This document shows, in pieces, positions 1 through 64,000 of a DNA stretch of 64,000 nt. The stretch is from Chiloscyllium plagiosum (lineage: Eukaryota). The notes under the pieces are model-generated. The model was not told where the DNA came from. It ran no database searches and saw only the letters and a list, made by a program, of their open reading frames with translations. A program made the translations under genes and the position numbers. The stretch covers positions 7,869,930-7,933,929 of the forward strand of contig NC_057753.1 in NCBI RefSeq assembly GCF_004010195.1, written 5' to 3'. Each line of letters begins with the position of its first letter. Positions within the stretch are counted from its first letter, which is position 1.

Positions 1-828
1 CAGAAGGATCTAGACAGTTTGGGAGAGTGGTCCAGGAAATGGCTGATGGAATTTAACATGAGCAAGTGCGAGGTCTTGGTGAGAAAATTAATAAAGCCAA
101 AGCACAAAGGGATCTGGGAGTGCTAGTCGAGGATTCTCTAAAGGTAAACATGCAGGTTGAGTCCGTGATTAAGAAAGCGAATGCAATGTTGTCTCTTATC
201 TCAAGAGGGTTGGAATATAAAAGCAGAGATGTACTACTAAGACTTTATAAAGCTCTGGTTAGGCCCCATTTGGAGTACTTTGTCCAGTTTTGGTCCCCAC
301 ACCTCAGGAAGGACATACTGGCACTGGAACGTGTCCAGCGGAGGTTCACACGGATGATCCCTGGAATGACAGGTCTAACATATGAGGAATGGCTGAGGAT
401 ACTGGGATTGTATTCTTTGGAGTTTAGAAGATTAAGGGGAGACTTAATATAGACGTACAAAATAATACATGGCTTGGAAAAGGTGGATGCTAGGAAATTG
501 TTTCTGTTAGACGAGGAGACTAGGACCCGTGGACACAGGCTTAGAATTAGAGGGGGTCATTTCAGAACAGAAATGCGGAGACATTTCTTCAGCCAGAAAG
601 TGGTGAGCCTGTGGAATTCATTGCCACGGAGTGCAGTGTAAGCCGGGACGCTAAATGTCTTCAAGGCCGAGATTGATAGATTCTTGTTGTCTAGAGGAAT
701 TAAGGGCTACGGGGAGAACGCTGGTAAGTGGAGCTGAAATGCGCATCAGCCATGATTGAATGGCGGAGTGGACTCGATGGGCCGAATGGCCTTACTTCCA
801 CTCCTATGTCTTATGGTCTTATGGTCTT
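1..828 (+). mobile_element. CR1-clade LINE, 3' end of ORF2 (RT C-terminus), 3' UTR and microsatellite tail
   Basis: ORF 66..452 contains LYKALVRPHLEY..QFWSP..RKDILALERVQRRFTRMIPG; ends in TATGTCTTATGGTCTTATGGTCTT tail. Confidence 0.95.
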
Positions 829-2500
829 AAATCACTTGAGCTGTAAACCAGAATAAAGCAATGAAGCCAACGTTTGAGCTCAGCAGTATTAAAGTGTGAA
901 TTGACATTTAATGAAACAGAAGAGACAACCCAACTTAATTCGTTCACTTTGAAGTACGAATACTTTGAAAATTCACACTTTTAACAGAGTGATGGTAGAT
1001 CTGTTGAAAGTTTTCAATGGCAAGACAGTGATGTTTGAGGAAGTATGTGTCCAGATGCTCTTATTATCATCCCCACAGTCGTCAATCCAGACGAATCCGT
1101 GGAAACTGTGAGAATAAAATGCATAATTATATATTCACCGCCTATTCCATTTCTTCAAGCTATTAGTTTGTAAGCTGATTTCCTCGTGGAAATATATTTT
1201 TATTATGTTTTTGCCATGTAAACATCTGTGTGTTTTACTAATTCGATACATGCTCTTATTTTAGACACTTCATAATTTCCCAGTTGGAAAATACAGAGCT
1301 TTTATTCATAGTTTATTGGACATTACTATCTCCCCACGTATCATTTGAGGTAATTAGTAAAATTGTATTCAATTTTAAAGTTATTCCATTATTGCATCTG
1401 AGCCAGGTGTCACAAACTTGAGCCATCACTGTACAGGAACTAAGAAAAGTGAACTCTCATCTTGTTTCCTCACTGTCATCGTCATCCTTGGTACGTGGCG
1501 AACTGCTTTTTTCTCTGCAATTGCAATTCTTGACCTGATTTCTGGTTCTTTTAACATTCCACAAACTGCTGTTCCCCGCTGTTTCCCTTAAAACAACATT
1601 GAATTCATTTTTTTGCTACGTACTGCTATTTGTCATTTTCCTATAATGTCTGCAAATTTTATTCATGAGCCTCTCCTGCTTTGCCTTCCCGTTTTCTCGC
1701 TATCCATGTAGGTCGTTCTGCGTTTACAGGGGCATCCTTGTGGTACGAATATTTCTGTTTCCAACACATGGCCGTGCCCGCATGTGTACGTATTTATTGC
1801 TGAACTCTAAACGTGTGTGTACGAATTATTTAATGCATTTCATTATGTTTAGTGCCTGTGTTTGATTATTAATAGATGCATGAAAGTTCATAAATCTGCA
1901 GCTATTGAAATTTGTCTTCCCATGCTATTTTCCTTCTTAATTGTCGTAGATTATATTCACAGCGGAGACCCAGGAATATGTAAACGTATTAAAATGTGCA
2001 GTAAGTTTTGGTGAAATATCGATTTCTTTCATGATGTCTGTTATGTATCAATTTGAACTAAGCCATGCATTTATGAGGGTTCTGTATTTTTTGTGTGTAT
2101 CCATTGAAGCATGTTGCACCCGTATGTTTCATGATTATCCCACTATTTGTTTATGTTTGCGCTTTGTGTCTCTGACTGAGTCTGACGAAGCTCGTAAATG
2201 TGTTTGGATAGGTATGTTCTTCAGTTTGTTGCTTTCCACATACCATTTTGTCAAGCTGACGTTCTCATGAAAAGGTTCCAACGACGATGTTCCATGCCTA
2301 AATGTGCCTTTTCCTGTTTTCTGAGACTATTTTATTGTGTGTGTTTGTGTGAACGTATACTCTTCTGTGAGTTTGTGTTCCACAGATTGTGTTAATCCAT
2401 TTTCGTGTGTTTGTACATTAGAGTTTGGCGTGTATGCGTGTCTAATTATATATACCAAAGTATCTTTGATAATCCACACAGAGTTACTTTTAATTGACCT

Positions 2501-2522
2501 GTGTGTGTGCGTGTGTGTGTGC
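2501..2522. repeat. (TG)n microsatellite within a TG-rich low-complexity tract
   Basis: gtgtgtgtgcgtgtgtgtgtgc. Confidence 0.8.
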
Positions 2523-2699
2523 ACGTGCGGGCGTACCTGTATACATGGGTGTCTGCATGTGTGCGCTTCTATGTGATGTAAGATGGTGCCGCATTTTTTT
2601 GTTTCATTATAAAGAGCGATCAGTTGATGTGGCCATAAACAGCAGTGAATAAATGCAGACTGTCCATGCTAGTACAGAAGTTAAAGAGAGCAATTTAAA

Positions 2700-5220
2700 T
2701 AGAGAAGCGAAGCAGGAGCACAACAGGGAATGAGGGAAGAAGTGTGAATTAAACTTCCCTTATTCGGACTTGAGGTGCAAGGCAAATGACCTCAGGGCAT
2801 TGTTGGGGCCACAGGACTGTGATATCATAGATGTTACACGGCTGAGGGACAATCAGGATTGGCAGCTTAAAATTGCAGGGTACAGATGCTAAATGAACGA
2901 TCGAAACCAAAGCAACAGAGGAGGCGAGGTGGCGTTTTTGTTCAGGAAAATATCTCTGCGGTGCTTCTAGAACTTACTTCTGATGGACCATCCAGTGAAG
3001 ATATATAGGAGGAACTGCGAAAAAAAGGAGGTAATCTATGTAATGAAATTATATATAGCTCCTCAATTCTCTTCCAACAGTTATTGGGAAATTGAAGAAT
3101 AGATATTTAGAGAGATCGCAAATAGGTTTCACAGCATTAGCTTCTAATAGGAGGGAATTTAACTTTCTTACGTAGTTGAGGACTGCAGCAGAGTTAAGGG
3201 CTTAGATAGGGCGAAATTTGTTCAGTGTGTACTGGAACACTTTTGCAATCAAAATATAAATGACCCTACATTTAAAAAACTCAACGTTTTCTTGGGAAGT
3301 AAGGCAGAGACGAAGAAATATGTAATACTTTGGGACAGGTGAACATAATTATATCAGTTTAAACCTAGTTGAGGAAATGAATAAGACTCGTCCAAAGGTT
3401 GACGTTCTATATCAGGGCAGGTCCAATTTTGATGGTATTTGGCAGGAACTTTCTAAAGATGATTGGGAGAGACCATTTACAATTATAGGATCCCATTGCA
3501 ACTGACAGGCTTTCAAAAGCGAGACAACAAGATTACAGATAATAAATTTCCTGTACTCGCGAAGTGTAATGTTGCCTGGAGTTACTCTTACTTTCGGAGG
3601 TAAACTGTAGGGGATCGACTTAAATAGGGAGACAAGAATTGATGTGGGATTTAAAAAGCCGCAAGATACGTTTCAGGATTATAGCCTTCAGAACCACTGA
3701 GCAGAAGTTATTAAGGCATGTTGCAGGTGAATGTTTAGGTACTGGATGATGATGGTCTTCTATAAGAAGGTGAGGACTTCAGCTTGTTGGAGGGAAGAGG
3801 ATTCGTTATCAACCGATATTTCTACTATGTTATTATCAGCCGCATGGGTGAGGTGCCAGAAGACTGGAGGTTGTGTACTGTTGTGCAATTATTGAAGAAA
3901 GGCTGCAAGGGAAAGCCACGGATCTGCAGATTGGTGAGCCTCAAGTCTGTGTTGAGTAGGTTGTGGGAGGGGATTATAACAGTCAGATGCAATTGGGAAA
4001 AAACGGACTGATTGGGGGTTGCCAGGATGTTTTTGTGTGAGTCACAAATTTGGTTTACGTTTATTAAATGTGATCAAAAAGATGGATGAAAGCAGAGCGA
4101 TAGACGTTTTATATGTGGGCTTGAATTCACCTTTTGACAAGGTAGCGCATGATCAGTAGGTTTGGATCACATGGGTTCTGCAGATAGACAAACGGCTGCA
4201 TGCGAAATTGATAAGGTATAAAATTGAGGGTGGAGTTAGAGGATTAGAGATTGGATATCTGAGACCGGCAGTGTGCCACAAGAATTATGCGATTTATATG
4301 ATTATACAGAGGCATGGTTAGCAAGCTTATGGGTGACAACAAAATTCTTGGTGCAGTGAACAGTGAAGAACGTTTTCTAACAGGACAACGAGATCTTTAT
4401 CAATTGGGTCAGCTGGCCGCCGAATGGCAAATTGAGTACAAGTCAGATAACTGTGATGTGCTGATTTTTGGTTAGACAACACAGAGCTGGACTTGCGCAG
4501 TTAATTGTTGTTTCTAGCAAGTGTTGTTGATCAGAGAGTACAAGGGTTGCAAATACATAGTTCCTCGAAAGTGACACAGATATTGCCCGTGGTAGCGAAG
4601 AAGGCGTATGGCATGCCTCCATTTATCATTCAGTTCATGGAATACGCCAGTTGGGACATCATGAAAGATATCGATCTGGTCAACTTGGAATTCTGTATAT
4701 ACTGTTCGCCATGCCGTAGGAAGCATGTTACTAAACTGAAAATTATGCAAGAAAATTTTCAAGGATATTATCAAGACTGGAAGTTATAAGGAACTGGAAG
4801 GATAGATAGTTTGGGATTTTTCTCTCCCTGGAACGTCAGAGATTGACAGCTGATTTTGTTCATGATTATAAATTTATGAGTGGGACAGATAAGGTGTATA
4901 ACGTATGCCTTCTCTCTAGGGTAGTGAAACCAAAAAAAATGGACAAATATTTATAATAAGAGGGTAATGAATTGAAACGACTTGAGCAGCATTTGTTTTA
5001 ACACAGAGCGTGGTGCGTGCTTGAAGCGAGCTATAAAAAATAAGTTGTGGCGGAGGGAAAAATGCAACATTTAAAAGACATTTAGGGAGGTACATGGATA
5101 GGAAGGGTCTGCAGGGACTTTGGCAAAACTCTAGCAAATGGGACTAGTTCAGTTTAGAAAACCTGGCAAGCATGGCCAAATTGAGTTGAAGGTCTGAGTC
5201 CATGCTGTGTGACTCTGTGT
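2700..5220 (+). mobile_element. Old, degenerate CR1 LINE spanning endonuclease, RT and 3' end
   Basis: Remnants GEVPEDWR..VVQLLKKG..LVSL (3784 ORF), AKKAYGM..FI (4505 ORF); CR1-like 3' UTR; many stops and frameshifts. Confidence 0.85.
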
Positions 5221-7129
5221 GTCAATAAGATATATACGTGACTGTGTGCATGGATGTGTATCTGTATTAGTGTGCCTATATGTATTGAGTGACTGGACTT
5301 CTTCTTTTCAGACACGTGGGCTGAATGATCTCCTATTATTCCCATCAAAAATCTCAAGTTGTTTCCTCTCCTTCTACTGTTCGTGGGCAACAGGTTCTAT
5401 GGGATGAAAGGCCTCATTGTGTTCCAGTTAAACGATCTTTAGGCACTTTGTGGCCTTTTCCAGTTGGTGTATGAGAGAAACCAGGACGCTAAATGGTCTC
5501 GTCCTCTGTTCTGATACACCTGAGTCGATGGCCAAAGTGCACTTCTGCTGTTTGTTTTGTGTAACACGCGACAGAACCGGAAACGAATCGTTCACATTAT
5601 GTGTAATTGGCTCCTGTTTCTGACCCCAACTGGTCTGATATCTGAAAGTAAGATAATCTTTCATTCTTCTGAACACCCATGAGTGATGACTCAATCAACC
5701 ATTAGTTTCTCATATGCTAATCTTTACGGAGCATGAATCAATTGAATAACCTATCTGCATCGATTGCAACGATACCCTTTCTTCAGTAAGGAGATGAGAT
5801 TTGTAGATAATGCAGCAGAAATAATCTCACTAAGTTTCTATACAGATGCAGCAGCACTTTGCGACTTTCATCCTTGATCTCATTTGCAACAAATGCCAGC
5901 ATTGAGATGAGAAATGTGTGATATTTTTTAAAAATAAAGACTATTGTATTGGACATTGAGATTTTTTTTCAAAATAATTTTGCCATAGAGCATAGGCAGC
6001 GGATTCATTTAATATTTTTTTAAAGGAGAGGCATGTGACTGCATGATATATTAAAGGTCGAATGTTATGTAGATGAGGGTGCAATAATGTGGTAAGAGAC
6101 AACAATCAGATCCCCCAAGATATTACTGGAGAGTAGAGCAATTTCAAGGGACCGAATGGTTTACTAATGCACGTTACACTAAGCCAAATAAGCCAAATCT
6201 GCTCCTGTTTCTGTGTCGTATTATCAGGGACTGACTCACTGTCTCCTGTTCCAGTATAATTTTCTGAGGGGATAAATGGCATCCACTTTTCCTTCTGCGT
6301 GCTGCTCAATCTGTTGAATGATGGCTCCAGCTGATAATAATGCTTGCAATACTGATTTGCTTCCTGATGATCGTGTATTGCAGAATAGTGGAATGGAATG
6401 AGTTATGAAAACGTGGGTACAACTTTCAGAGAGTTAAGAGCAGCAGAACTACCGGACCCAGCACCAAGTGTACACAAAAATGCTAACAATGTAACGCTTG
6501 GTCAAACGACTCGATTCGTTCATTGTTTGGGTCCAAAAACAAATTCGAATTATACCCGAAACATAACCCGAATTGACGATATTGACAATATGTTAAAGCC
6601 AATGACACAATCCGATGGTCTCGAGTATAAGACTGGGAAAAATTCAACGGTTGTGTGGGGAACTGCCATGGCCCAGCATATTAACAGACTGTTTAAAAAC
6701 AGTTTTCACTTAAAAGTACTCTTTCGATCAGTAACCTGTGAGGCAGAAATTCTTAACAAGGCGAAAAGAAGACAGAGTAAGGTCCGAAGACAAGAAAATA
6801 CAGCTACCTGATTTTGAGATAAGAAGTGCTGTTAGTTAATCTTAATTGGGAATTTTATCGGACAAATATTATAGAAGTGAAACGAAAACATAGGTGAGAG
6901 AAAGAAATTGTAAATAATGGTTCGTTAACTTTTCTCTTAAGTATATTAGTGGTAAAATAATAATAAGAGAGAGAGTGAGAGAGAGAATAGGACCCCTCAA
7001 GACCAACGTGACGAGAATGTGGAGAAGCGCAAGGGATGGGTGAGGTCTGCAATGAACATTTCTCCTCTTGTTTACCACAGAGAATCACATGAAGATTTGG
7101 GGACTTGAGGAAATTAGTGGCCATAACTC

Positions 7130-8720
7130 GGGGACAGTACATAGAGGAGGTGTTGGCCGTATTAGAAAGTATGAAGTTGGATAAATCTATTGGGGGTTCT
7201 GAACAGATATACCCAGGAGCACTTCAAGAGACGAGAGAAGTAATTGCGATGACCCAAGCTGATATTTTCGCATCACCTTAGACAGGTGCTAGTTCCACAA
7301 AGACTGGAGGGTAGAGAATTTTGTGGCGATATTCACAACGAGCTGCAAAAATAAATCCCTGAAAATGTCCACCAGTTAGCCTCACGTCTGTGGTGGGTGA
7401 CTTACTTGAGAAAACCCTGAAAGATAAGATATGCATGCATTTGGAAAATTTGGGTTCAGCACGGCTTTGTGCAAAGGTGATAAAACCTCAGAAGTTTGTT
7501 AGTGTTCTTTGATGAAGTGACCAGTAAGATTGACGAGGGCAAGACGGTTGACGTAGTCTATATGATATCAGAAAGTTCTTTGATAAGGTTCCACGTGGAA
7601 AGCTGTTCTGGAATCGAGGTGGAGATGACAACTTGGATACATAATTGACTTGAGGTTAGGAAGCAGTGAGTAATCATGGAAGTTTGCTTGTCGAACTGGA
7701 ACCCTGTGAGTAGTGGAGTGCCTCACGGCACGCTGCTGGGCCCATAGGTGTTTATTACCCATATCAAAGGTTTGAATGAGAATGTACAAGGTATAACTAA
7801 TAAATTTGCAGACGACAATAAAATAGCAAGTATTGTGGACAGTGAGGATGGTTATCAGAAATTGCAGCAGGACCTTGATCAACTGGGGAAATAAGCCGCG
7901 AAATGACAGATGGAGTTGCATACAGGTAAGTGTGAGTTCTTGCATTTTGGAAAGTCAAATCAAGGTCGGAGTTTCATGGTGAATGGTATGGCTTTAGGAG
8001 TGCAGTGAAACAGAGGGATATTGGTGTTTTGGTGCACGGTTCTCTGAAAGTGGAGTCACAGGTAGACAGGGCAGTGAAGAAACCACTTAGCGCACCTGGC
8101 TTTCATCAGTCAGAGAATTGAGTATAGATGTTGGAAAACTATGCTGCAGTTGGACTTTGGTAAGGCTGCAATTGGAGCATTGTGCATAATTTTGGTTATA
8201 GTGATATAGTAATGATGTTATTTAAATGGAAAGGGTGCAGACGAAATTCGCAAGAATGTTGCCAGGACTCAAGTGTCTGAGTTATAGGTCGAATTTTTTA
8301 GACAAGATAAGATGTTTTCTTTACAGCGTAGCAGGATGAGCGGGGAGTTTGTCGATATGTAAAATATAATGAGAAGCATGGAGAGAGTGACTGCACGAAG
8401 TGTTTTTCTCAAGAGGAGAATCGAGGACTAGAGGGCATTAGCTTTAGGTTAGAGGCGAAAGAATAAAAGGGAACCGGACTAACAACATTTTTACACAAGG
8501 TGTAGTAGTCATATAGACTGAATTGCCAGAGGAAAAGATTGAAATGGGAATTTTAACAGCATTTAAAGACATTTGGATAAATACATGGATAGCAAAGGTT
8601 TAGATGGATATGGTCCAAGTGTAGGGAAATGGGATGAGCGAAAGTGAACAGTATGGTTGACATGGAACAGTTTGCGCTAAAGGGCCTGTCTCTGTGCCAT
8701 AGGACGCTATGCCTCTATGA
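7130..8720 (+). mobile_element. Degenerate CR1 LINE, RT half and 3' UTR
   Basis: Codes remnants of DWRV, FDKVPxG, VxSGVP, KFADD (taaatttgcagacgac at ~7801); CR1-type tail near 8690-8720. Confidence 0.88.
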
Positions 8721-8889
8721 CTTCGAAAGACGAATGAAACTCTTATTCGTTCCTCTGTTACATGCCCACAAGTGGCATTGCCTTTGCTGTCGCTGTGCAA
8801 ATGGCCTGAGAAGCTAAATAGCCTTCTTGTTCCTCTGTAATATGTCCGAGATAGATTGAATGGTTGTCTTCTACCTGTAGACCTGATGA

Positions 8890-9525
8890 TGTTATGGACG
8901 GGGCCAAACTACTCAAAACATTCTGAAAACGGTAGCCCAGACTGTAATTTTGTAATTTGTTTCTGTAGGTGTACAATGAAAATTACCCGGAATACGTTAG
9001 CTAGGTTGACTACCAGGCTTTAAAACTGACACAAAAATTCATAAAATTACAGAATGCAACACGAAGAACAGAATAAAGAGAGCCTACAGAATTCAGTCTA
9101 TCCAAACTAGACTTAATTATGCTGTTCCAAATATGCACAACAGTCCGAGTTAACAAACCCTTACACACTATAAAAATGAAACATAGGCTTGCAGGTCGAT
9201 GATAGAAGGGAAGAAGGAGAGCTTATCAGCCTGCTTCCACACATTTCCATTGCTGAATTGCCTTTGCCTAAATTTCTGAACTGAACTGCTCAGCTAGCGA
9301 GCTGGGCACACCCCCTTTATTGTATACATTACTTCTGAAAACATAAATGCTTTGGCATAAAGTCTCATCGGTTATCGTATAAACAAAAAGGCCTTCTATC
9401 TCTGTACCAAATCAATCGTTTCGGAGCCCAAATGGTTGATGACCCCTCCGAAAAAAAAACAAAGGATACCAGTATCCTTCAGGAAAGGAGCAGCTCTGAG
9501 AAAAAAAAGGATCAGTTTTGTGACA
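8890..9525 (-). mobile_element. Solo LTR, Gmr1/Gypsy-type
   Basis: TGTTATGGAC...GTGACA termini; collinear similarity to 15572-16213; 4-bp flanks atga/atgg. Confidence 0.8.
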
Positions 9526-12324
9526 ATGGAGATAATGTCTACTTTCTGAGTTTCTGTAAAAGTTTGATGCAGTTACGAACAGGCACTTGTTCCGATCTTA
9601 CAGGCTCTCAGTGCTGAATGAACTCTGTTTATTTACGTGTATAAAAGTCGCACTTCCGTTCTGTGCAGAAGTCTGGAGAGCCTGACCAGCTACACCTTGC
9701 TCCTGTATAACAGATTTGAGAGGCCGTTGCCTCCATCCCATTCCTCCTTAAATGTGATCGATCAGCTGATTAAATGAAACAAAAACGCACAAATTAGGAG
9801 AAGTTGCCATCAATCAGCCAAGGCATCTGGGCTGCCATTCGGACACATTGTAGTTGATCGGATTATAGTCGAAATACACTTTCCTTTCAGAATGTTCAGA
9901 AGGGAGATGATCTAGCATAGCAGAGAAGTTGAACAACGAAAAAACCGCTGGCACCGAACATGAAAATATATTGTGTGTCAGTGAGCAGCTTCCCGTTGAG
10001 AACCTGTTGTTTGTGAGAACTGTCGATTTCCAATGTACCACACTATTGATCATCAGAAGATAACTGATTGGATGCAACGTAACTGGATTGAACTCTATTT
10101 CTATTTTTTTTATCTCAGGGCATAACTGGGCAATTACGTGCATTGTTGGGCAAATGTCAGTGTTGCAGACGCAATGGCACAACTTGTGGAGTGGTTATTT
10201 CTAAAAGGTGAACCTCCAGGAAAATAGCTGGGATGATGTCCGCGCCAAGAAGCTGCGTTCACTGCATGCTTGCATGCTTATTACCACCACATTGATTCCT
10301 CATTAGTCGGCATATCTGGTAATGCTCCGTGAGCAATCTCCTGCAATTAATATTGAATCAGGGGAAGTTCGCCTGCTTTTTTAATAGTTGCTGACTGGGG
10401 ATGTTGCTGGCAATGAGGTTACACGTTGTGATTGACAACAGTTCTACTGATGACGATGGATCACAAGACCTCTTTGGTATCCAGTTATGAGACACAACTC
10501 TGTTCGCATCAGTGTCACATGTCAAGATGGAGGGTGTATTCATTATGATGACGAGGTTTCATCTCTCCAGGAGTGTCTGCTGGGCAAATCTACAGATACT
10601 GTTACGGACAGATGCATGCATGTCAAGCAGATAGCTTTCTGTTGTTCAGCTGCTTTGCATTCTCGACCTTAGCCAGCTCAGTCAGTGGGATCGTGGTACA
10701 CTCTTGCTGATGAACATTCAAGTGTCTCTCACAGCATACATTCCGTCTTCGTGCTTCTCTTAGTGCTTCTTGTAATTCATTTTCAAGTTCGAGGCGCCTT
10801 GAATTATCAGTGCGGGGTGGTAGGGACGTCTGTACATATACATCTGTACAGAATTCTTGATCCTCATAGACCTGTTACGATGAGATTTCTTGGGGACTCG
10901 AGTCAAAGTTGATCAATTCAAAAGCTATTCCCTTCCAATTGTCTACCGTTGTGCCAATACTATTGATGGGTCTGCCTGACTAGATGGACTGGATATCCCA
11001 AGCGATGGTGATGGTGGTAACTGAGACATTGTTTATCAGATATGATTTCGAGAGTATGACAAATTTGAAGGTTGTTTTTTCATAATTCAATGTAAAGAAT
11101 AAAATTAAGAAGGAGAGCAGTATAATTATTAAGCTGAATGAAATATGTATTGAATTCTGTATTTTCAAAATAATCGAGGAATTAACCCTGTGAAAAGATT
11201 TCAATGCTAATGATAAAATAGCATTAGGGAAAATGGCTAAAGGGTGACAAATGTTGGGAACTGAATTACCAGGACAGTTCAAAATTAGGATGGTTGGGTA
11301 AAAATAAAAAGGGTTAGTTTCAGAATAAGTGACACTTGAATAAACATAAGAGCTAGTCTTAGGGGGAATTATCAAGGTATTAACTGAATCTCGTTTTGTT
11401 ATCTTTGGCAAAGTGCGAGGCACATCGAATTTAGGAAGTGATTTTCAATGGGAAATTCAATGGGTCTCACCAAACTCCTAGAATTAATTAGAGTTCAAGC
11501 CTTCACTGCCAAAATCACTTTTGGCATCTTCCACAACTTACTTCAGACCCTTACCAGAACAATTCACCACTCAAATTAGTTCCTAGCATAATGTGCATAG
11601 TGCTGAATAAGCACTGTAAGCCCAATACTACCATGAACAGACTCTAGCATTCTCTTTCGAATCTCTAGCCCATACCCATGGTGGCAGCGTCTCCTTCACG
11701 TACAATTCAGTCTTTTATGCATTAATTATAAATATCTTCACAAATATTTCTGAAAGCTTTTGCATTATTTATTTTCCACCAAATCAGTTCCGGTATTACG
11801 ATAAAGATTCTAAGATTACGTGTCTGAATCCTCCGAAGTCTATTGTATTCACACTGCCTATGTTTATTTACATTAATCAGAATGACTTCACATAAATTAT
11901 TCGAATCATGAAACTGGTGGAATTCTGATTTCGAAAAATAAATGAAATCTTGTTAACTTCTCATCTTCAGGACCTCAACTAAAATTAGATAACCTCACGG
12001 ATCACGGGTAATGCGCCTTTTATTTTGCTTGTATGGGCGATTCTCCAAAATGTTGTTTGTATGAACACTAATCTCAACAGAGGGAAAACGTATCAAGTAG
12101 AATGAAGATACTGAGAAAATCATTATTTACACTTTATTCATATCCTACCATACACAGTCAGGTATAACATAGGAATGGCAGAATTAAATCTGCCTCGGGA
12201 ATCAAGCTTCCCAGAAGTCCATAGACAGAAATCATTTCCCCGTGTAATGTCACAGGTAATATAAAGCAGAAAACAGCTACATGATGAATTTCCTTCTGCA
12301 TAGCATCACTAAAGACATCCAGAC

Positions 12325-13690
12325 AAATATGACTCAGCAGGTCAGGCAGCATCCAAGAGCAGGAGAAAAGACGTTTCGAGCATGAGCTCTCCTTCAGGAA
12401 TGAGGAGAGTGTGCCAAGCAGGCTAAGATAAAAAGTAGGGAGGAGGAACTTGAGGGAGAGGCGTTGGAAATGCGATAGGTGGAAGGAGGTTAAGGTGAGG
12501 GTGATAGGCCGGAGTGGGGGCGGGGGCGGAGAGATCAGGAAGAAGATTGAAGGTTAGGAAGGTGGTTCTGAGTTCGATGGTGTGGACTGAGACTAGGTGG
12601 GGGGAGGGGAAATGAGGAAACTGGAGAAATCTGAGTTAATCCCTTGTGGTTTGAGGGTTCTTAGGCGGAAGATGAAGCGCTCTTCCTCCAGCTATCGTGT
12701 TGCTATGGTCTGGTGATAGAGGAGTCCAAGGACCTGCATGTCCTTGGTGGAGTGGGAGGGGGAGTTGAAGTGTTGAGCCACGTGGTGGTTNNNNNNNNNN
12801 NNNNNNNNNNNNNNNNNNNNNNNNNNNNNNNNNNNNNNNNNNNNNNNNNNNNNNNNNNNNNNNNNNNNNNNNNNNNNNNNNNNNNNNNNNNNNNNNNNNN
12901 NNNNNNNNNNNNNNNNNNNNNNNNNNNNNNNNNNNNNNNNNNNNNNNNNNNNNNNNNNNNNNNNNNNNNNNNNNNNNNNNNNNNNNNNNNNNNNNNNNNN
13001 NNNNNNNNNNNNNNNNNNNNNNNNNNNNNNNNNNNNNNNNNNNNNNNNNNNNNNNNNNNNNNNNNNNNNNNNNNNNNNNNNNNNNNNNNNNNNNNNNNNN
13101 NNNNNNNNNNNNNNNNNNNNNNNNNNNNNNNNNNNNNNNNNNNNNNNNNNNNNNNNNNNNNNNNNNNNNNNNNNNNNNNNNNNNNNNNNNNNNNNNNNNN
13201 NNNNNNNNNNNNNNNNNNNNNNNNNNNNNNNNNNNNNNNNNNNNNNNNNNNNNNNNNNNNNNNNNNNNNNNNNNNNNNNNNNNNNNNNNNNNNNNNNNNN
13301 NNNNNNNNNNNNNNNNNNNNNNNNNNNNNNNNNNNNNNNNNNNNNNNNNNNNNNNNNNNNNNNNNNNNNNNNNNNNNNNNNNNNNNNNNATGTATATGGA
13401 GGTTGGTGGGGTGGTAGGTGAGGACCAGTGGGGTTCTGTCCTGGTGGCGATTGGAGGGGCGGGGCTCAGGGCAGAGGAGTGGGAAGTGCAGGAGATGCGA
13501 TGGAGAGCATCGTCGATCACGTCTGGGGGGAAATTGCGGTCTTTGAAGAAGGAGGCCATCTGGGTTGTTCGGTATTGGAACTGGTCCTCCTGGGAGCAGA
13601 TGCTGCGGAGATGAAGGAATTGGGAATGTGGGATGGCGTTTTTACAGGGGGCAGGGTGGGAGGAGGTGTAGTCTAGGTAGCTGTGGGAAG
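12325..13690 (-). mobile_element. Penelope-like element (RT C-terminus/GIY-YIG region plus terminal repeat), split by an assembly gap
   Basis: ORF MASFFKDRNFPPDVIDDALHRIS; same family as 58258-58970; terminal CAGCAGGTCAGGCAGCATCC..GACGTTTCG motif. Confidence 0.8.
12791..13389. other. Assembly gap (599 N)
   Basis: N run. Confidence 1.
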
Positions 13691-14149
13691 AATCGAATGT
13701 CTAGTTCAACCCGTTCCCCTTCCAATAAAAACACCTGCTTAGCCTGTGAGCTCTGCTCCTTGCTCTGAACCGCTACAACAGAAGAAACACGACTCAATCA
13801 AAACGAAGTTTTGAGACATGGTGCCCGATTACCAACCTTAATTTACAAAGTACAAAGAACTCATTTTTTGCGCTGGGATCGGTTCATTGATGGCCTTTCT
13901 GATCATGATCATGGAGACAGACAGTGGGCGGAACAATCAGGCTCACTGCCGACACAAAGACTCAAGGATGGAAATGAGGGAGAACTTTAAAATCTCCCGC
14001 GTGCAGAGAAAGAGAGATAGATCGGCAGTATACTCAACAGCCACATTATTCTGGGCTGTTGACACCATACGTTATACAAAGTCACATTCAGCGATTGGTT
14101 GTCTCCAACCTTTGGCCTTTCGAAACCACAACAGAAAGGGATATTTTTT

Positions 14150-14310
14150 TCTCTCACACTATCTGTCACTCCTGCGCTCTCTCTCTATCAGGAGATCTCT
14201 GTCTCTGCTTCGATATCGCTCTATCTCTGCTACTCTCTCTTCATCACTCGCCACCTCTCTCCCTTTTCCTCTTTCTCTCTTTCTTTTCCTCCCTTGGTCA
14301 TTCTCTCTCT
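14150..14310. repeat. CT-rich low-complexity tract
   Basis: Degenerate (CT)n/(TCTC)n. Confidence 0.7.
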
Positions 14311-15571
14311 AAATATGTGGCAGCTGATTGAGTGCTTCATGAAGAGATGATCTCAGTCATCAATTCATTTGCAATAGTCTTAGTCTTGTCGCATTCATTC
14401 ATCTGACTTACGGTTTCATTGAATGTGAACAAACCGAAAGAACATTTGTTCTTTTTCTTTCAGTCCGGTACCAAAGTGAAAATTCTATAATTGTTTTGAA
14501 ATCACATACTGGCTGATGTGAATTTGCATTTGTATTTCTCCAATCCATCAAACTCTACATTCATCCCCAAGATTTTTGTTTACTCATTGAAGAGATGTCA
14601 GTGACAATGGGTATACTGGCATTTATAGTCTGTCTCTTAAAGCAAGCTGGGCTGTTAAACATTAAACACGTTGCTTTGGATCCGGTGCCGCAAATAGAAC
14701 CACCCACATGAGATAGTTCCCTTCTGTAATGAACAGCAGATTATTGCATTCGCTAGTGGTATCCATTGCTATGCATTTAGCAGCAGAGAGTATGTACATT
14801 TCAATAAGCATGGTCTCCTCAGGGAGAGGCAGAGATTGGTGCAGAGAGTCAGAGGCAAAGAAAGACTGAGAAAGTGAGAGACGAAACAGAAATGATCAGA
14901 AAACTAAGGTCTGCAGAACTCACTGCTTGGTGCACGACTGGCATCTGCTCTTAGAGAGCATTCAATCCTGTGTTTAGAAAATGCCTTTAGAATCTAAGTA
15001 AGTGAAGCCTGACCCTCGTTAAACTTTTATATCAGAGTAAATTATTTTCACATTTTCAGTCAAAACGTAAACAACATATCACCTGCTTTATATAGTTCTC
15101 ACCACTAATAATGATGTTTCTGATTGGTGAGCTTTATTTTTTTATTCATGACTATGTTTTCCAAGGGATATTTTAATTCCATGACCAAAGGAACATCTTA
15201 TATTTGTGACACAGGGACCAGTGATAATGATTAAGTGTCACATTTGAATTAATAATCTGGAAGACAGATCACATAAAACCAGACAACAAACGTGGGTGGA
15301 ACCCCAATGCAGTAAATCCAGTATTCACTGGAAACTCTTGCGATATTTACTGAAGATACATGGTGGATGATTAGAAGCCTCTAGAATTGCAGGAAAGATT
15401 CTCTGTTGATTTGCACAAAGGAAGTAAACCGATAGAGCAACGTATGTCTGTGCCCTGAAGTCTGACACTGATGCAGACATAGAGCAGACCAATGTGAACA
15501 TCTACCTTGTGAATTCCGGGAATGTACACTAGATTGCGTTGCATCGTCTGAAGCAACTACTCGTCCACAGG

Positions 15572-16213
15572 TGCTTTGGACAAGGTCTGGCCACTCAAAA
15601 CACTCTTAAGCAGGTAGCCCCGACCATAACTTTGCAATTTGATTCGCTGAGTGTACAGTGAAAATTACACAGGGTGAGTAGCTAGGTTGAATACTAGATT
15701 TTAAAACAAGCAGAAATTTATTCACAAAATTACGCAATGAAACAGAAAGAACAGAATAAAGAACCCCTACAGAACATTATCTATCCAAAATAGACATAAT
15801 TATGCTGTTCCGAATATACACAAGAGTCCTAATAAGCAAACGCCCTTAAAATCCCGTATAAATGGATCAGGTGATTCGAGGTTGAAGTTAGAAGGGCAGA
15901 AAGAGAGCTTCTTTCCCACAACTCACTATTGAACTCCCAACTCGTTCTGGGCTGAACTAAACTGCTCAGCTAGAGAGCTGACCAATCCCGTTTCATTGTA
16001 GAGGTGACTTCTAAAACATGACCACTTTGGCCTGAAGTGTGTTCTGTTTACATACAAAAAAAGGCCTCTCAATACCCTTTAATAACCGTACCAAACTAGT
16101 CTAATCGGCACCGAGAGCGGTTTCATACCCCTCTGGGGGGGAAAAAAACAAGGACATGCCATCCTTGAGAGAAGCAACAGCTTTTAGTAAAAAAATAAAC
16201 TAGCTTTGTGACA
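15572..16213 (-). mobile_element. Solo LTR, same family as 8890-9525
   Basis: TG...GTGACA termini; shared blocks TAGCTAGGTTGA, AGAACAGAATAAAGA, ATTATGCTGTTCC; flanks cagg/cagt. Confidence 0.8.
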
Positions 16214-16699
16214 CAGTGCGAGTCACCTGTGTCAAGTTTGGAACGAAAGGAATCAACGAAAGCCGAGGTTGATCACCTGGTCATTAGCACTTGGAGACAA
16301 ATATGGTAAGAATTTTGCAATTGCATTATGTGGAAAACAGTTGAGTATTCTGTGCAGAGACAAATTGAATTTTACTGCAACTTCTGCATTTCACAAAATG
16401 AATGAAACATCATGAATGAAATTCATTTTTGGGAAAAGAATTATTATCACCAAAAGCTAAACACATATTGTAGGGTCGGCTTCTGACAATAGAATTTGTA
16501 CAGATGAAACCATTGGAAAACATACAAGATGGAACATCTATACTACCATGGAAATATGAGATATATTCTGGGTTGTGATTTATGAAAGTATTTCCCGTAC
16601 TGACAATGTAGTCCAATAACGTGGGAGGTAAAAGCAACCCATCCACATGGATTTCTTTTCTGCCCACATATTTTTATGAACCGATTGAAATTTGAAAGT

Positions 16700-17620
16700 C
16701 TGTTCCTGAAACCCATAAAATGGGCACTGCGAAACCTAATTTTTGGGAACAAATTCCTTCACTAGGTTGAAGTGTCAGTGAGCGAGCATTTTGGGAATAG
16801 TGCCCGTCACTCCGTAAGTTTTCAATTCATGATGGAAAAGGATGAGGCTAGTGTAGAAATTAACTATCTAAATTGGAGGAATGCCAAGTTCAATATGATT
16901 GGATGGATTCTGGCAGACATCTGGAAGCAGCGACCTGAAGGTAGATTTACATTTGGTAACGTTTAGAAGTACTTTCATGAGAATTCAGGGCCAGTGCAAT
17001 CCTTTAAACTGAAGGATAAGGGATTTAGTTTCAGAGAGGCTTGGGTGCAAATGGATGTAATTATCTGGAAAGAAGGAAGCAAATGTCACTTACTTTCCAT
17101 TAAAAACAAGGAAGGCCCTTTAGATGTAGGGAGTGTGTGGGTTTATTTCAAAAGATGTTAGGACTACAAGCAATGTCTCCCAAATATCTTTGGCACATGT
17201 GATCAGGGATACCCCAAAGCATTTTACAATTATATTAAGAATGAAAGGAAATACAGGGAAAGAGTGGTGCCTTTTAAAGTTCCATAAGGCAACCAATGCA
17301 TGCATCCAGTGGACTTCTGCGAGGTATAAAACTTCTACTTCTTATCTGCATGCACAGTCAATGTTTTTCTGGCCTTCAGTAAGACCTTTGGCGAACACCC
17401 TAAATGGAATGCTTTTCCGAAAGGTAAGACTTCAGGGGATCCAAGGTATGTTGGCAAAAAAGATCTAAAGTTTGTTGCAAATAGGAGGCGCAAGCTGATA
17501 GTGGAACGTTGTTTTTGTGATTGGAGGTCTATGAACATGGGAATGCCGCAGGGAACGGTGGTGCTACCTTCGCTATTTTCTATGTACACTAACGACTTGC
17601 ATGTGAATTCAGGGGACAGA
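16700..17620 (+). mobile_element. Highly degenerate CR1 ORF2 fragments
   Basis: VSEHFGNS.RHSVSFQFMMEKD...LNWRNAKF; later GMPQGTV remnant. Confidence 0.7.
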
Positions 17621-18707
17621 TTGCAGAGCACCACCACGTCTCTTGGGTAATTAGACATGGGGAGTAAATGGTGACCAAACCAACGATGTTGAGGTCCCAT
17701 AAAATAATGAATAAAAAACAGTAGGCATTTATTTTTTCAAAAGAGCTCCACGTCTGCAAAGTGGAAAAATCCCTCCAATATGATCGCTGGTGTTAGTCGA
17801 TTTTGGAATGCTTCCACGCATTTGAAGATAACGTACTCCCTATTCATCTCATTGTAATCTGAGCACACAAGACTGCAAGATGAGACATGAGAGAAGACCA
17901 TTGAGGATAAAGATTCGAACGAGTGTTTTCAAATATCCAATTTTCCTGGTGTACAGGACAGTGTAACTGCTTGGGGTCTGGGATGGTTGTGGGGCATTTC
18001 TGGGGTAATTGTGGCAAAAGACATTCCATCGCTTTTCGAATTTCCCGAACCCAGTTTAAATCTGAATTTGAAGAATCCAATGCTCTGATCTTTTCCTCAT
18101 TGAACATGTTTTCCTTAAATATGGGTAATGGAGATTCCATCGCTCAGCCACTTTATTGAGACGTGTTGACATTAGGAAAAAGCGTGGATTTCAAGCTATT
18201 CATGTGACCCCCCACCGGGCACAAGTAATATTTACTCTGCTGCTGACTGAGTCCAGATTCACAACTTGAGCTTATTCAGTGGAGGCATTCAATTGGTTCT
18301 GAATAGAAAGCAGATATTTTTGAAAACTGTTTCCGAGTTCCAGACATTGAATAAATTCACGAGTTATTTTATCTCGATACTGAAGCTGACTGACTCTTCG
18401 GTAAGTTACCGAACTCTCAGACTCAGTAATGAAAAACGTTGTGCACTGAATACAAAACCATCTATGTCTCAGATTCAGTTGATCTGTCATTATTGAAGCT
18501 AATTCACAGTTCCGTTTCTGCCTATCTGCATGGGATCCTGACTATTTGTGACTGCACTCGCTCGTATTTCCGTTCATAAAATACTAATATATGTCTCGAT
18601 TTATTTCACTGGGAGGGATAACTCAGTTACTTTTACGATAGACCATTAAAGTACTTTGAATAAATAGAAGATTGCTTCAATCAATTTTACAGGAGACTGT
18701 GGTTCTA

Positions 18708-18713
18708 TTTATT
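18708..18713 (-). promoter_or_regulatory. Candidate polyadenylation signal (AATAAA) of the GPCR gene
   Basis: tttatt on + strand ~250 nt downstream of the stop; a second one at 18600-18605. Confidence 0.4.
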
Positions 18714-18962
18714 TCATAACAATCGCCATCTCCGTTTATAATATGCCCACAGTTATGGAGAACAGCATATGTTTTCTTTCCACTTGGTGACATTAAAAAT
18801 TATGAAGTGAGTAAAACGTACAGATGTCCCTTGATACCATCGATTGCTACACCGAATTCTACCTGTTAAAAAATGCATATTTCGTGTTTGAGTATTGCTA
18901 TACGATACATTTAGAACATTGCACGCTGTTAACTTAGAATATTCTCATGCTCAAATTTCGAA

Positions 18963-19861
18963 TCACTTTAAAAACCGTTGCAACGGATATTTCAGCACAT
19001 TCTTCAACTCGACTCTGAATTTAGTTTGGGTTCCAGCATAAATAAACGGGTTGATGCAGGAACACAAAAATAAAAGCATAAAACCAGTCTCTTCAAGGTT
19101 AAATGTCGATTTACTGAAATCTGAACCTGAGAAATAGGTCACTTTCGCAATTCTGACATAGAGGATCGTAATAAAAGACAACAAATACAACAAGAGGAAA
19201 CTGCCTGAAATGGCAAAGAGTAATACAATGGACTTTCTCCGCTTCTCCATCTCTGGGTCACTCTGATTCTCTCCGTGACTCTGGACCCGGAGTCTCCTGC
19301 GTGCTCGATTGGCCACGAGAATGTATCGAACGGTCAGAGCATTGAGAAGTAAAATCAGAAGGAATGGGAGAAGGGGGTTGAAAATGCTACGAAGTAAGTC
19401 ATATGCTGCCCATGCTGCTGAAATATAAAATATTGTTTTAGGGTTGCAGAACCAGGGTACATTTTTAAATGTGTACAGTGGTTCATAAATAAAATACAAA
19501 AATGCGCTTTTAATGCAACTCAATATAGACACGCTTCCTATGACACGTGCCGCTGTCTTTGTAGTGCAATAGTTTACTTTCAGTTTTTGACAAGAAATCA
19601 TCACAAATCGATCGAACGTGAAAGTGACAGTTAACCAAGTAGAACTGTCTACGGCAGTGGAAGCTAAGACAGTACGGAGACCACAAACTGGAGTGATGGA
19701 CAGAAAACTGTATGGAAAGTAAATCCCAGCAATTCGGTTTAATACTACACAGGTAACCAGGACCAGGAGATCTGTCACTGCCATGGATACCAGATAAAGA
19801 ATCATACACGCAGACAGACCACATCTTCTTCGACAGAGGATCGCAATCACAGACAAATTAG
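18963..19861 (-). CDS. Class A (rhodopsin-like) GPCR, GPR139/GPR142-like family, exon 2 (end of TM1 to C-terminus)
   Basis: Open 899-nt exon; TM2 LVSMAVTDLL, TM3 TFDRF, TM5 PLLPF, TM7 NPFIY; acceptor tctttgcAG|CT AAT TTG (phase 1, A-N-L) preceded by a pyrimidine tract. Confidence 0.93.
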
Positions 19862-20663
19862 CTGCAAAGAGAGTCAGAAAGCGAGAGGGTTGGAGAGGAG
19901 AGCGTGTATAGAGAGAGAGAGTGAGCGAGAATTTGTATTTAATAAAATGGAAGTACAGGCAAATTATTTCTTTTACTTCCAGTAATTTTTTTCTAATTCA
20001 CTTGATACTCTGTGAATCATAAAACTCTCTGATGTTGAGCCAAAGGCCAAAGGTACTGCATTCAAATTAAACATGTAACATAAAGAACATCACAATTGTT
20101 AATGACATAGGACTGTAAGATACTCTGTCGTATTTTTGGCAGAAGATAAAAACAAGAAAAAGTCATTCCTGGAATAACGTTGATCTATTAAGTAAACCAG
20201 AGAAGTAATCACATCAAGACATTATAGAAATATATTGCAATAATTAAGTAGTGAAACGATTATCAACGAGTGTGGAAGTTGGGTGCAACATGGTTTACAA
20301 GTCACTGAGAATCAAATGCGACTACTTTTAATGAGAATAATTCATATTATTCATTGTTGTTGCGAATGCCAGCAAAAATTTCTTAGATATATGGTGAAAC
20401 AGAAAAAGGTGATTGGCTAATTTACATTTCTCTGAGTTTTGGATGGAATGATGGATACACGTAATTGTAACACTGAGTTCTTCAGCTGCTAAACGCAGGA
20501 ACCTTTGGTGTGCAGTCCTGCCATGCCAAGAATCAGTCTGTTCAATCTTACCCACTCTGAATTGTTTCCAAATCATTTGTAAACTTCCTTAAATAAGGAA
20601 ACCAGGATTGTAGGCACTGGTTTGCATGTGGTCTCATTATGCCCTCGAAACTGAAGCATAACT

Positions 20664-21243
20664 TATTAAGGACTAGGCCAGCCGCCCTGAAACAAATTTA
20701 AGAATGTCGAGCAGAACCTAACATTTCTTATTTTAGGAGCAGATGTGAGGAGAATATTCAAGGTGTGATGCAGCTGGTCTAAACACTCAGCTTTAAACAA
20801 AGCAGAATGTAGTTAAACATGGCATTTGAAACGCAGTCAAAAGAAAACAGAATTTGGAATAACTATTGGAAAATGTAACTTACTCCATACAGCAACTTAA
20901 CGAAGGATCTGCTCCAATTCCCGTTAAATCCCATAAACACACCACTTGACAAAAAGTAAATTCAAACACAGGTTCTTAAAGGCAGGGGAGATTTCAGAGA
21001 CAGAAGCCAGTCAAAAATTATCTGCTGGAGCATGGAAACTCTTTGAATTGCAGTAGTTTCTGCTATAGCTACCAGCGGCTTCTGTGTTACAACTCAACCA
21101 AACTGAACTGGGAGAACTGGTCACTCCACTGACATTGTTAAATTCGACATTTCCAAACAATTTTGGCACCACTGCCTTTGCGAACTAACTTGAAAAAAAA
21201 ATCCAAGGGAAAGAAAACTTGTTAAGATGACAACATCGTCACA
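20664..21243 (-). repeat. 3' LTR of the intronic Gmr1-type element
   Basis: Similar to 25706-26282 (e.g. AAACACAGGTTCTTA.AGGCAGG.GAGATTTCAGA); adjacent PPT. Confidence 0.8.
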
Positions 21244-22671
21244 CCACTTCCCTTAAATAAAATAAATCATCAATGTACAAAGATGGTGTCACTTTAAGCC
21301 TCTTAGCCTTCCTCTGTTAGTACATTCAATATATATATATACATTTCATCGACTAAACATGAAAAAAAACCCTGCTACATTCCTTTTTAGTCTGTTGAAT
21401 CCTGTCGGTGGATGCCTCTGTTTCTTATCCAAGTCTCGATTGCGTTGGCAATCGCGTTTTCTAAATCTGAGACATGAACAATTTTCAAATTGATTGGCTG
21501 CAAGGATAAACTCCGTCTACGCAGCCTGGAATTTTTGTCCTTCAATTTCTCAAATAACATTAATGAATTATGATCAATGTGTATGATTTATCCAGACATA
21601 TTCTTGGCAAAATAAATGTTGAAATACTGTAACCTCAACACAAAGCTGAAAGTCTCCTTGTCAATTGTTGAATATTTCTGCTGATAAATCCTCAGTTTCC
21701 TGGAGAAGTGTCTGATGGATCTTTCTATCATCTCATCATCTTATTATAAGAGTGCAGCATTGGCAGCCATATCAGTCACAGCGATAGCCACCTTGAATGG
21801 CTTTGCATGATTAGGTGTGGCTGATATTAATGCAGTGGTAAACTGAGTTTTGGCTGTCAAATCCCTTCTGACGTCTGTCATTCACTTTCTTTTTTTTTAC
21901 TTCGTCAGTAAATTAATGACTGGAGCAGCCAGACTGTCCAAATTTGGTACGAATTTCCAATAAAACTAATTTAATCCGAGCAATCGGAGTACTTATTCTT
22001 TCGTCGATATTATGGGAAACTCCTGAATAAACACTATTTTTATCTTCCGTGGGACTCGATGTCGATGACCAATAACATGGCCCAGGAACATGACATGGGC
22101 TTTGTCGAATTCATTCTTAGCAAGGTTTATCACCAAACTTGCCTCGCAAAGTCGATGGAATAATTCCGACAAATGCTGCAATTACTCCCTCTATGTTTGA
22201 CTAAAAATCACCAAGTTTTTAATGTATACCATGCAATTTGATTGTTCAGAAATGACTCGATTGGTTCGTTTTTGAAATGTGGCTGGCACATGTTCATAAG
22301 AAATGGCATGACTTTAAATTGAAACAGTTCATTCGATGTTACAAAAGCTGAAGCTATCTTTGATATTTTGGATAAGGTTATCTGTCGGTGTCCTCTGAGG
22401 AAGACCACCTTCGAAACATATTTTGTAAGGCTTGTCTTTTCAATACCGTCTTCCAAATGTGGAATTGGAAAACCACCACACTTTGCAACTGCATTAACTT
22501 TGCAGTAGTCTTCAAATCACCATCGGATACCATCTGATTTAGAAACCATTACTGTTTGTGAGCTCCAGTCACTGCAAATTAACTTCGATTATGCTGTCTT
22601 GGAGCATACATTCAATCGGTTTTTGTACCTGTGCTAACTTTAGAGGGTTAAGTCCATGAGGATTTTTGCTT

Positions 22672-23171
22672 NNNNNNNNNNNNNNNNNNNNNNNNNNNNN
22701 NNNNNNNNNNNNNNNNNNNNNNNNNNNNNNNNNNNNNNNNNNNNNNNNNNNNNNNNNNNNNNNNNNNNNNNNNNNNNNNNNNNNNNNNNNNNNNNNNNNN
22801 NNNNNNNNNNNNNNNNNNNNNNNNNNNNNNNNNNNNNNNNNNNNNNNNNNNNNNNNNNNNNNNNNNNNNNNNNNNNNNNNNNNNNNNNNNNNNNNNNNNN
22901 NNNNNNNNNNNNNNNNNNNNNNNNNNNNNNNNNNNNNNNNNNNNNNNNNNNNNNNNNNNNNNNNNNNNNNNNNNNNNNNNNNNNNNNNNNNNNNNNNNNN
23001 NNNNNNNNNNNNNNNNNNNNNNNNNNNNNNNNNNNNNNNNNNNNNNNNNNNNNNNNNNNNNNNNNNNNNNNNNNNNNNNNNNNNNNNNNNNNNNNNNNNN
23101 NNNNNNNNNNNNNNNNNNNNNNNNNNNNNNNNNNNNNNNNNNNNNNNNNNNNNNNNNNNNNNNNNNNNNNN
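22672..23171. other. Assembly gap (500 N)
   Basis: N run. Confidence 1.
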
Positions 23172-25705
23172 CATCTGCAGACCTCACTTTCTCCTTAATT
23201 TCAGGAATGTCTATTTTAGAACGATAAGAATTTATTTCTTTCCTATGTATTGTAACGGTTAACACATTCTGCTTTTGCTTTCCTTCCCTACCAAATGGCA
23301 CACTCTGTGAGATTGCTTTCTGTCAGGATGCCTCATAAAATGGTTTACCTCATTCCATCCAGTTTCGGCTTGAGAAGGGACCACTAAACCACACTTAGAC
23401 TATCACTTAGAATTAACAGTAACACTTTATCTCCGTTAGCAAAGTTGCGAGTTTTTGATTTCTTGTCTGCATCCTTTTTTGTCACATATTGTGCTATATT
23501 TACTGCTGTCTAGCCAACTCCCCCTCTATATACCCGTTCCCTGGAATTTGACACATAGTACAAAAATATGGTCTCTTATTTCTGACTCACCAATTTCTCC
23601 CTAATTAATTTCAGTGATCTTCTCACTTTGTGCCCATAAACTAACTCGAATTGACTGAATTTGGTCTATTCATTTGGTGCATATCTAATGGATGAAAGTA
23701 AAAATGGAATTCGCTGGTCCCAGTCATCTGGACAGTCATGACTATCAGCCCATAACATGGTATTTTACGTCTGATTCCACCTTTCTTTCTCTCCTTGTGG
23801 TTCTGGATGGTTTGCAAATGAATTGAATTGTTTTATTCCTAAGCTGTTCTAAACTGCCTTGAATAATTTTAATGTAAAAATTGACCCTGATTATATTTCT
23901 GTGGGTCGTCAGTATCTAGTGAATAAATCCAACAGCTCATCTACAATCTATTTAGCTGAGAAGTTGCATAACGGAATGGCATCTAGATTTCTAGTGGATG
24001 CAACAATTATTTTTTAACAAATACTGTTTCTTACTGTTTTTCATTTAGATATGGTTCCTATATAATTAATAAGACTTTGGAAAAGTTCCTCAACATGAAT
24101 GATTGACATGATCCCCTCCAGCTTGGTACTGTAACCTTTTTACTTGCTGCTCCTGGCCAATCCGAGTAATCCCAAATTTCACAAAAAAATGGTTTAAGAA
24201 GATCTGATACTTTCTCCTTCACCAACCTCCGACCAATTTGTACAGTCTTACGCAGCCTTTTAACATCCACTCGTGTTTGATTTCAATAAAATTCACTGGC
24301 TTCTCCTGTTTTTGTACATCCGTCTTCCCAGTGCTTCGTTTTCAAACTAGCAATAGTGTAACTTTATGTGGTCTACTTTATTGCAGTGAAAACACTGGAG
24401 GTTTTTAACTTCTCTTTCCCCTTCACGGGTTTCATTTTACAATGTAGAAAGATATCTTTATGATCTTCTCCGAGATCTACATTTCCCTAACCACGTGAGG
24501 AGTTTTCTTTTACCCAAATTCTCACTCTCATGGATTGAAATTGATGTTGGAAGCCAGACCATAATTTGTGAGCATATGCATAATCACGAGCTCTTTCAAC
24601 TGCGAATCTTGCAGTTTGAACTCTCTACTCTTCAACGTGTGTTCTCGCTACCTCAGGAAGTGAATTTTTGAACACCGATAAAATAATCGTCCAAGAGCAT
24701 AATACGTTTGATCTATTTTAATGCCCTCTTGAACTATCAAAGTTACCTCGTTTTCTCCTTTCAAACTCCCGCTCGTTTGTGCAGGGCCCTTCCATATATT
24801 CCCGAAACGTTCTCTGTTTGCTTCTGATACAAACTCATATGAATTTAAGATGGCTTTCTCCACATATTCATCTGCCCCTGGTCTCATATTGATGCAAATA
24901 CCTCACGAGCTCGACCTCGCAGCGTTGTTTGTATCAACAAAACCCACATGGTTACAGGCCACTTCACTTATTTTGCTAAAATCTGAAATGAGGTGAAGAG
25001 GTCTTCTAATTTCTTCTCATCGAATTTTCACACTGCTTTTTTTTTATTTAACTAGATTCCCACCAGGCATTTGGCTTCGATGTGTTTGCACATCCTGACT
25101 GCCCTCCTCATTAAGCCTACCTTTTAACTTCATCTTCATCTTTTTAAGCCGATTTTCCTCTCTAGATACCCATTTATGAAGTTCAAGCACTCTCTCTTTC
25201 TCCCTTATTCCCTCCCTCTGTCTCCCTTTCTTCTATACCGTTTTCTTTTTTGTTCTGCTTGGACATAGCATTCTTTTTAACTTTTCTTTCTTGTAAAAGT
25301 AATTGAAACTGCTTCCTTTTTTTCATGTTGAAACTGCCTCTTCTGCAATTAAATTCGAGCCATTTGCAAGATTCTGATTGCATTTCCAGGAAAAGGAAAA
25401 ACCGGGTTATTGTAATTATCTCCTCTTTTCCCATAGAATGAGGGTAATTCCAAATCCAGCTTGTCTGCACAATCCAGCAGCTTAGCCTTGCTCTTTTTTT
25501 GGAAAACTCCAAATGTCACTTCTTCCACCCACGGAAAACTCTTCATGATTGAAAGAGCCATTAATACACTAAACGTTGTTTAAACCAACTGAATTCAACA
25601 CTCGTAACAAAAAAACACTAACACCTACCATTCGCCACCTTGCAGTCCAACAATCCTACACCCAAATTCGAATGCCCAAATAAATTCAGAAAAAAGCCGC
25701 CAACC

Positions 25706-26282
25706 TGCTTCTGGACCAGGCCAGACCGCTCATAATATTTAGAAAAGTTAGCCCAGACTCCCAAGCAAGTCTGACGTATTCCAGGTGTGTTGGAGTTGGT
25801 CAAACCACTCGGCTTAATGCAAAACCATATTTGTTTAAACACTATAAAACGTTATCAGAATTTAGAATAACTTAACTATTGGAAAATCTAACTGACACGA
25901 TACAGCAACTTAACTAACAAAGCTCGCTAACTAAAGAGAAGATCCTATTCCCGTAACATCCCATAATTAAACCTCCTGGCAAATGGTAAATTAAAACACA
26001 GGTTCTTACAGGCAGGAGAGATTTCAGACAGAGAAGCCAGTCATGAATCATTTGCTGAAGCATGGAACCTCTTTGCACTGTTTCAGATTCTAGTACAGCA
26101 ATGAGCAGGTTTTATGCTACAACTAAAACAAACAGAGAAAAAATCTGATCTGGGGGAACAGACCACGCCCCGCCACTGTTAAAGTAGATATTTCCAGATA
26201 ATTTGGCACGTGCGCCATTGCGAACTCTGTTGAAAAAAAACTCAAGCAGTAAATACTTTCGTTAATGTGACACCATGTCACC
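25706..26282 (-). repeat. 5' LTR of the intronic Gmr1-type element
   Basis: Paired with 20664-21243; followed on the minus strand by a degenerate TGGCGGCT primer-site-like motif. Confidence 0.8.
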
Positions 26283-27619
26283 ATCTACACTGTCTTTGAA
26301 TTGATAATAATAATAACAAGTAACTTACATCCCCTACCCCAGTTACTTGATGTGTATGCATACTAGCATTATCCATCTACAAGGGAACTTCCACAGCCCA
26401 GAACTTTGCAAACGCAAATCATACAATCACACTGCTGATTTTTTATTATTTACCCAAAACATACGTTTCCACATTTATTTTGTATTATACTCCAGTTAGC
26501 ACAGTCTTATCTAACTCGTGAATTTCTATTTTTGTGTGTAAATCCTTACGCTCTTGCACAATATAGATTCAACCCTATTTCTGTGGCTCAACCTTTATCT
26601 TTCTGGCAACCATGTAACTAATCATTATCAATTTAATTCATAAACATTGCAAAAACTTGAAGACTCTGCACTGGCCTTTGTGATACGCCACACTTTTCAT
26701 TTTACCAAGAAAGGACCAATTCTTACTTATTCTTTGTTTCCTGTTAGCAAGCTTATCGATCTACAGAAGTACAGTAAATCCTACACTTTAATAATTTATT
26801 CTCCAAAATAATAATTTATATGTTACCTTTAAAATACATTTGGAATTCTATGTGCATCCGTCTGCTCCACTGTATACACACCTCATGTCATGATTTCAAA
26901 GAAGTTTAGAAAAGATTAATTGCGATTTCACTTTGACAAAATCGCATTTATACTTCCTGACTTGTTTTACCGCAACAGTTGTGTTTCACTGTATGTTACA
27001 GTAGTTTCGAACACGTTTTGTTCGAGAGCTGTTAGGCTAACTAATCTCTCGTCTCCTGCTTTTTTTTTATCTCTCACACTTCTTGAATAGAAGCTGCAAT
27101 TCTATATTTTTCAAGGTCATGAAATCTTCACCAAATCTAGGTAATCATGGAAAATTCGAAAAACTAAACCTTTATCTCAGTGGACACGAAATCGAAAATC
27201 ATGTGAAGAATCTAACAACATCTGTTGTTTGCATTGTGTTTGAAACGCTTACTCAAATTCTCTTTCCTGGTCTTTACTTTACTTTACTTTCTCCCTCCCA
27301 TATATTTACATACTTACAGCTATTCTTGGCAGTTCATTTGTGTTACTACGGTAAAAGCCAATGTAAAATACATTTGAAGTACATCTATCGTTTTCCACTC
27401 AATTTTTTTCCTCCATTGTCATCTTCTATTCACACTTGTCTGTGCTTCTGCATTCCAAAAAAATTCCTGATTCTTCACCAGTTTGTGCACATGGTGCGTT
27501 ATTTCTTTGAGTCTGATCACACCTTTAACATTTGAATTATTTTTCACTGCTTCAGATGTATTGGTTGTCTTTCATATGATCTGAAACTTTATCTTACATG
27601 ACTCCCACTGCATCGCTAT

Positions 27620-28255
27620 AGACACATAGTGCAGTGAAGAAGACATATGGCGTAATGGCTTTTATTGGTAGAGGAATTGAGTTCCGGAGTCCTGAGGTCA
27701 TGTTGCAGTTGTATAAGACTGTGGTGCGGCCACATCTGGAGTATTGTGTGCAGTTTTGGTCGCCATACTATAGGAAGGATGTGGAAGCACTGGAACGGGT
27801 GCAGAGGAGGTTTACCAGGATGTTGCCTGGTATGGTAGGAAGATCGTATGAGGAAAGGCTGAGGCACTTGGGGTTGTTTTCATTGGAGAAAAGAAGGTTT
27901 CGGGGTGACTTGATAGAGGTGTACAAGATGATTAGGGGTTTAGATAGGGTTGACAGTGAGATCTTTTTCCACGTATGGAGTCAGCTATTACAAGGGGGCA
28001 TAGCTTTAAATTAAGGCGGGGGGTAGGTATAGGACAGATGTTAGGGGTAGGTTCTTTACTCAGCGAGTTGTGAGTTCATGGAATGCCCTGCCAGTAGCAG
28101 TGGTGGACTCTCCCTCATTATGGGCATTTAAGCAGGCATTGGATAGGCATGTGGAGGATAGTGGGCTAGTGTAGGTTAGGTGGGCTTGGATCGGCGCAAC
28201 ATCGAGGGCCGATGGGCCTGTACAGCACTGTATTCTTCTATGTTCTATGTTCTAT
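27620..28255 (+). mobile_element. Young 5'-truncated CR1 (HER1-like) LINE
   Basis: ORF 27634..28014 LYKTVVRPHLEYCVQFWSPYYRKDVEALERVQRRFTRM; (TTCTATG)n tail; same subfamily as 53317 and 61363. Confidence 0.95.
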
Positions 28256-28349
28256 ATCATTTATTCTAATTTGCCAGTTCACTGACGAGAAGACTCTTCA
28301 TTCCGTTATTGTCCTCATTTCAGTTTGAAAGTCTAGACTGGCAGCACCA

Positions 28350-28558
28350 TGGGCAGCACGGTGGCACAGTGGTTAGCACTGCTGCCTCACAGCGCCAGAG
28401 ACCCGGCTTCCATTCCCGCCTCGGGCGACTGACTGTGTGGAGTTTGCACCTTATCCTCGTGTCTGCGTGGGTTTCCTTCTGGTGCTCAGGTTTCCTCCCA
28501 CAGTCCAAAAATGTGCAGGTTAGGTGATTTGGCCATGCTAAATTGCCCGTAGTGTTAG
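28350..28558 (+). mobile_element. tRNA-derived V-SINE (HE1-like), 3'-truncated
   Basis: GGCACGGTGGCACAGTGGTTAGCACTGCTGCCTCACAGCGCCAGAGACCC head; V-domain TGTGTGGAGTTTGCAC...GGTTTCCTCCCACAGTCCAAA. Confidence 0.88.
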
Positions 28559-28919
28559 ACTTTTCTCTGCCTCAAACTTAAAGTGAAATATAATCACATC
28601 ATGATCTCTGGAAACCTTCATTATGAATCGGCAACTTATTTTATCTTTTTGCCCAATAGAGCCTTTGGAAATGCAGCCTTTTAGTTAAGTCCAGAATGGG
28701 CATATATAAGAACTATTATGAAAACGTTATGTGAAGTCATTTTCAAACATTTTTTTTACCCATTTGATTGTATCCCTTCAAGAGATGCCATCGGTTTTGA
28801 GGAACTCCATAGAACATTGTGACGATGTGCAGGATGTGAGACGTGGCAGGTTCTTAGTTACAGAAGTTAATACTGGCATAGCGGACGTGATTGCAGAAAT
28901 AAAAGTGTGGTTCTGAAAT

Positions 28920-29085
28920 ATCACAGCCGATCAGGTAGTATCCAAAGAGCAGGAGAATCGACTTTTCGAGCATAAGCCATATTCGAAACATCGATTCTTC
29001 TGCTGCTCGGATACTGTCTGATCGGCTGTGATTTTCCACTCTAGACTCTGATGCCCAGAATCTGCAAGACCTCATTTTCTTCTGG
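28920..29085. mobile_element. Short inverted-repeat derivative of the Penelope terminal repeat
   Basis: GAGCAGGAGAATCGAC-TTTCG arm mirrored by CGAAACATCGATTCTTCTGCTGCTC. Confidence 0.7.
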
Positions 29086-30491
29086 ATGATTGCCAAAACT
29101 TCCACAGTAGTTAACGTATTAGGGAAGAACTGCACTAAAATACTGCAATTTGAAAGCAGAAACAGTGTTCTGTGAGACAGTGGAAATAGTAATTAACTAA
29201 TCTGACAAAAAATATTTTTCTTCTATACTTACCAAAAACTCACTGCCTAATAACAGTCTTTCAATAAACTCATAAATTGGCTCAATTCTCCCAACCGCAC
29301 ATTTCTGTGAATTGCTCCATCGCTATTTAATTGAGACGATGCTGATACACCCAGAGCAACAGCACTCACCAAACAATACATAATAGTGCTACATTAATTG
29401 AAATCATTTCTCTCAATTACCCATCCCAAATTGTCCTTCAGAAGGTGGTGATCTGTCTTCTTGATCCGTTGACGTAAATTTTGTTCAGGTTAACTGACAA
29501 TGGCGTTAAGAAGGCGTTCAAAATCCTGACTTCTTTTGTTATAGTAAATGTGATGACTACGACAGTTCAAGAAAACATCTCTCCACCATCTTTGCTATGG
29601 CATCTAGAAAGAGCAACAAATTCCGGCCGAGGCAATTCTGTGAGTGAATGAATGACTCAAAAATCCGATTCTCTCATTCAATGAAGTATTTTGAAAATTA
29701 CTCTGGCAGTCTTACACAGTGTGTAACATAATGGGTATCCACTTACACCTTAATGAAAAGAGGTTAATAGACCTATATGGTAAAACATGAGTATGCAAAA
29801 TATATGCACACTTTCATGCTAATAACATTGTGATCACTCACCACAGTAAATGCAAAAAGGTCACTAGGTGTCCATCCGCACTGAAAATGTTATAATACTT
29901 TACCCATTGTACTAGCCGCAATGCCAAAATGCAACATGCTTACATTGCAGTAATTTTGTGACATTTGGCCCATAAATGCATTGCCAGTAACACAGCATAA
30001 TTGTATGGCCCGAGATGACATAATAAAACCCCACAGTGACTTTTAATAAAGCAATGTAGCCATGCTTGTATCTTGAAATGAAAATGATAAATGGGGAAAG
30101 TATTAAAATGATTAAATGGTACATGCCACAAAGAGGTACACAAGCATTAAAGGGATAAAGTAAGCAGGGCATAAGATGAAACGAAGCGAGTAAACTGGTG
30201 AAATAACACAGTAAATAACAGAAATTGAAATATTTAAATCCAGAGAAATCATATCAGTCAACAATATAACTTATTGCGATAACTGGCTAGGAAAACGGTT
30301 AAGGTAAAAGAAAGCAATGTAAAAAACAGTAATAATATCAGATAAGGTAATTAATTTGTAATGTTGAAGCGATAGACAAAGCTAGTTAAAAGGAGAATTG
30401 ATATATATCATGGAGATCTGATGGTGGCAAAAAAAGATGTGATGCAGTTAACCTATGATACACGAATCTGCAAATGAATTCTATACTTCAC

Positions 30492-30561
30492 CTGGCACTC
30501 CGATTATTGCAAGTATGGTATAGTAAATGGCAAACACCAGACCATTCGGTATTCCGTGCAT
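30492..30561 (-). CDS. GPCR exon 1, MHGIPNGLVFAIYYTILAIIGVP (N-terminus and first half of TM1)
   Basis: ATG at 30561, 23 codons plus 1 nt, then a GT donor; joins exon 2 to give IYYTILAIIGVPANLSVIAIL with the conserved TM1 GxxxN. Confidence 0.85.
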
Positions 30562-30611
30562 TTCTAACACGAACTCTGAAGTATTATTCACTTCACTGCA
30601 AAATGATAACG

Positions 30612-30617
30612 TTTATA
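30612..30617 (-). promoter_or_regulatory. Candidate TATA box (TATAAA) for the GPCR gene
   Basis: About 50 nt upstream of the exon-1 ATG, on the coding strand. Confidence 0.4.
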
Positions 30618-31399
30618 GCTGATGCCAATCCGCAGGGTGATAATTATATGCCTGATCTTCTACATTAATTATATTTATTGAAACAAAACAGATACGTTCA
30701 GCTGTTCTCCGACTGACGTTTATGATAATATGTAACGGCCAGTGCATTACAGGCTAAGTCACTGCTCCAACAGGACATGGTCAGAGATTGTAGAACTCGC
30801 CCAATTGCATTTCGTCATATGAAAAAATGCAATTAATGGACTTTTCGCCAAGTAATATGTCTTCATTACTATTCAGTCTGGGAAATATAAATTGTCTTGG
30901 AAAATATAAACATTTCTTACTTCAGTCAATTATTTTGATTGTTTGATCACTCGCCAAGTGCAGCGTGTTATTGAGAACCTGTGACACAAAGATTGTACCA
31001 AAATTCTCGAAAGGGCACCTCAAACTAGATGCATCCGGGCTGCACAAAACCAGTCTCACTTGATACACGACTATACTTGGTCATATTTCTGCTGCCACAT
31101 CCAGGGCGACAGTACCTTACTTATAAACTCAGAATGAATATGTTTAATTTAACACAGTCACATCTTTCGATGTACATTCGAAATAGCGCATGTATTAGCT
31201 CAATAACAACTGTTCGAACGTCTATGTACAATTTCATATCGGTGTGGTTTTGTCCACCAGAAACCAGATCATTTCCTACAAGACCCCATATATTTTGCAG
31301 TAAGTTAATTCCTGCTTGGCTTAAATTTGATGACTTCACATCAAAACTGGCCCGTTTTTACATGTCGTAGAAAGTGGGGACTGCATTGATGGAGATCGG

Positions 31400-31570
31400 A
31401 GTTGAGAGTGTCGTGCTAGATTGGAACAGCTGGTCAGGCAGATTCTGCGGAGCAGGAGAATCGACGTTTTGGGTATAACCTTTCATCAGTCATTCCTGAT
31501 GAAGGGCTTACGCCCGAAATGTTGATTCTCCTGCTCCTCGGATGCTGCCTGACCTGCTGTGCTTTCGCCC
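31400..31570. mobile_element. Short inverted-repeat Penelope-terminus derivative with a hammerhead-like core
   Basis: Mirrored arms; CTGATGA-AGGGCTTACGCCC-GAAAT at 31496-31520. Confidence 0.72.
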
Positions 31571-31929
31571 ATTTTTACAGGCATCCCACATTTCAACAAA
31601 CAACTCAGCGGGAATTGCACTACAGTCAAGTACTTTAAATGAATTGATATAAAACCAGCACACGAACGAAGAAATGGTAATTTGGCAAAATTGATTGTGA
31701 GGTGCATTGAAGGTGAGGTTAAAATAATAAGCATATTTTAGTTTTGGTTTGGAACATTCGGATGGAAATGAAGGCAGCTGTTATGAGTAAGAGTCTTGAT
31801 GTTAAGGTTGCCCGATGTTGTCTACGGGACTCGGTGGTAGCCCTATATCGGAACACGTTGATCAGGATACTTAACAAAGACTCCAAAATCACTGTGCAAA
31901 ATATGGTGTTACATATCGGGCTCGTCTGA

Positions 31930-32398
31930 GGCCACAGAGAGTCATAGAGATGTACAGAAGACAAACAAACCTTTTGGTCCAATTTGTCCATGTCCACCAG
32001 TTACCCTAATCTATTCTAGTCCCATTTGCTAGCACTTGGCCCATATCTCTCTACATTCTTCCTATTCATGTCCCATTCCATATTTCTTCAAAATGTCGTA
32101 ATTGTACCAATCTCCTCCACTTCCTCTGGCAGCTCATTCTGTACACATATCACTCTTTGCATGAATGATCTTGCCCCTTAACTTCCTTTTAATTTTCCCC
32201 CTCTTATCTGAAACCTATGTCCTCTAGTTCTGGACTCCTTCCCACCCCATTTTCTCTTTACTGCATCTCTGCCTCTGATGATTTTAAAAACATCGATAAA
32301 GTCCCCCCTCACACTTCGACATTCCAGGGAAAATAGCCACAGCCTTTTATGCATCTCACGGTAGCTCAAATCCTCCAACCATGACAATATCTTGCAAA
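31930..32398 (-). mobile_element. CR1 3' fragment, interrupted by a SINE
   Basis: ORF 32178..32408 LEDLSYRE..RLWLFSLECRSVRGDFIDVFKIIRG..SRTRGHRF. Confidence 0.85.
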
Positions 32399-32705
32399 TG
32401 GGTGGCACGGTGGCACAGTGGTTAGCCCTGATGCCTCACAGCGCTAGAGACCCAGGTTCAATTCCCGCCACAGGCGACTGACTGTGTGGAGTTTGCACAT
32501 TCTCCCCGTGTCTGTGTGGATTTCCTCCGTATGCTCCGGTTTCCTCCCACAGTCCAAAAAATGTGCAGGTTGGGTGAATTGGCCATGCTAAAATTTCCCG
32601 TAGCCTTAGATGCAGGGGAATGGGTCTGGGTGGGTTGCGCTTCAGCGGGGTGTGGACTTGTTGGGCCGAAGGGCCTGTTCCCACACTTTAAATAATCTAA
32701 TCTAA
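32399..32705 (+). mobile_element. Full-length HE1-like V-SINE
   Basis: A-box TGGCACAGTGG, B-box GGTTCAATTCC, V-domain, CR1-like 3' end GGGCCGAAGGGCCTGT and (AATCT)n tail. Confidence 0.9.
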
Positions 32706-35700
32706 ATATTTTCTCAACTCTTTTATTCTGTATTTTATTCAGTCTGTAAAATTATTGTGCTGTAAAAGATTCATGTGTCTACGTTGCATGTCAAAGACTA
32801 AGCATGATCATAACGAACGTTTATTGGGAATGATTCTATAGAGAACCTTGTCATTCCTGGAATGTCTGAAGAAAACTTCAGATAAGATCAGGCAAAACGT
32901 TTAATATAAACTTACGAGCTGAAAGTTGTGCTCTGTTTCCATAAAATGCTGAAACTCAGAACTCTGCATTTTGTAATCAGTGATAGAATGCAGCAATTTT
33001 TTTTTCACGAATAGTCACAAAGAAACATTGTTGAAACAAAACTGATTGCTAAAGAAATTGGGATAACGTGGCAGGAGAATAATGGACGCAAGACAGAGCC
33101 AAAGAATGGTGACATCGTTCCATGAGCAGTGCCGCGTCTCAAGGCCGTGGATGAGGCAGAGGCAGTGACGCTCTGGCAACAGCAATGTGCGGGGACTTGG
33201 GCGACATGACTGTTCACAGACCGACGAAAGGACATTGTGACTTCGTTTTTCTGGCGTCGAGGCTTAACGGCAGGGGTAAGAAATGATCTGGACGTTTCCT
33301 TTTCTTTTGGCCTTTTTATTAATTTCTGTTTCTGGTTTTCATCTTCTTGTTTGTGTGAAGATGTCTCCGGAGAATGGCGATGTTTACACTTTGAACTGTG
33401 CTCCTGTATTCCCTGTACTCAAGTACACACGAAAATAAAATCTATACCTCAAGATTTAAGTCAAACAATAACAAGAACCATATGTTTTACATAGCTCCTC
33501 CAGTTTCCTGTCAATTCAAAGACATTTTACCAAACATATGCGTAAAGTTGAAAGCTCGAAAGCTGGTTGAAACTGTTTATGATGCAACTTGCTTTACTCC
33601 CCATACTGGCATTACCAATGTACCAACTGCTTACCATTTATCATGGCTGCCCATATGGAACAAGTGCCCTGAGCAAGCTCTACCAGCAGTATCCTTTGGA
33701 TTGAGGTATGAAAGAAAAACAGGCTGCCCACAATAGGGTCGCTGTGGCAAGTTCCTTCTGGCAAATGGCAGTCCTTGGTCTGTCATGGCAGAGTGATCCT
33801 GGTCGTGGTTTCCGGACCTGCCAGAGTCCCTGCATACAAACAATTATCAGTATTGCTGCGTGGGGAAACACAAACAACGCTGCATATAACTGGAGAGTCT
33901 CTTGGCTACACATTAAGTGGTAGAATATCCACCTTTGACTTCACACGTTTTGTTTGTAAAACGTACAATAATGCATGAATTGTACATCTATCAGAAACTG
34001 TGAGTCAATTGTTTCGCATTTCAGCAGATTGTCTGCCTCTGTGATTTGGCAGAATGTACGAAGTGGTTTGGTGATCCCACTTGATGCAGGTGAGTTATAA
34101 TCTTAGTGAATGGCAGAAAACACCTATCAGCAGGCCCCATAACATATTACGAACTGATATATGCATCCACAGTATGTGCGGCATTGTTCTCCCACAAAAT
34201 AGCTGCAAGTAGAGATAAACTGATGGGTGTTCTTTATTGGAGTTGCACTTAACATGACAAATATCTGGCCTCATTTAACTTGATTTACACAGCACATCAA
34301 TAAACAGATGAAGGCATTGGACACAACAAAAGCTTTGTGTTCTGACAACAATCCAGCATTATTGTTAAAGAATTATGTTCCTATATAATTTGTACCCCCA
34401 GTCCAGGTTTGCAGTTAATTTCTGATTTTAAATCTGCCCATCAACTGTGCTAAACCCATTGGATAAACGCATAACAACTTTATGCTGTAGTCGGTATATG
34501 AAATGAAAATGAACATGTAAGCTTACCACCTCGGCACAGGATTAGTCTGTTCAGACCTTCAGCCACTTCCATATTTTCAGATATTATGCCAAAAATGTTT
34601 TGGAATGAACTAAAGCGTTCTAAAGAAGGAACAAAAAAAGCATGCATTCATGTGTCTGAGACAAGGATGAAGGCTACTGGATTAATTATTGAAACATGGA
34701 TTAGGAGATATCGCACGAAGTGCAGAGATACATGGTCAATGAAAGGTAAAGTGGGACATGTTTTCGTTGATTAAGAACTGAGGCAAGTCACATTGTAATT
34801 AAAACAGCAACGATGGTTGAGTAATGGGAAAAGTGAAACAGTTTATCCTGCAGCAGCTGTTAATACCCGATCTAGTATTATAGATCAGGAAAATCGAGTG
34901 TAAAACTTGGCATCTAATTTAATTCAAACAAATACACGGCATAATGCAGTGTCCTTTTGTCCAGACGAGAGTAAATTTCACTCAGAGTTCTGGTTGACAA
35001 TAGTAATCATTTGTGGAATGGCGACGCATCAGTTTTGACAGAGGGACGTGAATGTAATAATATCCATTCCAGTGCCACAATAGCTTAGGAAAAGTGTAGT
35101 CTAATACAAAGAATAGATATACATTGTTTAAAGGTTACCCAACATCCATTGTCTTTTCGGGTGCCCCTTTATTCTCTGGGTCACGGTAGCTGTGAGCTGT
35201 GTATGATTGGCGGGGGAGGGAGGGGGGGAGCAGAAGTCATTCATTAGTAGTTTTTCCACTGTGTGTTTAATGCAATCTGCGTTGGAGAAGGATATAAGAA
35301 ACATTGGCTAAAAATGACAGAGATGTAGTTTGTTTCCTTCTGCCTGTGGAATGACGAATCAGTGAGTTGAGGGGCTGTCCTTCGGATCATGCCCCACCCA
35401 TTAAGATCATCAGGATCGATCTTCCGTCTCATGCCTGTGTTTAAGCGACTTCACTGACTCAACAAGCTTCTCCTCGATGCCATGCACATCAGACGAACGT
35501 TGCAACGATATTCACATTGGTTTCACAGAATGTTGCGTGACCCTACTTTAAACCTTTCATAATCCACATAGCATCCGATATCCGGGAAGAAATGTTGCCT
35601 ATTAATAATCTCACAGATGCTTGCCGTGGCCGTCTACTTGATCCTTTCTATTATTTCCATCCAACTCGGTGGTCCTGTCTGTAAGAAATATTCTTAGTCG

Positions 35701-36599
35701 CAGTCCCAACTTGCCCATCATATAAGCCTCAGATCCAGGTGGCAGAAGCTTGGGAAGCTTTGTTATTTTCACACACTGCGTCTGGCTACCTCGTGAGTAC
35801 TGATGGAACAAACCAACATTATTTTGGTTTAATGGAATGTTCCCGTGACCACAACATTTGCTAACATCGCCAATGGGTTAGCACTGCTTGCAGTTCTGCT
35901 TTGCTCTGATTATCCTTTAATCTCTCCATGTTTAACTTCCACGTTATTTCACTCAGCCCATGACAGAGCCCGACATTGGTGACCAGGAAGGAATGTCAGT
36001 CTCTAACCGTTACCTGTGCTTATTGCGGTCACAACAGGGTTGTTATTTCCAGGATGGATATTGCCTCAGGCAAACCCAGACGGAAGAGGACCTCCACCAG
36101 AAGGAGATTGTTGGCCGGTTGAATAAAGAAGTCAAGATATTTTCGCCGGACCTTTGGGTTTTAAAATTGATGACACTGTCACCTATTGCTGTAAAGCACA
36201 TTACTAATATGATAAACGCCGTGATAATCCAATGCATTGTGAAATACAAAAGCTCTCCCTTAAGATTCTCACAGAAACAAATGAAATGTCTGGTTAAAGA
36301 ATACATAATTCTGCCTCCCAACATCTGCTCCACTTCCTAATTTCGAATGTTACTATAGTATTGGTAAGAACCTCTGCAATTTCGGACATGCCAACTTTGC
36401 CCAAATGCTGTTTAATTTTTTCTTGTGATTGGAAGCCCTGTGTAAATTTTGGGAATGATGTCCAGAACATAAACTGGGATCCAATTCTAAGAACTGTAGC
36501 TTGGAGTTGCAATCCCCGCTATGTGATTGCTTTCTCCACATCACACCAATACCTAGAGTTTGAATATTGAAATAAAATATTGATTCTATTTGGGCTATC

Positions 36600-36698
36600 A
36601 TAGACAATAGACAATGACAATAGGTGCAGGAGTAGGGCATTCTGCCCTTCGAGCCTGCACCACCATTCATTATGATCGTGGCTGATCATCCTCAATCA
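36600..36698 (-). mobile_element. CR1 3'-terminal fragment
   Basis: TAGACAATAGACAAT..AGGTGCAGGAGTAGG..GCCCTTCGAGCCTGCACCACCATTCA. Confidence 0.75.
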
Positions 36699-36699
36699 T

Positions 36700-38560
36700 A
36701 ATGGACGAGACGTGAAAAATACTGCAACCCAATTAAAATAATTCGTTTGCTATACTGGACTGTAAAAAGTATTCCTTAAATTCTAAGCACTAACTATTCC
36801 AGAATAACGCAAGGTTTTAATGGTGTGCTGTTCCAATAACTACAAGAACCACGTATATAACAAAACAACAGATTATTTTCTCTCGGAATTACAGAGGGAT
36901 TATGTGCCTTCCAGAATTTTCTCCGCTGATCTTTCCAACAGGAATGCTTTGCCTGTAGATTCGTCTGTCGGTAATACGTTCTCTGATCTGTCAGAAAGTC
37001 TTCTGTCAAGAATTTAGATGGTGTGGCACCAAACTGTGGTAAATGGTGATACTTTCTCGAAGACCCGTGAATTGTTATCCCTTAGCAAATATAAGTTTGC
37101 TCTGGGACTCTGTCTAACGCCCCCATTCTTTTATACAGATGAGGACACGTCAGTCTTTTACAATAGGTTTGGTCATATGTTCTCCAAACCATCAGACTTC
37201 AACTTAATGGGTTTTTGGTCGCTAAGGATCTAATCTAAATTGATTGGCTAAATTTAAAACCTGTTGTCTTGAAAACAAAATGCTGCTTGGCCTTTCGGTA
37301 AAAATGCTCCAATTTGTCTGTTCTCTGTGCACCTGCCAACCTCCTGCAAGCGCAGAAACAAAAGAAAACATTCTTAAAGTCAACAAACAATGATTTTCGC
37401 ATATAACAATTTTGCAGTTTTGCACACGTATGAACTTCACAAAAACCTCCCACTTAAGAAAAAATGAACTAGCATTATAAAAAGATAGCTTCATACTTCT
37501 TGAAAAACTTAACTTCATTGCATCACCAGACCCAAAGCTCATTAATCAAGTTTAAACACTTCAGACAAGTTTAATTGATATATAATCGTGAACACTACAG
37601 TTTACATTTGAAATAAAAAAAATTAAACTATGATAAAACATTCACGATAATATTTTCGCGAGCTGCAATGTGCACGTTATATGCAATCAGTAACTTAAGT
37701 GTTTGCAATATGAAACTCTGTTGAAATAATCTGTTATTCTTGTCCTTAAACCTTTCCAGAAATGTCAAATGATTGGGATCGATATGTACAATCATGTAAA
37801 CATGAAAATATTGTAAGACTTTAACAAACTGAATATCTCTTATTCAATGGTTGAACATTTTGTTCTCGTGGATACTGATATTTTTGAAATAAACAATTTG
37901 AGTGTCAATTCCACAATCATCGTCATGGGACAACACAGCACCGCTGGCAACAATGGTGGCCTCGAAGAGTTTCAAAACATTTAGCGGGGATAAAACAGGT
38001 GCAGTGGTTAACTCTGCTATTAAATTCTCAAGTGCATCCTGGTATTGTTTTGTCCATCAAAATTTCGTGTTCTTTTTTTAACAAATCCTTTATTGGCACA
38101 ATTACTCTGCAAAGTTTGTTCTTAATTTCCTGTAGAATACACTCTATCCTAAAAACCGTACCACTTCATTCTTCCAGGGTTGTCTTAGAATTTCCACGAT
38201 AGATATCGTTTTCACATTCATTAATGTCATCCATCCATCCGTGTTCGATATTGTAACGTCAGAATGTCACTTTCGCCTTTGCATTATCTGTTTTTCCAAG
38301 TTTATGACAAATTTTGCCGTCTACAGTGTCTCAAAGAATTCAGCCAGAATTTCCATGCGATCTTTCCATGAAGGACTGCAGAATAGCCAAGTCATCTACG
38401 CAGATGGCACAATTAGTCAATCCTTCAACAATTCTGTTCATATGTCTTTGGAAACTGACTGGTACATTTTGAATTCCAAAGTGTATCATTTTAAATTGAT
38501 GCAGCCCGTTTAGGATCACAAAGGCAGAAAGTTATTTTGCTCTTTCTGAGAATGTTACTT
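36700..38560 (-). mobile_element. 3' part (RT, RNase H, PPT, 3' LTR) of a second decayed Gmr1-type Gypsy element
   Basis: Minus strand reads SAFVILNGLHQFKMIHFGIQNVPVSFQRHMNRIVEGLTNCAICVDDL (RT motifs); purine tract AAGTGGGAGG just before TGTGAAG at 37441. Confidence 0.75.
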
Positions 38561-39060
38561 NNNNNNNNNNNNNNNNNNNNNNNNNNNNNNNNNNNNNNNN
38601 NNNNNNNNNNNNNNNNNNNNNNNNNNNNNNNNNNNNNNNNNNNNNNNNNNNNNNNNNNNNNNNNNNNNNNNNNNNNNNNNNNNNNNNNNNNNNNNNNNNN
38701 NNNNNNNNNNNNNNNNNNNNNNNNNNNNNNNNNNNNNNNNNNNNNNNNNNNNNNNNNNNNNNNNNNNNNNNNNNNNNNNNNNNNNNNNNNNNNNNNNNNN
38801 NNNNNNNNNNNNNNNNNNNNNNNNNNNNNNNNNNNNNNNNNNNNNNNNNNNNNNNNNNNNNNNNNNNNNNNNNNNNNNNNNNNNNNNNNNNNNNNNNNNN
38901 NNNNNNNNNNNNNNNNNNNNNNNNNNNNNNNNNNNNNNNNNNNNNNNNNNNNNNNNNNNNNNNNNNNNNNNNNNNNNNNNNNNNNNNNNNNNNNNNNNNN
39001 NNNNNNNNNNNNNNNNNNNNNNNNNNNNNNNNNNNNNNNNNNNNNNNNNNNNNNNNNNNN
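38561..39060. other. Assembly gap (500 N)
   Basis: N run. Confidence 1.
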
Positions 39061-39400
39061 CACGAGAACCACTTATGGTCAGGGGTCAGCACAGACATCG
39101 CAGTGTATGGGTTTGGAACTGGAACTGTTGGAGTGGAAACAACACAATTGATCCGTCTGAGATCATGGTTCCAGGCTGACTGGGAGGGTTCTAGCACCCC
39201 TGATGCTAACAATCCTTCAATTGTGTCGGCAATGCCGGCTTCAGCCTCTGGTTTGTGTGAATATTGTGTCTGCCAAATTGGAGTGTGGTCAATTAAATCG
39301 AATGTGATTGGTGTGACATGTTTGCAGTGACCAACGACCGTTGAACCTGCTGACCACAAGGTATCTGGTAGAGTATCAAGCATCGCTGCAGCCTGTGGAT
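39061..39400 (-). pseudogene. pol: ERV reverse transcriptase N-terminus with an internal deletion
   Basis: LPDTLWSAG..VG, IWQTQY, SAWN joined directly to HDLRRIN (expected TPILPV-type segment missing), VPNPYT, HKWFS. Confidence 0.88.
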
Positions 39401-39453
39401 GGTCTGTGTTTTTTCCCTGCCGTGAAACCTTTCAATCTGCCTATGTTCCAGCA

Positions 39454-39549
39454 GTGCTGGAAGAGCACAGCAATTCAGGCAGCATCCGAAAAGCTTCTTT
39501 TCGGATGCTGCCTGAATTGCTGTGCTCTTCCAGCACCACTGATCCAGAA
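39454..39549. mobile_element. 96-bp perfect-hairpin Penelope-terminus derivative inserted in ERV pol
   Basis: 40-bp arms 39454-39493 and 39497-39536; 12-bp TSD TATGTTCCAGCA at 39442-39453 and 39550-39561. Confidence 0.9.
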
Positions 39550-39561
39550 TATGTTCCAGCA

Positions 39562-40060
39562 ATACCTTGTCAGTTGTCCTGTACATAATTCTATAGGCTT
39601 CCTCTGATGGTGAATATTGAAAACCGGGTAGCTGAGTCCAAACCCAATCAGTTAGCGCCATCATACGTTTGGACATAGGTCCCAGATGTTTGGCCTGATA
39701 GCTAGCATGCACGGCCAATGTGAGATGAGGTATAGCTTCTTCAGACATCTCATACCATTCCAACTGTTCTGCAGTCAGTTCAATAACACCTGCCACACCT
39801 TCTTTCCCTATCAGCATACAACTAGAAGAAATATCCCATTGAGTCCCTTCTAAGTGCTGATAGAAAGCATGCTGATAGATTTCATTATCATCTCTATCAT
39901 AATACAGGGTAAGATGAAGGGAATCTGCAGGAGGAGCATAGGGATGCAGCATCTGACCCCAGGGTCGCCATTGGCTGTATAAAGACTGTATACCGTTGTT
40001 CTGCCTGTTTTCGGGTTCCAGGAGTCCCCAGTATATATCTGCCCACTGCCCTTCTGCCAT
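39562..40060 (-). pseudogene. 2H phosphoesterase (CNPase-like) domain within ERV pol
   Basis: Two HxT motifs, SLHLTL and IPHLTL, ~64 aa apart, followed by AKHLGPM; lies between protease and RT. Confidence 0.75.
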
Positions 40061-40083
40061 TGGTAATGTGTCCGGTGATAGCA

Positions 40084-40485
40084 TCATTTGAGATCCAGAT
40101 TTGTCATAGAACAGTTGTCAGAATAGCCATTTGGAAAGATCACTACCAGCCCATCTGGTCCGCACAGAAGCGAGACCCCACATCTCACCAGCAAGTGACG
40201 GCCCATCAGATTCACAGGGCATGCAGGCGATGAAATATACCGGTGACGAAAGGTCTGTCCGGCCACTGATGTGATCAGTGGCGATGTCAAAGGCAGATTT
40301 TCTGGTTTACCCGAGAACCCGACTAACTGGACGCTGGAGGATGACATATTTGACCGAGGTATATCACAAGTGATGGTAGAAAATCTTGCACCCGTGTCAA
40401 CCAAAAAAGACAGATTCTTGTCCATTACCCTCATTTACATATAGGGGTCTGTCAACCACACATGCCCCTGGATTCTCGGGTCCCG
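40084..40485 (-). pseudogene. pro: ERV aspartic protease
   Basis: LSFLVDTGARFSTI, LVGFSGK, CPVNLMGRHLL; one premature TAA at 40435-40437. Confidence 0.9.
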
Positions 40486-42392
40486 TCAATATTTGTACCC
40501 CTGCCCGCCCGGCATAGTCTGGGGGTACTGTCCTTGCACCGGGGCTGCAGCTGTATTTGGGACTTGGTAAGGCTGAGCAGCCTGTTGAAAAGGAGGCTGA
40601 CTTGAGCGGACATATTGTCCTCGGATCAATCCCTGGCCTCCCTTCTAGCCTCATCGAGCTGTAACTTCAGCAACTGCACTTGAGCAGACTCGTTGCTCTG
40701 TTTATCTTCATCCTGTTTTGTCCTGTAATGCTTCATGTGGTGCGTCACGTGTTTCTCCCATTGTTCTGTAGAACAGCCTGGGATATCAGGATTACTCTCC
40801 ATTGCCTATTTTACTACCTTAGGCATCCCTACCATAAGGGCATTCCTACATAACGTAGTCTGTAGCTGACCCGACCCTGGATGGCTTCCCGCAGTATCTG
40901 TCCACGTGCCCTTACACCTAGCCAAAAAGGCAGGCATATCCTCACCCTCCTTCATTGTGAAGGTGAATGAGTGCGTTGCTCCAGGTGGAATCGGAAATCT
41001 ATCCCTCATTGTCCATCCGACACAAGTGGCATGCTGCACAAACGGTTCCAAATCAGGTAGTAAGGTGGTCCCCGCAGACCCTTCAATCTGCTATATTTCC
41101 TACATATTCAATTGCTTGCCCAACAATGCTCTCCAATCGCCCATAACTAACTTGAACTCTAGTGTATATTGGCAAAATTTAGTCATCCAAGTCCCACCTC
41201 CCTCCATGGGTGGGGGCATTTTATCCAGGATGCAGTTCATATCAGTAAATGTGAAGGGCTGATAAACATCCCCCATGTAAGTGCCTCTGTAAATTAATGG
41301 CATTTGGTGGTGCTGATACTTTATGGGTTGTCGTAATGTGTCTCTGTGACGCAGATTGTAACTTGATTCAGGTAGGTGCTTCAGTGGAGGGCCATGTTCG
41401 GTATGTATTTTGAGTGAGCCTTTCAAAGTGACGGGGTAGGTGTGTGGGTCATCATCTGTCAGGGATTCTTCGTCCTCAATATCTCTACTATTTTCAGACT
41501 CCCCCCCCCCCCCATCCAATTTGTCTCTCAAATCTCTCCTTCTCCTGTCTGAGAACCCGTCATCTAGTAACTGACCTGAGTTATATAATCTTCCCCTCCT
41601 TTCGCTCTCAATACTATACGGTGTCGAGTGAGCATCTGGCTCTTCCAATAATGAATGCCTCCCTTGTTTCGGCTGTTCTTTGTTTCTGCTGTGCGTCATT
41701 ATCACCCTGCTTGCCTCCTCCGCTTCTTTAACTCTCCGTTGAGCTTCTAGTGTTAGTTTTTCTACCTTTCTGATGCTTTCTTCTACTGCTTCCGCCAGTC
41801 TCTCTTTTACTGTTTCGTACTCTTTTGTTCCTACTTCTTGCACATCCAACACCCCTTCTTGAACATACATAAGTGGCATTTGTGTTACAGGATATGGGGG
41901 CGGTGATTGTACCCCAGGCGATTTTGAATATAATGGCGCGGATGGTCCAGCCTTTTCTGTCTCTTCGCCAGTTTTGTCTTAGAGGTACCACCCACCCTCT
42001 GTTGTAATGTTTCTACCGCCATACAGGCTAACGTCATGTGCAGGTGAATCCTCCTCTCTTGTTTCTCCTCGCCTTCTTTTGTCCACTTTCTTCTAACTAA
42101 TATTGACCCTTTCTTTCCCTTCATATGCTCTTGAACTTCTAATTTAGCTTGCTCTTCTGCTTTTCCTAAAAACGGTGACAATTCCTCCCTCTCCTCATCT
42201 TTAGGGACTTTGCCCTGTTGTTGTAATTCGTCCCAAATCTTATCATATTTCTCCATCATTGTTTTTTGTTTGTCCTTTGCAAGTCCACTAACTAACTGAC
42301 TTCGAGCTTTATCCACTACTGTTTACGGGCAACATTAAGTCAAAAGAACATCCTCCGTATTCCTCACACTCTTTATCAAATTCCCCTTCCAT
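40486..42392 (-). pseudogene. gag: ERV gag, disrupted by frameshifts and stops
   Basis: ATG at 42392; ORF pieces 41885..42316, 41100..41879 (PFTFTDM..ILDKMPPPMEGGGTW..GDWRALL) and 40806..41051; Gln/Pro-rich C-terminus ending GQGYKY-TGA. Confidence 0.8.
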
Positions 42393-42763
42393 TTTACGTA
42401 TTTTTGTTTTAATCCTCCCGTCTAGCAGTCAATTGGTTTGGATATAATATAACCGAGCAACTAACCCAATCAGAGACAAATCTGGTGGCCAGTCAGTTTG
42501 TATGGAGTACACCCGAGCAACTGACCCTTTCAGCGAGATTTATCAGCAGTGTCGTTGTTATCACCGTTATCACCGTTAGGTTTCCACTGCCAACTCTCTC
42601 TCGCTGAGACACCACCGTCCCTGTCTTCAAGACACTACTGGCTTTTCTGCCACCCTCCGTACATTCCCCAATATAAGTTTTAAAACAACACAATCATACA
42701 GCACAATTTGTGAGCGTTGCTTTTATGAGATCCTGCTCAATGGACTTTAAACCTCCTCACATT

Positions 42764-42875
42764 TACGTACCTTGTTGCTTTTACGGGGACTCTAACCTAA
42801 AGGGACTTTAAACCCGTACGTACCTTGTTGCTTTTATGGGGACTCTAACCCCAAGGGACTTTAAACCTGTACGTG
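42764..42875. repeat. 53-bp tandem repeat (two full copies plus partial ones) in the ERV leader
   Basis: TACGTACCTTGTTGCTTTTAyGGGGACTCTAACC..AAGGGACTTTAAACC starting at 42764 and 42817. Confidence 0.9.
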
Positions 42876-43079
42876 CTATAACAATACTTTATCCACTTAC
42901 TATTACTAGGACACTTGCAGTGTAATGACAACAATCAATGTAGTATTTCCAATTGCAGAACTTCGATATAAACAGGCGTCTGCTCACTTTTTTTTATGCG
43001 GCGCCGCTTGTTGTTGTCATCAGACGTCAGTTGTCCAATGTTTCTATTTTTCTCTCTTTTCCGTAACTTCTCCATCTTC

Positions 43080-43097
43080 ATCACGTCGGAGTCACCA
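43080..43097 (-). promoter_or_regulatory. Primer-binding site complementary to the tRNA-Trp 3' end
   Basis: TGGTGACTCCGACGTGAT, 17/18 match to the canonical Trp PBS TGGTGACCCCGACGTGAT. Confidence 0.88.
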
Positions 43098-43100
43098 AAT

Positions 43101-43839
43101 TGTCGGACTTTAGCTCAATCTACCAGCTTAATTTCTTCTATGTGTGAGCCAAGTCCTGCGTGTTCTTTAAATGAAGCAATAGGAGAAGATATTCGGGTCT
43201 CACACTTTTAGTTTGTTTTAGCAATAAGTGAATAAAGTATACAGAGCTCTGGGGCTAGACCTTCCCATTCCTGACAAACAGCAGAATGTGTCAGTTCACG
43301 AAGTCTGACCCCTATCCTTCCCCTGACCCAGTCTTTTATACAGTACAAAACGTCATGTAATCACAGAACATTGTGCAAACATTGAGGTGTGGTTGTCTTC
43401 TTGATTGACTGTTGACCTGACTCCATTCTCCGCCTTCTCGCGTTCCCGAATATCTGACCCCATGTGACCTTCTTCTGCAGGAGGTGGCGCGAAATAGTTT
43501 TTTTTTCACCACAGCTTACAACATGTCCTGCATCTGCACTCACAGGGCGGCAACACCCCCGCTGTCTGCCTCGCTCTCCCAGCCGCTACCAAGGCCGCCA
43601 ATACACACTGCTCTTTATTAAAAGTCATTCCTATTGTGTGTTTACATTGGCATATCTTTACAAGTCAGATGTACTCAGTACTTTTCCACTGTCTGTTCGT
43701 ACAGACAAGGGTTACACTACAAACTGTGCTAGTTAATGGTTAAGTATAACATTGTATTATAAGTACTGAAATAAATATAAGATTAAAGGCTTCTGAATGC
43801 CTCAAACTAAGCCATATATTTACAATACACAATCTAACA
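43101..43839 (-). repeat. 5' LTR of the ERV (739 bp)
   Basis: Minus strand TGTTAGA...TCCGACA imperfect inverted termini; TATAAAAG at ~43333-43340; PBS starts 3 nt downstream; outer flank is Gypsy integrase. Confidence 0.85.
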
Positions 43840-46260
43840 GTGAGATTTCTGAGTTCGAACTTATCAACTTTTCCTAAGTTACTTTGAAAGGCCCTCTAAT
43901 TTCATACCCGAGTGGCATTTCAAATGGCGTGAATTGGGTCATTTTATTTGTAGCATCTCTAATAATATATAATATGAATGTGGTATGTTTATCCCAATCG
44001 TTTGGATAATTCTGGGAGTAAGCAATAAACATAATCTTTCGGGTCTAAAGCCATCATTCCAATGTTCCCTTGGATTTGGGATAATGCCCACTTGATGCAA
44101 AGTTTTTGATGCGTAAAATGTCCATGGCCCTCTTAAATAATTTGGCAGTAAGATATAACCATTAGTTTGACAGAATTCCCCTGGGTAGTTCATAACGAAT
44201 AAAGAAAGCAAGCAAATCCTCAGCAAATTTTTTTTGGCCTTGGCATTCCCTAATGGAACCGCCTCCAGAAACTTGGAATAGATTATGGTTAGTTAATATT
44301 GATTCTCAATTTTGGTTTGGTGGGGGACTTACACAATCAATCATAACGCGTATAAATTGTTTTCCAGTGCGGGAATTGGCATCAAAAGCATAAGTTTGAT
44401 CACGGCCTGTCGAATTCATACCTATCTGACGTACGGCGAAATTCAAACGCATTCTTATGCAATCTAAGCTATTAAAATGCTGCTATGTCTTAACCTGAGT
44501 CTTCGCCACTCCTAGATGCACACCTACAAGTAATTTGTGTGCTACCCGCAATATCCCCTGTTGGTACTCTACTGGCAACACGATCTGGTGAACGTTCGCC
44601 CAGTTCTCATCCGCAAGGTCTCCTTTTCCACCTTAAGATTTTGTCCTTCAGACAATAGCATTCAGGAATAAACTCAGATTCCTTTCCCACGTAGGCTTTA
44701 GGATACAAATCCTTTACCGTCTCATCTTTTTGTTGTAGGTCCATTAATCTGTCACAACTAAACACCTGTGCTTGATCCTCTACTTGCTCAGGTTTTCTCT
44801 TTCACATTTCATCAAATAGAGTGTCAGCTAACTGGATCTCAACTCCTTCATGTTTCAATTTGTCTTCCCTTCTTGTTTTAACTTATGGCTGTGGGATCTG
44901 GTCACCGCACAATCTGGAAATATTCCAGGGTGATTCTCTTTTAGCTTCTCAGTTCACTGGTTTTCTTCTTTTTTTTCTGCCCCCGTACAACAGGCAGAAC
45001 TCTCACCAGTGATTCGGCTGTATCATTTCAAAGAATAAGCTGTATTCCTGGAACACCAAATTGTTCTACCACTTCCTTTATCTCTTCCCAGTCTTGATCG
45101 GACTTTTTCGATCTTTCAAAGGGGAAAGTTGCTTCTCTCACCATTTTTCCACAGATTACCACTCCCTTGGGCGGTATTTCAGAAGTACACATTTTCTCAT
45201 CTCTCACTATTAGAGACTGACTAGCTCCTTTTTCTAGGTAAAACGAGCACCACTTTAATCTAGAATCTAGTTCCTTTATCTCCCAATATTTTGCCTCCTT
45301 AACCTACTCTCCCTATTCTAAATGAGTAAATCTTACCCGCACAGGTGAAGTCTTTGAAAAGTTCGGGCATTATCTTACTCTCCCGTTCATGACTAGGCTG
45401 TGCACTCTTCTGCTGCTCTTTGAGATCTTTCAGGATTTGCTTCACTACATGAATTAATCTCTCTAGTTTAGCCTCTTTTAGCACAATTTTCTTCCCAGTG
45501 TCGTTCTTAATCCACCAGCACTGTGACTTTGTGTGTCCCAGTTTAATGCATTGAAAATATTTGAGTTCTGTCGCCTCATTTCCAACGTCATGCGTTTCAT
45601 TCTTCACATGCACTAACTTGTTCCTAGCGTGACTTACTTTTTGTTTCTTCTTTGAAGGATCTCCGTCTTTCCAAATTTATGTCCTCCACACAACGAAACT
45701 AATGTCAGAAGGTAAGTTTCGATCCATGCATTACTGCATATTCATCTTCCATTTCTGCTGCTTACCACGCTGTTTTAACTTTCTGTTGCTCAATATGTGT
45801 TTTTGTCACTTCTGGAAATGCATTTTTAAACTCCTGAAGAAAATAATATCTCCAAGAGCCTCGTGTATCTTTTCTAACTCTAATAATGTCTTCCATCTTT
45901 CGAAGTTATTCTGTTTAGTTCTTTCAAGCTCGATATAATTCTGAGCTGGTTCCTTTCTTACATTTCTGAACCAATCCCTGTATGCCCGTGTAAGCAATTC
46001 ATAGGCAATTCTCTTACAGCGCTGCAAATACTTACTAGCCCTGCCTATCAGCTTGGCCCGAATTAACTCTTCCCAAACAATCTCTGGTCAGTTCATTTGG
46101 TTAGCCAATTTGTCATTTTTGTTAATTGAAAAAGGTTTCTCCACTTTTTGCATCGAATTTTGGTAATGTTTTTGATATATTTGTATGTATGTCTATCAGG
46201 TCTTTGGCTACAATGGATTTGCTAATCATCGCTATCCTCATCATAAACCGACCTGTTGAA
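43840..46260 (-). mobile_element. 5' part (gag, protease remnant, integrase) of a decayed Gmr1-type Gypsy element
   Basis: gag LPKFD, AYELLTRAYRDWFRNVRK (SCAN-like), knuckle remnant QCIKLGHTKSQCW; integrase VAHKLLVGVHLGVAKT, IDCVSP, FTPFEMPLGYEIRGP. Confidence 0.8.
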
Positions 46261-47879
46261 TATGTTCGAATTGAAGAAGTATGCTTTAACAACATAGCTG
46301 TTCACACAATTGACATGTATTCTTGATAAACTGTGACTAAACAAAGTTTTGATGTGTCGGGCAGATTTGAGTTCTTTGGTGTCCCGGAGTTCACCTTCGC
46401 ACACCTCTGCTGCCAGTGATGCTGTTTCTTTAAACTGTGAACATTCAGAGTTCTGTCAGCACATAGTTTGCTGTTCCATTGGTCCCCAAGACAGGCTCTG
46501 AAATATCTACTTCAGAGACACACTTGAGGGAGGAGAATAAAGAAAACGATACGTGGGCAGACGTTCTGTTTCCAGCGATTCTGTGATGAAAATCTGTCGG
46601 TTAAACAATCTTGAAGTTACAAATGAGTGACATTGCTGTATATTATTGTGCACTAAGTCGTCCCTCAGCACACACACTGACTCAATGGACAGAGAGAGCT
46701 TTTCAAAACCTGTACTTTGCGCGATTACAGACATAGAGATACAGATATAGACAGAGCTGTATAAAATTCTGAACAAAGTAAAGGTTACATACACAGTAAT
46801 ATAGAGCACGGAGAGAGCTATACAAAACCTGACAATAATGCTTTATAGAGGTAGACTCCCGGGTACCAGCGAACTGAAGCTGCGGACTGAATTCTTTCCT
46901 GAGTTTGCTTCTTCAAATGTTATATAGGAAACACATTAATCTTAGGATTAATTCTATATTCGTCATACTTATAACTTGGAATTTACCAAATCATTATTCT
47001 AAAATGATTCAGTGTGGAAAATTGACTGTTAAAATTTATCCAGCCATTATGAATATTCAACAACAGCTTTCAAGCATTCTTCTGACACATATTGGAGCAA
47101 GTACGTGAATTTACGAGAAATTAGCAAAGGTACCATAAAAAGAAGAATATGCCTTCATAGAGTGAGAAAATGTACAAATAAAATTCCTCCGTGTTGCCTA
47201 AATCGATTATTAGAAATTTCTGTTTCGATGTTCCTTGTGGAAAGATCAACCAAAAGAAGCGTTCAGACACCAAGAAAGCAGCCACTTCCCTAAAAGTGTA
47301 ATTCTGAGACCAACCCGAGCGTGTTCCTCAATTCTCATGTAGAATAGAACCCATATCCAGAAAAATTGTGATGGTACTCCACTAAGCAAATCTTGATCTA
47401 TGTGCAGTGAACTATTGCCTTCGGGGCCATGTGTCTGTCTAGTCCTTTCCTCCTCCTTGTATTTTTCTTCTCCATTCCACATCACAAAGAGTTCTATGTG
47501 TTCATGTGTAGAAATATTCTTCGTAATCTGCCCTGTTCTGCAGTCGTTGCTCTTTGTTCTAGACTCACATTCAAAGAGATATATCTACACATACACCTCA
47601 TTGCACCTTATCATGGTTTAAGTCACTGCCATCAAGCCACCTCTTAGTTCCATGTTTCTATGAGAAAAGAGGCTCGGTTGTCTAAAATATTTTAGGTTTG
47701 AACAACTTGCAACTGCTCTCCTTTATTTCAGGCAGTTAAGAAGTCACAGATGACCTTAAACAAACTGAAGAACTATGATCATGGAAGGTCAGTCGAAGTT
47801 TCGACCGTGTTGCACATGGAACGATATGACAATTTTGCAACAACACGGGAACATTTATTATTCCAAGAGATCAAATGTG

Positions 47880-49688
47880 TTTGGGGATTCTCTCGTCTGA
47901 GGTACAGACAGATGTGTCTGTGGCCAGCAGCGATAAAGCAGAATGATGTGTTGCTTCCCTGGTACCAGTATCAAGGATGCCTCAGAGAGGGTGCAAAATG
48001 TTCTCCCTGGTGAGAGGGGCCAGCAAGAGGTCATTGTCCACACTGGAATCAACGACATACAAAGGGAAAAGGTTGAGATTCTGAAGGGACATTGCAGAGA
48101 GTTAGGCAGAATTTTAAAAAGGAGGTCCTCGAGAGTAGTAATATCTGGATTACTCCCGGTGCTACGAGCAAGTTTGGGCAGGAATAGGAAGATAGAGCAG
48201 ATGAATGCATGACTGAGGAGCTGGTGTATGGGAGAAGGATTCACGTATTTCGATCATTGGAATCTCTTTAGGGTTAGAAGTGACTTGTACAAGAACGACG
48301 GATTACACGTAAATTGGAAGGGGACAAAGATACTGGCAGGGAAATTTGCGACAGCTGCTCGGGCGGATGTAAACTAACAAGCTTGGCGGGGGGAGGGGGT
48401 GGGGGGCGAGGGGCTTGGTGGCTGGGATAGGAACCAGGGAGATACTGAGGAAGGAGATCAATCTGAAACTGGTACAGATGAGAACAGAAGCGAGTCAAAC
48501 AGTCAGGGCAGGCAGGGACAAGGTCGGAATAATAAGTTAAACTGCATTTATTTCAATACAAGGGGCCTACCAGGGAAGGCAGATGAACTCAGAGCATGGT
48601 TAGGAACAATGGACTGGGATATAATAGCAATGGCAGAAACATCGCTCAGGGACTGGGAGAACTGGCAACTTAATGTTCCAGGATACAAATGCTACTGGAA
48701 GGATAGAAAGGGAGGGAAGAGAGGGGGTGAGTGGCATTTTTGATAAGGGATAGCATTACAGCTGTGCTGAGGGAGTATATTCGCGGAAATACATCCAGGG
48801 AATTTATTTGCCTGGAATTTATTGACCCCCTAATAGTCAGAGGGAATTTGAGAAACAATCTTGTAAGGAGATTTCAGCTATCTGGAAGAATAGTAGGGTG
48901 GTTGTGGTAGGAGATTTTAACTTTCCAAACATAGACTGGGACTGCCATAATGTTAAGGGTTTAGATGGAGAGGAATTTGTCAAGTGTGTACAAGACAATA
49001 ATCTGAATCAGTATCTGGTTGTACCGAATAGCGAAGGTGGAAAATGTGACCTACTCTTGGGAAATAAGGCAGGGCAGGTTACTGAGGAGTAGGAGAAAGG
49101 GTGGGGGGGGGGGGGGAGTAGCACTTTGGGGCCAGCGACCATAATTCTATTAGATTTAAAATAATGATGGAAAAAGATGTACCAGCTCTAAAAGTTGAGG
49201 TTCTAAATTGGAGAAAGGCCAATTTTGACAGTATTAGACAAGAACATTCCAAAGCTGATTGGGGGCAGATGTTCCCAAATAAAGGGACGGCTGGAAAATT
49301 GGAAGCCTTCAGAAATGAGACAACGACAATCCAGAGAAAGTGTATTCCTGTTAGGTTGAAAGGAAAGGCTGGTAGGTATAGGGAATGCTGGATCACTAAA
49401 TAAATTGAGGGGTTGGTTAAGAAAAGGAAGGAAGCATATGTTAGGTATAAACAGGATAGATCGAATGAATCGTTGGAAAAGTATAAAGGCAGTATGAATA
49501 TACTTAAGAGGGAAATCAGGAGAGCAAAAAGGGGACATGAGAAAGCTTTGGCAATAGAACTAAGGAGAATCCAAATGGCTTTTACACATAATTAAAGACA
49601 AAAGGTAACTAGGGAGAAAATATGGCTCCTCAAAAATCAGCAAGGCGGCTTTTGTGTGCAGCCGCAGAAAATGGGGGAGGTACGAAAT
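47880..49688 (+). mobile_element. CR1 5' portion: ORF1 SGNH-esterase domain and ORF2 endonuclease
   Basis: CCFPGTSIKD, VIVHTGINDI, VVISGLLP, DGLHVN; LNCIYFNTRGL, DIIAMAET, VVVGDFNFPNIDW, DHN. Confidence 0.9.
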
Positions 49689-49739
49689 GATGGTTTCAAG
49701 TGGATGGTTTCAAGACCCTTGGGCGTTGATGATCCGGTG

Positions 49740-50085
49740 TGTTTTTTTCTATTTCCGTGTTTTTAATGATTACAAACGTGTCATCGACATATCTGACCCA
49801 TAACGGCACACAAACCAACAGCCACGCTCAGACAACAACTCACCAGAACGAAGGACCCGATACCCAACATGAGCAAGACGAATGTAGTGTACAAAATACC
49901 ATGCAAGGACTGCACTAAACACTATATAGGACAAACAGGAAGACAGCCAGCAATCCGCTATAAACACAGGAGGAAACATCAAAGAAGCGCTTATCCTGAG
50001 GCTCCCAAGCACTGATGATGTCGGCTAGCCAGGGGACGAAACGTTTGCAACAAAAACTTCCAGCTTGGCGAACAGAACCACAACA
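49740..50085 (+). mobile_element. Second Penelope-like family fragment (GIY-YIG endonuclease plus hammerhead-bearing terminus)
   Basis: NVVYKIPCKDCTKHYIGQTGRQ at ~49881-49950; CTGATGA..GAAAC-GTT at 50012-50045. Confidence 0.8.
50009..50048 (+). ncRNA. Minimal hammerhead-ribozyme-like motif in a Penelope terminus
   Basis: GCA-CTGATGA-T-GTC..GAC-GAAAC-GTT-TGC; stems I (GCA/TGC) and II (GTC/GAC) close; stem III reduced to palindromic ACGT. Confidence 0.55.
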
Positions 50086-50350
50086 AGGAGTGTCTACTTC
50101 TGCAAATGATGCACATCCTACAAGATGTTCTGTCCAAAATGATGTCGAATTCCTTGAGTTTTATTGGATCTGCACTCATCCAGGCAGGTCGGAAGTGTTG
50201 TGTCATAATGTTGAAGCTGATGGTCGACCATCTTTCAGGGGACGGGATCGTTATCAGGTGAGCTACTCACTGCCTATATATGGCCTTTTTTGAAGATTAT
50301 CCATTAGTTCTCATTGACTTAGTCTTGAAGTTGCAGTATTAATATTTCCC

Positions 50351-50546
50351 TGGCAGGTCAGGCAACATCCAAAGAGCAGGAGAATCAACGTTTCGGGCAT
50401 GAGCCCTTCTTCAGGAACCCTGAAGAAGGACTCATGCCCGAAACGTCGATTCTCCTGCTCTTTGGATGCTGCCTGACCTGCTGCGCTTTTCCAGCAACAC
50501 ATTTTCAGCTCTGATCTCCAGCATCTGCATTCCTCACTTTCTCCCC
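50351..50546. mobile_element. Palindromic Penelope-terminus derivative with TSD
   Basis: Arms ~50353-50415 and ~50419-50481; TSD GTATTAATATTyCCC (14/15) at 50336-50350 and 50547-50561. Confidence 0.82.
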
Positions 50547-50849
50547 GTATTAATATTCCCCGTCGATTTCGGATTCAGACGACTATTACCATTAGATTCT
50601 GATAGTTAGGCACTTAGAAATGCAAGTGACTGTGCTGTACAAGGAATGACGATTAGGTTGTCTGTTGGTGTAGATTTACACTCACATACATGTGTGGTAC
50701 GAATGTTACTTGTCATCCGATACAGTTGTTTAAAAAATTCGAATGTACAAAGTTTGTCAGCATTGTTCTGTGCACAAAATATAATACAAATCCAATCCAA
50801 TCAACTACCCCTTTCGTGTACTTTCAACGTGATGTAAGGCATTGTAAGT

Positions 50850-52400
50850 AGTACTATCAATTAGCACATGGAAAACAATAACTTGGTAACTTCATCACTA
50901 ACCAGAAAGGATTACAACATTACCCCTAGATATTCAATGGTATTAACATAACTGAATCCATTCTGAGTTAGCACGTACCAGAAATATTAATAGGTTAGCC
51001 ATGTAAATACATTGGCTACATGAGCCGGTCAGAAGTTTGGAATTGTGTGACGATTACCTCATTCATTTTCCTCCACAGCCCATCAACCACCATCTGCAAG
51101 GCAAATGTCAGTAATGTGATGGAAACACTCCACTCAGCAGTTGTGTCCATACCCAGCAAGAATGAAGAAGCTTGACGCTATCCAAAATGCGGAATCCATG
51201 TGATTAGTTCATAGCCACTACTTTTGAACATTTCATAAAATCACCACCGAAGCACACTGACAGCAGAGGGTTGTATCGATAAAGTGTTTTGGATAACTCA
51301 CGGAGGTCTGTCAAACTTTAATTTTCTCTTCTGTGAACTCGACTGTTTAAAAGGACTCAGTAGCTATACATGTGAACATGAACAAATCCAATTTCCCTTC
51401 TAAGTAACTGATCATCCAGACATTAAATGTATCCACGAATTCTTCACTGTCACTAGATCCAAAATCATAAAACTCCGCTCCTAACAGCTCTTCAGATTTC
51501 CTATGAACTTCGTCAGTTCAAGAAGGTAACTCCCCCGACTACCTTCTCTATTTCAGTGATTGTTGAAAGAACGCAAACATTTTTGAAGAGCTCCAAGAAA
51601 ATTCAAATGATTGTTGGTCTTTCCAAAAATGCTGAAATACCCAGACTGAAGTGAAACAATTTTGTAGTGCGCTGCATGACTGTCTGTTTCCTATTCTTCC
51701 ATACTATGTATTTCTGAAGGGATGGCTCCCGCCTTCAATCTGAGAAACGTTTCACACTTTCTTCCTTTCTTGCTTATCATTCTTGCGTTACCTGGATACC
51801 ATATATATTAATGAATCATTGCAATGGGTTAGCTACATGGATAGTGATGCTAGGAAGCAAGTTTGCAGAATGATAATTCAACACTGCTGTCGAAGTGGCA
51901 GCATCATCCCAAGTCAGGAAGCTGCAGGAGAACATACACATACCATGGCCCTGAATTGGCTTCCCTTCACTGTTTATGGTGAAGAACGTGAATTTGAAGG
52001 TACTGATGAAAGGATTGTCTGAATCTTTGTATAGAATGTTGCAGATGGTAAGATTTGTGGTTGTTATGCGACTAGTGTAGACGAATTGAATATTAAATGT
52101 GGTGGATTGGACACCCATCGAGTAACACTGCTTGATCGTGGATGGTTTCAAGACCCTAGGGCGTTGTTTAATTGGCACTCAACCAGATAAGTGAAACGAA
52201 ACCATCATGCACCTGATCTTGTTCCTGATGGACAGGCTACGGGGATATAGATATTCAGTGCAGAATTTCCAAGCTGCTCTTCACGCTATAGTATTTATGT
52301 AAGTGATTTAATTAGAACTCTGGTCCATAGTAAATTCTGGAATTTTGATTGAGGGTAACTCAGTGGTGGTCATACTATTTAATATCAATGAGAGTTGAGA
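50850..52400. mobile_element. Two old non-LTR retroposon fragments of one family in opposite orientations (+ ~50850-51560, - ~51700-52400)
   Basis: CCACCATCTGCAAGGCAAATGTCAG..GTGATGGAA resembles a LINE RT C-terminus (TIYKAQVRSVMEY-like); reverse-oriented remnants downstream. Confidence 0.5.
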
Positions 52401-53316
52401 AATAATGAAATAGGGATGCAAGATAGAGAGGAGAGAGAAAGACATGCGCAGTGTCACAGATTGTGGTGAGCAAAGAGAGGCTGAGCTCGAGACATAGTTT
52501 TACATGGAGATACCTTAACAGTAAAGGATTTTTAAAAACTTATTAGAATATGCACAACAGATATTTGATAGTAGCGCTTCCAAACAATTTAACCTAATAA
52601 GGAATTAGGATGTTAGCTGAAAGAGTTGGGGAAATCTTATTACAGATCTTTCATGCCTGAACAGGATAATACACTTCATGCTTGTTCTTCGACACTAAAC
52701 TTTGAAAGGATGATTCTTGCATCTTTACCTATGGTGGCAAAGAATTAGATGTTGCACGAAGGTAATTATAGTTTTGTAAATCTCATTTTATTTTCCGATA
52801 GGGTTTGAGGATGTCTTTCTGGGAGCTGGATGTACCTGAGAAAGGCAGGATAAGGATGCAGTGTCGAGTGATCTATATAAGTCACATTTTCCCAGTAAGT
52901 CAGCATGGCCTACTTTGAATCTTGAAGCACCCGCACCATTTCCCTGTTTGGCTGAGTAGGGACTGAACACTGGCACCAAAAAGATTAAATTCAGCACCTT
53001 ATCAGCGTAAACAACACACAGACAACGAACGTCCGACCTTTAGCATCATTTATATTGATCATGTTTTAAATGATAGTAAGGGTCAAAAAGCGCCAATACC
53101 TCTGTTTTGCTAGTATTGGAGTTAAATGAGGCAATAACGTGGAATGTGTACTTGACCTATCATATCCGGAAACAAGTAGCAGAAACAACCAATTAGATAA
53201 CATACAAAGAATTTTCTTTTTCTGAACTATCTCACAATTCCAATGATGGCATGATTCCTGCATTCCAAAACTCCAGATGCTGGCAATCAAGGTTTACAGG
53301 CATGAAGCTGGAAGAA

Positions 53317-53608
53317 CACGTATGGAGTCAGCTATTACGAGGGGGCATAGCTTTAAATTAAGGGGTGGTAGGTATAAGACAGATGTTAGGGGTAGATTCT
53401 TTACTCAGCGAGTGGTGAGTTCATGGAATGCCCTGCCAGTAGCAGTGGTGGACTCTCCCTCTTTATGGGCATTTAAACGGGCATTGGATATGCATATGGA
53501 GGATAGTGGGCGAGTGTAGGTTAGGTGGGCTTGGATCGGTGCAACATCGAGGGCCAAAGGCCCTGTACTGCGCTGTATTTTTCTATGTTCTATGTTCTAT
53601 GTTCTATC
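53317..53608 (+). mobile_element. Young CR1 3' end
   Basis: TRGHSFKLRGGRYKTDVRGRFFTQRVVSSWNALP; (TTCTATG)3 tail. Confidence 0.93.
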
Positions 53609-53609
53609 A

Positions 53610-53925
53610 CACAGCAATCCTTTTTTTTCACGACTGAGGGTGGATGTACGGAGAGATGCATTTAGAGGGATTTAAGGTAAGAGGAAAAAGAGTCAATAGG
53701 GACCTACGTGGCAATTCTTCACACAGAGTGTGGTTGCGCATCGAATGAGCTGCCAGAGGAGTGGTGGAGGTTGGTAAAATTACAAAATTTAAAAGGCATC
53801 TAAATGATTATGTGAATAGACAGAACTTAGGCCAAATGCTGGCAAATGGGACTAGGTTTATTTAGAATATCTGGTCAACATGGACGGGTTGGAAACATGC
53901 TGCATCTACTTGACACAATGACTCT
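53610..53925 (+). mobile_element. Older CR1 3' end
   Basis: TTCACACAGAGTGTGG..GAATGAGCTGCCAGAGGA..ATTTAAAAGGCAT..GGCAAATGGGACTAG. Confidence 0.75.
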
Positions 53926-53929
53926 AACT

Positions 53930-54398
53930 TTGAATAACTTAGCTGTACTGTAAAAAGTAACAAAGAATCGAAATGGTAACAATTACTATTTAACCGTTCC
54001 AATGTGTCAAAATCCCATAAGTACAGTCTTGACAATAAGACAAATTCAGAAACAGTTTGTCTCACATGCACTTCAGCAGCCCAGGAAGAAAATAAAACAA
54101 GAGAAAAACTCAGAGAGAGAGTGGAGCAGCCGGGAGTGATTCACAGTATTCCAACGTTGCAGAGAACCCAACGGGACTGCTGAAAGCTAAATTAAAGAGC
54201 CTGGTTCACTGGAATTTTGACCACACTCACACAGACTGGTCGACTGATTCGACGCTAAAACAAAAACACAGGGCCACACAGGCTCTTTACTGTATTGGCT
54301 TTTCAAATAAAAAAGGCTATGCAACTGTGTCTTAAAAATAAACTCGCGTTACAAAAAAGCAGTAGGAAATAATATCTTATAACCACAGCATCGTCGCA
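53930..54398 (-). mobile_element. Partial Gmr1-type LTR
   Basis: CAAATTCAGAAACAG block and terminal CCACAGCATCGTCGCA resemble 59205-59836. Confidence 0.55.
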
Positions 54399-54559
54399 TT
54401 CCCAATAAAAAAGGAACAGTCACTATACCAGGGTCGCTTCATTTCAATACTCCTTACTTTTACAGTATTACCACCCAATACCTGAGCATTACGTTTACCT
54501 AAGCATGCAAGCAATCATTATACTGTCTATTTAAGTCCATTTCATTTTACAGTAAAAAA

Positions 54560-56700
54560 TAAACAAAAGAGAAACAGGCAATTCCAATCTTCAATCTGTG
54601 CTAATCATCAAAATATAAAACAAATCTTCTGATCTATTTGGTTCGCATCTCTTTATTCCCTCTCTATTCTTGTAATCAACCAGACAGCTCTTAAATAGCT
54701 GAAAATGTGTTGCTGGAAAAGCGCAGCAGGTCAGACAGCATCCAAGGAACAGGAGAATCGACGTTTCGGGCATAAGCCCTTCTTCAGGAATGAGGAAAGT
54801 GTGTCCAGCAGGCTTTTATCTTAGCAACACATTTTCAGCTCTGATCTCCAGCATCTGCAGTCCTCACTTTCTCCTCGAAGCTCTTAAATAGCGTCAACTT
54901 GCCTGCTTCCACCACCTCTTCCAAGCTCATAATATTCTCTGCGTGAAAAACATCTTTCATCGTACATCTCCCTGCAACATTCGCCCCTCACCTTGAACCT
55001 GTGACCCCTTGTAATTGAAACCCCAAACCTGGGGAGAAAAACACTCTACCTATTCATCGTACCTATGCCTCTCATCATTTTGTAGACCGCTGTAAGGTTT
55101 CCTTTCAGTCTTAATTTTTCCAGTGAAAACAATCCTCATCTTTCTACCCTTCGCATAGCCAATGCCCTGGAGACAGGTAACAGTTCTCTACACTCCCTCC
55201 AAAGCTTTCACGTCCTTCTGATAATGTGGCGACCAAACATGCATAAAGTACGCCAAATGCGGCCTAACCTAAGTTTTATACAGCTGCAACATGGCTTGCC
55301 AACTCTTATATTCCTTGCTGCAGCCGATGAAGTCAACCTTTGCAGTACCTGTCTCAGCACCTTGACTACCTGTGTTGCGAATTTCAGGGAACTGTGAACC
55401 TGCACGCCCAAATCCGTCCGAATGTTAATTTTCCTAAGGGTTCTGTCAGCTAAAGTTAAATTAACACCTAATTTGATCCTCCAAAATCCATCACCTCGCA
55501 TTTGTCTGAATTAAACTCCATCTGCCATTCCTGTATCCAAGTCGCCAATTTCCTGTTGTATCCTTTCACAATCGTCGGCAGGATCAGCACCTTTACCAAT
55601 CTTCATATGATCTCCAAACTTGCTAATCTGACCACCCACATTTTCCTCGAGATTATTCTTCATATACACTTCAAATATTAGAGAATCTAGGACCGATCCC
55701 TATGGAATCCGACTAGTTATACGTCTTCATTCTGGAAACAAATATTATTCTTCCTCGGCTGCCCTCTGTCTTCTATGACTAAGTCACATTTGTATACATC
55801 TGGCCAGCCTATCCCGAATCCCACGTGATTTCAGTTTTTACACAAATCGTGGATGTTAGACTATATCGACGTCTTGCTAAAATCCATATAAATTGCATTC
55901 ACCGCCCTCGCCTAATCAAAAATCTTTATCACGACTTCAAAACATTCAGTCGTGCTGCTTACACATAACTTACCAGGTACAAAACCATGCTGCCTGTCAC
56001 TAACCAGTTCATTTTCATCCAATTGTGCATAAATCTTGTAACTCAGTATTTTATCCAAGATCTTCCCCGCCACAGACATCAGGCTCACCTGCCTATCATT
56101 TCCTGTTTTATCCCTGCTTTATTTTTACACGAGGGAACAACATTGACTAAGCGTCAGTCCTCTAGATCCTCACCTGCTGCCAAATTGGATGTGAAGATAT
56201 CTGCTAATTTTCCAATTGTTTCTGCCATGGCCTCTCGCAGAAACCTGGGATAGATCCTATTTGTCCCTGGAAACTTGCCTACCGTAATGCAAGTTAGGAT
56301 ACCGAAGATCTCCTCCTTCAATGTACTGATATTCTGAATATTATTCACACACTCATGCCTGACATCAGAATGAGTCATGTCCTTTTCCTTGGTGATTTTC
56401 CATGCAATGTATTCATTCTGGATCTTTCCTACTTCCTGTGACCCCATGCATAACCTTCTTTTTTTGTCCTTGAGCAGGCCTAATCTTTCCCTTGCTATCC
56501 TCTATCATCTGAGACATGCATAAAAAGCCTTGGGATTCTCCTTGACCCTGTTCTCTAACTATACCCCTGGTTGCTTTTAGCCTTCCTAATTCCACCTTTA
56601 AGCTCCTTCCTATTTTATGTAAAGTTCTCATAGTCTTTGTCTGTTTCTAACTGCCTAGACCTATCGTTTGCTTCATCCTTCCATTTCAATAAGCTTTCAA
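54560..56700 (-). mobile_element. Degenerate CR1 ORF2
   Basis: PGTNRIYPRFLREA..I...LADIFTS; DLGVQVHSSLKFATQV. Confidence 0.85.
54700..54878. mobile_element. Short Penelope-terminus derivative with a perfect 14-bp TSD, inserted in CR1
   Basis: TSD AGCTCTTAAATAGC at 54686-54699 and 54879-54892; inverted AAAATGTGTTGCT/AGCAACACATTTT. Confidence 0.85.
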
Positions 56701-58257
56701 TCAACGACCTGAGACAACAACTATGCTTGCTGGGAATCTAGGCAAGTTTGGTTCCACCGATGGAGAGAAAGCAGATTTTAAAGTATCGAGTCCACTGACT
56801 CTTCTCCACAGAATAATGCAACACACAGCGCCCTCTGCAAAACAAGTAATATTGTTTAAAAAGAAATAATTCGTTATGAACTTGAATTCCAAATAGAATA
56901 TCACTCAAAATAATTTTGGAATGAAATGTAAAATATAATCCTTCGGTAATGCTGCACTTTGCATCTGTTGATAGGTGGCGTTCCTATTGCACTTTAATTG
57001 GACGTGATTCCATGGAACATATTGAAAGAAGGAAGGGAGGGGCGATTCTTTATATTCATGAATGCATTTGCACAAAGATTCGTGGTGGCGTCCAAATCTT
57101 TCTTATTATATTCAAAAGCAGACGACACTAGGCTCTCCACAGAGATAAGTGTAAACGCTTGCAGGGATTGAACACACATTCCCCATCAAGCATTTCATCA
57201 AACAGCGACGAAAGTGGGATGTGAATGCAAGGGTGTAGAGTGCAATGGATTGGCAGGTCACCATATTTATCCCTCAGCCATCACATCCCATTGCAGATTG
57301 TGTGTGCGCTGATATTTGTCTATTTTGTTATTGCAGAATCAGTTTCCAGAGACCGTTGCCACGTTTTGTGGACATGGGGTACAATCTGCACCATTGAAAG
57401 AAATTGGAATTTCAACTTAATAAAAGATCTGTAAGTAAGTGTTCAATGATAAGCGTGGAATGGCTGACCGTCTGCTTCATCAATATCCTTCAGGGAACAA
57501 AACTGCTGTATTTTCACGACCTCGCCTTCATTTGACTACAGTTTAACAGTAAAGTATTTGAGCCGGCAATCCCAAATATTCAGGAATGATTAAAACAATT
57601 TATCACCAGATCCTGCTAAATTTACATAGATTGTTAAGACGCAGGAACTCAAGTTCGTCATTTCTGGAATACTGCTGGTGACACATAATAGTGAGAGCGG
57701 AGTTATTAGGATACAGCAGATGTTTTCGTGGCTGAGGAGATTTTGCAGGAGGTAGGGATTCAAATTTGTGACTCTATGGGAACTCTTTTGGGGAGATTTG
57801 ACGGTTACAAGAGGGACAGTTTGTACCTGAACTGGAGAGGTATTTGCTAGTGTACTCGGAAGGTGTAAACTATTACGAAAGAAGATGAAATCCAAAATAT
57901 TAGTGGAAAAAGATAGGAAGTTGTGTCGGGCACAATAGCTATGGGGAGCAAGGTAAATAGACAAGACGGGCAAGAAAATAATAGAAAATAAGGCAGTAGT
58001 GAGGAATTAAACTGCAATCATTTCAATGCAAGTGGCCTGCAAGTGAAGAAGATGAACCTAGGACATGGATGGGAATGTAGAACTGGAATATCAGAGCTAT
58101 TGCAGAAACATGGCCGAAGGCGGTTCTGGACAGGCAGTTTAACATTCCATGTTTAAATGGTATAGAATGATAGAAAGGGGTAAAAGAGAGGAGGGATGAT
58201 GTTCTTGATTAGGACAATATTATACTTGCAAATAGGGAGGATATTCCTTAGGGAAAG

Positions 58258-58970
58258 GAATTTATTTTATCCGTTGCTCCCGATGTGGTCTCCTCTACAT
58301 TGGGAAGACTGGATGCCTCAATGCAGAGCGCTTTAGGGAACATCTCCGGGACACCCGCACCAATCAATCCCACTGCCCTGTGGCCCAACATTTCAACTCA
58401 CTCTCCCACTCTGCCGAAGACATGCACGTCCTGGGCCTCCTCCACTGCCGCTCCCTCACCACCCGACGCCTGGATGAAGAACGTCTCACCTTCTGCCTTG
58501 GAACACTTCAACCCCAGGGCATCAATGTGGATTTCACCAGTCTCCTCATTTCCCCTCACCCCACCTTATCCCAGGTCCTACCTTCCAGCTCAGAACCGTC
58601 CCCATGACTTGTCCTACCTGCTTATCTTCTTTTCCACCTATCCACTACACCCTCCTCTCCGACCTATCACCTTGATCCTCACCCCATTCATCCATTGTAC
58701 TCTTTACTACCTTCCCCAATCTCCTCTCTGTCCTATCACCTCCATGTCCACCTGCAATCACCTATTGTACTCTATGCTACTTTCTCCAACCCCCACCCCC
58801 TCCCAGTTATCTCTCCACCCCGAAGGTTCCCTGCTCATATTCCTGATGAAAGGCTTTTGCTCGAAACGTCGATTTTCCTGCTCTCTGGATGCTACCTGAC
58901 CTGCTGTGCTTTTCCAGCACCACTCTAATCCAGAATCAGGTTTCCAACATTTGCAGTCCTCGTTTTTACC
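58258..58970 (+). mobile_element. 5'-truncated Penelope-like element (GIY-YIG C-terminus, 3' region, terminal repeat)
   Basis: IRCSRCGLLYIGKT, RFREHLRDTR, VAQHFNSLSHS; TSD TATyCCTTAGGGAAAG (15/16) at 58242-58257 and 58971-58986; CTGATGA..GAAACGTC at 58843-58870. Confidence 0.88.
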
Positions 58971-59204
58971 TATCCCTTAGGGAAAGTTTGAAGAAGTTGT
59001 ATATGTGGAATAGAATAATAAGAAGGTGATGATCACTTTGATGGCATTATAATATTGTCCCTCCAATAGTGAGCCGGAAATTGAGGAGCAAATATCGGGA
59101 GAGAACTCAGACATCTGTACGAATAATAGGTTTTAATGTCAGGGAATTTTAAATTTCCAAACATACACTCGAACTGCCATAATCTTAATGACTTGTAAGG
59201 GACG

Positions 59205-59836
59205 TCTTATGGATCAGACCAGACAGCCTCAAAACATTTTAAGTAGTTAGCCTCGACACTACATATTTATATTATTTCAAAGGTAAATGTAAAGTTCTGT
59301 GTTCCAGATGTTGTTTGACTTGTAAAACTGCTCGACGTTAAGCAAAACAGGATCTATTCAAATATGAAAGTAAAAATTTAACAAAGGAAAGAAGAACTGA
59401 GAAAACCTTAACTTTATTGGAAAACGTGCACAACAATCGACACAATAACTCTTACTAATTAACTTTCTCAATGTAGTAACAGTCCACGTTTTGGCAAAAA
59501 GGCAAATTCAGAAAACAGATTTTGTCTTACATTCAATCAAACAGCCTCAGAAATCATTCCCCGGGTTTTGGTTGTAATCAAGAGAGGGAAAATAGCTTTC
59601 TCGTATTCATGTCCACAACAACTGCTTAAAGCAAAGAAGAAAAAAACCCACCGGTAATCCCTGTCTGTGAGAACTGGCCACATCCATATAGACAGCTTCT
59701 ATTTCTTCATGTTTAACAGGTAACACGTCTATGAAGCTGTTAACGTTACCACAGACTGTTCTTCACCTCTCGTTAAATCTCTCCTTTAATAGAAACTAGT
59801 GCAAAATACACCTGTTAAAGCCACAACATCATCACA
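59205..59836 (-). mobile_element. Solo LTR, Gmr1-type, inserted in the CR1 endonuclease region
   Basis: TCTTATGGATCAGACCAGAC...CAACATCATCACA termini resemble the other LTRs; CR1 sequence resumes on both sides. Confidence 0.72.
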
Positions 59837-61362
59837 CGTTGGATTTGTTAAGTGTATTCCAGAAAATGTTCTTGCTTAATATGTTGATGCATCTATCAAA
59901 GAAGAAGCAAAGTGTCACTTTCTCTTGGTAAATAAGACAGGGAAATTGACTGAGGTGTTGGTAAGAGAGAACTTTCGCACTGGAGATCATGATGCTATTC
60001 GTTTTAAAGTTATTATTGGAAAAGATAGGTCTGATTTGAAGGTTCATGATCCGAATTATAGTAAGGCCAATTTTGGTGGCATTTGACAGGAAGTTTCAAA
60101 GTTGACTGGGGGAAACTAATTGCAGTTAAAGGGACGCCTCGCATATGGGGTTTCAAAAATGAGGTGACAATAGTTCAGCGAGAGTTCAGTATGTTCCTAT
60201 TGGTGTGAAGGGCAAGGCAGGAAGACATAACGATAACTGGATGATGAACAATAATAAGACTCTGGTGAAGAAGGGAATTTTAAGACTGGGGGACACATTT
60301 TTAATGTTAAGAGGAGAGAGATTAAAAGAAAACATAGGCAAAATGTACGTTTAGGGTGGATCACGTGTGGAATGAACTTTCTGATGAATTGGTGGATGGT
60401 GGTACAATTCTAACGTTTGAAAGTCATGTGAATGAACACATGGTTTGGAAATGTTTGGAGGTTTAACGGCAGGATCAGGGAGATGGGATTAGTTTCATCT
60501 GTGATTACGTTCAGCATGGACTGTTTGGGCCAAAGGCACTGTTTCTGTACTGTATGACTGTATGACTCTAAGACTCTATGACTCTGTGAGACATCTGTCA
60601 GTCTAGACATTAGGGATCAATTGAATCTGTGGAGGAGTACAGGGAGAATTAGAACACACTTAAGAAGGAAATCGGGAGGCCCAAAAAGGGATATAAAGTA
60701 GCTTTGCCAAATAAGTTTAAGGACAATCCTTCGATATTCCACAAATACATTGAAGACAAAAACGGATCGACGGAGAAAATAGGGCCCCACAAAGATCAAA
60801 GAAACTGTTTATATGTGGAACAGCAGGAGATCCCTGAGATACTAAATGACTATTTTGCATCAGTATTTATTATGTTGAAAGACAAGGAAGATAGTGAAAT
60901 TGGAGAAATAAATAATGATATATTGAAAAGAGTCCACATTACAAAAGAGGAACTATTGGAGAAATAAAAATGCATAGAAATAGATAAATCCCCACCAGTT
61001 ACACAGGTGTATCCCAGAATATGGTGTGAATCTAGAAAGGAGGTTGTGGTGTCCGGTGCAGAAATAGTTGTCTCATCGATAGGCAAAGGGAAGGGTGCCA
61101 GGAAACCGGGTTTGTGGCTAATGGCGTGGCATTGACTAAGAAAAACGCTGCAAAGAAAAGTCAAGGATATTTAGGTCAGTGAGTCTGAGGTCCGCGGTGG
61201 TTACGTTGTTTGACAGGATTCTGTGAAATGGAATATACATACATTTCGAAAGGACAGATTAGGAATAACCGGCATGGCTTTGTTCTTGGGAAATCGTGCT
61301 CCACAAATTTTAATTTGTTAAAGAGGTATAAGAGCTTGCCAGAAGATAATTGAAGTTGGAGC

Positions 61363-62802
61363 CATAGAACATAGAACATAGAAGAATACAGCGCAGTACA
61401 GGCCCTTCGGCCCTCGATGTTGCGCCGATCCCAGCCCACCTAACCTACACTAGCCCACTATCCTCCATATGCCTATCCAATGCCCGCTTAAATGCCCATA
61501 ATGAGGGAGATTCCACCACTGCTACTGGCAGGGCATTCCATGAACTCACGACACGCTGAGTAAAGAACCTACCCCTAACATCTGCCCTATACCTACCCCC
61601 CCCAGTGCCTCCACATCTTTCCTATAGTATGGCGACCAAAACTGCACACAATATTCCAGATGCTGCCGTACCAGAGTCTTATACAACTGCATCATGACCT
61701 CAGGAGTCCGGAACTCAATTCCTCTACCAATAAAAGCCAGTACGCCATATGCCTTCCTCACCGCACTATTTACTTGGGTGGCAACTTTCAGAGATCTGTG
61801 TACATGGACACCAAGATCCCTCTGCTCATCCACACTACCAAGTATCCGACCATTAGCCCAGTACCCCATCTTTTTGTTATTCTTCCCAAAGTGAATCACC
61901 TCGCACTTAGCTACATTGTATTCCATCTGCCACCTTTCTGCCCAGCTCTGCAGCTTCTCTATATCCTGCTGTAACCTGCCATATGCTTCCTCACTGTCAA
62001 CAACTCCTCCGACTTTCGTATCATTCGCAAACTTGCTCACCCAACCTTCTAGCCCCTCTTCCAGGTCATTTATAAAAATGACAAACAGCAATGGTCCCAA
62101 AACAGATCCTTGCGGAACACCGCTAGTGACGGCACTCCATGAAGAAACTTTGCCATCAACTACTACCCTCTGTCTTCTTCCATCCAGCCAATTCCTAATC
62201 CAAACCTCCAACTCACCCTCAATGCCATATCTCCGTATTTTCTGCAGTAGCCTACCATGGGGAACCTTATCAAACGCCTTACTAAAATCCATATATACCA
62301 CATCTACCGCTTTCCCCTCATCAACCTCCTTCGTCACCTTTTCAAAGAATTCAATAAGGTTTGTGAGGCACGACTTGCCCTTCACAAAACCATGCTGACT
62401 ATCCTTGAACACATTATTCCTTTCCAGATGTTCATAAATCCTATCCCTTACAATTCTCTCTAAGACTTTGCCCACAATAGAAGTGAGACTCACCGGCCTA
62501 TAGTTACTAGGGTTATCCCTACTCCTCTTCTTGAACAAGGGAACCACATTTGCTATCCTCCAGTCTTCTGGCACTATTCCTGTAGACAACGAGGACATAA
62601 AAATCAAGGCCAATGGCTCTGCAATCTCTTCCCTTGCTTCCCAGAGAATCCTAGGATAAATGCCATCAGGCCCAGGGGACGTATCTATTTTCACCCTTTC
62701 CAGAATTTCCAACACCTCTTCTCTACATACCTCAAAGCCATCCATTCTACTTAATTGTGACTCAGTACTCACATTGACAACAATGTCCCGTTCCTGATTG
62801 AA
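61363..62802 (-). mobile_element. Young 5'-truncated CR1 with an open RT region and an internal deletion near 61603
   Basis: 431-aa ORF with SPGPDG, NYRPVSLTS, QHGF, DFSKAFDKV, GVPQGSVLGP, FANDT (catalytic D to N); (CATAGAA)n tail on the + strand. Confidence 0.96.
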
Positions 62803-64000
62803 TACATAGAATTTAGCAACGTCTTCCACCAGGTTCCGCATTGTAAACTGATTAGTAAGGGAGATTACATGGGAGCCTGGGAGAGACAGCTAATTGCATA
62901 AAGAAAGGATTTGATGGCAGAAGACAGAAGATGGATGTGGAGCGTTGTTGATAAGGTGGGAGGTGTATGAACAGAGGCGTGCAGTTTGGGTGAGTTATAG
63001 ATCAAAGGATCCACAGTTGTTTCTCATTTGTATTAACGAGTTGGATACGTATATAGGATGTATGGTTCGTACGTTTGCTAATGATACCACAATTGGTGTA
63101 GTGTAGACAGTGAAAAAGATTATTTGAGAGTGGAATGAAATTTTGGTCAGATGGTCTAATGCACTGGAAAGTGGCAATAGAGTTAAATTTTAGATAAATG
63201 TTGATGATGTAATTTTTTTTGAAGGTAAATCAGGGCAGCAATTGCACAGTTAATATTGGGCCGTGTGGAGGGTTGTTGAACAGAGGGACGTAAGGGTTCA
63301 GGTTCATAACTGTTTGAAAGCAGCATTGCAAGTAGACAAGGTGGTGAAGAAAGTGTTTGGCGTGTTTGCCTCCATTGATCAGTGCATCAAGTGTAGTTGG
63401 TCCAAAGAAATTTTGCTATTACACAAGACGCTAGTGAGGTAGTTTTCGAAATACTGCGTACAATTTGGCTCGCTCTGCTGTAGGAAGGATGTTGTTAAAC
63501 TAGAAAATGTGCACACAGCAAAACAAGATGTTGCCAGAGTGTTTGAGTTATTAGGAAAGTCTGCAAAGGCTGGGACCTTTTACACTGGAGTTTTGGAGGC
63601 TGAAGAATGACCGCCTAGAAGTTTATAAATTTAAAGGAATCCGAGACAAGTTTAAAAGCCAACTCTGTTTCCAAGGATAGGCAAGTCCAAAATAAGAAGG
63701 CATAGGTTGAAGTTGTGACTGGAAAGACTAAAATGGAGGTGAGGGACAATCTTTTCAGGTGGAAGGTGATGGTAGATGGGACGAGCTGCTAGACGAAGTG
63801 GCAGAGGCAGAAATAAAGACAGCATTTAAAAGAATACTGGGTAGATACATGCAGAGAAAATGTTTAGAGGAATATGGGCCAAACGATAGCAACGGAATTA
63901 GTGCACTTCAGAATTCCAGGTCAGCATGTCCGAGTTCGCCGAATGGTCTGATTCCCTGCTTTATGATTCTATGACTCGGCATTAAAAAGGAGGAGTTATG

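Follow-up and report, generated by a model that had tools for sequence, protein, structure and literature searches.

Some epsilon-like fish ERVs are reported to encode CNPase or macro domains (Basta 2009, as cited in the accessible part of PMC4977317), and 2H domains have been described in a fish retrovirus and in WDSV (Mazumder 2002, as cited in the accessible part of PMC9503650). A preliminary description of the locus studied here had appealed to such a precedent in piscine retroviruses, and these two sources, as far as their accessible text goes, back it. In CNPase itself, which converts 2',3'-cyclic phosphates to 2'-phosphates, His309 activates water and His230 protonates the 3'-O; its helix α7, conserved in vertebrate CNPases, is missing from other 2H enzymes and may determine stereospecificity (PMC4643303, accessible part). 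Excerpts of PMC3290555 report that rat CNPase heals tRNA ends in yeast, where it replaces the CPDase of Trl1, and excerpts of PMC5434554 describe CNPase as descended from tRNA healing enzymes. SSSV and ZFERV have a UGA at the gag-pro boundary (PMC13517186, in part). The words CNPase, phosphodiesterase and domain are absent from the shark ERV paper PMC4422223, and our literature searches, with most subscription papers outside their reach, turned up no study that put a retroviral 2H domain to a functional test.

The window analysed here, a 64,000-nucleotide stretch of Chiloscyllium plagiosum DNA, holds a defective LTR retroelement on its minus strand, with a putative 5' LTR, a primer-binding site, gag, a protease, a 2H segment and the start of RT. 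The LTR lies at 43101..43721, its outer end being unsure because no 3' LTR is present in the window and a related contig reaches 43765. Three bases past its CA end a putative primer-binding site starts with TGG (43080..43097) and in our view resembles a tRNA-Trp site; Rfam and ARAGORN gave no match in the window. The leader before gag contains a 53-bp tandem duplication (42764-42869), whose unit number varies among related copies. Degenerate gag, with several stops and frameshifts, occupies 40489..42392 and is followed by the gag-pro junction at 40483..40488, where TGA-CGG is a candidate for stop-codon readthrough, comparable to the UGA found in ZFERV and SSSV. The aspartic protease, with its DTGA motif, lies at 40100..40434 (Pfam RVP, E 9e-9), directly downstream of an in-frame stop (40437-40435). 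Between protease and 2H domain is a linker (40046..40099) with a Gln-hydrophobic motif, predicted to be disordered and a likely protease cleavage site. The main part of the predicted CNPase-like 2H phosphoesterase domain covers 39551..40045, and its last strand resumes a few residues beyond an insertion at 39442..39549. The end of that strand and the N-terminal part of RT take up 39062..39441, the RT N-terminus having been placed at 39413-39063 by tblastn of homologues. All of these coding features are on the minus strand. A 500-N assembly gap (38561-39060) ends the readable RT, and the 3' half of the element falls in the gap.

The ERV is seemingly nested in an older Gypsy-like element, of which minus-strand remnants are found at 43871-45676 and 37601-38498. 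Those upstream are zinc-knuckle-like and integrase-like, read by eye and without Pfam match, and those beyond the gap are RT and RNase H remnants with weak Pfam matches. This order, integrase before RT, recalls what we take to be the order of Gmr1.

This copy is dead and cannot make a 2H-carrying protein. It is broken by a stop at 40437, by frameshifts near 40096-40099 and 39407-39413 and by the 108-bp insertion, so that the preliminary description was right to call it defective and to see an insertion in it. The insertion is flanked by a 12-bp direct repeat (39442/39550) and holds a near-perfect 83-bp palindrome (39454-39536; folding z-score −16) belonging to a very abundant host repeat. The insertion is specific to this copy, as two contigs from a related run lack precisely 108 bases at this point, and we rejected it as a part of the domain. 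In the model of the natural homologue P0005 the domain is predicted to end about 8 residues beyond the end first given for it, which would put the insertion inside the last strand. Members of the palindrome's repeat family also lie at 28902-29046, 31405-31577, 50329-50547, 54702-54877 and 58842-58924. The words CTGATGA and GAAAC in some of these copies recall, as we presume, a hammerhead core, and the copies had no Rfam match at the gathering score. Single-cell RNA from a related organism (run X21, about 2% sampled) gave a depth below 1 in bins within the 2H domain, and the few reads on the LTR and gag (40642-43485) were of one orientation; so small a sample carries no firm weight on expression. 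As these reads are mostly less than 95% alike to the window, they come from other copies of the ERV family.

Two HxT motifs had been noted between the DTGA protease and RT, and both are found within 39563-40060, in the stop-to-stop frame 39293-40117 (minus strand), with the His codon of LHLTL at 39916-39914 and that of PHLTL at 39727-39725. Numbered from the Met at 40060, these are H49-L-T51 (39908..39916) and H112-L-T114 (39719..39727), the first and second predicted catalytic motifs, their histidines 63 residues apart. A loose pattern of two hydrophobic-H-x-[T/S]-hydrophobic motifs spaced by 50-110 residues, picked after the motifs had been seen, occurs in one of the 61 window ORFs of at least 100 aa; shuffling the 2H domain 20,000 times produced 4 cases. 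This rarity, together with the retention of both motifs in homologues (130 of 144), led us to reject chance as their origin.

Homologues were collected in steps: a single-sequence search gave nine longer proteins, a profile of these nine gave 66 matches among 8000 scored candidates, and 380 representatives reached E<=0.001 in the full profile search, 150 of them listed. Those matches that are full-length are Pol proteins of retroviruses, in which protease, RT, RNase H and integrase are all present. Three of them (P0002, P0057 and P0061) are ordered PR-RT-RNase H-IN and also have a second RNase H and an IN C-terminus of MLV type, MLVIN_C being above cut-off only in P0057. When 204 proteins were compared, both Hx[T/S] motifs were kept in 130 of the 144 that span both, so the motifs are conserved across related ERV copies, as the preliminary description had supposed. 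H49 is conserved in 99% and H112 in 97% of the homologues, and the motifs are kept in 63 and 64 of 65 profile-match rows; the nearest homologue, P0001 (90% identity), has Tyr at position 49. Over 61 of 74 rows, pairs are on average 38% identical in the 2H domain and 54% in RT; for the C-terminal half of the protease the mean is 39% over 48 rows. Domain and RT distances correlate with a Spearman coefficient of 0.60, the pairs not being independent and the RT tree being a quick version on 61 of 74 rows. The conserved histidines and this correlation suggest that the domain travelled with Pol under constraint.

By hand count the hosts of the 66 matches comprise 36 teleosts, 3 cartilaginous fish (Chiloscyllium punctatum twice, and Narcine), 2 bacterial MAGs and 25 unnamed. 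The nearest named homologue is from Chiloscyllium punctatum (90%). With 36 of the 39 matches named to vertebrates coming from teleosts (hand count), and the domain carried by a broad fish ERV clade, we rejected a shark-specific novelty; the trait that had been ascribed to a shark-resident lineage is spread far more widely. In a FastTree of 62 of the 65 rows the window copy and P0001 group together with 99% support and are joined next, weakly (88%), by sequences from Narcine, a cluster with a grouper member and the remora Echeneis naucrates, at 58-62% identity. Such a topology may reflect switches of host between sharks and teleosts. Two Pol fragments labelled as bacterial MAG (P0040 and P0044; Cetobacterium, Plesiomonas) group with ERVs of loach and of a zebrafish relative, and are likely host DNA in gut metagenomes. 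The searches and two viral_contigs scans returned no named SSSV, ZFERV or WDSV sequence, and the trees hold none.

The unaltered 166-residue stretch of the window was modelled by AlphaFold2 with 65 sequences, giving a pLDDT of 94.7 and a pTM of 0.88, and each motif opens a core strand of the model (residues 49-55 and 112-118). In a Foldseek search of the PDB (50 matches, E<=0.001) all among the matches listed are CNPase or goldfish RICH, which supports the 2H fold proposed for this segment and narrows it. A wide VIA search placed CNPase at Z 15.4 (162 aligned, rmsd 4.3) and other 2H proteins at 7.3 or below. Its top 21 rows include ns2, VP3, Usb1, AKAP18, Acb1 and CNPase, with Z values of 6.6 for MHV ns2, 6.5 for Acb1, 6.4 for AKAP18, 6.1 for the penguinpox cGAMP PDE and 5.5-6.0 for VP3. 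A second structural comparison gave CNPase up to Z 16.6 (157 aligned, rmsd 2.6), RICH 12.8 and the fungal RNA kinase entry 6u05 11.0. In the ESM Atlas, clusters of fungal tRNA-ligase CPD and 2H-SAK scored 0.95-0.96; recognition there reached 2291 against a mark of 2300, and we take these clusters as a lead only. By sequence, the window domain had no Pfam and no PDB match. CNPase accounted for 21 of 21 PDB matches of the homologue P0090 (best E 0.016), Pfam CNPase was matched weakly by one of 43 members (E 0.011), and profiles of the homologues found no CNPase, one of them matching only RT, through flanking columns.

The model also resembles CNPase in detail. A helix after the second motif (residues 123-134) stands at the place of α7, matched by position. 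By spacing from the histidines, three substrate-binding residues of CNPase would have equivalents: Y54 for Phe235 (62 of 65 rows), P44 for Pro225 (90%) and G127 for Gly324 (96%), the last taken from the title of 7qzs. Y10 in the first strand is 92% conserved, and the alignment ranges place CNPase Tyr168, which lies beneath the ribose, at residue 9 or 10. Two equivalents are changed: position 110, that of Arg307, is A, V, S, I or E, mostly A or V, and position 124, that of Val321, is K or R in nine of nine rows. The substrate may therefore differ from that of CNPase, and we infer that the basic residue at 124 takes over the electrostatic role of Arg307. Taken together, the models suggest that the segment is a 2H domain of predicted CNPase-type fold, a new member of the type known from fish retroviruses. 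We call it CNPase-like and not host CNPase because a protease, and not an N-terminal PNK-like domain, precedes it.

The flanks of the domain were surveyed in 46 of 235 proteins that have the whole domain and both flanks, 42 after removal of near-duplicates. A Gln-hydrophobic-hydrophobic motif is present in 26 of the 42 protease-2H linkers and in 9 of the 42 2H-RT junctions, where it is scattered; the 2H-RT junction is nearly constant in length around a conserved RxHGRExTDH. The WDSV protease recognises Gln at P2 (PMC13517186, in part). In the model of P0005 (pTM 0.76) residues 58-75 of the protease-2H linker are disordered, with pLDDT below 50, the last strand of the domain runs to residue 246 and the 2H-RT junction has a pLDDT of 86-97. 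Because the linker appears disordered and cleavable and the 2H-RT junction ordered, we infer from this one model and a loose motif that the protease likely frees the domain from itself and leaves it on RT.

On balance we lean towards the reading that a captured CNPase-like 2H domain, left on RT, hydrolyses 2',3'-cyclic phosphates to 2'-phosphate and 3'-OH. Here, a domain likely captured from a host gene would have entered Pol of an epsilon-like fish retrovirus. Gag-Pol would be made by UGA readthrough and then packaged, and the protease would cut at the Gln-hydrophobic site ahead of the 2H domain. In the resulting 2H-RT protein H112 would act as base and H49 as acid, as H309 and H230 do in CNPase. 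The substrates would be what metal-independent RNases leave behind, RNA ends or free nucleotides, and the place of action the producer cell, the virion or the reverse-transcription complex. Of the interpretations put forward in the preliminary description, removal of 2',3'-cyclic phosphates fits best, judged by the modelled fold. Speaking against the reading we favour, a 2'-phosphate left over may block priming.

A bolder form of this reading, which we regard as unlikely, is an RT with a built-in healing domain, the fused captured CNPase turning >p ends into extendable 3'-OH and so countering host RNases. The ends to be healed would be nuclease-cut 2',3'-cyclic phosphates on the primer tRNA or on nicked genomic RNA. 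In our literature searches an RT-fused RNA end-healing counter-defence was reported for no retrovirus.

The changes at positions 110 and 124, which make the pocket unlike that of CNPase, would also suit a domain able to break down 2'3'-cGAMP or some other cyclic dinucleotide. Fish have cGAS-STING, and retroviral cDNA is sensed by cGAS; an enzyme of this kind could blunt the sensing of reverse transcripts in situ. The viral 2H enzymes with this job match the model only weakly (Acb1 at Z 6.5, the penguinpox cGAMP PDE at 6.1), whereas CNPase, at 15.4, scores more than double and the α7-like helix is present; we think this substrate quite improbable. Loss of the Arg307 equivalent would likewise suit a domain that mainly binds, whether to act as a decoy for host CNP or compete with it, or to help RT by binding RNA, and the interferon-induced host CNP does bind HIV Gag and block assembly (cited in the accessible parts of PMC3832489 and PMC5434554). 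Against binding, the two histidines and the two Thr/Ser rank with the best-conserved positions of a domain with a mean identity of 38%, which points to catalysis. Pol is usually made at a low level relative to Gag and would therefore be a poor source of decoy, and we give a mainly binding role just as little credence.

Processing of Appr>p is very improbable. CNPase and macro domains both occur in epsilon-like fish ERVs (Basta 2009, per the accessible part of PMC4977317) and Appr>p is listed as a substrate of 2H enzymes (PMC9503650, in part), but the Arabidopsis Appr>p CPDase reached a Z of only 6.3-7.0 and no macro domain was found in the six homologous polyproteins scanned, the element's own 3' half lying in the assembly gap. 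Least of all do we expect cleavage of 2-5A that would block RNase L as coronavirus ns2 and rotavirus VP3 do, the analogy drawn in the preliminary description: these enzymes are of the same superfamily and a functional OAS-RNase L pair persists in cartilaginous fish, but ns2 (Z 6.6) and VP3 (5.5-6.0) score far below CNPase (15.4), OAS-RNase L was lost in the ray-finned fish ancestor (both points from the accessible part of PMC10400998) and 36 of the 39 vertebrate-named carriers are teleosts, which makes this reading weak, while the motifs are still kept across the teleost-dominated matches (63 and 64 of 65 rows), among which the shark copy is nested in the tree.

In itself the locus is an unremarkable dead copy. 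What we add is the assignment to the CNPase subfamily, the host-range argument against 2-5A and the predicted attachment to RT, the last of which makes a long-noted feature of fish retroviruses directly testable. Conservation of the histidines across hosts from rays to cichlids, in a domain kept in both Pol and Env, points to a real and unexplained pressure on retroviral replication. Moreover, the abstract of PMC3290555 describes CNPase's own physiological substrate as unknown, which would make a compact viral version a handy probe.

Compared with vertebrate CNPase and fish RICH (PF05881), the viral domain appears to share the fold, the two Hx[T/S] motifs, an α7-like helix and, by spacing, the equivalents of Phe235, Pro225 and Gly324. 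It differs from them in being 12-20% identical, about 45 residues shorter, without a PNK-like domain at the N-terminus and embedded in a polyprotein, with the Arg307 and Val321 equivalents altered. With ns2, VP3, MERS NS4b, Acb1 and the penguinpox PDE it has in common the 2H superfamily and the nature of a virus-encoded accessory enzyme. Structurally, ns2, VP3, Acb1 and the penguinpox PDE form a far more distant branch (Z 5.5-6.6 against 15.4 for CNPase), and most named hosts of the fish ERV clade lack the 2-5A pathway that ns2-type enzymes target.

The closest kin are the fish retroviruses themselves. The epsilon-like ones (Basta 2009 and Mazumder 2002, as cited in the accessible parts of the sources above) likewise have a CNPase-type 2H domain, and the host here, in contrast to those reported, is a shark. 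As in SSSV and ZFERV there is an in-frame UGA at gag-pro (TGA-CGG at 40488), here a putative readthrough site. In a library of viral structures (BFVD) the best match of the model was Q2VF30 (TM 0.89, 30%), which we take to be the SSSV polyprotein, followed by the Env polyproteins Q9WHI8 (WEHV1, E 1.5e-8) and A4GTG3 (WDSV, E 1.5e-7). Walleye dermal sarcoma virus and walleye epidermal hyperplasia virus 1 thus match in structure at a TM of 0.65-0.67 and 16-18% identity, but carry the CNPase-like match in Env, whereas the window element carries it in Pol. It follows that not every viral copy can depend on coupling to RT. The presence of such a domain in two genes may reflect one capture followed by a move, or two captures. 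Fish retroviruses have retained a CNPase-like enzyme both in Pol, as here, and in Env, as in the walleye viruses.
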